From Sphyrna mokarran (lineage: Eukaryota), in assembly GCA_024679065.1 (NCBI GenBank), contig JAGIQG010000019.1, positions 42,098,001-42,162,000 of the forward strand: a stretch of DNA of 64,000 nucleotides. Direction: 5' to 3'. Position 1 is the first letter of the stretch. The number at the start of each line of letters is the position of its first letter. Made by a program: the position numbers and the translations under genes. A model generated the notes under the pieces. That model saw nothing but the letters and a program-made list of their open reading frames with translations. It had not been told where the DNA came from and did no database searches. This document shows positions 1-64,000 of this stretch, piece after piece.

Positions 1-299
1 TGTATCCAAACAAGTGCTGGAATGTGGCGACTGGGGGATTTTCACAGTAACTTCATTGCAATGTGAATGTAAGCCTACTTGTGACAATAATAAACAAACT
101 TAAACTCAAAAACTTAAATTTATCAGGAAATGCTGTCTATAAGATTGAGATGACCATGTATGAACCTTGAAAATTACAAAGGGATTTGACAAGGTACCAA
201 AATAACCATAAATGTGAAATAATAAATGCAGTAAGGAATTCAGATGAAACTTCTTTATCTGGGTTGTGGTTGGAATGTTCAACTTGTTACCCCAGAGAT

Positions 300-602
300 T
301 ATCATAGAATCCTACAGTGCAGAAGGAGGTCATCCAGCCCATCAAGTCTTCACTGACCACAATCCCATCCAAGCCCTATCCCCATAACCCATGGATTTAC
401 CTTAACTCGTCTCCTGAAACTAGGTGGCAATTTAACATGGCCAATCCATTTCACCTGTACATTTTTGGACTGTGGGAGAAAACTGGAGCATCAGGAGGAA
501 ACCCACTTAGACACAGGGAAAACGTGCAAACTTCAGACAGATCCAAGCCAGGAATCAAACGTGGGTCCCTGGCGCTGTGAAACAGCAGGGCTAACCACTA
601 CC
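300..602 (-). mobile_element. HE1/V-SINE-like tRNA-derived SINE with CR1-type tail
   Basis: Reverse complement has tRNA-like head remnant, central gggtttcctcc...gctccagttt V-domain-like core and ttctatga tail. Confidence 0.85.
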
Positions 603-719
603 GTAATTTTAAAAAAGTTAGAAAGTGTGAGAAGAGAAAATAAGCGGGTATTCCAACAGGGTTAAGTGAAAAGAGATGGACGGAGGCGGATGTGAAGCAT
701 CGACTTTAAATGGACGAGT

Positions 720-1020
720 AGGGTGGCACAGCGGTTAGCATTGCTGCCTCATAATGCCAGGGATCCATGTTCAATTCCGACATTGGGTGACTGTCTGTGT
801 GGAGTCTGCCCATGTCTGTGTGGGTTTCCTCTCAGATGCTCCGGTTTCCTCCATTAATCCTGTGCGGGTTAGGATGATTGGCTGTGCTAAATTGACCCTT
901 GTCAGGTGAATTAGCAGGATAGATATGTGGGGCTATTGGAACAGGGCTTGGATGGGATTGTTGTCAGTGCAGACTTGATGGGCCAAAATAGAATCCTTCT
1001 GTACTGTACGGATTCTATGA
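720..1020 (+). mobile_element. HE1/V-SINE-like SINE
   Basis: ggtggcacagcggttagcattgctgcctca (A box), gttcaattcc (B box), tgtctgtgtggag core, gattctatga tail. Confidence 0.88.
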
Positions 1021-1140
1021 CTGATTGGCTTTGATCAGTGCTGTACAATCTGTATAACACTGGGCTGGACAAACTGAATGTAAATTGCTGTCTTTCCCAG
1101 GACAGTGTGAGAGCCAGAGAACGAACAGGTAATTTTCTTG

Positions 1141-1240
1141 CAACAAAAGCAGAGAATGCTGGAAAATCTCAGCAGATCTGACAGCATCGGTAGAGAGAGA
1201 ATAGAGCCAATGTTTTGAGTCTGGATGACCCCTTGTCAGC
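1141..1240 (-). mobile_element. Short Penelope-derived repeat with decayed hammerhead-like core
   Basis: Reverse complement ctgacaaggggtcatccagactcaaaacattgg...gatgctgtcagatctgctgagattttccagcat; same family as 23770-23885 and 55945-56080. Confidence 0.65.
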
Positions 1241-1363
1241 GCTGCTGGTCTGAATGACTCTGTATTACACCCAGTGATACATTTAGCCAATGGACTGTGA
1301 GGGTCAGGGGCATGTGGCGGTGGTGTGGAAGCTTCTTAAATGCACAAAGGGTTAATTCTCTGA

Positions 1364-1618
<255 letters not shown>

Positions 1619-1767
1619 TGATGTTAGATGTGTAGGCTGCGCTGGATGGTAATGACGCAGTGCTTTAGATGAATAGAATGTTTCCTCATTCATATAAGTT
1701 TATTGTAACACTGGGATAGATGGTCTTGTGATGCAATGAGTAGTGTCCCTGCCTCTGAATAGTATAG

Positions 1768-2120
1768 GATCATAGCGGTTCTACAAGGATAGAAGGAAGC
1801 CATTTGGCCCATCAAGTTTGGACCTACTCTGTGAAAGACCAGGCCCACTACACAGCTCCATCCCCGTAACCGCATACATTTACTATGGCTAATCCACCTA
1901 ACCTACACATCTTGGGACAGTAAGGGCAATTTATCATGGCCAGTCCACTAGCCTGCACATCTTTGGAGTGTTGGACAAAGACGGAGAACCTGGAGGAAAT
2001 TCAGTCAGACATGGGGAGAATGTGCAAACTCCACACAGACAGTCACCTGAGGCCAGGATCGAAACCTGGTCCCTGTTGCTGTGAGGCATCAGTGCTAACT
2101 GCTGTGCCGCTGTGCTACCA
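1768..2120 (-). mobile_element. HE1/V-SINE-like SINE
   Basis: gtgcaaactccacacagacagtcacc...gatcgaaacctgg...gtgctaactgctgtgcc on + = SINE core and head on the minus strand. Confidence 0.85.
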
Positions 2121-2477
2121 TTCTATCCCAGGACTTGATGGCCAAGGAAGGTGTGTTCATAATATGTCCAAACAGATTGGGTGTTGACACAGATCCTTTC
2201 AAACACGCCATTGGCTGGCAGTTAGAGTAAGAGAGAGTGCTGGTCAGTCATGTTTGAAACCCTAAGTCTTTGGCGGTAGGTTAGCATCCTATTCTGAAAA
2301 TTATTAGCTATGGAAGCAAACAAAAGTCTCTTTTAGTAGGAGGTGAGAGGAGAGTATTGATATAGGAAAAGGAGGAGGCCATTCAGCCCCTCTAGCCTGT
2401 TACACAACTCATTTAGATCATGGTTGATGTCTATTTAATTCCTTTTGCCTGCCTTAACTTGGCAACCATTAGTACCT

Positions 2478-2802
2478 CATAGAATCATAGAACCCTACAG
2501 TGCAGAAAGAGGCCCATCGGCTCAACAAGTCTGCCCCGAACACAATCCCACCCAGGCCTTACCCCCATATCCCTGCATATTATACCCACTAATCCTTCTG
2601 ACCTCCACTACCCTGGACACTAAGGGGCAATTTCTTAGCATGGCCAATCAACCTAACCCGCACATCTTTGAACTGTGGGAGGAAACCGGAGGAAACGCAC
2701 GCAGCCACGAGGAGAATGTGCAAACTCCACACAGTGACCTGAGCTGAGAATCGAACCCAGGACCGTGGAGCTGTGAAGCAGCAGTGCTAACCACTGTACT
2801 AC
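2478..2802 (-). mobile_element. HE1/V-SINE-like SINE
   Basis: catagaatcatagaa tail, core, gaatcgaaccc B box, gtgctaaccactgt A box. Confidence 0.88.
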
Positions 2803-4669
2803 TGTTTCCTAATAGCAATCTGTCTCTCTCGGGTTTGAAATTTCCAATTACTCCTCAGTCTCTCAAGGGCAATTAGGGATGGGCAATAAAGGCTGATCCA
2901 GCCAGCGAAACCCGCATGAACGAATGTTTCAGAAACAGTTCTTTGGGGGAGAGAGTTCCAGATTCCCATCACCCATTGAGTGAAGAACTGCTTCCTGACA
3001 TCACTCTGGAGGGCTTGGCTCTATTTTAAAGTCCTGCTGCTGTGTTCTGGCCTCCCCGCTAATCGAAAAATGGTTTCTTTCCAAGAAGAAAGCTCCAGAT
3101 ATTTGACCCAGTGACAGTGAAGGATCGACGATATGTTTCCAAGTCAGAATGCTGAGTGGCTTAGGGGGGAACTTGCCAGTGTGATATTTCGTTGCCCTTG
3201 TCCTTCTAGGTAGTAGAGATCACGGGTTTGGAAGGTGCTGTTCAATGGAGGCTTATTGCATTGCTGCAGTCCGTTTGATACTGCTGTCACTGTTCATTAG
3301 TGGTGGACAGAGTGAATGCTTACATTGAGGGGTTGAGGTAGTAATTTCCTGCTCACTTTTAAGTGGTACAAGCTTTATCCTTTCCAGGTTTTTTTTAAAT
3401 TTGATTTAGTTTATTTATCGTATCACAGTAAACTTACAGTAACACTGCAATGAAGTTACTGTGAAAATTCCCTTGCCGGCCATGATCGTAATGAATGGTA
3501 GAACAGGCTGAAAGGGCCGAATGGCCTACTCCTGCTCCTATGTGCTATGTTTCTACAGTGAAAGAGGAGCTTTGGCAGAGATCCCTCAGCTGGGGATTGG
3601 GCTTGGGGAAGTGACAGGACAGTGGAGTCCAGCAGCAGATAAAATTACCACGGCAATCCTTCAAAGGTTAAATCCGATGAGAGTGAATGACAGCGCTATT
3701 GAGAACGGAGAGGAAATAATGATAAATTGATTCCTTACCCTGCTGGAGTCCAGCTGGCTCGGACTTCCTTGTTGCTAGGCAACTTCTGTACTATCACCAA
3801 ACAATCTGTTCCCTGTATGGTTCCTTATAATGCAATTCAAGCTGTGATTTCAAAAGTCTTAATGGCAGCAAGCCCAAGTATGACGAATCCCCAATGAATT
3901 TTCATTGAGAGAGGCGAATATTTGTTCTTCAAACATCCTAAAGAATGTGTCCTGAATAATTCCAATAGATGTTCACAATATTTTGGAAGAAGGCATTTGC
4001 AGGCAAGCTGACGTTTTTAAAAATAATTTTTTTTTTTCCCTGTTCTTCATCCCCCTCCCCCTCCCTCTTGATTCCTTTTTAGGGCAGACTTCCAAAGGTG
4101 CTGGCCACTTTTCTGTATCTCGTCAGAGTCAACATTCTCCATGTGAACCTAGCAGTGATTATTTTACTAAAATAAGAAACAATTTGGCACAAGTGGTCTG
4201 AGATCGGAACAGTAGGAGGCCTTCAAGGAGGAGAAAGGGAGAATACAGAGCAAATATGTTCCAGGAAAGACAAAAGGTCTTGACACCCAGGACCAGAAAA
4301 CCCTAGATGTCAAGGACATAAGTGTAAGAATTAAGAAAAAAAACACTTGCTTATGGCAAATATTGAGGGTTCAGTCCCTACCTGCACTTAGATAAATATG
4401 GATTCATCTTAAAATCTAAATGCAGAAGGAGGCCATTTGGCCCATTGAGCTTGCACCACCCTGGTCCTAACCCTGCATATTTACCCTGACACTAAGGGGC
4501 AATCTTTTGTGGCCAATCAACCTAATCTGCACATCTTTGAACTATGGGAGGAAATTGGAACACTTGGAGGAAACCCATGCAGGCATGGGGAGAACATGCA
4601 AACTCCACACAGACACTGACGGAGGCCCTGGTGCTGTGAGGCAATGGTGCTAACCACTGAGGCATCGGG

Positions 4670-5412
4670 GATAGTCAACACGGATTTGTTAAGTGAAGGT
4701 CATGTTTGAAAAATTTAAACATTTTTTTGAGGAGGGAACCAGCACTGTTGATGAGGGGAATGCATCAAAGGGTTGTCTGGCTTTTGATAGGGTCCCTCAT
4801 GGCAGACTGTAGACTATATCTGTAGTTTGGAGGATATCTGTAGACTGGAGGACAACAGCAATAGATTGGTTGGGTGTGCAGAACTGTGGCAAATGGAAGT
4901 GAACCCAGAAAGGTAGGAGGTAATGTACAATGGGGAGGGCTAATAAGACAAAGGATTAGACTATGAATGGTAGGATCCTGGAAAGTATTGAAGATCAGAG
5001 GGACCTTGGCTATGGGATACTTGCCTTTATTAGCCAAAGCATAGAACATAAGAGCAGGGAGGTCATGCTGGAACTGTATAATACATTAGTTAGGCCACAG
5101 CTTGAGTACTATGTTCTAGTTACCACATTATAGGAAGGACGTGAAAGATTGGATAGTCCAGGGCTGTATTTGAGTTAAGTGGGGACCTGATAGAAGTGTA
5201 TAAGATTACGACAGGCATTGATTGGGTGATAGAAAGGCACATTTTCCATTAGTAGGCGAAGAGGGGAGTTGAGGAGAGATTTTTTCATCCAGTGAGTGGT
5301 CAGACTCTGGAACTCACTGCCAGAAAGGATGGTTGAGTCAGAAACTCTCATAGCATTTAGATAATCATTTGCATTGCCATAACCTCCAGGGCTATGAATC
5401 AAGCGCTGGGAA
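4670..5412 (+). mobile_element. CR1 LINE ORF2/3' fragment, decayed
   Basis: Degenerate CR1 motifs (ggatttgttaagtgaaggtcatgtttga; ttaggccacagcttgagtac = VRPQLEY; ctctggaactcactgcc = LWNSLP). Confidence 0.8.
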
Positions 5413-5419
5413 TTTTTTT

Positions 5420-5762
5420 TATTTATTCATGGGACATGGGCGTTGTTGGCTGCTTAGCATTTATTGCCCGTCCCTAATTGCCAAAGGGTCGTTGAGCATC
5501 AACCACATTGCTGTGACTCTGGAATCGCATGTAGAGTAGATCGGGCAAGGACAACAGATTTCCTTCCCTATAGGACATTAGTGAACCAGACGGGTTTTTC
5601 GGACAGTGGTTTCGTGGTCAGATTCTTAATTCCAGATTTTTTTATTGAATTCAAATTCCATCGTCTGCCATGGCGGGATTCAAACCTGGGTCCCCAGGAT
5701 ATTAGTTGAGTTTCTGGATTAATAGTCTAGCAATAATATCATGAGGCCATCACCTCCCCCCA
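5420..5762 (-). mobile_element. Second tRNA-headed shark SINE family
   Basis: Shared blocks ggacattagtgaaccaga, ttccagattt...gaattcaaattcc, ggattcaaacc. Also at 12172-12505(+), 19215-19400(+), 28590-28820(+), 32238-32750(+), 58930-59100(-), 62030-62345(-). Confidence 0.75.
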
Positions 5763-5929
5763 TAGTAGTAGGATTAGTGTAGTCTGATCTTTGTTCACCG
5801 ATGTGGACACGATGGGCTGAATGGCCTCCTGTGCTGTAATGTCCATGAATCTACAGGATTTGTAATCTAGAGAATGAGTTCAAATACCATTGAGGCACCC
5901 AGTATGATAAATGACCCATTAAACTATAC

Positions 5930-6155
5930 AGATTAATATTATCCAAGATAACACAGAGAATTACCCTGTGAATTACCATGCTTTTCATGTCTACCTCAGA
6001 GAGCAGACTGGTTGAATGTCTCATTTGAAAACAGCACCACTGACAGTGTAGCACTCCTTAGTCAGCGTAGACTTTGTGCTGCCACTTAATTCTGGAGTGG
6101 GACTTCAACCCACAACCTTTTGACTCAGAGATGGGCGCACCACACACTGAGCACA
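5930..6155 (-). mobile_element. Deu-domain-like SINE (SacSINE/AmnSINE type)
   Basis: Reverse complement ctgagtcaaaaggttgtgggttgaagtcccactccaga...gagtgctacactgtcagtggtgctgttttcaaatgagaca. Confidence 0.7.
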
Positions 6156-6384
6156 ATACTGTACATTGTTTGTGGCGCAGTGATGTTTTATTCCAAAACG
6201 ATAAATGATTTGGACACAGATCATATTGTGTGTTTAATGAATGCAATTTAGGAAAAAAACCCTGGGCAAAGTAGTCTTTCAGCCAACACAATGCCCCTTT
6301 GAGATATGGCTAATTATGGACGGCATTGCAAGAACAGCACGCATTGATTCAGCTTGCAAATTGTGTTTTTTTTTTATTATTCAG

Positions 6385-6427
6385 CTATGCATGGACACTT
6401 GGAGGCTACAGAGCTGCTCCTAGAAAG
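6385..6427 (+). CDS. ANKRD16: ANKRD16 coding exon 3 (43 bp)
   Basis: ttattattcag|CT ATG CAT GGA CAC TTG GAG GCT ACA GAG CTG CTC CTA GAA AG|gtaagt = (A)MHGHLEATELLLE(R); phases match flanking exons. Confidence 0.92.
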
Positions 6428-7299
6428 GTAAGTTCCTCTTCACTGAAATACGCTGTGCAGTAACAATCATTACAGAAACTGATCCCAAATTTTGCATCTA
6501 AAGTCTGCCCGCACCGTGTTAGTAATGGCACAGTGTCACCAAAGTGTCGCTTGCTCCATATCTGATACCAGATCTGCAAGCCAATCTGAACATTTGGAAT
6601 TGTTCATGTCATATATAACTGCAGAAGGAGACAGTTCACCCATTGAATCTGCACGGCTCTCTGACAGAGTATCTTACCCAGACCCTCTTCCCCCATCCTA
6701 TACCCATAACCCCACACATTTTCCATGGCTAATTCACCTAATCCTCATATCTTCGCACTGTGGGAGGAAACCCATGCAGAACGTGCAGACTCCACACTGA
6801 CCCAAGCCAGAATCGAACCCAGGTCCCTGGCGCTGTGAGATAGCATTGCTAGCCGCTATGCCATAGTCCCGCCTTGCAGTAAGCACTCCCAGTCTGGAGA
6901 TGGGGGTCAGTGTGGATGCTATTCATTCTGCTTTAGTGCCCTTTCATCCTGTGCCACAGATATTCTGAAATGTGTCCCAAAACATTCAGTCCCATTACAT
7001 AGCCGCGCCAAGGTTTGCGAAAATGCACGCCATTCGGATCCAATGTCCTGTCTAAAGTATGGCATGTTGTAAAGTAACAGCATTTCATTAATGCTGTTGG
7101 GTCCTTGTTATTGGAAAGCTGGTTCCTGTTGTCACAGTCCTGTTGTTAGGGCTGTAATTCCTGAGTAGTATCATCATTGTGTCAGATCACTGTAATTGAC
7201 AAGGCTGCATTGTGTATTGAAATCAATGGAAAATGCTGTTACTACAGAACACTGATTTGTGTTTTTAAAGCAGTTTCTTTTCATTAGTCACGTGTAGGA

Positions 7300-8030
7300 A
7301 ATTCAGTACAGCATGCTGCTGTGCAGAGAGACCTGGTGTCCTTGTGCAGGAATCTCAAGGAGTTGGTTTGCAGATGCAGCTGGTAATTAAGAATGCAAAT
7401 GGAATTTTGTCCTTCATTGTTAGAGGGATGGAGTTTAAAAACAGCGAGATCATGTATAAGGTGTTGTTGAGACCACACCTGGAGTATTGTGTACAGTTTT
7501 GGTCTCCTTACTTGAGAAAGGATATACTGGCACTGGAAAGGGTGCAGAGGAGATTCACTTGGTTGATTCTGGAGTTGAGAGTGTTGGTTTATAAGAAAGA
7601 TTGAGTAGATTAGGGCTATACTCACTAGAATTCAGAAGAATGAGAGGACATCTTATAGGAACATATAAGATTATGAAGGGAATAGATAAGATAGATGCAG
7701 GGAAGTTGTTTCACTGACGGATGAAACTAGAACTAGGGGCATAACCTCAAAATAAAGAGAGGCAGATTTAGGACCAAGTTGAGGAGGAACTTCTTCACAC
7801 AAAGATTTGTGAAGCTATGAAATTCCCTATCCAGTGAAGCAGTTGAGGCTATCTCATTGAATATTTTTAAGGCAAGGATAGATAAATTTTTGAACAGTAA
7901 AGGAATTAGGGGTTATGGTGAGCAGGCGAGTAAGTGGAACTGAGTCCACAAAAAGATTAGCCATAATCTTATTGAATGGTGGGGCAGGCTGGAGGGGCCA
8001 GATTGTCTACTCCTGCTCCTAGATCTTACA
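7300..8030 (+). mobile_element. CR1 LINE 3' portion
   Basis: ORF 7344-7604 LLRPHLEYCVQFWSPYLRKDILALERVQRRFT; ends in CR1 3'UTR ...tactcctgctcctagatctta. Confidence 0.92.
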
Positions 8031-8156
8031 TTCTTTATCATTGAGGTTCTGTGAATGTTGGCAGCAGCTGAGGAGAATGTTGGCCTCGGCTGTGATTTTC
8101 CATTTCCCATAGTTGAGTAACCTTCCAGCATTCAACTGAACCCAGGCTGGGGTTGA

Positions 8157-8354
<198 letters not shown>

Positions 8355-8817
8355 TAAGTGGCTGGTAAAACAGATTGGGAATACGTGGAGAAGCCTGTAC
8401 TTCCGGCACATGAACAGGAGAAGGTTATTCAGCTGAGGAATTAGTCACAGCTAACACTGCACATTACACAGAATGCCCAGTGCAAAAACAAGTCATTTGG
8501 CCCAACTGGTCTGTACTGATATTACTGTTTCACATGAGCTTCTTCCTGCCTTACCTCATCTAACACTACTGGCATATGCCTTATTCCTTTCTCCTTTGTT
8601 TGTTTATATCACTTTCCCTTAATTTGTTCCAAAATAGCCACAAAATGCTTACATCTGAGCTTTTTAAATGCATTTTTACAAACCCTGGATAATCATATCT
8701 AACAGAATTGATAGTGATGATTGAATGCTGCGCCTGCACAAACACTGGGAACTTTGACAGAGCTTAATTAACATATAACTACTCCTCGCATGACTGCAGA
8801 AGCTGACTTGGAGGATG

Positions 8818-10512
8818 AGGGTGGCACAGTGATTAGCACTCCTGCCTCACAGTGCTGGGGACGTGAGTTCAATTCTGGATTGGGTCAGTGTCTGGAGTTT
8901 GCACATTCTCCCCATGTCTGTATGGGTTTCCTCCAGGTGCTCGGTTTCCTCTGACACTCCAAAGTTCACAGAATCATAGAAACTCTACAGTTCAGAAAGA
9001 GGCCATCTGGCCCATCACGTCTGCACCGAACACAATCCCACCCAGGCCCTATCCCCGCATCTCCACACACTTATCCACTAATCCCTCTAACCTACGCATC
9101 TCAGGACATTAAGGGGCAATTTGAACATGGCCAGTCAATCTAACCTGCACATCTTTGGACTGTGGGAAGAAACTGGAGCACCAGGAGGAAACCCACGCAA
9201 ACACAAGGAGAATGTGCAAACTCCACACAGACAGTGACCCAAGGCGGGAATCGAACCCAGGTCCCTGGAGCTGTGAAGGTGCAGTACTAACCACTGTGCT
9301 ACCTGGAGATGTGTGGGTTAGGTTGATTTGACCATGATAAATTACCCCTTAATGTCATGGGGATTAGCAGGGTAAATACATCAATAGTGAGGAAAATGCT
9401 GGAGTCAATTATTGAGGATGTAACAACTTTGGAAAGCGGTGACAGGATCCGTCCAATTCGGCATGGATTCACGAAAGGGAAATCATGCTTGTCAAATCTT
9501 CTGTAATTATTTGAGGATGTGATCAGTAGAGTGGACAAGGGTAAATCAGTGGATGTTGTGTATCTGGACAATCAAAAGGCTTATGACAGTCCTACGCAAG
9601 ATATTGTTGAGCAAAATCAAAGCTCATGGTATTGGGGTTAATGTATTAAGGTGGATAGCGAATTGGTTGGCAGACAGAAAGCGGAGAGTGGGAATAAACA
9701 AGTACTTTTCTGACTGGCAGACAGTGACTAGTGGGGTATTGCAGTTATTCACAATGTACGTTAATGATTTGGGCAAAGGAATTAAATGTAATATCTCCAG
9801 ATTTGCAGATGACACTGAGCTGGGTAGCAGTGTGTGCTGTGAGAAGGATGCTAAGAGGCTGCAGGATGAATTGGACAGGCTGACTGAGTGGGCAAGTACT
9901 TGGCAATTGCAATTTAATGTGGATAAATGTGAGGTTATCCGCTTTGGTGGCAAAAGCAGGAAAGAAGATTATTATCTGAATGGTGCCTGATTAGAAAAAG
10001 GGGAAGTGCAACATGACCTTGGGCGTCATAGTGGAACAGCTGAAGTTTGGCATGCAGAATGAGAGGAGATCTCACAGAAACATATAAAATCCTGATGGGA
10101 TTGGATGGGCTAGATGCAGGAAGAATGTTCCCAATGTAGGGGATGTTCCAGAACTCAGGGTTACAGTTTAAGAATAAGGGGTAAGCCATTCAGGACTGAG
10201 ATGAGGAAGAACGTCTTCACTCAGGGAGTTGTGATCTGTGAAATTCTCTACCACAGAAAGCTGTTGGAGCCAGTTCTTTAGATAAGTTCAGTGAGAAGCT
10301 GCACGTGGCCCTTACAGCTAAAGGAATGAAAGGGTATGGGGAGAAATGGGAGTGGGATACTGCAGGTGCATGATCAGCCATTCGTATTGAATGGTGATAC
10401 AAGCTTGAAGGGTCAAATTTCTCTGTTTCTAACTACATGGGCTTATGGGGATAGGACCTGGGTGGGACTGTTATTGGTGCAGGTTTGATGGGCCAAATGG
10501 CCTCCTTTTACA
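8818..10512 (+). mobile_element. Nested stack: V-SINE (+) interrupted by a V-SINE (-, ~8968-9305) and a CR1 RT fragment (+, ~9382-10432)
   Basis: Outer SINE pieces 8818-8965, 9306-9381 and 10433-10512 are collinear. CR1 ORF 9553-9990 has ISRFADDT and WQLQFNVDKCEV. Confidence 0.85.
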
Positions 10513-10852
10513 TTAATAAAAGCAGCAAACACATTCTCTATCCATTTTTCAGATCACTTGTACTTGCTAATTGGGCAAAGTCAGTAGAAAGGTTACATGG
10601 AACCTGTAGCACAGAAACCAGCCCTTTGACCCTGTAGGCTTTGAGTGTGCACACTGCACAAATCTCTCTTCCCACCCTTCTTCATCTAACCCCACCAGCC
10701 TATCACTCTGTTCCTTTCTGTATTTATCCAGCTTCTCCGATGCATCTATCAACTTTGCCTCAACATTCCACATTCTTACCACGCATTGGGTAAAGATGGG
10801 ATAAAATGATAAATGTGTAGAATGATTGGCTGTCATTAAATCCTTGTGATAA

Positions 10853-11077
<225 letters not shown>

Positions 11078-11219
11078 TGAGTAGCATGGGTAAGCTGCCC
11101 AGTTTTTGAGGCAGCAGCACTCCTGAGAAGAGCCCAAATGGTCTCCGTGAAACTAAGCGATTGTCTGTGTATTGGGCAGAAATGTGTTTCACCCCACCCA
11201 TTAACACAACACAAGACGA

Positions 11220-11655
11220 GGTATAGAAGCAGAAATAGGCCACCTTGCCCTTCAGGCCTGCCCAGCCATTCAATACAATCATGGCTAATCTGTGCCAGCC
11301 TCAACTCCTTTTCTGTGCCATTTCCCCCTCTATTCATCAATTTATCAAATATTCATCCAGCTCCACTTTAAATACTTAGAATAAACCAGCCTTCAACACC
11401 TTTTGGGGCAAAGAATTCCAGAGATTAACCACCCTCTACAAGAAAAAATTTCTACCCACCTCATAACTGGCCCTTTATCTCGAAGCGATGTCGCTTGTTC
11501 AACACTCTCCCACTAGTGAAAACATCTCACCATCTATCCTGTCAATCCCCCTCAGGATCTTACATGGTTAAATGAGGTCACCCTTCACTCTTCTTAACTC
11601 CAAGAAATACAGACCCAGACTGTTTAATCTCTCTGATAGGATAGCCCTCCGATTC
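11220..11655 (-). mobile_element. CR1 LINE 3' fragment
   Basis: aagaattccagagattaaccaccctct (= RVVNLWNSL on minus) and CR1 3'UTR agaagcagaaataggcc. Confidence 0.8.
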
Positions 11656-11669
11656 CAGAAATTACACTG

Positions 11670-11992
11670 GGTGGCACTCTGATTAGCCCTGCTGCCTCAC
11701 AGCTCCGGGACCTGGGTTTGGTTCCTGGCCTGGGTCACTGTCTATGCGGAGTTTGCATGTTCTCCCCGTGTCTGCATGTGTTTCCTCCCAGCGCTCTGTT
11801 TCCTCCCACAGTCCAAAGATATGCAAATTAGGTGCATTGGCCATGCAAAATTTCCCCTTAATGTCCTGTAATGTGTAGAGGGATTAGCAGGTTAAATCTG
11901 TGGGGGTTACGGGGAGAGGGCCTAGGTGGGATTGTTGTCAGTGCAGACCCGATGGGTCGAATGGCCTTCTTCTGCCCTGGAGGGATTTGATG
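11670..11992 (+). mobile_element. HE1/V-SINE-like SINE
   Basis: Head, gagtttgcatgttctccccgtg core, gatgggtcgaatggcc tail. Confidence 0.85.
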
Positions 11993-12934
11993 ACTTGAAA
12001 ATGCCTCATTTCTCCCTACTCTCTGCCTTCTGTTTGAATATCCTTTGGACTGCCTCTGAAAGAGATTACTAAAGGATCTGCAAAATCATTTGGTCAAGTG
12101 ATAAGACCACAATTAGTGTGACAAATGTAGGGGTTTCTTTTCTTTGGTTTTATCTGACTCAGGGGAAAGGAGGGGGAGGTCATGTTATAGTGGTAACGTA
12201 AGCCCAGTAATCAAGTGGCCCAATAATGCTCTGGGTTCATGAGTTCAAATCCCACCATGGCAATAAATAAATCTGGAATTGAAAGCCAGTCATCAGTAAT
12301 GACAACCATGAAACTATCATTGAAAACCCATCTGGTTCATGAATGCACTAATGACATTTAGGGAAGGAAATGCCACCCTAATTGGGTCTGGCCTGCATAT
12401 AACGTGTTTCACTTTTAACTGCCTTCGAGCCATTCAGTTCAAGGGCAGTTGGAATGGACAATAAATGCTGACCTTGCCAGTCATGTCCACATCTCCAGAA
12501 TGGATAAAAAGAGAAAAATAAGTTTCTATAAATAATTGTGGGTAGATTTGTGTCAAGGGCAAAATTAGCCAGCTGTGGTGTCTATGCACAATTCTTTCCT
12601 TGGCAATTGCTCTGTGGTTATCCAATCAGTGTGTGGATTGTAAGGCCCTCACCAGCTTACTCAATGTTGATGTCTGACCTGAATCTATTTTTGTTCTTGG
12701 TGTCTATCCATGTCTAGCAGACTATAATACAGCTCGTTGTCTGTCTCCATGGAATCCTACACAGAGCTGTTTAACGTGACTTCCTCCCATTCAGGGCAGT
12801 CAAAAAGTCCGATTTTTCAACTCTTGCAGAATGGTTGGAAAGTGAGGAGATTGGATTTTGTGCCCATTCACTCGCTAGAATACCAGTCTGCTGAGAGTCT
12901 TCAAATTTTGCAGCATCTCTATCTGCCTCTGCAT

Positions 12935-13240
12935 TAAGTTTAAAGTTTTTAAAATTTATTTATTAATGTCACAAGCTTACATTAACTCTGCAATGAAGTT
13001 ACTGTGAAAATCCGACACCTGATTAATTACACAGAGGGAGAATTTAGCATGGCCAATGCACCTAACCAGCATGTCTTTCAGAATGTGGGAGGAAACTGGA
13101 GCTCAAAAAGAAAATCCAAGAGACACAGAGAGAACGTGCAGACTCTGCGTGGACGGTGACCCAAGCCAGGAATTGAACCCAGGTCCCTGGTACCGTGAGG
13201 CAGCAGTGCTACCCACTGTGCCACTGTACTGCCTCGCAAA
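12935..13240 (-). mobile_element. V-SINE-like SINE with alternative tail
   Basis: Same head and core, but tail ttttcacagtaacttcattgcag...taataaataaa. Also at 1-105, 17650-17842, 24535-24830, 26520-26810, 29005-29320, 39553-39830, 46860-47100. Confidence 0.82.
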
Positions 13241-13319
13241 GTGGTAGACTTTCTTATCAGCCCACCCCAGTGCACAAAATAGCTGCGTGGTGCTCTGCCA
13301 ACAGGCAGCTTGTATATCA

Positions 13320-13550
13320 GCAAGAAATGCTGGAGACAAACTCAGCGAGTTTGGCAGCATCTGTGGAGGGAGACTCAGAGTTAATGTTCCAAACTGGAAT
13401 GACTTCTTCAAAGCTCCTCAAGTCTGAAGAAGAGTCATATGTTCTGAAACATTAATTCTGTGTCTCTCTCCACAGGTGCTGCCAGATCTGCTGAGTGATC
13501 CTGGCGTTTTCTGTCTTGATTTCCAGCATCTGCAATATCTGTTTTTATTG
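13320..13550. mobile_element. Inverted pair of short Penelope-derived repeats
   Basis: Left arm ctcagcgagtttggcagcatctgtggagggag...tgacttcttca is the reverse complement of right arm tgaagaagagtca...ctctctccacaggtgctgccagatctgctgag. Confidence 0.7.
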
Positions 13551-13989
13551 TTGGCTAATCCATTAACCCATCCGATGCAGAAGTTCTTCTGATTGCTGTT
13601 TTTTCACAATGGAGGTGATCTAAAATGGATCACTGCCCGTCTTCAAACTATTGGCAGTCAGCAAATCAAGGCTTTCTTTCTGATGGTACATTTGTTTGAG
13701 GCTATTGAAGGAGCATAAGAATCTAGATAATATTGGATTGACTAGTAGAATAACTGTCAAAGACAGTGGCCTAGATTTTGGTGGGCCGACAGGGGTCTCA
13801 TCCAACTGTTGGAGAATCTGTGGTGAACCTCCATGAGTTCCATGGGAAGGCCCAATGGAGTCATTAAAGAGCCTAGTAGATATCTCTTGGTGGTTGCTAT
13901 GTATGTTGTTAGAGTGTTATGCCCTTTAAGAGAGTGGATTAGGTGCCCTGAAGTCATGAGCTCCATCTAGGGTGGAGCTTGGGAGATCA

Positions 13990-14933
13990 ATTTGACTTAC
14001 TGTCATATGTATTGGGATACAATGAAAAGTATTGATTCTTGCATGCCATGCAGACAAAGCATTCATGAAGTACATAGGGCAGAAGAAATAGCAGAGGGTG
14101 CAGAATATAATGTTACAATTACAGGTAAAGTGAAACAGAAAGATCAACTTAATATGTGACAGGTGCATTCAAAAGTAGCAGAGAAGAAGCTATTCGTGAG
14201 TTGGTTGGTACGTGTTTTCAGACTTTAGTGTCTTTTTTCTGCTGGAAGAAGGTGGAAGAGAGTATGTCTGGGCTGTGTGGGATCCTTAATTAGGCTGGCT
14301 GCTTTACTGAGGCAGCAGGAAGTGTAGACAAAGTCAGTGGATGGGAGGCTAGTTTGTGCAATGGACTGGGCTATGTTCACAACCCTTTGTAGTTTCTTGT
14401 GGTCTTGGTCAGAGCAGGGGCCGTACCAAGATAAGATACTTCCATGGTGCATCTGTAAAAATTGATTTATTTTTGTCACGTATTGAGATACAGTGAAAGA
14501 TATTGTTCCTTGTGCCGTATACAGACAAAACATTACCATCCATAGAGTACAAAAAGGAGAAGGAATAACAGAGGGTGCAGAATATAGTGTTACAGTCATA
14601 GGCTGTAGAGAAAGATCAGCTTACTATAAGGTAGGTCCAGCCAAAAGTCTGATGGCAGCAGGGAAGAAGCTGTAATTGAGTCAGTTGGTACATGATCTTA
14701 GACTTTTGTATCTTTTTCCCAAAGGAAAAAGGTGGAAGAGATGATGTCCAGGTGCGTGAGAGAGCAGACATGCTGCATTTCCTTAGCTTTCTGAGAAAGT
14801 AGAGGTGTTGTATGCTTTCTTAACAGTGATATTAGCATGGAGGGACCGGTTGTTGATGATCTGAACACCCAAAACTTGAAGCTCTCGACCATTTCCGTTT
14901 GAGATAGACAGGGGCCTGTCCTTCACTATGTTT
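13990..14933 (-). mobile_element. Two tandem Rex1/Rex-Babar non-LTR 3' fragments
   Basis: ORF 14225-14599(-) WYGPCSDQDHKKLQRVVNIAQSI...KAASLIKDPTQPRHTLFHLLP, typical Rex1 C-terminus; 3'UTR block repeated at ~13990-14225 and ~14465-14760. Confidence 0.8.
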
Positions 14934-15374
14934 CAAAGAACAAAGAACAAAACAGAATGGGAAACAGGCCCTTCGGTCCAACGAGCCCGCGCCGCCACCT
15001 CGATGTTCCCACTTCTACACGTGATCCCTGTCCATGTTTATAGATCTATGGATTAAAAACTAAATTTGAGACAATTTAGGGAGAATTTGTTTTGCCAATT
15101 AGCCTAAGAGCACATTTTTGGGATTTGGGAGGAAACCGGAGCTCCCAGAGAAAAACCACACAAGCACAGGGAGAATGCGCAAACTCCCACAGACACAGGC
15201 CCAAATCCATGTATCTGCCCAGCACAGCGAGAGTCACTGAGCTGTCGTGTTGCCCATCAAATGGTCCAGGTCAAGCATACACTAACGATGTGAAGCAGTA
15301 GGATACTCTCGAAAAAGGTCCAAGAGCGGTCCTCTCACGACCCATCGCGTGTATGCCCCTCGTTAGACAACAAG
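14934..15374 (-). mobile_element. Composite SINE-like element with structured 5' head, copy 1
   Basis: ttctttg tail, V-core, B-box-less tRNA remnant and ~115-nt hairpin head; collinear with 33014-33445 and 47109-47601. Confidence 0.85.
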
Positions 15375-15779
15375 ACTTTCCTTAAGTCTTGGACTGGGAA
15401 TCAGATTTGGATTGACTGCAACTGTTCAACAAACCGTTCTTTGTCTGAATTATACCAACCTACCTCATGGTCTTTTTTTAGTTTATAATTAGACCCTAAA
15501 CATAAAATGGTGACCTGAAACCCTGTATCAGCCCCTCCCCTCAACTTAATTGGAGGAGATTTGACTACCGCTGGGAGACTGACACAGGATCTCTCCCACA
15601 ATCATGTGGTTCCTACTGCCACGGTTTCCCAAAATCGGGCTGAATTTAATGCAGCACGTTACACACTACAACACGCTGCGTTAACTTGTTTAAATTTTAA
15701 TAATGTATGCACTGTACTTAAAATTAGCAATGCCACTTATAGGTTTTTTTTAGGCTGTCCACAAACAGCAACTTGCATA

Positions 15780-16105
15780 CAACATAGAACATTACAGCAC
15801 ACTACAAGCCCTTCGGCCCTCAATGTTGCACCAACCTGTGAAACCAATCTAAAGCCCATCTAACCTACACCATTCTAATATCATCCACATATTTATCCAA
15901 TGACCATTTAAATGTCTTTAATGTTTGCAAATCCACTACTGTTGCAGGCAGGACATTCCATGCCCTTCCTACTCTCTGAGTAAAGAACCTACCTCTGATA
16001 TCTGCCCTATATCTATCACCCCTCAATTTAAAGCTATGTCCTCTCGTGTTAGCCATCTCCATCCGAGAGAAAAAGATTCATGCTATCCACCCAATCTAAC
16101 CCTCA
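15780..16105 (-). mobile_element. CR1 LINE 3' end
   Basis: ORF 15865-16062(-) TRGHSFKLRGDRYRADIRGRFFTQRVGRAWNVLP. Confidence 0.88.
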
Positions 16106-16204
16106 GGAATCTAATTTGAAGGAAGAAAGCTGAATAACTTTGTTTGCAGCAACCTTGGTCATTGTAGAATTGCACCAAACCTGTTTGTTTTGCTCTCTTT
16201 AAAG

Positions 16205-16283
16205 GAGGGGCATGCAGGCACCATAGCGACTCTGCTAACATTAGGAGCTGACGTACATGCAACAGATGCCAAAGGTCGCTCTG
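16205..16283 (+). CDS. ANKRD16: ANKRD16 coding exon 6
   Basis: ctctttaaag|GAG GGG CAT...CGC TCT G|gtaagt = EGHAGTIATLLTLGADVHATDAKGRS. Confidence 0.92.
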
Positions 16284-16364
16284 GTAAGTTCTTTATCTTA
16301 ACTTACTCAAGGAGCTAAGAGCAATGATTACCAGACACTGCCATGGCTGAAAGAAAAAGGGTTA

Positions 16365-16685
16365 AGACCATAAGATAATGGAGCAAAATTAGACCATCAA
16401 GTCTGCTCTGCCATTCAATCATGGCTGATAAGTTTCTCATTCCCATTCTCTCACCTTTTCACTTAACCTTTGATCCCCTTACCTGTCAAGAATCTATCTA
16501 TTTCTGCCTTAAATGACTTGGCTTCCATAGTCTTCAGTGGCAATGAATTCCACCAATTCATCTTTTGACTGAAGAAATTCTTCCTCAGTTCTAAAGGGTT
16601 ATCCCTTTTACTCTGAGGCTGTGTCCTCGGAACCTTGTCTCTCCTACTAATGCAAACATCTTCCCCATGTCCATCCTGTCCAGAG
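16365..16685 (-). mobile_element. CR1 LINE 3' end
   Basis: LRKNFFSQK...WNSLP...FKAEIDRFL in ORF 16463-16720(-). Confidence 0.85.
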
Positions 16686-18279
16686 TCACTCACATTGGCT
16701 TCCATGCCCCTCTTTTGCAATTACATCCGCATCCAGGTGTACTGGAGAAGCAGCAGGCAGCGTCTGTCTGTGCCCTTGAATCCTTATGCCACTGATGGCT
16801 AGCAACGGGACTAAAATGCATTGCTGATACAGAAATATTCTGCTTTGATAAGTTTTCTTTGTCACTGTTATAATTTGGAGTTTATTTTTGCTGCTTTAAA
16901 AATGGGGCGCTTCTGCTCCATTAATTATGGTGGATCTAAGCAATCCCAATCACCAATCAAGAGGTAATCCTGGATTTCATCTCACTTTCTTTTCCTTGAA
17001 AAGACAAGGCTGCCTCACAGCTGTGTAGATAAAGGGGAGTCTGGATTTCCCTCGCAGCCCAAAGATGTACGGAGTAGGTTGATTGGCCATGCTTAAATGC
17101 CCCTGTTTCACAGGAATTAGCAGGGTAAATATGTGGGGTTACAGGGATAGGATCTGGATGGAACTAATGTCGGTGCAGACTCGATGGGCCAAGTGGCTCT
17201 TTCTGCACTATAGGAATTCTATTCTATAACAGATAAGTGGAATTACCATCCAGCCTTCCAACTGCACTCTGACCCATCTTTCTGAATGGGGCTTCATTCC
17301 TCCCTGCGAGCAAAGGAAATGGTGTAATGAAGACACCAGAAGACCCCAACCCATGGATGCAAGAAACAGAAAAGTTTCCAAAAGTAATGTAGCTTTTGTA
17401 AGCCTCAGCTGACCAAGGGAACTATATAGGCCTTATTCAGAGGTACAGGAAGCCTCAACTAGGCCATCTCCAATCCATCAGTAGGCTCTGTTGACATTTT
17501 TGTGCAATTGCAATGATAAATTAAGTACCTGAAAAAAAAATTGCACTTTTCCCTTCTTGTTGACATTTCTTGGGGCAACTTACATTTTTTGCATGAGAGG
17601 ATAGGCACATTTCCAATTGGCTTTCTGCATGAGCAACTCCTGACACAGCCACATTTTCCCCGTGTCTGCGTAGGTTTCCTCCGGGTGCTCCATGTCTTGC
17701 CGCAGTCTGAAAGATTTGCAGGTTAGGTGCTAAATTCTCCCTCTGTGTACCAAACAGGCGTGGCAACTAGGGGATTTTCACTGTAGCTTCATTGCAGTAT
17801 TAATGTAAACACAGTTTGACACTAATAAATAAACTTTAAACTTTGGAGAAAAAGAAAGCAGGAGAAGTCTGGGGTAATGAAAAGGGAAGGCTGTTTTGGA
17901 TTTGGTGCATTATATCACAGATTCAGGTTCTCCCGCACTTCTTCAAATTGTGAATTCTAACACTGACACATTCACCAGAGAGTGGGGTGATATTTGAGCA
18001 GAATTATGATCATACCCCACGGTGACACTAAACTCTCCTGTGCAAAAATGACTGCTCTAAAAGTGCCATGAGCATTCATTCTCAAGAGCACCTGGTAATT
18101 TTTATGACTTGTAAAATGAACACTTGAGAAAAGAATTGAAGTGAGAAACGACATGAAAAGGTTCTAAAAATACAAGAAAATTAAAATGTGAACAGAAAAA
18201 GAGGAAGGAAATGGGTAGAAACAAAAGTAGCATTTAGATTTGTACTTGCAGTGTGGCTTTTAAAATATGTTTCTTGAAC

Positions 18280-18772
18280 ACAGTGTTAGCACACCCACCT
18301 CAGAATTCAGTAGTTGTGGATTCCAGCCCCAATCCAGAGACTTGGGCAGAATGTCTCGAAATTCCATCTTTTAAATGAGATGGTAAACCCTGCCTGCCCG
18401 CTCAGATAGACACAGGCAGGAATTTTCCAGACATTCACGTCTCGCCCCAGCTGCAAACGAGGATGAGGAATTTGGCGTTCAGATAACTATCTGCTCACTG
18501 ACTAGAGAATTCCGCTGGTGAGAAATGTCTGGAAAATTCTGACCCAAATCTCCCAATGGGACTGTTTGAAAAGGAACAGCAGAGTTTCTTCCCAATGCTC
18601 CAGCTAATGTGTATCCCTCAAGCGACACCATTAAAGTGGATTGTGCATGTCAGTGGCAGCTTTCTCTACCCAAATTCTTGGCAGTATTGCACTTGAAAAA
18701 GGTACTTCATTGTCTGAAAGTGCTTTGGGATGTGCTGCGGTTGTCCACAGTGCTATATAAGTTCTTTCTTTT
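18280..18772 (+). mobile_element. Deu-domain-like SINE, interrupted by a MITE
   Basis: Head gttgtggattccagccccaatccagagacttg, body tttaaatgagatggtaaacc, tail ctttgggatgtgctgcggttg...gctatataagttctttctttt. Confidence 0.7.
18415..18544. mobile_element. MITE-like element with terminal inverted repeats
   Basis: gaattttccagacatt (18420-18435) and aatgtctggaaaattc (18524-18539) are exact reverse complements. Confidence 0.75.
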
Positions 18773-18776
18773 CCAG

Positions 18777-18937
18777 CTTTGCACATGGCCTGTGCAGGCC
18801 AGCATATCAAATGCATAAAGCAGCTCATTGCTGCTGGATTAACTGATTCTACAGATGCCAGTGGAACACGAGCGAGCCAACTCCTCAAGAAACCCGAAGC
18901 ACTCAAGATTCTGAATGACATTACAGACTGTGAATAA
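18777..18937 (+). CDS. ANKRD16: ANKRD16 last coding exon (7) with stop codon
   Basis: ttctttcttttccag|CT TTG CAC ATG GCC...GAA TAA = (A)LHMACAGQHIKCIKQLIAAGLTDSTDASGTRASQLLKKPEALKILNDITDCE*. Confidence 0.93.
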
Positions 18938-19884
18938 AAGTTACTTCTTCAGCTCTATCTGCAGTAACTTTCTTTCTAGTTTTTGATGTGTGACATTCTG
19001 ATGGTACGCGGTCCTGCCTGCTCCATCCCTCCACCAATTCTGCGGCTTGTTTGCCAGTTTTCTGCCTCTGAACTAAGAAATTGGCCATTTGGTTTTATTC
19101 TCCCATTTGTGGAGCTCCGTTAAGTGTAAATTAACACTCCATTTAAACATGACACCACACTGGGTGGGTGGAACTGGTAAATTCACCCATCACTATCCCA
19201 ATTAAAGGAATGGTAACATACTGGTTATGGTACTAGTCTAGTGACATGGATTAGTAATACAAAGGCCTGGCTTTGTGACCGATGGTCATGAGCTCAAATC
19301 CATTCAACAACAGCTGAGTTAAATTCGGTTACATACCTCTAGAACAAAAACCTACTGTCAGTAGTGGTAACCAAAAAGCATCACATTGTCATGAAAACTC
19401 ACACACAAGAGACCCTTTGGCCATCATTGCCAACTATCATACTTTTGCTTCCCCTTATTTGGAAGGATACACTGATAGGGTTAGGCGAAGGGAGACTCAC
19501 GTGGAGCATAAATGCCAGCATGGACCAGTTGGGTGGAATGGCCTGTTCCTGCATTGTAAATTCCGTGCAACATTTTCTGTTAAGTTTGACATTTAAAGTA
19601 AAATGGAACAGTATTAAATATGTTTCCTATGGCATACACAAAATAACACACTGTTTTAAAAAATGTGGGAGTGTTTTTTTTAAAATCCATTCACAAATGC
19701 TGGTTTTGTTAGGATAGCCAGTATTAATTGCCCATCCCTAACTGCCCTCAACTGAGTGGCTTGCTAAACCTAATTCCATTTTCCAGCACTTGATTTGTAG
19801 CCTTATATAGTTTACTATGGTTTGCTAATACCCATTAGGGATGGAAATCTGCCATCCTTACCTGATCTGGCCTACATGTGATTA

Positions 19885-20362
19885 TATGGAAATTCCGGCA
19901 TTGAACTGGAGTAAACACAGTAAGATGTCTCACAACACCAGGTTAAAGTCCAACAGGTTTATTTGGTAGCTAAAGCCACTAGCTTTTGGACCGCTGGCTG
20001 CCCCTTCATCAGGTGAGTGGGAGTTCTAATCACAAACAGGACATATAAAGATACAAACTCAATTTACAGAATAATGATTGGAATGCAAGTCTTTACAGCT
20101 AATCAAGTCTTAAAGGTACAGACAATGTGAGCGGAGAGAGCGTTAAATACAAATTAAAGAGATGTGTACTGTCTCCAGACAGGCCAGTTAGTGAGATTTT
20201 GCAAGTCCAGGAAAGTTGTGGAGGTTACAAATAGTGCGACCTGAACCCAAGATCCCACTGAGGCTGTCCTCGTGTGCAGAACTTGGCTATCAGTCTCTGC
20301 TCAGCGACTCTGTACTATCATGTGTTGTGAAGGCTGCCTTGGAGAATGCTTACCAGAAGATC
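19885..20362 (-). mobile_element. Penelope-like element 3' end (endonuclease tail + pseudo-LTR)
   Basis: Minus strand EQRLIAKF motif, then repeat containing cac-ctgatga...aaaagctagtg and aataaacctgttggactttaacctggtgttg. Confidence 0.85.
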
Positions 20363-20364
20363 TA

Positions 20365-20688
20365 TGTCCCTCTGCAAACTGTAACATCCATCTTCACTGT
20401 CTACAACTCCTCCGACTTTGGTGTCATCAGCAAATTTACTAATCCATCCTTCTACACCTTCATGTAGGTCATTTACAAAAATGACAAAAGCAGTGGCCCC
20501 AAAACAGATCCCTGAGGTACACCACTTGTAACTGAACTCCAGGTTGAATATTTCCCATCAACCACCACCCTCTGTCTTCTATCAGCTTGCCAATTCCTGA
20601 TCCAAACTGTTAAATCACCCTCAATCCCATGCATCTGCATTTTTTGCAGTAGCCTACCATGGGGAACCTTATCAAACACTTTACTAAA
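20365..20688 (-). mobile_element. CR1 RT fragment
   Basis: ORF 20473-20679(-) FDKVPHGRLL...HGIEG...GVPQGSVLGPLL. Confidence 0.92.
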
Positions 20689-20689
20689 G

Positions 20690-21665
20690 TTGCAAGAGTA
20701 TGTACTATGTACCTGTGAATGGTATTCTCACGTGTGATAATGTCATCCATGTTGGTGATCCAGCATGTCTTGCAGAGATTGCTGTGGGAGGGTTGTGTGG
20801 TATTGTGGTCACTGTTCTCCTGAAGGCTGGGTAGTTTGCTGCAAACAACGGTCTGTTTGAGGTTGCGCGGTTGTCTGAAGACAAGAAGTGGGGGTGTGGA
20901 GATGGCCCTGGTGAGATGTTCATCTTCATCAATGATATGTTGAAGACTCCGGAGAAGATGTCGTAGCTTCTCTGCTCGGGGAAGTACTGGACAACAATGT
21001 ACTGCAACTCGGCCAACATTGTCTACCTAATACGTTGCAAGAAAGGATGTCCCGAAGCATGGTACATTGGGGAGACCATGCAGACATGATGACAGTGGAT
21101 GAATGAACATCGCTCGACAATCACCAGGCAAAACTGTTCCGTTCCTGTTGGTGAACACTTCAGCGGTCACGGGCATTCGGCCTTCGACCTTTGAGTAAAA
21201 GTTCTTCAAGGGGGCCTTCATGACACACGTCAGCGCAGAGCCGCTGAGCAGAGACTGATAGCCAAGTTCCACACACGAGGACGGTCTTAACAGGGATCTT
21301 GGCTTCATGTCACACTATCTGTAACCCCCATGACTTGCCTGGGTTAGCAAAAAATCTCACTGTGCTGTCTGGAGACGATACACATCTCTTTAACCTGTGC
21401 TCAGTGCTCCTTCTACTCACATTGTTAGCCACTTTAAGACTTAAATAGCTGGTTAGTTGTAAAGATTCGCATTCTAATCAGTAATCTATAAAAAGTCTGT
21501 GCTGTTATGTGTGCTGTTGGAGACAGAACACCTCATACACCTGATGAAGACCATAGGGTTGAAAGCTTGTGAGTTTACTATCAAATAAATTGGTTGGATT
21601 TAAACCTGATGTTGTCAGACTTCTTACTGTGTTTACCCCAGCCCACACCAGCATCCCTACATCAT
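20690..21665 (+). mobile_element. Penelope-like element with decayed GIY-YIG endonuclease, 5'-inverted segment and pseudo-LTR
   Basis: From 21003(+): CNSANIVYLIRCKKGCPEAWYIGETMQT**QWMNEHR...VGEHFSGHGH...EQRLIAKF (VYL...YIG = GIY-YIG). 20690-21000 is the upstream ORF part on the minus strand. Confidence 0.9.
21538..21571 (+). ncRNA. Minimal type I hammerhead ribozyme motif in Penelope pseudo-LTR
   Basis: CAC-CTGATGA-A-GACC atag GGTT-GAAA-GC-TT-GTG: both core boxes intact, stem I CAC/GTG, palindromic AGCT in place of stem III. Confidence 0.72.
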
Positions 21666-23035
21666 TAATTTACCAAGACCAGTAGCTTCCTATTACCTCA
21701 TGTACTTTCGTATAAGATTATGAGGTATGCTTTTGAGGGGGGTGGGGTTCCAAAATCACACAGAGGAAAAAATCACCTCCACGTTGTAACAAAATGTACC
21801 GTCAAACATTTGCAAATCGACAATTTCCAAAAGGGTCTAAAACTCCAGGACATTGCATTAGGTCCAGATCAAAAATGAACAATAACAGATACCAACACAA
21901 GCATCATGGCAACAATACAAAAAAAGACAAACCTGCCTAAAGAAATTGCAAAGAGACGTGCTTGAAATACTTTTCTTAAAGGCACAGTACTGTCACACAA
22001 AAAGGAGATATTAGGGCAGGGGAACAATGCCAGATCCAAAGCTATGTCTGAAAGGATGAGAGAGTTGGCAAGTCAAAGATTTGGAAAAGGAATTCCAGGA
22101 CTTTATCCTTAGCAACACACAAATTCTTTTACTGCAGGCAAAAAGAAAATTACCTGGAGAGAATTGAAAAACAGGATAATTTGTACCATGTGAAAACACA
22201 TTTGTAATGCAATCTAAATAACTAAATGATTGGGAAAAAAAACTTTCCACCATCAGATAACCATGCTTTTGGCAGGAACCTCCACTTGTATAAAAGCAGT
22301 GAGTAGGCAGTTTGCACAAATCCTTTCCTGCCTTTGTTGACAACACCAGTAGCTGTTGCCTCAGTGCCTTTTGCTTCTTGTGAGAGGCACGCTGACAAGT
22401 TCTAATCATTTGCTGCATCAACACAACCACAAATGTTTTACACGAATGCAGTCAGGATTCTGACCCATGTAACTCAAGAATTTTCTCTGTGTGCTGTTGC
22501 CATGCATCTTTAAGATGGCGTTCCTCTACTGGTCACTTTAATAAAACTATTAACCAGGTTAAATTCAACAGTTTAACAGGCTGCCAAAATAGTAAATAGG
22601 AAAGTCCCATCCAAACTAATCAGTATTTATTTTATATTCATTCTTAGGATGTGGACATTGCTGCAGCATTTGTTGTCAATCCAAATTGCCCTTGAAAAAC
22701 CACTGGTGAGCCAGCACCTTGAATCATTGTAATCCATCAGGTGTAGACACACTTACTGTGCTCTTTACAAGGGGGTTCCAGGATCCACTTTTTAACTCTG
22801 GAATTCCCCACTGTTCCATCTCTTTTGTTTTCTTTGCTGAGGGAATGTCCTTAGAGTTTTGTATCTTATGTGGGGTCCATGATGTGAAAAATTCATATAA
22901 GCAGCATTGAGTCTGATATTTCATCAAAATCCATTTCCCAAAAGCAAAATTCTGCTTTACTTTGCACACTGTGTTTGGTTTCTGGAAACATACCAGAGAA
23001 GTGAGATATAAAATTCTATTTGTTTGAAATTTTGT

Positions 23036-23430
23036 TTAAAAAAAGAGACTTTTGCTGAAGCTTTTCATCTTGCACTCATCAGGACAATTCACAAGAATAC
23101 CAAATGTAAAGGGGACAACAATTTTTAGAAGTTGATGCTGATTGGTTGGCCAATGGATTCTGATTACTAGAGGCATTGTCATGGAATATGCACCAGTTGA
23201 TGATGACTGACAGTTAACTACAAAGCATTGTTTGAAATTTGAACAGGCAGCTTCATTCTGATTGTTCAATGCATTGCCCTGAAGATTGAACTAGCAAATG
23301 GCTGTCACTTTTTTTTAGCTGAAACAGGCGCAATGTGCATACCTGTTTTTTTTTGTCTGCAAAGAACAGGGTCCTGTGTACTAATAAACATAGCTTCCTG
23401 TACATGCAAATGCACCACAATGTGAGTCCA
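23036..23430 (-). mobile_element. Probable Penelope-like pseudo-LTR of another family, with hammerhead core at 23054-23085
   Basis: Reverse complement gtc-CTGATGA-gtgcaagat-GAAA-agcttc with palindromic AAGCTT. Confidence 0.55.
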
Positions 23431-23431
23431 A

Positions 23432-23757
23432 CAGGTGATATGGTGGTTAGCATTGCTGCCTCACAGCTCCAGGGACCCGGGTTCAATTCCTGGCTTTGGT
23501 GTCTGTCTGTGTGGAGTTTGCACTTTCTCCCTATGTCTGTATGGGTTTCCACCAGGTGCTCCAGTTTTCTCCCATAGTTCAAAAAAATGCAGGTTAGATT
23601 GATTGGCCATGCTAAATTTCCCTTTAGTATTAGGAGATTAAGGGGGATCAGTGGGGTAAATATGTAGGGTTATGTATCCTGGACCTGAGTTGGCATTGTT
23701 GTTAGTGCAGACTTGATGGGCCAAACGACCTCATTTTACACTGTAGGAATTGTATAA
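23432..23757 (+). mobile_element. HE1/V-SINE-like SINE
   Basis: gtggttagcattgctgcctcacagc...gggttcaattcc...gtggagtttgcac core. Confidence 0.88.
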
Positions 23758-23769
23758 CTGACCCTATAT

Positions 23770-23885
23770 AGTCTGACGAAGTTCGAATGAAGGGTCATCC
23801 AGACTCGAAACGTTGGTTCTATTCTCTCACCACAGACACTTCAGACCTGCTGAGTTTTTCCAGCATTTTCTGTTTTTGTTTCAAA
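23770..23885 (+). mobile_element. Short Penelope-derived repeat with hammerhead-like core
   Basis: ctgacgaa...gggtcatccagactc-GAAA-cgtt, followed by cagacctgctgagtttttccagcattttctg. Confidence 0.65.
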
Positions 23886-26800
23886 GCCAGTATCCCATAT
23901 TTGGCAACATAACCCAAAACAGTCAAAATTACGTAAGTGAGGTTAACCCTGTAATAAAGACCTGGCCACACTTTTACACACTGCCAACATCTCACAGCCC
24001 AACAGACAGCTCAGAGTCTTGTACAGCTGTGAGTTTTCCCTGTTGTTGCTTTATTACTTCTGCTGATGAGACCAGTGAGCTGTGGTCCAAACAAACTAAA
24101 AGAATGCCTGACTGGAAAAAATCTTTCAATATCTTTTAAATAGCTCTCAGCTTTTTCTGAAAAAAGAAGCAGCCTCTTTGCCAAGGGTTTTGCAGCCTGG
24201 GTTATGCTCATTGATGTGATTGAGAAAATACATAAAAGCCCATTTCAGGATATTGTATAACTCTAACTTCAGTTAGCAAATATTACAATAATTAACCTGA
24301 TTAACATGTATAATAGCTATTGCTTCGCATTACTCATACAGCATTACATAATCAGTAACCGCTATTGTAACCTTCAATAAACACGGCTATCATGTTACTC
24401 TGTAATCTAGGGGTCACGTAGCACTGTAGAAAAATGTATGTGGTATTTATTATTTCCCCAATGGAAGCTTTTGATATGTGCATTGTGCTTTCTGTTCTGA
24501 TACTGATATTAAATTGAATGCAATAAATCTTAAAAGTTTTAAAGTTTATTTATTAATGTCACAAGTAGACTTATGTTAACACAGCAATGATGTTACTGTT
24601 AAAATCCCCTAGTTGCCACAATCTGGTGCTTGTTCAGGTACATTGAGAGTGAATTTAGTATGGCCAATGCACCTAACCAACATGGTTTTCAGACAGTGGA
24701 AGGAAACCTGAGCACCCAGAGGAAACCCATACAGACACAGGGAGAATGTGCAGGCACCACACAGGCAGTGACCCAAGCCAGGAATCAAACCTGGATCATT
24801 GGCGCTGTAAGAAGTGCTAACTTCTTTTTGTTTGATCCTATGTGCTAACGTCTACTCAGCAATTCACAGGGCGGCGCAGTCATCTCCTCCTACGTCTCCA
24901 CCATTGGCAACTCTACCTCCTCTGAGGGGAGAACTGAGCTTAATCCATCCATCAGTTTCCCTCACAGAACCTGCCTCAACTCAAGAGTTGAGTGAATTGG
25001 GAATCTCACTGTGTTGGATCAAATTTAGAAATTTCTCAACACCAAGCCTAATTCAAAAAAACCTGTAGATTGCAGGTGGAGAGCATAATCAGCAGAAGGA
25101 GGGAATTCCAGAGCTCCGAGGCCCTAAGAAATAGAAGATGATGTTATAAGTACAGATAAGTGTTTTATATATTTAGTTAGGCTTATGCCCTTTAAGAGAA
25201 TGGGTCGGGTAACCCAGATCATTCTCATGCTGACTTGGAAATATATCACCATTCCTCCATCATTATGTCAAAATCCAGGAACTCCATCCCTAACAGCATG
25301 TGTGTGAACCTTCATCATGTAGACTCCAGCAGTGCAAGATAGCAGCTCATCACCACCTTCTCAAAGGACAATTAGGAATGGGCAATAAATGCAGGCTTTG
25401 CTAGTGATACCCACATTCTGTAAATGAATTTTAAAAACCCAAATAAAGATTGCTTCAAAGAGTAGGAAGATGAATCAGCTGTTCGATACCTTAATGAATT
25501 TTTAGCAACCAATTATTGAAGATTGTAATTATTCACGGCTGTTTGTCACTTTCCAAACTGAACTCATAACCAATAGCTCGCAGCAAGGTGCTAAAAATAG
25601 AAAATAATACTAATTTAACCTTTGTAGGTGTCAAGGATAATAATATAGAGAGCAAAGGTTATCTACCCTCTTCTCACCTTGACAAATTAATTGGCATCTA
25701 CCATTACTGGTAATACCATCTGTGCAAATGAGAGACATATTATCCCCTACAATCAATACAGAACTATCGAGAAAGCTTTTAATTTCTGGCTGACTTCAGT
25801 TTATGTAAACAGCAAAGACAATGACAAACTATAATTGCTGTTCTGGACATTGATTGTCTACATACATGAGATAACTGCCAAGCACATAATCTCATGAATC
25901 ACATTGTTCATTTAGACTTTATTCTTTAGAATGAAAATAATTATCTAATCCTAGTGATAGAACTTTATCTGTTTGAAGCAACCCTCTTTTTATTGTTCTC
26001 AAAATACCAACCATGTGTTTGCCTAATCTCACAAGGACTCCATGCGTAAATACTGATACCTTTAAGTAAATTCAATTATTTGCTGAATATTCGTAATTCC
26101 AAATGCAACATGGACCGTCTCAAGTAGTTCAACAAGTTTGCAGTTAAACGTTAGCCACACCAAAAGCATTGTCTTCGACACCTGACCAAATCTCTGTACC
26201 CTCTTCACCAAATTAAAACCCCTTCCCTAACTATTATCTCAGGTTGACCAGGACTTTGCAATATTGATGCCCTGTTCCAACATTGGGTAGAGCTTCCACT
26301 GCCACTACACATCCACTTTAATGCAGACAAGTGTGAATTGATTCACTTTGGTAGGATGTGAAAAAAAGATATAGAATACATTTCTAAGAGAAGTCCACTT
26401 TCTTGCACTCTCATAACATCATCTATCTCAGTCCATATGCTGCTGAAATATTCATTTAAGTCTTTTCATCTCCAGATTAAATTACTCCAGCATTTTCATG
26501 ACTGGCCTCCTATTCTCATGGGCAACACCATGGTACACTGGTTAGCAATGCTACCTCACAGCACCAGAGACCTGGGTTTGATTCCTGGTTTGGTCACCGT
26601 CTGTGCAGAGTCTGCATGTTCTCTCCAAGTTTGTATGGATTTCGGCCGGGTGCTCTAGTTTCCTCCCACAGTCTGAACAACATGAAGGTTATTGCATTGG
26701 TCATGCTAAATTTTCCCTCTGTTTCTGAACATGTGATTACTAGGGGATTTTTCACAATAACTTCATTGCAGTGTTAGTGTAAGCCTACTTGTGACACTAA

Positions 26801-27697
26801 AAAATTTAAAGATTAACCTCCATCTTCTATTGTTTGCTCATCAAGAACTCTGCCCATAACTCCTGTTCTTATTAACATGGTCTCCTAATATTTGAAATTT
26901 TAAATGATCATTAATGTATTTAACTACCACCATTACATCACTCCTCTCAATTTGTTAACCTCTTCGGATTATTCTACAGACTGCACCAGTAAGAAAGGAA
27001 TCAGTGAAAATGCTGGACACTGGTTGTTTCTGTTCCCCAATGTCACTTGTCACATTTGTTTGTGGGCTCTCGCTGTGCATAATTTTATAGACATTTGCCT
27101 ATACAAAAACGGCATCTTAAAATAAATTCATTAGTTGAGAGTTGCTTTTAGTTGTCTCTAGAATGTGCAAGGCTTCATAATGATGCAAAATTTACCACTT
27201 TTAGCCATTTGAAATTTGCAGGCCTCCTCCATTTCTTCTTGTGGTTGCAGGAGATTCCTTAAAACTTAATCTGGATAACAATTTGAGGCAAAACCGATTG
27301 TCACTTTCTGAATTAATAAACGACAGCTAACACCACTTAATAAAATTAATTTGTGTTTGACTAACTTGATTGAGATTGTTGTTGAAATAACGGTTATGAA
27401 GGTAATGTAGTTGATTTTGTGTGCTTGGACTTTCAAAAGATGTTTGCTGAAGTGGAGGTAACGGACTTGTTGATAACGTTAAAGCCAATGGGGTGCAAGG
27501 GACAGAGAAATTCAGCAGCTGGACTTCTTTTCTCACCAGGTCCTGCACCTCTCTTAGAAGTGTATTCTATGTCTTTTTTCACATTCTTCCTACCAAAATG
27601 AATCAATTCACACTTGTCTGCATTAAATTTCATCTACCCACTTTTCCACCAATTCCATTAGCCTATACAAAATTCTACACTATCTACCTCGTGCTTC

Positions 27698-28474
27698 TGT
27701 GATGATATTGTGCCTTTAAGAAATGTATGTGAGCCATGTTCTTGTGCAGGATTTGTTATTAGCAGTTTTATGCACTTGGTGCCATTCTCTTCACCGACAT
27801 GCTGTATTGTTACTGCAGCAGCATAATTGCTTCTAATGATTAGAATGTTGATTTCAATCTGAACTAATGCTGTTCTGCTATTTTCCTCTGGGGTTTTGTA
27901 GAGAGGGGTTTGATTGGAATGTTTGGCAGGTATGGTCATGTGACAGGAAAGATGGACTTATAAGAGTATTCAAGTTTAGATGCTGCTTTTTGAGTTGAGA
28001 GAGAGCAGTGTATCTCTTTTCCCCTCTCTGAAGTTGGAGACTGGGAGCTGCCAGAGGCTGAATTTGCTTCTCTGGGGTTTTGCTGTTTTGAGGATCTATC
28101 CTTCTCCAAAAACTGCTCTCAGAGTCTCTGGTGAGATGTATTAAAAAGATGAAATTTCAGCACTATGTCAGCATATTTATTTTGGTGCTCACCAATTCTG
28201 AATAAGAGTGTGTGTCTGTGGGGTATTCCTTTATATTGGAACAACAGAGATAGGTTAAGGATTGTACTTTGCCATATTTAACTATTTTAACTGGTGAAAG
28301 TCATGTTAATTCTTTTTATTATATTCTAATTGTGTTCTTCTACAAATTTGTTTTGATAAAAGCTTCCTAATGGATCACTTTAATCATACCTGGAGTGAAA
28401 CACCTTATGTTCACCCTGATGCCGAAGTCAAATGTTCAAGTAAGGCCTTGAAGTTTCTGATCTGGGCCTTAACA
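27698..28474 (+). mobile_element. Solo LTR (Gypsy-like, 4-bp TSD)
   Basis: TGT...ACA termini flanked by CTTC at 27694-27697 and 28475-28478; interrupts a minus-strand CR1 fragment; 777 bp. Strand is tentative. Confidence 0.78.
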
Positions 28475-28834
28475 CTTCACAATACTTACAAGTTTCTTAT
28501 CATCCACAAATTTTAAAATTATGGCCTATACGCCAAGGTCTTAGTCATCAATGTATTACAGAAATCCAATCTATAGGAACCTCAACTCTAAAGGGGAGAT
28601 GGTGGTCTTGTGATAATGTCATTGGATAAAGTCTTCTGCTATGTTCCATGGACATGGTTCAAATCCCATCATGGTAGCTGGTAGAAATTAAATTCAATTA
28701 ATAAATCTGTAATTGAAAGCTAGTCTCAGATTGGTGACTATGAAAGTATCATCAATGGTTTTAAAGAAACGTCTGGTTCATTAATGTCCTTTAGGGAAGG
28801 AAATTTGCTGTCCTTATTTCCAGGCAGTGCATTC

Positions 28835-29935
28835 CAAACCCAAACCAGTCTTCATATGAAAGTATTTTCTCGCCCGACATTTGCTTCTTTTGCAAATAAC
28901 TTTGAATCTATGCCTTCTCATTCTCCATCCTTTTACGAGCAGGAATAATTTCTTCCTATGTTCAACCCCTTGTGATTCTGAACACCTCTTATCAAATCTC
29001 TTCTTGTGGCACAGTGTTTAGCACTGCTGCCTCACTGTACCAGGGAGTTGGGTTCAATTTTTTGCTTGGATCACTGTCTGAGTGGTATTTGCACATTCTC
29101 CCTCTGTCTGTGTGGATTTCCTCTAGGTGCTCTGGTTCCCCCCCCCAAACCCCCACCCCCAGCCACCTCATACAATCCATACATGTGCAGTTTCAGTGAA
29201 TTGGTCATGATACGTTCTCCCTCAGTGTAGCTGAACAGGTATCAGACTGTGGCAACTAGGGAATTTTCACAGTAACTTCATTGCAGTGTGAATGTAAGCC
29301 TAATTGTAATTAATATACTTTACTTTAGCCTTCTTTTCTACATGGAGAACAGTTCCAACCTCTCCAATCATAATGAAATTCTTCATCCCTGGAACAATTT
29401 TTCTAAACCTCTTCTGCACTATCTCCAATGCATTCACATTCTTCCTATAGTGTGGCGTCCAGAACTATACACGATATTTAAATTTAAATATTTAATTAGA
29501 TTTAAATTTAAATTTAAATTGAGATTTAAATAGTGTTTTGTATAAGTTCAGCATAACCTCCTTGCTCTTGTATTCTATGTCCCTAATAATGAAATCCAGA
29601 AGATTATAGGTTTATTAACAGCTCTCCATTTTTAATGGTCTATGCACATATACACCTAGCTCCCTCTGCTCCTATATTCTCTTAAGAATATTACCTTTAT
29701 TTTATATTGTTTGACCATGTGCTTTGTACCAAAATACATTACCTCAAATTATCTGCATTGACCTTCTCCTTCCACCTACTTCACCAATTTGTCCATGTCC
29801 TTTTAAAGTTCTGCACTATCCCCTTTACAGTTAACAACACATCCAAGTTCTGTGTCATCTGCAAAGTTTGAAATTGTCTCCTGCATCCCAAGATCTCGAT
29901 CATTAATCTGTATCAGCAAAAGCAAGGGTCCCGAT
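28835..29935 (-). mobile_element. CR1 LINE fragment with nested V-SINE (29005-29320)
   Basis: gtgtcatctgcaaagttt (KFADDT on minus) and ccagaactatacacgatatt (YRV-FW on minus). Confidence 0.75.
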
Positions 29936-29999
29936 TTGCAGCCCAGTTTATTCTATGCTTTCCCACTTTCTATTATGTGTTCATGTGGACACCTTCCCA

Positions 30000-30640
30000 T
30001 TGCGGCTGCGCGGAATATTCAACACATCCTTACTCTTCCACTGCGCTTGCGTAAAGGGCCCTTGGCAGACATGAACACCGGCGCCTGCGCATTAGGATGT
30101 GCTCTGGGGGGGGTGAGTCTCCCCCCGAAACAGGAGACGTGTACGCCTGCGTCGTAAGGCACGAGTCGGCATCCGTGCATTAGGACCGACTTCGGGGAAG
30201 CCACGGGAGTGACTAGCGCTTGCGCAGTAACGCCGTTTCCCCTGGACCGGAAGATCGGCGCCTGCGCTGCAAGAGAGAAAGAGCCGCCTTTGGGCGAGGG
30301 CACTTTGGAGCAACGGTCCTCCAAGAGGGCGGGGCCGGCAGAGTCTGTGTTACGCATGCGTGTTGGGTGGGATCCTCCTTCCAGAAGAGCGTGTGCGCCG
30401 CCGAGCAGTAGCGACGGTTCGAGATCGGAGGGGAGCGCGCTTAGTGTGTCTCCACCCCTCGGGAGAGAGAAAAAAATATACACCTAAACGCCACAAGATG
30501 AATGAGGAGTACGACGTGATCGTGCTGGGCACCGGGCTCACGGTGCGTTGGCCTTTTTATTTGCTTGCTGTAGCCGGGAGTATGTCGGTGTTATCATTGG
30601 GGGCAGTGGGTGAGGGAGGCAGCGCCCGCCTAGGCCTCAG
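30000..30640 (+). promoter_or_regulatory. CpG island / TATA-less housekeeping promoter of GDI2
   Basis: Only strongly CpG-dense stretch in the window. NRF1-type GCGCCTGCGCA 30081-30091, GCGCTTGCGCA 30216-30226, GCGCCTGCGC 30258-30267; ETS CCGGAAG 30247-30253; GC box GGGCGGGGC 30327-30335; directly upstream of ATG 30498. Confidence 0.88.
30498..30542 (+). CDS. GDI2: Rab GDP dissociation inhibitor beta, exon 1
   Basis: ccacaagATG AAT GAG GAG TAC...CTC ACG|gtgcgt = MNEEYDVIVLGTGLT, the canonical RabGDI N-terminus (45 bp). Confidence 0.96.
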
Positions 30641-31260
30641 GCCTTTCTCTCACTCTCCCTCACTTTTGCTTCCAGCTGAGTCAGGGGAAAGGGGCGGGGG
30701 GGCTGTGTGCTGGGTAGAGGGCTCAGACTCTGCAGCAAGTAGGGAAGGGGGGGTTATATTTGCAAATTAATTCATTGCCCTCTTTCTCACCCCCACACCT
30801 AAATATTTATAATTAAACAAATGGGGTGTTTCTCCTTTTGTAGATCCCGGAAGCGTCTGAGTTGGCGGTAATGAAGCCCTAGGCTGGACACCTGGGTAGA
30901 GAGAGAAAGGGGAGCTATTTTCCCAAGCGATTTATCACTTTCCTCTACTTTTACACTGACGGTGCTTGAGTTTTGTTTCCAGAATTCTCTTTTTGTTTGA
31001 TTCCTCCCCCCCCCTCCCCACCAAGCATCCTGAGGCGTCTTGCTTATTTTGTCAGTTTTCCTCGACGCAATGGCAAAGGGAATGCTAGAATATGAAATTT
31101 GAAAAAAAGCTGGAAATACTGGTCTAGCAGCACTAGGAGAAATATTCTGCTGAAAAGTCACAGACTGAAACGTTAATCTGTTTCTCTCTTATATCTCTTT
31201 CAACAGATGCTGAATCGTTCCAGCAATTTCTGTGTCCAGAATACTGACAAAATACTGCAG

Positions 31261-31427
31261 ATGCTGGAAAACCTCAGCAGGTATGACAGTATCCATGAAT
31301 AAATAGTCAGTGTTTTGAGTGGGTGACAGAATCAGATGCTGTCAGACCGGGTCTGACAGCATCTGTCATCCACTCAAAAGACTATTTATCTATGAATACT
31401 GTCAGACCAGCTGAGGTTTTCCAGCAT
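31261..31427. repeat. Long inverted repeat (hairpin) in GDI2 intron 1
   Basis: Perfect inner 16-bp arms 31333-31348/31350-31365; imperfect outer arms atgctggaaaacctcagc.../...gctgaggttttccagcat. Confidence 0.9.
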
Positions 31428-33013
31428 TTTCTGTAGTTCTTTTGTGTTGATTAGTTAAAGATGTATGTTCTATGCAACCACTGTAAATGTGTACAAATGT
31501 GAAAGTGGTAATAATGCAGTTATGCTTTTCAAACTTCCTTCATTGAGTCACTTTTTGTGTGAGCAGATGGAACCTCAGGCTTAAAATTGCTCCCTTCTAC
31601 ACAGTATGATGAACATTTACATTTGCAGCTCTACCAGTGAAAAGTTAGGGAGACTTGAGGTGGATCATTTATTAAATTTACTGAAAATTTGAAAGCATTG
31701 CTGCAGAAGGAATGACCTTTTAAAGGATTATTAGTCACAAGGAGGCTTACATTTGCACACTGCAATGAAGTTGCTGTGAAATTCCTGTAGTATTTATTAA
31801 TGTATTTACACTGCATTACTTGGTGAAATAACTGCCTTGCAAACTGATGCAGTAAATACTTGATGAAGTTTAATGGATTCATGGCTGTATAGTGTGTGTT
31901 TTCGGTATCAAGTAGATTCTTAGATTTGAAATCAGCATGACTGAAGAGGGGTCAGCTGTTACAAAACAGGACTTTGGACCTGTTTTTCTGCTGTGGCTTA
32001 CGTGGATTAGTCTTGTTGGAACAGTAAAACTTAAGCAATGTCTGCAAACCTTCCAAATGGTGGGGTTTAATCTGTATACAATGACTATATATAAGCAAAA
32101 TGGTACTGTTGTGTGTGTGGTGAATATCATTAATGCACGGCATATGTAAATATACTGGTTTAGCTTTAGAGATTTGAGTCAGTCAATTTGAATTCCAAGT
32201 TGCAGGATACATTTTGGGAGAAATAGGTGAGTAGCCTTGGGGAGAGATGCCACTAGACTCATTATCCAGAGGCCCAGGCTAATACTGTGACATGGGTTCA
32301 AACCCTGCCATGGCAGCTGTTAGAATTTAAATTGTTAGTAATCTGGAGTGTAAAATTAGTTTCCGTAATGGGACTGTAGATGAAATTTAGTGGATTTGTG
32401 GTTTATAGTGTGTTTTTGATATTAGATTCTTAGACATTTTAATCAGCATGGTTGAAAAGGGTCAGCATCTAGTTACAAAACAGGACTTTGGAAAATGCTG
32501 GATAAATATATTTGTGGAAAGAGTTAATGTTTTGAGTATAATGACTCTTGAAGTGACTGATATGACTAAAAAAACTGTTGTAAAAAACAATTTGGTTCAC
32601 TTTCTGGGAAGGATATGTCTTCCTCAACTGGCCTAACCTACATTTGACTCCAGGCCCACAGCAATTTCCCTTTGAAATGACTGAGCAAGCCTCTTGGCTC
32701 AAGGGTAATTGGAGGTGGACAACAAATGCTGGTCTTACAAGCAGCTCATAAAAATAAAAAACTCAGTAACAAGTGCAACTTCCATTCTCCCTGCCTCCCT
32801 TTAATATGCGGTTTAAATACAGCATTTTATGGAAAATATATTTAAGTTCTTTGAAAGCAGCCAGACTGTTTGTCCCTTTAAAAGCATTTTATTTCTCTGC
32901 ATTTCAATTTACTAATAAAAAAAACAATTATAGCTTCTGGTTTTTCCTTTATTCATTGAAGTTTTTATTTTGGACTTGTGAATGAAATTAATTAGTTGCT
33001 TCTAAGCTATTGG

Positions 33014-33445
33014 ACAAAGAACAACACAGCACAGGAAACAGGCCCTTTGGCTCAACAAGCCCACGCTGTCATTTTAATATTCCCATTTCCACCCATGACC
33101 CTTATCTATGTTTATGGAAATCTGCATTGGAACTGAATTGGGGAGACAATTTAGGGACAATTTGTTTCGCAATCAGCATAAGAGCACATCTGTGGGATGT
33201 GGGAGGAAACTGGAGCACCTGGAGAAAATCCACGCAAGCATGGGAGATTGTGAAAACTCCCACAAATACCGGCCCAAATCCCTGTATCTGCACAGCAACA
33301 GTGATAGTCACTGAGCTGTCATGTTGCCCATCATCTGGTCCAGTTTAAGTGTACACTTATGATGTGAAGCAATAGGCTACACTCAAAATCCAAGAACAGC
33401 CCTCTAATGACCCATCGCGTGTATGCCCCTTGTTGAAGAACAAGG
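33014..33445 (-). mobile_element. Composite SINE-like element with structured 5' head, copy 2
   Basis: Collinear with 14934-15374; possible TSD tattgg at 33008-33013 and 33448-33453. Confidence 0.85.
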
Positions 33446-36400
33446 CATATTGGTCTAGTTTCAAAACATCATGAATAATGTCACTGGTCCATTGAACACA
33501 TTCTTTCAGTGGGTTCACCTGTTTTCATTCCTGTTTTTATGGCTGTGTAGTGTCCATGTCACTGAAAATCTTAGCTACAACATCACCCAAGCCAAATTGA
33601 AGGAAAAAGTCTACTGAACAAGATGAAGGAAAAGAGAACTTTTTATCTAAACTTCACCTCATAATTTCAGAATATCACAAAATGAACTGTAGCCAATTGA
33701 AATGCAATCAGTGTAGTATTGCAAGAAAGTGTGTGCTGGAAGTCCCAGAAATGGTGTAATGATAGGCCAGGACAATACTCTGCTCCTGTACAAATTGCAT
33801 CAATGAATGTTTTACACTGACCAAATGGAGTAGATGTGGCTTTGGCATATCATTTAGAAGATAATATAGTGTGAACCTAGAATGTATTCAATTTTTGAGC
33901 AGAGGGCTTGGATTCATGAGCTTCTGAGTCACGGTGTGCATGCTATCACTGTGCCAAGACTGAGAGCTGGGAGAGAAAGTGGTAGGGAATTTGAATTCTT
34001 ATTTAGTGCAACAGTGGTGAACCAAGAGATGTTACCATAAATGGAAGTGAAAATGTGATTCAATGTACTGAAAACAAAAAAATCTGACTTGGTGCATAGT
34101 TTGTTGGTGGAAGCCTGAGAGCCAGTTAGTTCTCAGTTCTGCTTTGGATTGGAAGTTGCTGTGATCACTTTGAGATGGGCTCATTGGGAAGAAGTAGTTC
34201 CACAATAGTTATAGGTTGATATAGTTGAACAGGGTAAAAAAAAATGGAAGGTTGTGTGATGAGTGGCATATTCTGTGTTCTGCTGTTCTAAGCACACAAC
34301 TTGTTCTGGTTGTAAAGAAATATATTTGCTTTTAAGCTGCAACTTGGGATTTTTATGCATGTGATCTAGATTGCTTTTTATGCTGATGCTGAAATCTGAT
34401 GTCATTGCTGGCTTGGCTAGTATTTAGTATTAGGTAATTTTGATATCAAACTAGACAGATAAGCAGTCATTAAGTTCATGAATTTATAAATTCATGTTGC
34501 AGGTGTATAAATATATCAGCTGATAAAGAGGCTCATTTTTACAAGACATTAAAACGTGCATTAAACCTGCCAAATATGAGGTTTAAAACAGATCTTAGTA
34601 AAAATGGTTAGTTAATTATAAAAAGCTTATTTGCATGGTTTGATTATATGAATGTGCATCAATATTTTGTATGAATCGTTTTGGTATTTTTTGTTATCAC
34701 ATTGAAAGATATTATACCTTTGAGGAAGTAAAGGTCAAACATTTTAGCCCATCTGTAATACCTGCAGTACAAATTGATTCTGGCCTTTTGAGTCTCTGCT
34801 TAAAATTACACTTTAAATTGTAGAATATTGGCTGATGAGCAGTGAGCAGCAGCAGTTTAACTGATCCACTTGCCAGTCATTAATTTCTGATACTTGTAGT
34901 AGCAATTATACACTGGCATTGGAGCTGTCATTGTTAGCAGTAATGTTGGAATGTTCTTGTCTGCATTGTAGCCAATAAATAACTCAAATTTAACTGTGCT
35001 GTAAATTTTCTTTTTAATCATAGTGATACCTTCAGTTTAGTAGTAGTGTTTCCATTGGTTTAATCTGTTGCACCGTACAGTTTAGAAAAGGAGCCTTGGA
35101 GTGGGTAATGGGTCCTGCATGATTGTTGGGTAGTATGGTTGTGGCACTATGCAGTACTCTGAAAATCAGTAAGTCACTAAAAATAACTTGGTGTACACAT
35201 CTGATTTAAATGCCCAAAATATTATAGGCAGCAGAGATGCACTTGTTCATCTGACTAGTATTTTGCTGGTAATTTATACTTAACAGAAATAGGTTAAAGG
35301 ATCTAAGATACTCTTATTCCTTGCAGTGGTTGAATTGAATGTTGCTTTCTGTCTTGGTTTGTTCTGATCATTTCAGGTTGTTCAAAATTGTGGTATTTTT
35401 GATCTGCAATTGAAATCCTAATCACGGATGTACTATTTAAGAATTGCTTATTCCCACCACTGTAACATTAGACAGTTCTGCTCTCTCGCCTCATCCACTG
35501 AATCTTTCATTTCTCATTTGACTATTCCAGTGGCCAGATTTCATAAGCTTGAAGTCATCCAAAACTGTACTTGCCTTAATTGGCACCAAGCATGATCACC
35601 CATTACTCCATTGGTTGCTGACTGATTTGGGTTCTCAATTAAGCAATACTGCTTTCAAGCTTTGTCCATTTTCCAAATTCCTCTAGTGTTGAATGCTATT
35701 TCCCCCACCCCCAAATCTTACTGTTGCTTAAAATCAAAATGACAAGACAATGGAAGAATGGTAGTACCCTGGGGATAAGATCAAATCCTGGCTAGTATTG
35801 GAAGCTGAGTTGTCAATTTTATGGCCCACTGTAACCACAATCTCTGGATTGATTGCACTGTCAGTAAACACTGCCTTTGGAAGTTGCAGGATGTGTTTTG
35901 CTTAACTTTCATTATCTTAATCCCTGATCTAATTTGAACAGGGAATGACAACTAAAACTATCTTTCAAACTGTTTTAAAACTGTATGCTTGGCTACTGAA
36001 GATGCTGCTCTATGGAAATAGCAAAAAATCAGTATGTAAATAACTTGTATTCTTTTGTGGTGCTACTGCCAAAATAGTTGCTGCTTTGCATCCCTTAAAC
36101 ATTTTCCCAATCAAAGCACTTCAATAAACTTGCACCCATTAGTTTTTTGCTTTTGTAATCGTAAATATCGTCCTGAGGGTTTTGAAATGAACTCCTGTTG
36201 AATAGCTTTCCAAGCAAATAATTTTGCAAAAAAATCTTTTATGGGATAAAGACAGATTGGCATCTAAACTGATGATTATTAGTGTTACTTTATGGTTTAT
36301 TTTGCAAGTAAAACCAAGCTTCTCCATTTTCTTGGAGGGGTTTCTTTTAAAAATTACAGGAAACAGTGGTTGTGTGTTTGTTTTGCAACCACTTAACCTA

Positions 36401-37284
36401 GTTGGTTCCTTGTTGTTTATTATTCGGATGTGCAATCTTAATTTGCTAGACTGCATGATCAGTTTTGACAGAACTTGTCATGATGTGAGAAATAGTTATG
36501 TTTTGGTTGAAGTGGAGGGCAAGAAAAAGACTATATCTAGAAGTTGTTTCACCATTCATATTGGTCAAAAGTAAATTTGCCTTATACCTTCATTCATTTG
36601 ATTCATTAAGTTATGCTAAAATATACCCCATTTTTTCTTTAAATGGGTGACATACTTGTGTAGTTACTGCAGTCTGAGATTTGACAAATCTTAACATGCT
36701 GTATGGAGAACACCCTTTGGTTGAAGTGATACAGGTTTTGGACGGTTTTAATCAGCACTTTAGCCTTAAAGTTCAAGTTTGTTTTGTCTCTGTCCCCCAA
36801 GAGCTCTTCAGATTTTGTGAAATCTATATTTCTCAATTTATCTGCATTTCATAGAATCCCTACACAGCAGAAGGTGGCCATTTGGTCCATTGAGCCTGCA
36901 TTGATCACATTTGCCCAGGTCTTATCCCCATAACCCCATGTTTTATCCTGCTAATCCACTGACTAAGCAGTGATTTACTATGGCCAATCAACCTTCATAT
37001 CGCTACTTCTGGCCATAACAATTTACAAGCAGTTCACTGATCTGAATTTCCACGAGGGCTTTGTCTTTGACAATGAGGTGATTTGAATGGTGTCCAATTC
37101 TCCAGATTGGACACGGAACAATGCCTCAAGATAAAAGCAAAATGCTATAGATGCTGAGATCAAGTGCAGTAGGTCTGGCAGCATTCTTGGTGAGAGAAAT
37201 GTGAGTTGATGCTTTTGTTTATGACTCATTGGAACCCCCCCTATTCAGAGATCTGTCCTATATAAATTTTACACTCGGATGAAA

Positions 37285-37850
37285 TAGAAACATAAATAGG
37301 AGCAGGAGTAGGCCATTCGGTTCCTTGAGCCTGCCCCGCCATTCAATAAGATCATGGCTGATCTGTAGTGGTTCTGTACCACTTTCCTGCTTTCTCCCTG
37401 TAACCCTTAATTCCCTTGTCAATCAAAAACCTATCCACTCTTGACTTGAATGTATTCAGCAAGGAAGCCTCCACCACCACATCAGGTAGAGAATTCCAAA
37501 GATTCACCACCCTCTGCGTGAAGAAACTCCTCCGCAACTCCGATCTGAACTGTGCCTTCTACTCCTGCTATCTTTGCTAAGCGGGAAGAGTCTCTCAACC
37601 TGTACCCTATTCATCCCCTTCATTATCTTATACGTCTCTATAAGATCCCCTCTCAGCCTTCCAAACTCCATAGAGTACAAACCTAGCCTATTCAGTCTCT
37701 CCTCATAATCCAATGCCCTCCTCTCTGATATCAGCCTAGTAAACCTTCTCTGCACCCCCTCCAAGACCAACATATCCTTCCTCGAATGCAGCAACCAAAA
37801 CTGCACACAGTACTCCAGCTGCGACCTCACCAGCACCCTATACAGTCCCT
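37285..37850 (-). mobile_element. CR1 LINE 3' portion
   Basis: ORFs 37504-37866 (LVRSQLEYCVQFW...LRGDLIETYKIM) and 37352-37537 (FFTQRVVNLWNSLP). Confidence 0.93.
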
Positions 37851-40271
37851 CTCTTCCTTGTAACATCCAGTAAATAAAATGGACTGTAGTCCTATATATT
37901 TACACTAATTTATTAGTTGAAATTTCTGTTGTTTCTGCTCAAAGTATGAGCTAATCTTTTTCCCCATGTGGCATATCCACAGTATAAAAAGATTGAGCTC
38001 CTTTTGAAACTGATTGCAATATTTGCTGTATCTGCTGTTTTGCTTTTGATTCTTCTGTGTGTGTAGAGAGGTATCTCGATGCGTGACTGCATGTTGTAGC
38101 TTTCCATTGATTCACTATTACTTAAACTATCTAGTTTTATGGCCATTAGCTCTTCAATACATTGGAGCTTCTTCCAGCATTTTTGCCATTAATTACTACT
38201 GTTGAACCTTGCCTCTAAATATAATGCATTAATTTGTTGGAAGTGCAGACATTCTTAAATATAAGATAGTTAGCTGAGTTTTTGCTGATTCTCATTTTTA
38301 ATTTCAGTGAAGATGTGCTGTATTTAAACTCCTGTCTGTGGGCTGGTTGCTTTGTCACAGGAAATGGCATTTTGTATCTTGTCTTTTTAGAACAACTATT
38401 GAGAACATTGTACTACTCAAAATGACGGCACCATTTTGACAAAGATTGAGGCAGACACAATGAAACTTTGAATTATGGTGCTGGTTGAATCCTAATGCAC
38501 GCAAAGCTTGTTTTAATTATAGATGTCTCATGAAATTTGCACATGTTTTGATTCTGATATATTTGCCATCTAGGTGCATTATTTGGGTTGGATTGAATTG
38601 CAGTCTTGATCTTGCTGGATGCTCTGTGGAAGAGTTTTGTAAACCCCTCAATGTTTTGTGACCTTTCTTTCATCTCTCCATCTTCCAGTGCAAAAGAATT
38701 CAGGGTAACAAATTCAGAATTAGAGTTACTTTTATGTAGGCTTGTAACTAGCCACAGTTACAGCACTAAGAACTGGAAATTGTGCATAACACTGCAGTAA
38801 ACAGGCACAAAAGGCATTATTCATGTCAATAGTGACTAACCTGAATCTGTGACAGTTAATAGCTTAAATATTGGGAATTGCATTCAATTTCAGATTTAAA
38901 AATCTGTTAGCACAATATTATCCCAGCAATAAATCTTAAATGTGTTTAATGTAATTATGCTTGATTTAGATATAAAGATATTTGAGGTTTTGCTCAAGTA
39001 TTCTGCTGCCAAACAAAATTATTTAATTTGCCACATTTGAGCTTTCATTTGGTTTGTTTGCCTGTATGAGTGTACAGTTTATACACTAAGATCATATAAG
39101 CAAATGAGTCAATTTAATTTGGGCGTTTGTGGCAGCGTCTTCTATGAACTAGTAGAATGTAAAAATCTGATGGGCGATGACTGATTTCCAGTGAGATTTG
39201 TTCTAGTTCCACGGTACTTGTAATGTCCAGAATTAATAAGAATATACTTAGTTTTAAATTCGATTGTGATTTTTGCATCCAACTTGGGTCTGGAGTACTA
39301 ACCATATCTAAGGGTTCTGTTGAATAATGGTATGAGCTATGTACAGGATGATGAGAGTTTGAGTTTAATTGCTCACCCAGGCAGCGATATCAAGGGCATT
39401 TCATGAATAGCAGGAACAAAGATATTGATTATCATTAAGACTGCATTTAACATGTAGTATTTAGTTTTGAAATGCACCCACATTGGTGACAACAGCTCAA
39501 GCACAAGGAAGGTTCTGAATTGTGACTGCACATAACTAAAATCCCTTGATGAAGTTTAAAGTTTGTCACAAGGAGGCCTAAATTTACATGCAATGAAGTA
39601 ACTGAAAATTACCTCGTAACCATCTGATCGCTGTTTGAGTAGACTGAAGAGGAATTTAGCATGGCCAATGCACTTAACCAGCATGCCTTTCGGATTGTAT
39701 GAGGAAACTGGAACACCCAGAGAAAACCATTGCAGGCAATGGAGAGAGTGTGCAATCTCCATAGTGGAAATCAAGTTGGGAATTAAACCAGGGTCCCTGG
39801 CTCTAAGGCAGCAGTGCTAACCACTGTGCTATTGAATGATAGTTAAAATGCTGGGACATGGGATAATTTAGAAGTATGAGCAAACCTCAGGAAGAGTGAT
39901 ATGGGAGGTATGGTTTCTTTTCCTCATAGCATGTGAAAAATCCCAATTTAAAGCAGTTAATGCTTTGCAAATAGAGTATTTCGTGTCTAATGGAGTTGAG
40001 TAAAAGGGGCTGATACAGATCAAGATCAGATCTTTGAAATGTGGTTTTTGAGTTTGTCACAATTGTCTGGCCAAATAAGACAGCTGTCCCATCATGTGTA
40101 ATGTGAAAGTTGACATGTGTGAATTTCTGATTTTATCCTACAGTGGAGAGGTAAGGATGAAGAAGTGGAGTAAATGCAGAATTCCTTAATGATTTCTTGT
40201 GTTTGATCTGCTTTCACTGCATCGGGAAAGTGACCAATACAAGCATTGCCACATCATTGGCAGACCTTTTG

Positions 40272-40750
40272 AGTAAGAAATCTCACAACACCAGGTTAAA
40301 GTCCAAACAGTTTATTTGATTAAACCCACAAGCTTTTGGGATTTGCCCCTTCGTCAGATGAGTGGAGAGTTCTGGTCTCAGAGCATATAACAGCGCACAG
40401 TTTACAGATTACTGATTAGAATGTGAGATTTTACAGCTAACCTGCTATTCCAGTCTTAAAGGTGTTGACAGTGCGTGGAGAGAGCATTAGGTGTATGTTA
40501 AAAAGATGTGTATTGTTTCCAGACCATACAGTACAGTGAGATTAGCTGTAAAGACTCTCATTCTAATCAGTATTCTGTAAACTGTATGCTGTCAAATGCT
40601 CTGTCTGAAACCAGAACTCTCCATTCACCTGACAAAGGAACAAACCCTGAAAGCTTGTGGGTTTATGTCAAATAAACTGGTTGGACTTTAACCTGGTGTT
40701 GTAAAACTTATTGTTTACCCCAATCCAGTGCTGGCATCTCCACATCATGG
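40272..40750. mobile_element. Inverted dimer of Penelope pseudo-LTRs
   Basis: ~40281-40440 is the imperfect reverse complement of ~40542-40705; decayed hammerhead cores at 40327-40360(-) and 40626-40659(+); agaccttttg on both flanks. Confidence 0.85.
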
Positions 40751-41004
40751 AGACCTTTTGCGACTTGTTATATTCAAGAAGTAGGTCAGTGTGTCAGTAA
40801 GTATGTGCTGAAGGAAACTTGTTAAACTCCTGTGGGTTGGTTCAGTCTTCTAAATGCATAACTTGTAAGTGAAACATGTTTCTGTCTAACGATGTATATA
40901 CTGCTGTTTGAAGTGTGCAGGTATGTATACTGTAGGCTGATAGTTAATTATTAAAAGGTAATTGTAAGTACTTCAGTGAACAGTATTCATGACACACGTA
41001 ACAG

Positions 41005-41510
41005 GGTACTATTCTGGTCATCCTGCTCTAGGGAGGATGTTGTTAAATTGGGAAGGATGCAAAAAAAAAAATTAACAAGGATGTTACCACAACTGGAAGA
41101 TTTGAGTTAAAAGGAAAAGCTGGATAGGCTGGGATTTTTTCCCTGGAGCCTAGGAGGTTGAGGGGTGACCTTATCATGACAGACATATATAAGGTGAATA
41201 GTCAAGGCCTTCCCCCAAGGTAGGGGAGTCCAAAACTAGAGGGCATATGTTTAAAGAGAGGGGAAGAGATTTAAAGGGGACCTGAGGAGCAACATTTTCA
41301 CACTGAGCATGGTGTGTATATGGGAATGAGCTGCCAGAGGTAATGGTAGAGGCAGATACAATTACAACATTCAGAAAGATATTCGGACAGGTACATGGAT
41401 CAGAAAGATTTAAAGGGCTAAATGCAAGCAAGTAGGAATTGTTCTGTTTAGGAAACTGGTCAACATGGACAGTTTGGATTAAAGGGCATATTTCCATGCT
41501 GTATATCTGT
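41005..41510 (+). mobile_element. CR1 LINE 3' portion
   Basis: ggaggttgaggggtgacctt (RLRGDL), aactagagggcat (TRGH), gggaatgagctgccagag. Confidence 0.85.
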
Positions 41511-43103
41511 CATTTTGCTCAATAGAAACTTGGTTAGTTGCACATAGTTTAACTGTCAGGAAAAAGCCAGAATTGTACATTTTTTTAAAAAAAAAGTTGC
41601 TTCAACTAATAATCATAGTTTGTGGATAGTGTCTTTGAGCTGTCGAATGCCTGTGATTCATTCCTCCATTTTAGCCACTTGCCGTGCAGCTGAAGAGTCT
41701 ATGCTTTAAAGCATCCTGATCCATGGTAACCATATTTGCAATCTTGGTCTGCTTGATGGGTCAAAATTGCTCCAATATGATACTGTACTGTCCATCCTGG
41801 AAGCTGAACTAATAACCTGCAGCTTCTATCCAGAGATACATCCCAATGGAACAGTGCCATAATGTTTTAAGTGTTGAATTGTAGATTAGAAAAACACTTT
41901 AATGGGATCTGGTAATGTTAGGTGTGATGAAAAGTAGAATTCTGCAGAAGCTGCTCCTGAATTTGCTGTCCAAGACAGGATGTGCAAAAAAATTGCCTGT
42001 AGAGAGTTGCGAGGTATTCAAATAGTGAGGGGTGTGGACAGCAGGTCGGGAAGAAACTGTTCTCGCCATGCAAAAATCAAGAAAGGGAGGCACAGATTTA
42101 AAATAATTAGCAAAAACTAGATTTTTAAAAATCTTTCATGCAGCAAATGCTTATGATCTGGAAAGTACTGGAGTGTGGTGGAGACAGGTTCAATGTATTT
42201 CAAAAGGGAATTCGATTATTTGAATGGAATCCACAGGGTTATAAGAAGTGGACAGGAAAATGGCAGATGGTGCAACGCTTGGTTGAAGAGTGGGTGGGAT
42301 TTTTAAGCCTCACTTGTTTCAAAATCTTAATCCTGCCCAAAACAGACTTTCCATAGCCTGCCCCCCCCCCCCCCCCCCGGCTCTGATTCCTGTGGTGGGC
42401 GGGACAATAAAACTCCGGCCAGTGGGTTGAATGGCTGTCTTCTGCAGTATATTCTATTACTGCAGTCTATTCAAGCCTGAAATAAGTTTAGCTGAGGATT
42501 TTGTTAGGAATTTTAATTTTGTGATTCTCCAGGAAGAATGCATTCTTCTAACATTCTAAAACATTTCCAGGATTTGTGTAGTTGATAGCTCAACTCATCA
42601 TTTGAGCTTTTGCTGGCTCAGTTTTTAAATTTGCGCTAGAAAATTTGCTTTTAATTTATTACTTTGGTTGAGACCTTGCCTTACAGGTTCCTTCTGTTTT
42701 GGTTACATTTTGGAGAAAACTCTGTCATGCATTCAAAATTGTACTTTGAACTAGATGACTTTGCTAATGTAAGGAAAGCTACTGTGGATAGTGTTAGAAT
42801 CTGATTCATGGTTTGTGGCACAATCTTTATGGCAACACATTCATTATTTGATCCAGTTTGTAGCAATATAGTCTAAACTCTAGTTTTAAGTTATCCAACT
42901 AAGCCAGTGTGCATCATTTGTATGGTGCCTTGAATGGATTTTTGAATGCAAAGTAAAATAAGTAATGGAGAGTTTTCTGTTTGTTTCCATCATGTGAATG
43001 ATGCTGCATGGGATAGTGCACAATGTTTTGTGATGCATTTTGTGACTGATCCACACCCCAAATAGCTTCATCTGAATTGAGTTATATTTTTCAACTTTTG
43101 CAG

Positions 43104-43211
43104 GAATGCATCCTTTCTGGTATAATGTCTGTGAAAGGGAGGAAGGTCTTGCACATGGATCGCAATTCTTACTATGGAGGTGAAAGTGCATCTATAACAC
43201 CCCTAGATGAT
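43104..43211 (+). CDS. GDI2: GDI2 exon 2
   Basis: ttgcag|GAA TGC...GAT GAT|gtaagt = [36 protein letters not shown]. Confidence 0.97.
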
Positions 43212-44478
43212 GTAAGTAATAAGGAAGAACTTTTCCCTTCAATCTACCAATTATATGCAGTCATGAATTGTGATTGTTTTTATCTCCTATGCTTTCAATT
43301 TACTTCATTTTGCCAAAAAAAAATGCCTGTGAGAATATTGATCTCTCCTAGTCAGAATGTTCCCTGAAGGCAAAATAACTAATGTGCCACAGACTTCATT
43401 CTGTTTAATATCATACCTTCAACTTGGTGGATTAGGTGTTGTGAGCTCAGTTCAACAATATCCAACATTTCACCATTCGTGAAATATGGCATACCTGGCC
43501 TGTGTTTAATTTTAAAAGCAAAATGCTATGTATGTTGGAATCTGCATCCCTTTTCTACTCTTGTTCCATGTTTAATTTTCCCTGCTGGTTTAGCTTTGTT
43601 AGAGTAATTGTCTGACCAAGTAGATTGTAGGTTAGACCCCTGCCCCATTGCACATCAGGCCATCATCTAGACTTAGCTGACGTTTTGTTATAGCTCTGAG
43701 GAAATTATTGGAAATGCAATTTCAGGCATAAAACTGTAATATTGTATGCTATTTTAGTAGTTTGTGACCATTGACCAAGTTACCACCAGCACTTCATCCT
43801 GAGCCAGCCAGCAACACCAACAGCAGTTTGACTTGTTTTATATCTGACTGCTTGTGGGGCATTTTGTACAAAATTTCCTCTTTGCCAATGGAAAGCATTT
43901 CACTTCAGTGAAAAGTGCCATGAATGGAAGTAATTTTCAACAGCAGTGCTTCAGATGGCAATTGTGACCCATCTCTTTACCTTTGAACCTGTTGTGTATG
44001 GATCCACTTGTATCTGGAATTTAGTGGTGCATAGATTGTCTAATCATGATGTTGACTTGAGCTGTCACTCTAACATTTCTCCTTTTTTTTGTCCTTGTTT
44101 TTAGCAGCAAAATGGAGTGTATTCTTGCTAATCAATTTTTCATTCACCAAATTAAGACTTTTATTCAGTACTGACAGTTTTTCACTTCGTGGGGAGTATT
44201 TGGCCAAATTAAAATTAATGCAGCTGAAATCTAGTGTTTGAGAAATTTTAACCAGATATTAGTTTTATCCACTGCTTTTTGTAGCATTCCAGAGTTGGTC
44301 TCCAGAAAGAGATTAATTTTAAGATTTTATCCTCAGCAAAAAGAATGATGATTCCATGGACTGTCTAAGCAAAAGCTGGTTTAAATTTGTCCTAATTTTG
44401 GTGCGTCAGATTTTCTTAAGAAAACAATGCCATACATTTCTCATTTACATTATTCTAAATTCATGCCGTTTTCTTCAG

Positions 44479-44578
44479 CTGTACAAAAGGTTTAATCTCC
44501 CCGGCTCACCACCAGAGTCCATGGGCAGGGGCAGAGACTGGAACGTGGATCTGATTCCAAAGTTTCTAATGGCAAATG
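44479..44578 (+). CDS. GDI2: GDI2 exon 3
   Basis: cttcag|CTG TAC...AAT G|gtaagg = [33 protein letters not shown]. Confidence 0.97.
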
Positions 44579-45309
44579 GTAAGGAATTTTGAAATGCTTT
44601 GTGTAACCTATGGAACAAACTAAAAGAGCAAATGTTTTGTGATAGTCCATGACATTAAATATTTGAACCTCTTTAGTAACTTGCAAGCACATTTTCTTTT
44701 GAAAAGGCATTGTTCTCTAAAACATTCTTTCAGTGAGGCACTTATCTGGTTCCCCATGCCCCTGCAACCATAATAATGGGGGACTTGGGGAAGTCACCTC
44801 TGAATCCTTTGGGACAGAGCACACATTTGCCTGTTTCTCTCTACCACCATCTCAGCCCCACATTTGTGTGTGGTTTGTTGCTCTTGTGCTCCCTATATCT
44901 TCAGACCTTTCCTAAAAAACAGTGAGTTTTGTCTTAATTGTAGTATGCTTTGTTACTCTGTCATGGTAGATATACAGGGTTAATATTGCTGTATGTTGCA
45001 ATGTGAAGGCTGACGTGTAATTAAAGGAAAGATTTAAATGCACAGTAGAAAAAGCAGAGTTTGGTGAATATACATCAGCCTTGATTTAAACCTGTCATTT
45101 GAGAGATCAGCCACCAGCTGCGCTCGGATCATGTGAAGCAAAATATAAAGTTTTTTTTGTACTTATTTCTCTCCTCTATCCCCAACAATTTTTGTTCTCA
45201 GTCGCCCTCCCTCCCCCTGCTCTTTCTACCTTGATGCCTGCAGCTCTACACTAATTATTTCATTTAAACTATGTTTTGGTGCATATTCTAAAAAGCATAA
45301 TTTTTGCAG

Positions 45310-45444
45310 GTCAACTTGTGAAGATGCTACTGTATACCGAAGTCACCCGGTACCTTGACTTTAAAGTCATTGAAGGCAGCTATGTTTACAAAAAAGGCAA
45401 AATCTACAAGGTTCCATCTACTGAAAAGGAAGCTTTGGCATCCA
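45310..45444 (+). CDS. GDI2: GDI2 exon 4
   Basis: ttgcag|GT CAA CTT...TCC A|gtgagt = (G)[44 protein letters not shown]. Confidence 0.97.
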
Positions 45445-46522
45445 GTGAGTAGGAAATAAAATAGTAAAAATATGGTGGTTAAGAAATTTTTTACATGTTT
45501 ATTACAATTTATGCATTGCATTTTCTCTTCTACTATTGTGCCTATCTCAAAAAGTCTAATTGAAATTTCTAGTGGTTACTCTTGCAGGAAAATACTTGGA
45601 CAGTAAATCTTCCAATGCCTTTTTGAGAATTGCTTTAAGACAGAAAATTTAATTCTATTCTGAATTGGAGTTATTTTCGTTTAGGGCAACAGGCATGTGT
45701 AGGATGCTGGTTTTGGATTTTAGTACCAATGAGGTTCAACACTCCAGCAGGTCCTGTAGAGGTTTGCCTCTAAGACCTGGAAACTATACTATTTCATCTG
45801 AGACTTGGGCAAGCTGCCATTTCTAACATGTTTAGTTTTGCTATCAAAATCACCTGAATGGATTTTCTTTTCCCACTTTCTGAACTAGTTTTCCTCTTAG
45901 TATTTGAAAATACACACTCCCTTCTAGAAGGGGAGGGTACAGAAGAGGAATCTTTCATATCATGTACTTGTATTTTTGCATGTCAAGAAATAACAACATT
46001 TCTGGACAGAATCAGCAACAAGTTAAATCATTCATTGATCAGCATCTTCACAATGGAGTAAACCTTTAATTAACAAATGATTTGTCAAACCAGAAACCAA
46101 CCAATCTGAACTCTGCCACATTTGTCAGCTAACAGAAAATTCTCATTTTTAATTAGTCAATTTTAATTTTTAATTATGCCATTTTTCTATCTTATGGGTG
46201 GGTTTGTATTGGTAGGTTTCTGGACTATTTCATGAAACATGACTAGTTTCAGATCTGTTGCTGGTTTAGTGAGAGTAGCTCCGGCTCATGAGTTGGGCAT
46301 CTCATAAACCTATAGATTTGTCTTTAGTGCTTCTCCTGCCATTGGTATTAAAGAAAAGTAAACTGATTAGAAGGCTTCTGTGGTTTATGGGAGCATTGTA
46401 AAATGAAAGACAAAATATTTCCTGTAATAGATGGGATTAAGATGGTTTCAACTGTAATTCTTTACAAGAGAAAAATCAAGAATCTATGGGCTAACCACAA
46501 ATTGATTTTGGATTTTTCTTAG

Positions 46523-46721
46523 ACTTGTTGGGTTTTATGGAAAAAAATCGATATAGAAAGCTTTTACAACGTGTTTCACTTTATGATGAAAATGATCCCA
46601 CGACTTGGGATGGCATTGACCCCAAGAACACCACAATGAAGAGTGTATATGAAAAATATGGCTTGGGGAAAGATGTCATTGACTTTACAGGCCATGCTCT
46701 AGCCTTGTACAGGACTGACGA
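46523..46721 (+). CDS. GDI2: GDI2 exon 5 (divergent, domain II)
   Basis: ttcttag|AC TTG TTG...GAC GA|gtgagt = (N)[65 protein letters not shown]; 199 bp, open frame, phases fit. Confidence 0.95.
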
Positions 46722-47108
46722 GTGAGTATTTCTGTTGCAGTAATGTTTTTTATCCAGTATAAGCATTTTATGTGCATGAATATCATATGAAGTTTTTGCC
46801 CCTCTGATCATCCTTTAATTGCATTTTCATTATACTAGTATTAGTGGAGCACGCTTCCAGCGTGGTGACATAGGGATTAGTGTTGCTGCTTCACAGTGGC
46901 AGGGATGAGAGTTTGATTCTTGGATTGGATCACTGTGCTGAGTCTGCACATTCACCCCATGTCCACATGGGTTTCCTCCTACAATCTGAAAGACTTGCTG
47001 GTTAGGTGCATTTGGCCATGCTAAATCCTCCAATGTGCCTGAACAGTGTGGATTTTCACTAATTTCATTGCAGTGTTAATGTAGCCTGCTTGTGACTAAG
47101 TGTTTTTT

Positions 47109-47601
47109 ACAAAGAACAACACAGCACGGGAAACAGGCCCTTCGGCCCAACGAGCCTGTGCCGCCATCCTAACGTCTTAATGACACAGAGACCAACATAG
47201 GGACAATTTGTTACCCAATCAGCCTAAGAGCACATTTTTGGGATGTGGGAGGAAACCAGAGCACCCGGAGAAAACCCACGCAACCACGGGGAGAACGCGC
47301 AAACTCCTGCAGACACAGGCCCAAATCCATGTGTCTGCACAGCAACAGCGATAGTCTGAGCTGTCATGTTGCCCATCTGATGGTCCAGTTTAAGCATACA
47401 CTAACGACATGAAGCTCTAGGCCACTCCTGAAGTAACATCCAGGAGTAGCCCTCGCACGACCTGCCGAATGCATGCACCTTGTTGGTCAACAAGGTGGAC
47501 CGGATTAAAGTATTTAAACAGTCCTGCTATATCCCTCTATCTGCAGACCGCTCATGTGGCTGTCCAAGAGACCCTTAAACAACCCTAGCGTGCCTGCTCC
47601 C
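47109..47601 (-). mobile_element. Composite element copy 3, extended 5' by CR1-ORF2-end-like sequence
   Basis: Same body and head. 47498-47601 reads on minus gcaggcacgctagggttgtttaagggtctcttggacagccacatg...atagagggatat (AGTLGLFKGLLDSHM...IEGY). Confidence 0.8.
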
Positions 47602-47824
47602 TTTCCTTTGATTCCTGTAGTATTTATATCTGTTAAATTAATATGTGGCTAATTTTTGTTTTGGTTTATTAATTTTCTGTCCTGAATATTCAGCAATATA
47701 TATTTATGCCATTAGTGTTGTCCAACACTCTTCCTCCTTCCAATTTATTTTCTTTATTCTCTCATTCATAACACCAAAAAGGACTAATTCAAATATACTT
47801 GGCTCTTGTTCTTAAATTTCACGA

Positions 47825-48155
47825 TGGCACGATAGCACAGTGCTTAACACTGCTGCTTCAGGAATCTCAGTTAGACTCCTGGCTTGGATTGCTGTCTGTG
47901 TGGAGTTTGCACATTCTTCTTGTGTCTGCATGGGGTTCTGTCCATGTACTCCTGTTACCTTCCATAGTCCAAAGATGTGCGGGTTAGGTTGATTGGCTAT
48001 GCTAAAATTGCCCCTCAATGTCTTGATGTGTAGGTTAGAGGGATTAGTGGGTAAAATGGAGGTATGTGGGTGTAGGGTCTCGGTGGGATTGTGTTCTGTG
48101 CAGACTTGATGGACCAAAGGTCCCTTTTCTGCTCTGTAGGGTTCTATGATTCTGA
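47825..48155 (+). mobile_element. HE1/V-SINE-like SINE
   Basis: ggcacgatagcacagtg head, core, ttctatgattctg tail. Confidence 0.85.
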
Positions 48156-48610
48156 TTCAAATGGTCACCACCTCCCAAGGATGACAGCCACCTCCAGTTG
48201 GTTGTTTCTTGTGGCAGGTATGAAGCATTTGTTCATTGCATTTACCAAATCTGATTCCTGGCTACTTGGGGCATATGAAAACAGAAGAAAACCTTTTCAG
48301 TGGCTTCAAACAACAGTCTGATCTGTTGGTCTGTAGTATAAATGAATTTGTGCCCTCATTTAAATGTTGTCTGTGAACAGAGTATTTCAGTATGTAGCTC
48401 TGATCTTCCTATGGAGTCAACATGCATCTGGGTTGGGAATACTATGAATAGGTTTACCTTTCCCTATGCCTCAGGAGAATTAGTTAGCCTCTGCTTCATT
48501 TTTACATGACTGCAACTGTGAACTTCCTGGTGTAGTGAATGTCAGGACTGGCTACAGTATGAATCTTGTCTGTAAGTGCTCTAGTTTCTTCAGAAAAATG
48601 AAAATAGTAA

Positions 48611-48772
<162 letters not shown>

Positions 48773-50260
48773 TGAGGATTTATTATAAATGGGCAAATGT
48801 TCCATTAAGACAAATGGACTATTAATGGGTTTAGCAAGGAAGTAAACATATTGTAGAATATGCGAGGTGAGTTCTAGCATTTTATTCTTGTAACTCTAAA
48901 GTTAGAAAACATGCACAGATCAGATCTGTATTTGCGAACTAGTGAAGTACAGATACAGTATAACTTTATAACTTTAAAACTAACTAATAGTAACCATGCT
49001 CTTTCAGGCTAACTCAGACCCTGAGTGTACGGGTTGTTCTGAGACCTTTTCCGTTATCACTCATTTTGCCCATTAGGAAGTTTATACCCAACCAGATGTG
49101 ATTCCAGTTGTCCCCGTCTTTTGTGAAAATATTTGACCTCTACTTGCCTAGGTTGAAATCAGTAACTTAAGTCTCTGCCCACATTATTCATCCACACTAT
49201 AATCCCATTAGGAGCTTAATCCCATTTGAAATTTTTATTTGGATGCATTTTAGATGGCTAAATCTTAATTTGCTGAAATTTACCAAGATTATAGATGTTC
49301 TGGTACTGTGTTCCACAATCATTGAAGCAAATGTATAAAAATATTGTCTGTGTAAATGAGAATCTTTTTTTAAAACTTTTTGTCTCAGCAGCAAGTTTCA
49401 AACTGGACATGTGCAACTAGCACCTTTATTTAAAACTGAATCTATTAATTGCTTAAAAATCTGTAGTACTTTTTGATGATTTGAAACTCAATGATCCCAG
49501 TAAATCTTATTTTGAGCACTTCCAAATGCAGATGCCACAGGTGTTAATGTTTCTGCCTGGACTGTCACTGAGTAATACTACTCCGTGTTCATAAGATTGG
49601 GGAAAGATTTTCTTTAACCTGTGCAGTCACAGTCATCAAATGAAATAGTCTGGAACATTCAGAACTGAAAGCTTGCTGGGCTGGCTATACTCAGCTGGTA
49701 TAACAGCTACTCTTGACTTATCATTTGAACACAAGTATAGAATGTTAAGAGGTTTTTAGTTTTGCTTTTTAAATATGGAAATCGTTGTGTATTTTGCATG
49801 CATTCTGTTTGACAGTACCAATGAAATCTTGGTGTTAAGACATCTGGAATTGCAGACATTGCAATCGTGATTACAGATGTCTGTATGCAGTCATGGATTT
49901 CAAATATCTCAATAGTCAATGGCTTCTAGATCTGAGTTATAAACCTAATTATTCACCATGTGAATGCAGGGAAAACATTTCTTTGAGTAGTTTAGTTTTT
50001 TCAAGGTGATCTAAAAACAAAACGCTGGACGTGGTTTGATTGGTGGAGTATTTTCTGAAATTGAGGGTATTAAACATGGTTTGTATATTACAGATGTGTT
50101 TGGACATTTTGGATACTTCTGGATTCAATGTATTTTGGTGTCCTTTGACCCAATTCTTGAATAAATTGGGGGAAAAAGTTACAGCTACAAATGATACTGT
50201 GCTGATGTAGCTATCAATAAGCAATTAACAAACTGGCTTAACACAGGTTTCCTTTTTCAG

Positions 50261-50360
50261 GTTAAGTGCTATTTATGGTGGGACCTATATGTTAAACAAG
50301 CCTATTGAAGAAATAATAATGGAAAATGGAAAAGTGGTTGGAGTCAAGTCTGAGGGAGAG
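50261..50360 (+). CDS. GDI2: GDI2 exon 7
   Basis: ttttcag|G TTA AGT...GGA GAG|gtgaga = [33 protein letters not shown]. Confidence 0.97.
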
Positions 50361-51254
50361 GTGAGAGATTTTATGAAGAAACTCTACAACATGAAAACCT
50401 CCTCCCTTTTGGACAACTGATGTTGCAGTGCAGTTGCAGGATCTCCAAGTGAAAATAATTACTTGGAGCCCCTACTTGCGAAAAAGTCTAAATCATTGGG
50501 TTTTCATAGGGAATTAGCCAGGACTGAAGTACCTTGAGTGTGAATGATGCTTGATGCCCAAATTCCTGTATAAGCATTATAAATTTGAGTCTGCAATGAC
50601 AGGTGATGTAAGCAGTCATATTTCTACATGGATGATCACTTGTGATCTGGGGCATTTGCCACTTGCATTTTTGCTTTTTCAGTGACCCAAAGATAAACTC
50701 AATTGAGTGTTTGTTGAAGCAAGTCAACAACAAATTTTTAACTGCAATAATGTCCACCTGCAGGGTAATAGTTTACCATCACTTATTTCTGTCAATATAA
50801 GTTAAGCAACTCAAGTGTTATGAAAATGATCAATGTATATATGTGGAAAATTTGTGAATTCCTTTTAACAATGATCAAAGTGAAACATCAGCATCGTTGT
50901 AAATATTAGAGCTTGTATACTGGTAAAACTGACTACTCAACTCTTCACATTAGCAGTTTAGATAGAGGTGCCTAAAGTAGGAGTAGCTTTACTGCTCATT
51001 TGAGCACTTGAGATTTGAATTTGTCTACTAAATAGTGGAACAATCTCTCCCAAAAATTATCCATGGTATATTTGTGAAGGCAGCATTGAGTTAGATCCTG
51101 TTTGAGGAATTGTCTTTTACAAAAAGGAGTACTTGTTTGAAAGTTGGCAGCGAAACTACTGCTTGCTGGCAGAGGCGCAATGGGCCAAGTAGTCTTCTGT
51201 GATTAAGTTTTGGTGCTATGCCAGATTTAGTAAAAATATACATTTTGTTTGCAG

Positions 51255-51426
51255 ATTGCCCGTTGCAAGCAGCTGATCTGTGACCCCAGTTACGTGCCTG
51301 ACCGTGTGAAGAAAATTGGCCAGGTGATTCGAGTCATCTGCATCATGAGTCATCCCATTAAGAACATAACAGATGTAAATTCCTGTCAGATTATCATTCC
51401 CCAAAATCAAGTCAACAGAAAATCTG
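51255..51426 (+). CDS. GDI2: GDI2 exon 8
   Basis: ttgcag|ATT GCC...TCT G|gtgagt = [57 protein letters not shown]. Confidence 0.97.
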
Positions 51427-51945
51427 GTGAGTAGCTTTCATAAATCTACATTTTATTACACTCCTGGAAGCGAGTAGTAGATAATCCTGTGCTTAAATTT
51501 GAGCAGAGTTGTGTTCTTGCAATGAAGTATCTGTTAATCTGTAGCCAGAATATTTAGCGTAGAACAATACTATAAATGGGCTACCTTCCTGCCTTGATCT
51601 TGTATTGATTAGAAATCTAAAGGATTGATTTACACAAGATGGGAGCAGAGGGGAAAGGGACTAAGACAGTCAATACCTAAAGGTTAAGTTCAGAATCAGG
51701 GAGACCAAGTACATGTGGAAGAAAGAGAATGATTTAATGTTCAAACACCTAGTTACAGAATGGAATTATTAGAAGGCTCAGATCATGAGTCTGGCAGGAC
51801 AATGCAAGATCTGTTTGTGGAATCCAATTTGGTGTCAAGTGTGAAAATTTCTAGAGCAATTCTTCAGATTTTGTCTCGTCAAAATTGTAGTCCTGGAGAA
51901 TAAAAAAACTTGGCTTGTTTGACTTTGTTTTTAAATATTCTCTAG

Positions 51946-52090
51946 ACATCTACATTTGCATGATTTCCTATGCACACAATGTAGCTGCTCAAGGAAAGTA
52001 CATTGCTATTATTAGCACAACAGTGGAGACCAATGATCCAGAAAGTGAAATTCAACCAGCATTGGATCTTCTGGAGCCTGTGGAACAGAA
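51946..52090 (+). CDS. GDI2: GDI2 exon 9
   Basis: ctctag|AC ATC...CAG AA|gtatgt = (D)[47 protein letters not shown](K). Confidence 0.97.
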
Positions 52091-53611
52091 GTATGTTTTT
52101 AATATTTTGGCAGTGTGTTTACTTTTTCATTGGATTGTATATTGATTAGATTTTTATAGGAAGATGTTTGAAGGAGATTTGTTGTTCCCATGTGATATGT
52201 GGTGATCTGGTCAATAAAAATAATCTTGAATAGATAAGGGCTTCATACAACCATCATTATGATCATTTTATGGTTAGCTTATCTTAGCCCAGCCTTTTTG
52301 GTGTAGTGTCCCAAAGCAAGCTGCAGTTTAAGCATGGTAATGAGGAACATTAATGATGGGTGAATGTCTATCTATATATAAATATATCCATATAAATACT
52401 TTCCTGACTGGCTTTGTGGGGTAGAACCAAATCAGAAATGTAAATCATTGGCATTTTAAACTATATCCAGCATAGAACACTTCCCCATATTAAAACTATT
52501 AGAAGTAAAAGATAAAACATGGAGAGGAATTGCATTAAAATTAGCTACCCCATAAAGAAGTGCATCCATTAAACTACTTTCAGCATGCAAATTAAAAGTA
52601 TCCTTTAAATATTTGCATTAATGTTGAAAGTTTGGCATAATCTCAGATTTTGCCAGCCTGAACTTGAATTTGTTCTATCCAGCCATCAGCTAGATAGAAC
52701 TTGCATGAGGTTAACTACCCAGAATCAGGTAATATATGCACCCAAATGAGACTTCTCACCCCACTGAAAACTTTTACTGTGCCTGGATTACTAATATGGT
52801 ACTATTTTTTTAAATAAACTGCTTATGTTTTTTGTAGTACTGTTGTCATCCCACCAAGGTATAGGACTATTATAGCAGATGTGTTGATTTTATATGACCA
52901 TCCACACTGCTAGTCATTGGTCTTGTTTCCTTTTAATTTCAAAAGGGAACCATTGCTTGTCTGTTAGAGGCTGGTATTGACTTGCATCAGTACACTTGAG
53001 AAATAGTGAAAGAGTTTCTGAATGTTCAAAAAATGTAAGTTTGGATTGCTGGAAGTTTTAAAGTGGAGTTATTAATTGTGCTTTCATAGAGTCTTGGAAA
53101 TGACAGCACAGGAAGGCCATTTAGCCTTTCTTGGGATCCTTACGTTAGAAGGAGCCTATTTGGCTCATCAAGCCTGTACTGATAACAGTCCCACCCAGGC
53201 CCTATTCCCTTTTGGCCATGCTAAATACGTGAGGTTAAGCAACCTAATTCCCACATCTTTGGGAGATAACGAACACAGACAATGTATAAACTGAACACAG
53301 TTACCCAGATCATTGGTGCGGAGGCAGCAGTGTTAACTGCAGAACTATATGCATTACCCTGCCCCATTTCTAGAGGGGTTGGGAGGAGTCTTGCCTTTTG
53401 GTTGGGTTAATGGCACATTTCTAAAGGCTTGGAGTTGGGCATTTTGTATTGCATGAAATTGAGAGTAGATAGTCCATACTAATGATTCCATTATCAGATG
53501 TATGAAACCTGCAATTTCAGCACTTTTTTTATTAAAGCATAAGTGTCTAAATTGAATTGTAACCCCTTAATTTTGGGATAATTGGTACTTATTGTGTATT
53601 TTTCTCTTCAG

Positions 53612-53666
53612 ATTTGTTTGCATCAGTGATATGTATGTTCCAGTTGACATGGGGACTGAAAGCCAG
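53612..53666 (+). CDS. GDI2: GDI2 exon 10
   Basis: cttcag|A TTT GTT...AGC CAG|gtaagc = FVCISDMYVPVDMGTESQ (55 bp). Confidence 0.95.
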
Positions 53667-53949
53667 GTAAGCAGATGATGCCATCAATTCTTTTGTAATG
53701 AAAATATTTGTAGAATCACAAGTTGTAAATTGATTATATAGCCAGTGGAAATAAAGATTCATAGTTTCTGGCTGGTGTGAACAGAGCATATCACATGATC
53801 ATTCCTGGTAATGTATTTTAATGATTTTCAGTTTGATCTGGTGGCAACAAAGTTGGAAGATTTAAGCTCAAATCCCATTATTGGAGCAGCCTGTGTTACT
53901 GGTAGTGGAAACCTGGTCAGATTCGGAACATTGTGAAAGTTGGCTACAA

Positions 53950-54290
53950 ATTCTGGAGACAACATATTAATGGACTTGAAGGATGTTGGCAGTGGGGCGG
54001 CAGTTCTCCAAGATTCGAGGGTGTACCTTTTTTGAGGGGTGGGGTGCAGAGACACTTGGAAGAAATGAAGGCAGTACCTGTGAAGAGACCACCACTTTTA
54101 ATATCAGATAGCAGTGTGACCATGAAGGGAAGTTGGGTGGACTGGAGTTTAATGGGAATGGAATTATTAGAACAAGGTGAATATCGTGGTCAAGTTGAAC
54201 TCCTGAGGGCATATGAGGAAATGAGTAAGAAGAGCGGATTCAAGATTAGGGCATTGGAGAAATTTAACTTGGAGAGAATGCGGCAAAGGT
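53950..54290 (-). mobile_element. Decayed L2-type LINE RT fragment
   Basis: Minus strand PSKKVHPRILENCRPTANI resembles the RT motif P-LKK...L-NYRPISN; frames disrupted. Confidence 0.5.
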
Positions 54291-54519
54291 AGCTGAACAA
54301 GAGATCTTAATTTTGGTACCAAAAATGTATTGAGCTCCTTGCATGTTAATGAGATTAAAAGGACAGGGTTGGGCAGAAGGATTTAAGAGTGCAATAGGAA
54401 ATAAAAGGAACCAGGGTTACCTTTGTATTCCGGAATGATTCAGAGCAGAGAATAGCTTTAGTTGAGATTAAGACTCACTGTGGTTCATCTTGATCTAGGA
54501 AAGGCTTGGCTTAGTTAGG

Positions 54520-55555
54520 GACAATTAACATGGCTTTGTCAGAGGAAGGTTATGCTTAAGAAATTTGATATATTTCAAAAATGTTTGTGTGGATAAGGGA
54601 AATGCAGTTGGGAGATTGAAGATTGCAGCACGTGGATTTAGGGAAAATTGACAAGCTGGATCCGAAACTGGCTTAGTAATTGGACACAAAGGGTGGTAAA
54701 AGGTTGTTCGTGACTTAAGACTGGTGTCCATTAGCACCACATGATTCAATGCTGGGACCCTTAGTGTGTGTTATATACATTGATGTGGAGGAGGGAAAAT
54801 GATGAGCAAGTTTGCAGATCACACCAAGATTAGTAGGGTGATTGTTAGTGAATAAGGCCATAGGTTATGGGAAGGCATAGATGGGTTGATTAGGTGAGTG
54901 GAGCAGTAGCAGATGGAATGCAGTTTATAAGATCTAACAAGACATGAATAGCAAGATACTAGGAAGCTCGAGCAATAGATTTTGCAGTACTTATTCACAG
55001 ATCCCCAGAAGGCAGCTGAATAGTGCAGTTGAGGCATATGGGACACCTGCTTTTATTAGTCATAGCATAGAGTACAAGTGCAAGAAGGGAATGGGAACTG
55101 TGCAGAACATTGGTTAGGCCACAGCTGGAGTATTATGTGCAGTTCTGGTCATCTTGTTATAGTAAGGATGTGATTACACAGAGGGTACAGAGGAGATTCA
55201 CCAGAATGTTGGCTAGAATGGAGTATTTGAGCTATAAGGAAAGACTGGATAGATTTGGATTGTTTTCTCTGGAGCAGCGAAGGCTGATGGGTAGAGTAAG
55301 AAACAGCTGTTCCCCTTGGTTAAGGGCTCGGTCATGAGGGGTCACAGATTTGGAGAGGATTTGAGAACTCTTCATTTTGAGGATAGTGGAAATCTGGAAT
55401 GCACTGCCTGGGACCAGAAACCTTACAGCCTTTAAAAAGTATTTGAATGAATACTTGAAACAACATGTACAAGTATAGGAAAATGAAATTAGTGTGACTT
55501 CAATGGTAGAATTGTTGGTGCAGACTCAATGGGCCTTTTCTGTGTTGTATGACTG
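54520..55555 (+). mobile_element. CR1 LINE ORF2/3' fragment
   Basis: aagtttgcagat (KFAD); ORF 55110-55337 VRPQLEYYVQFWS...QRRFTRML. Confidence 0.88.
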
Positions 55556-56217
55556 ACTGTGGCTTTATTAAATAGCACCTTGCATGTTTAAATCTGCCCT
55601 CCTTGGTCTTGAAGTAAAGACGAGGACAATAAGAACAAGATCATTTAGATCCTTGAGCGTTTTCTACCATTTGGTGGGATCATGTCCAACTGTGATCTGA
55701 ACCATATCCAGTGAGGGTAAAGGTTTGCAGAGGGAAAGGCATGAAAAATAGACATGAGGGAATAATTTGGACTTAATGAAGCTCCTACAATTATTGTTCA
55801 GGACTTAGTATGTGGCTGAAGATAGGAAGACCAAGTTGGATATTTTAGGGTATGGGTTGTCACCTGAGGTAATGCTGGGTGGAAACAGCCATTGTAAAGA
55901 ATACCTATGGATAATAGTTAAACAGATGAGACTGGTTCACTGAGATAAAAGCAAAATATTGAGGATGCTGGAATCTGAAACACTTTGGTGTCAGGTCATC
56001 TAAACTCAACATTGGTTCTCTTCTCTCCCCATAGATGCTGTCAGACACGTTGAGATTTTCCAGCATTTTCTGTTTTTGTTCAGGATTGGTTCTCTGACCT
56101 GTGTAGTGGGCATAGTGCTCTATAGTTTGGGGAAATAGGTTCTATGTAGCTGAAGGTCAAATGCCCTGAGGCAACCTCATCCCTATGTTAATTGATTTAA
56201 CTTTTTATCTTTAACAG

Positions 56218-56385
56218 ATTTTCATTTCTAGAACATATGATGCAACCACCCACTTTGAGACCACCTGTGATGATATTAAAGATATTTACAGGAGGATGAT
56301 GGGAGTTGAATTTGACTTTGAAGAAATGAAGAGAAAGCAGAATGATATCTTTGGTGAAGATGAGCAGAACGAAGCTTCAAAGTAA
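56218..56385 (+). CDS. GDI2: GDI2 exon 11 with stop codon
   Basis: taacag|ATT TTC...TCA AAG TAA = [55 protein letters not shown]; joined CDS = 452 aa. Confidence 0.96.
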
Positions 56386-56899
56386 ACCCCCTTGAAATTC
56401 TTGACTTGGCTGATTCAACTTGTGTCATTATGGAAACTAATGAGCACTGCAGGAAAGGAAGTTTATATTGTGGGGCCGGCTTATTTTTTAAATCGCGTCT
56501 TCAAGATCCTGACAAGTATTGCACTGATTCCAGATGGAAACCCCATCATTGTCTTTGGCATCATGTGTAAATTTTGCTGATACCTTAGGGGTGCTGTCCA
56601 AAGAAGACAATTTACTGATGTCTGAAAAGCTTTGATCAGAGGTTTTTGCAGGAAGAATAGTGGGGCATGTTGGGTGGGGGAGGGGTTATTGGGGAAGCCA
56701 TGACTTAAATTCAGATGCATTCTTTACTGTAAACATGGAAAGATGTAAAAATGCTAAATCAATATTCCATATTGTGTGTGGAAGTATTTACTGCCATCTG
56801 CTTTAACATCAGCTCTAACATTTAATGGGTTAAGAATTCATTTGTGTAATCAATTAACAGTTTATGATGGATTGATTCTATGTAGAACTGCAACTTCAC

Positions 56900-56905
56900 A
56901 ATAAA
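56900..56905 (+). terminator. Candidate GDI2 polyadenylation signal
   Basis: First AATAAA I found after the stop (~515 nt downstream) in repeat-free UTR-like sequence; alternatives near 57158 and 57330. Confidence 0.55.
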
Positions 56906-59900
56906 AACTTGTATGTACCACCAGCCATTTCTAAACACTATAGACACTTGTATAATTTTTAATGTTTACATCTCTGGGATTTCATGATTTGGATGGTGTC
57001 CATTCAATCTCCTTTAGATTGTTAACTCTGAAGATAAAGTTTGTAGAGCTGACTTTTATCTTGCTAAAGGATCCCCCTAATATAACTCTGGACACTGAGT
57101 TGAAGTAAACCCACGCTTTTTAATGAGCTGTAGACAATATGTTAGAGGCAACTTGAGAATAAATGGTCAAATGAAGAACCGATTTCAAAGCAGGTGGTTG
57201 TGAATGCCTTCTCTATCTCTGGTTTGGAAGGATCAAACTGAATACAGTGAAATGTCAGGATCATAAAAGGTTCTGTTACGACCACTTCACACAAATTGAC
57301 TCAAGTACTGCAAAGTTAGATGGTCTTCAAATAAACTGTATGCTTTCTGAATCTACCACAAACTTGAGTTCCAAGCTTTCATGCTAAAATGGAAATGGTT
57401 GGTAAAGATTGTAACCAGAATTGTAATTTCCTTTTGAGTGGGGATTAAGTTTCTAGACTGTCCTTTTTCCCTCAACCAGAATGGTTTTCCAACTTAACTA
57501 TTGGCCTGCTAAGTTGGATAGTTGTGCTGAACATTCAGTCAAACAATGGTTTGCATTGCTGCCTGACAACACCAGGGACCTGGCTTCAATTCCTGGGTCA
57601 CTGAAGTGTGTTCTTCCTATGGGTGCGTGGGTTTCCTCCAGATGCTCTGGTTTCCTCCTACAGTCCAAAGATGTGTGGGTTAGGCTGATTGGCCATGCTA
57701 AATTGTTAAAATTGCCTTTAGTGTTGGGGGTTAACAGGATAAGTATGTAAGATGACAGGAATAGGGCCTGGATGTGATTACGGTTGTTGTAAACGGAGTC
57801 AAATGGCCTCCTCCCACAATGTCAGGATGCTGTGATTTTAACATTTGAGTGAAGTTGCCAGATATTCAAATTTAAGTTCTCGATTGGCCCACTGGGATAG
57901 CACTGAACTGACTCTTCCCTTGAGAAACCCTTTCTATCAGCGGATCTAGTGTTTCTAGATAAGGAATCTTGAGTCATTACTTTTCCATTTTCACTGGCCC
58001 TTGAAAGCTTGGGAGGGTAATTTCATAAGGGATTCTGAATTAATCTAACTACTGCATTCTGTAATGGGAATGGAAGAACCTGAACTGCTCAGGCTAACAA
58101 TCCACTTGCAGCATTGTACATTAAAGAAAAATAACTGGATTTGAATGTACATTGCTACTGATATCCACATTTTTCTATAAAACTGCATAAAAAGGTTTTG
58201 CTTGCCCAAGTGTGGAGGAATGTAGTTGACTACTGGACTTTTTACAAACTTAATGATTAACATACTTGTTTTAACATTTGTTTTTAAAAATTTGGGATGT
58301 GTCACTGGCAAGACTATCATTTGTTAGCCTTTAAATTGTGACTCAGATAACCATTTCAGGGAGTGATTGAGTTTTGCTTCCCTAAGGAACATTACCACTG
58401 TCACCAACTCCCCCAGTGTCATGAGAATACTGTTAAATTCCATTAACAAAATATGGAATTGAAAGCTTGTTTCAGTAATGGGTGACAGTTGTTAACACTG
58501 CCTCATAGTACCAAAAACCTGGTTTCAGTTCGGACCTCAACTATGGATTTCAAATTCTCCCCATGTCTGTGCAGGTTTCCTGTGGGTGCTCAGGTTTCTT
58601 ACCACAATCCAAAGATTGCATAGGTTGGATATGCTAAATTTTCCCTTAGTGTCCCTAGGTATGTACAAGATATGTACAATTTTGCATTGTAAGTATGTGG
58701 TGTTAAAGGGATAGGGCCTGAGTAGTGGTGTTGGTGTAGGCCTGTTGTCATCCATCTGCACTATAGTCACAAGTCATCCTTCAGATGTATAAATCTGAGG
58801 CCTGACCCTTGGCTATCTCCTCAAACACCAAACTGGTTGACAATGCAGCATGCATTTCAAGCAGTATTAATCAGTCACAATTGCTAGATTTGCAAGTAAT
58901 ACCCATGCCCTGTGCAGGGGTGGGGGGAGGAAGGAAAAGTGAACCAGCTGAGCTTTTGTGACAATCTGTAGATTTACAGTCCCTGTTGCTGACTAGCTTT
59001 CAATTCTAGATTTCATTAATTGACCTTAAATTTCACCAGTTATTGTGGGATTTAAACTGACTGCAGAGGATTAGACTGGAACTCTAGATTACTAATCTCA
59101 TCATTGTACTGCTTACTTTCGGGGATGCTTGAGGCCAGAATTAAAGCAACTCAGTTATGGAGGATTGGAGGACAAAGTTCAAGAGGTGGGAGAGCAAATA
59201 AAAACTTATAGAACAGAATTTCAAAATCAAGGTGTTGCTTTAACTCTGAGCCAATATTAATTGGTGAGCAGAAGAATGCTAGATGAAAAACTTTTTATAA
59301 ATTAGATAAAATCACCATGCTTCTACATGGCAAGGGACAAGATTGAGACCAACTATCCAGCCAATTGAGCTAAACCAACATGTTAGGATACCAGCAGTAA
59401 AAGACCAAGTTTATGGATGTTGGAAGATGGCAGGCCAGCCAGACATATTTTGCAATAAGAGCTAACTACTGGTATGGATTAAGGTTTCATCCAAAAGATG
59501 AGCTGAAACAGAGGTGGAAGTCAGTAACATTGTGAAGATGGAAAGTTACAGTAATGAAATAGCTATTGTCAGTGTCACTTGAGGATCAAATATGACCAGG
59601 TTATATTCTGATTGAGCCTCATAATTGCAAGAGCGGGAGACAGAGGCTGTAAGGATCTTGATCGTACCAATGTTTTGATGGTGAAAACTTTAACTGTTGC
59701 AATACTTGATAAGTTTTTGGAGGGATCAAGAATTAGTGAGATGTGGCTGGGAGCCATCATATGTGTGGAAACATTTGCATGTGTCATCAAGGGACAGTTG
59801 TAGATGAGAAGTAGGAAGGGGCCAATGATTTGTCCTGGAGGACAAATTTTAGGGGGCATGGGTTTAAAGTGTGAGGAGCAAGGTTTAAAGGAGATGTAAG

Positions 59901-60559
59901 AGGTAAGGTGGTGAGTGCCTGGAACTCACTGCTGGGGGGAGGTAGTACACGTGGTACAAAAATGAGTTTTAAGGGGCAGCTGGATAAGTACGTGAATAGG
60001 ATGGAAGCAGAGGGATACAGTCTCTGGAAGGGTAGGGGTTTTAGTTCAGTTGGGCAGCATAATCAGTGCAGGCTTGGAGGGCTGAAGGGTCTGTTCCTGT
60101 GTTGTAATTTTTTTTGTTCTTTGACACCAAAAGTAATCATGCAACAGAAGCAAAACCATTGCAGGTGACTTTCTGGCTGAGTGGGTAGATAAGAATAGAA
60201 TTGGATGGGAAGTTGCTCACTGCTGTACATTATTGAAAAGTGTTGATGGTGATGTGGTTAAACGTGTCAAAGATTGCAGCTTGGACAAGGAGGGTTAGTT
60301 TGCCTTTGTCACAGTTGGATAAGTCGCAAGGTGTTACAGTGCAGTTGCTGTGGTGTGGCAGAAACCTCAGGAGAGTTCTCACAGTCTCCATCCACTCCTG
60401 CATATCTGCTTATGGAGATGTGTTGTGGATTTTAACTGACCCTAATTCAAGTAACCTGGTGTTGGATATTAAATTAATGGACCTGTAAATCTCCTACCAT
60501 TGAGGTAGCATTTGACTGAGTGTCATCTAGGAGTCCTGACAAATACTAAATAAATGGGA

Positions 60560-61590
60560 ATCATTGGGATATGGGGAAACATATTGGTTGGTGTATATCA
60601 AGCACAAAGGAAGATAACTGGTTGTTGGAGGCCAAACATCTTTGTTCCAGGCCATTGTTGCAGGTGTTCCTCAGGTTATTATCTTAGGTCCAACCATTTT
60701 TAGCTGTTTCATCAATTACTTTCCCTCTATTACAAGATCAGAAATGGTAAAGTTTGTGGATGATTGCACAAAGTTAGCACTATTCGTAATTCCAGATGCA
60801 GCCATGGAATTACAAATAGTGCTAACTTTGTGCAATCATCCACAAACTTTACCATTTCTGATCTTGTAATAGAGGGAAAGTAATTGAAGTTTGTGGATGA
60901 TTGCACAAAGTTAGCACTATTTGTAATTCCATGGCTGCATCTGGAATTACGAATAGTGCTAACTTTGTGCAATCATCCACAAACTTTACCATTTCTGATC
61001 TTGTAATAGAGGGAAAGTAATTGAAACAGCTAAAAATGGTTGGACCTAAGATTATAACCCTAATATAAATAACCCCAGCCGTATAAATACTGTAGTTACA
61101 AGAGCATGTCAGAGGCTGGGAATTCTGCAGAGAGTAACCTGATTCAAAATCTGGCCAGCATCTACAAGATAGATACAAGTCAGGTATATGATGGAACACT
61201 TTCCATTTGCCTGGCTGAGTGCAACAATCCTCAAAGCTTGACACCATCCAGGACAAAGCATCCACTACCTTCAACCTCAACTCCCTCCAGCACTAACATT
61301 TCTGGGAACAGTGTACTATTCACACAATGCACTGCAACAACTCACCAAGGTTCCTTCAACATGGAAATACCACCACCAGCAAGTTCCCCTCCAAGCCACA
61401 CACATCCTGACTCAGAACTATATCACCTTTTCTTCACTGTCACTGGGTCAGAATCCTGGAACATGGCACTGTTGGAGTACTCACAAGATGGAATTGTGGC
61501 AGTTCAAGAAGGTGGCTTACTGCTACTTTTTAAAGGGCAATTAGTAATGGGCAACAAATGCTGGTCTCATAGGAAGGCTCATATTCCACA
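60560..61590 (+). mobile_element. CR1-clade LINE fragment containing a fold-back rearrangement
   Basis: GVPQ..LGPTIFSCFIN...FVDDCT in ORF 60642-60869; resumes about 61075 (INTVVTRACQRLGILQRVT); tail aagggcaattagtaatgggcaacaaatgctgg. Confidence 0.82.
60674..61059. repeat. Nested near-perfect palindrome (double hairpin)
   Basis: 82-bp arms 60712-60793/60806-60887 with 1 mismatch; 60887-61052 is the reverse complement of about 60681-60849. Confidence 0.97.
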
Positions 61591-63189
61591 AAAGAAGGAA
61601 AAACAGAGAACAGCAGAATTGGATATAGTAATTTACATGGGATCAAATTAAAATTTTGCAAAAAAGCACAATAATCCTGTTCTAGTTTGGGTAATCTGCA
61701 TCTTACCTACGTGTAGTCCACTATAGTTACATCAAATATCATCTGTCTGATGCAGGTCCATTCCCTACAGCAATGAGATCAGATTGTAATTATTTTCTCT
61801 AAGTTCTGATTGGAAAGATTTTAATATCAACCATTGTATTTGATATTGAACATTTCTCCTTATTCAGTGTCATTAAATTTCATAAAATCACAACATGGTT
61901 ACAGCAGATCCTGTCAGTGCTGGCTTTCTGTAAGAATAATTCTCCTCATGCTACTCACCCCATATTCCTGCAAATTCTCCTTTTTCTGATAATGATCCAA
62001 TTCCCTTTTGAATGCTATGAAGGAATTTTTGTTCATATTTGTGGGACATGGGTGTCATTGGCATTTATTACCCATCCCTAGTTGCCAGAGGACAGTTGAG
62101 AGCCAACCACATTGCTGTGGCTCTGAAGTCATGTGTAGGCCAGCCCAGGTAAGGATGGTAGATTTCCTTCACTAAGGGACATTAGTGAACCAGATGGGTT
62201 TTTTTCCAACAATCAACAATGGTTTCCTGGTCATCAGTAGATATAATTCCAGATATATTTCATTGAATTCAAATTCCACCATCTACCATTCTGGGATTCG
62301 AACCCAGGTCCCCAGCATATTAATTGAGTCTCTGGATTAATAGCTAGCAGTGCATTTCGATTCTCCCTTGCTCCTTTTGACAATTACCTTGTCCTTATTA
62401 CCTAATCAGTACCCTCTAGTTCTCAATCCTTCCACCAACAGAAACAGTTTGTCACAATCTACTCTGTCCAGTTCCATCATGATTTTGAATACCTTTATCC
62501 AATCTACCCTCAGTCTCCTCTTCTCCAATCTGTCTACATAACTGAAATTCCTCGTCCCTGAAACCGTTCTAATAAATATTTTCCTGAAATCTCTTTCATG
62601 TCTTCACAGTCAGAACTGGGCACAATATTCCAGTTTGAGGCCAAATCAGTATTTTATACAAGTTTATCATAACTTCCTTGCTTTTAGAATCAAAATGGTA
62701 AAATACAAGTTTAAGTGCTGGACAGACTTGAAATTGGGAGTGTTTCAGATCTGACTTTCAGACCCCTTCTGAGACGCTGCCATTGGCATTGTATCCAAAA
62801 AAAAAATCAGTGATTCTGAATGGCGCTGCACAAGCCTGTGGCTGGGGTTTAATGTGTTCGAAACAGTACAGCTCCAATCGACGCCTCCAACTGCGCATCA
62901 CAGAAGAAAAAGATAGCATACCGCTCCTTTGCCACATCGCTCCCAGGCTGGATAATGCCTCCTACTGGTCCCCACAGACATTGCCCCACCCCCACCTTAC
63001 TGACCCACTTTTCTCCCCACACCCCACCACCCAGACCAATCACAGCCCTCTCCCCTTTCTCCCACTGATCTCAGGCAGAGTGGCAGCAGACACCCTCCTC
63101 TTGCTGTTTTATGTCTCACTTAGTGTACCCACTCTGGCAGGGTAATCTCTGTTTCCAAAGACAAATTATTATTGCAAATCGGTCCAATA

Positions 63190-63490
63190 TTAGAATCATA
63201 GAATCCTACAGTGCAGAAAGAAGCAATTCGGCCTGTCGAGTCAGCGTTATTACTTTAACTACTGGTCCACTTTTTCTAACCCATTCTTACCATTTCATAG
63301 AAATAATAGCAACCCCGATGCAGAAAGAAGCCATTCGGCCCTTTGAGTCTGCAAAGACAACAATCCCACCCTATGTCCTATTCCCCATATATCTACTTCG
63401 CTAATCCCTCTAACCAATACATCCTGGGACAATTTAGCATGGCCAATCAACCTAATCTGCATGTCTTTGGACTATGGGAGAAAACCAGAT
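63190..63490 (-). mobile_element. V-SINE/CR1-tail fragments
   Basis: tagaatcatagaatcctacagtgcag tail and ttagcatggccaatcaacctaa core. Further V-SINE copies at 4420-4665, 6610-6875, 17005-17230, 36850-36995, 53085-53340, 57540-57835, 58485-58765, 63895-64000. Confidence 0.75.
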
Positions 63491-64000
63491 CAAGTAAATG
63501 AGTTTTGTTTTGCTACTATGAACCCAACTAAGGTTCTGTAGATTTTTTGTTGAGCAAAGAAAGTTAAAATGTAACATATCATGTGTGGGCTCATTTAACC
63601 ACTGGAAATGCCAAAAGAACATGTGTAATTCAAACGGGAGCAATATAGCTATGTCAACCTTTGTCCAATTACACTATTTGACATTTTTCTACATTACCAG
63701 TACAATACAAATGCAAGCTGTTAGTGTTGAGTGTAACAAGCAGGAGAAAAGTCATAGAAAGTGACATGGGGCTCCTGAGAAAGTAAACAAAAAATATTTA
63801 GTCTGGCAATTCTAGGGTATCAGTTGGTATTGGATTCTTACCGAACCAACTCTGGAGAGGTTTTTTTTTTAGTGTATTAACAGAGTGATGGGGAGTCCAA
63901 AGATGCATGGGTTGGGTTAATTGGCCATGTTAAATTGACCCTTAATGTCAGAAGGATTAACAGGGTGAATAGATTACAGGGTTATGGGGATAGGGCCTGC

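Follow-up and report, generated by a model that had tools for sequence, protein, structure and literature searches.

Probable capture and trimming of an R2 3'UTR by a CR1-type LINE of Sphyrna mokarran

Several described systems come close to the elements treated here. In sharks, the SINE HE1 pairs with the LINE HER1 (PMC3747384), and V-SINEs are known from cnidarians to fish (PMC4824008). A promoter-dead V-SINE has also spread inside another transposon, the MITE MER6 (PMC6887750), and the conservation of SINE 'highly conserved domains' such as V is regarded as an open question (PMC6887750, PMC5786205). Lineage-A R2 elements, e.g., R2Tg (9dou) and the shark R2s in Table S2 of PMC13188248, encode three N-terminal zinc fingers, a reverse transcriptase (RT), a CCHC motif, and a restriction-like endonuclease (RLE). 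Strict site specificity has been lost in the non-specific R2NS elements of planarian and liver fluke (PMC5035012), and R2 parts are fused to the 3' end of another clade in R2 SIDEs and in R2/R1 hybrid SIDEs, the hybrids being non-autonomous and carrying the R2 5' ribozyme (PMC3414825).

This study concerns three repeats in a 64,000-nt stretch of Sphyrna mokarran DNA (the window). With a probability of about 0.78, they are 5'-truncated copies of a CR1-type LINE that has captured and trimmed an R2 3'UTR, in which a folded arm is likely a cis-acting mRNA element. The LINE resembles CR1-clade elements of the shark HER1 type in its endonuclease-RT ORF, a short-repeat tail common to neighbouring repeats, and heavy 5' truncation; unlike these, its 3'UTR has grown from ~50 nt (locus L153) to 400-750 nt via an R2-derived insert under selection. 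The donor has the lineage-A protein domains, a 28S-derived leader, an HDV-type 5' core, a TAGCC-type 3' junction, and a 3'-terminal motif in common with a Fundulus R2 UTR, but differs in being mostly dispersed outside rDNA and in its long 3'UTR with a V-SINE, of which the window copies hold only part. Like R2NS it has lost strict site specificity; unlike R2NS, this vertebrate lineage-A family retains a weak preference for TAG(C), along with some insertions at 28S. A related 1.5-kb non-coding element is SIDE-like, whereas the R2 3'UTR of the chimera lies within a coding CR1. MER6 is a DNA element, whereas V resides here in LINE RNAs and is under measurable purifying selection in three vehicles. 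Each part is of a known kind, and neither the nested, coding, selected chimera nor the dispersed vertebrate R2 was found in the literature: a search that had Repbase and Dfam outside its reach returned no R2-derived CR1 3'UTR, no V-SINE in an R2 UTR, and no dispersed vertebrate R2.

The window copies and their LINE

The three window repeats are 5'-truncated copies of an abundant CR1-type LINE. All lie on the minus strand, and their order of parts is that given by the first-pass annotation, i.e., a structured segment, a tRNA-like remnant without the B-box region, a V core, and a CR1-type tail. Copy 1 (14934-15374, subfamily A) has its 5' cut within the three-way junction of the R2-derived arm (15263-15374), of which the hairpin P2 (15359-15374), the long arm, and the 3' strand of the closing helix (15263-15268) are present. 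It continues with a tRNA-derived SINE remnant lacking the T-arm/B-box region (15197-15255), the V core (15105-15196), and the CR1-type tail with its short terminal repeats (14934-14996). Copy 2 (33014-33446, subfamily C) is an older, eroded, truncated copy with arm (33337-33446), tRNA remnant (33270-33329), V core (33179-33269), and tail (33014-33070). Copy 3 (47109-47601, subfamily B) is young and longer than first annotated, as it includes the last codons of the RT ORF (47514-47601, ending in ...GAGTLGLFKGLLDSHMSGLQIEGYSRTV, stop at 47514-47516). It holds the complete three-way junction (47382-47501; closing helix 47496-47501 with 47382-47387, hairpin 47479-47494, and long arm), followed at 47225-47374 by the tRNA remnant (47317-47374) and the V core (47225-47316); a private 16-nt deletion below the ORF stop has removed its pyrimidine-AG motif. 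In the tRNA remnant (about 47317-47345 and homologues), a short helix GCAGACAC/GTGTCTGC closes the remnant after the T-arm deletion, with a T-A for C-G double change in subfamily C.

More than 20 free tRNA/V-type SINE copies, along with CR1-type tails, occur on both strands between 301 and 63946. The free SINE is taken by us to be shark HE1, and the names HE1 and V are used for the copies in that sense. At 60712-61024, the window also contains a 138-nt inverted repeat, nearly perfect and with an 83-nt repeat inside it, which gives chance miRNA matches in Rfam and may be a recent fold-back or MITE-like insertion.

The best genome-wide matches of each window copy extend upstream into the RT ORF. 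Long copies have open frames of 770 and 840 codons with a Pfam RVT_1 match (E 3e-34) and a partial piece of an endonuclease (Exo_endo_phos_2, E 4e-5, below the curated cut-off). An APE-type endonuclease and RT are combined in one ORF without an RLE, as in the CR1 clade, a label that we presume from C-terminal and tail motifs matching CR1 rather than from a tree with references. ORF1 and the 5' end were not recovered among 10 extended loci, the longest of which stop within the endonuclease region. Exact matches genome-wide number 33,749 for a 19-mer of the tRNA remnant and 8,567 for a variant differing in one letter, giving at least 42,000 motif matches for the LINE. Some chimeric copies are duplicated inverted or in tandem (L003, L055, L179, L189-L192).

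The first-pass annotation had read the repeats as a composite SINE in which a structured head with a defined 5' end replaces the Pol III promoter. The 5' ends were sampled in 89 anchored copies on contig C1 (92 rows less one duplicate and two rows from another sample; listed matches taken in contig order, some tandem duplicates left in). They lie from 1 to >1,800 nt above the tRNA-remnant anchor (median 581): only 3/89 start at the hairpin, 110-135 nt above it, and 67/89 extend at least 260 nt, i.e., into the RT ORF. For subfamily A genome-wide, with start patterns that each detect about 1 in 8, 39 starts fall in 4 positions at the hairpin versus 26 in 5 positions 13 nt higher. This is an excess of about twofold (roughly 300 copies) and reflects at most a mild reverse-transcription stall. 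The segment is an internal, R2-inherited domain of a LINE 3'UTR, and the copies are continuous with an RT ORF, so the non-coding unit, its defined 5' end, and its role in place of a promoter do not hold.

The donor R2 and its probable route into CR1

A rare older variant of the segment led to 30 diverged loci, 21 of them sorted by a motif as F1 and F2 and the other 9 forming group G. The majority sequence above the arm in F1/F2 is a different ORF that ends in CCHC and RLE motifs and matches R2Tg (phmmer E 3e-215) far better than L1 and other RTs (1e-29). A protein search gave 661 candidates, with 150 matches listed and 20 loci fetched. Nine of the 20 have frames >1,300 codons, three N-terminal zinc fingers (CCHH, CCHC, and CCHH in the 1355-aa frame of L300), a 28S-derived leader, and an HDV-type core, leader and core motif being found together in 8/9; from the core motif, an HDV-like 5' ribozyme is predicted. 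Their 3'UTRs of 834-880 nt (one 1,163) hold the arm, a tRNA-like part, and the V core, and the old F1/F2 and young Y/Z subfamilies carry the same arm below the R2 ORF. Copy 1 aligns with full-length R2 over 15086-15370 (314 columns, 70% identity, E 3e-25). A CR1 tail is present in a single F1 copy, L280.

The donor is a dispersed, young lineage-A R2 with intact ORFs. Its 3' junctions are mostly TAG(C)-like, and 1/30 coding copies abuts 28S sequence. One 3'-end pattern has 269 matches genome-wide, and among the first 100, ~70 (counted by eye) are followed by TAG and 3 by 28S, so exclusive insertion at the 28S site was not found in these samples. The assembly, in which rDNA may be collapsed or under-represented, contains 5 such 28S junctions. 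Loci L300-L308 (e.g., L300:858-4922) are young dispersed copies with frames of ~1,355 codons, weak TAG(C) preference, and few insertions at 28S.

Many of the 269 R2-type 3' ends are supplied by a ~1.5-kb non-coding, R2-dependent element (L320-L322, L325-L344). It consists of the 28S leader, the HDV-type core, ~900 nt of unassigned sequence with internal repeats, and the R2 3'UTR. The tRNA remnant and V core are retained, and the arm is reduced to a stub in 23/23 sampled copies. The arm is thus present in both coding vehicles and absent from the non-coding one, i.e., it tracks with protein coding, a contrast that depends on a single loss.

Over ~190 nt, the SINE embedded in the R2 3'UTR runs colinear with its free counterpart. 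R2 F1 agrees with the majority sequence of 11 free window copies at 52/73 positions of the tRNA part (71%) and 71/84 of the V core (85%). The Pol III boxes are not intact: in R2 and G the B box carries mutations, and in A-E it has been deleted.

The nine G loci preserve an intermediate, in which the CR1 stop codon is followed by ~35 R2 codons, then by the R2 UTR through to its final base, and then by the CR1 tail. All four marks of this arrangement occur in 2/9 single copies and at least three in 6/9, and G is 85-90% identical to R2 F1 over the main blocks (~640 nt). L153 represents the empty CR1 site, with differences of a few bases at the junction. In a tree of the shared UTR, the CR1 subfamilies G, A, C, B, D, and E are nested within the R2 subfamilies (bootstrap 100), consistent with ORF2 distances. 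Through deletions, the pyrimidine-AG motif and arm, which start 178 nt below the stop in G, lie only 81 nt below it in A and C and about 20 nt in B, D, and E; what the younger CR1s keep of the insert is its pyrimidine tract, the arm, the tRNA remnant, and the V core. Three B-lineage loci with a longer stop-to-AG spacer (L350, L113, L172) are an intermediate of stepwise trimming.

From these surviving intermediates we infer the order of events. First, an HE1-like tRNA/V-SINE would have landed immediately below the arm in a lineage-A R2 3'UTR, and its promoter boxes were lost. This R2 family, using dispersed TAGC-like sites, would then have inserted a 5'-truncated copy just behind the stop codon of a CR1, in its short 3'UTR. 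The recipient would have turned into a master element, moved by its own ORF2 and tail. In its descendants, deletions would have removed three parts (the R2 codons, the end bound by the R2 protein, and the T-arm of the tRNA), so that pyrimidine tract and arm, once ~180 nt below the stop, came to lie ~20 nt below it, with arm, tRNA remnant, and V core retained throughout. Because V-SINEs range from cnidarians to fish, transfer from SINE to R2 and on to CR1 is the simplest direction.

Constraint on the arm and V core, and competing readings

The arm is a predicted three-way junction formed by a closing helix (GGTCCA/TGGACC), the hairpin P2, and a long interrupted arm. The majority sequences of 12/12 subfamilies fold at z -3.2 to -6.6. 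Much of the first-pass description of this segment stands. Outer and inner stems of copies 1 and 3 are as written, including the T-A to C-G double change, and the hairpin loops read GTCT, CTTC, and GACC; all three differ, but they represent two subfamily variants and private decay in copy 2, whose relatives have GTCC. The claim that the segment folds holds for copies 1 (z -3.3) and 3 (z -5.3), which beat their shuffles, but not for copy 2 (z +0.06). The closing helix had been overlooked, its 5' strand being cut off in copies 1 and 2, and the 5' hairpin then stressed is the one part lost by the young subfamilies D2 and E. The first-pass annotation had not recognised the segment as a tRNA, 5S, 7SL, or snRNA; no Rfam family matched it either across the window at the gathering threshold or within a 351-nt stretch at E<=10, and scans of the window, copy 3 alone, and four R2/CR1 loci returned chance hairpins and 28S flank only. 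A coding role for the arm was rejected, as stop positions vary among subfamilies.

The arm aligned across 27 chosen genomic copies pairs in 91.5% of cells (slid controls 36-45%), and 12/45 pairs have changed on both sides. The covariation suggested earlier is supported by the covariation score and the double-change cells, which exceed all 500 shuffles, but not by the number of double-change pairs (151/500); related rows inflate the figures of this alignment. In contrasts that are extant pairwise rather than branch by branch, with repairs scored as failures, 17/31 changed pairs remain paired over five independent comparisons (null 0.37, P 0.035). Deeper CR1 contrasts keep 7/11 (A-B) and 7/10 (G-B), with two and three double changes, respectively, and B-D1 adds one. 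Paired sites change more slowly than unpaired ones between G and A (7/86 vs 9/33, P 0.013). On the presumption that UTR and ORF2 share common descent, the arm (22/119 in A-B) is also slower than fourfold ORF2 sites (18/53) in A-B, A-C, and B-C (P 0.03, 0.01, and 0.006). These comparisons suggest a moderately constrained arm, and the first-pass proposal that the source elements were selected for RNA structure gains support once many subfamilies are compared.

Constraint on the V core is strong. V is slower than fourfold sites in every tested pair (A-B 4/97, i.e., 4% vs 34% at silent sites; R2 Y-F1 5/86 vs 26/81) and 3-8 times slower than silent sites overall. It is also slower than the post-V stretch before the tail (14/57), a difference that speaks against a mere exchange of 3' ends.

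The closest competing reading accepts the same anatomy and holds that the arm was selected in R2 and is a passenger in CR1, slowly decaying beside the V core as the true target of selection. The V core is indeed the slowest part in all cases, CR1 sister contrasts show no surplus of kept pairs (5/14, null 0.37, P 0.65), and the arm-less non-coding R2 derivative thrives. On the D/E branch, moreover, the arm evolves at a silent-like rate (24/109 vs 13/72, P 0.58), with 33-36/43 reference pairs kept and P2 lost, stepwise in D2/E. Against a passenger stand the slower rate of the arm relative to silent sites, the G-A paired-site difference, and the double changes within CR1 given above. Furthermore, the arm was spared though deletions took sequence on either side, and subfamily E regained pairs after losing P2 (z -5.9). 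A passenger arm is considered somewhat less likely than a functional one and is the most serious competitor.

Rous sarcoma virus RNA contains a stability element, linked to protection by PTBP1, that is pyrimidine-rich and structured and lies close behind the stop codon in a message with a long 3'UTR. It provides a working analogy for the arm by position and composition, and arm activity is putative. In the reading preferred here, arm and V fragment are likely conserved because they help the element mRNA survive or be translated. That the arm itself is an mRNA stability or translation element is proposed by analogy with stop-proximal protection elements, more tentatively and at somewhat less than even odds. 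Arm and pyrimidine tract would act on the translated RNA, by protecting long-3'UTR messages from decay or by enhancing translation from the 3' side, while the V core would serve a step common to all vehicles. For movement the CR1 would rely on its own ORF2 and tail, with the insert travelling as cargo in the RNA.

The pyrimidine tract could instead belong to a working 3' splice acceptor (YAG|G), with the arm regulating splicing or terminal-exon definition. In 12/12 subfamilies YAG|G persists despite sequence turnover, preceded by 20 nt that are 60-80% pyrimidine, and a donor-like CAG|GTGAGA overlaps the R2 stop codon (e.g., L300 near 4920), 160-210 nt above the acceptor-like motif. The donor-like site is lost, however, in the CR1 subfamilies; the intervening segment is missing in 0/37 R2 copies with both sites, and the 26 CR1 copies cut at the AG have no common upstream exon. 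Reinserted spliced RNA was likewise rejected, as no spliced copy occurs among these 37 and 26 copies. Parts of the stretch are contained in 19/21 public sequencing runs listed, none with half of it. Contigs of four runs cover the arm with many variant letters, which indicates related sequence in other samples and not expression, strand, or splicing; they show no joints or piled ends, although contigs are poor at showing either. Overall, the acceptor reading is improbable.

It is very improbable that the R2 protein binds the arm and that the chimeric CR1 thereby exploits the machinery of R2. The arm does originate in an R2 3'UTR, home of protein-binding structures, but according to PMC12222951 the last 65-67 nt suffice in R2Tg. 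The R2 end is found ~600 nt downstream of the arm and has been mutated in G and lost in A-E; an R2-dependent non-coding element lacks the arm, and chimeric copies terminate in the CR1 tail. Least probable of all is the first-pass reading, in which a composite SINE would carry a new structured head whose defined 5' end reflects a promoter or self-cleavage. Although copies 1 and 2 begin within 2 nt and hairpin starts are in mild excess, the sampled 5' ends and the upstream continuation of copy 3 oppose it, Rfam gave no ribozyme match, and cleavage at the hairpin would separate the ORFs from the tail.

Significance for element evolution

In a wider reading that is possible though held at less than even odds, V and the R2-derived three-way junction may be portable cis-acting RNA modules that boost the fitness of their carriers. 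V would have passed from SINE to R2 to CR1 and to the non-coding R2 derivative, maintained by purifying selection without a Pol III promoter, and the capture would have driven the expansion of the CR1 to >42,000 copies. The donor would be a vertebrate lineage-A R2 that escaped from rDNA and is still active genome-wide. As a young, intact R2 with relaxed targeting, it offers a natural contrast to avian R2 proteins for site-specific gene insertion. Since V resides here in the RNA of an autonomous LINE, from which it can be deleted in a single cis retrotransposition construct, the conservation of V becomes directly testable. A successful coding LINE that arose by insertion of one clade's element into the 3'UTR of another's would provide an unusually complete record of module capture, with empty site, intermediate, and trimmed descendants all still present.
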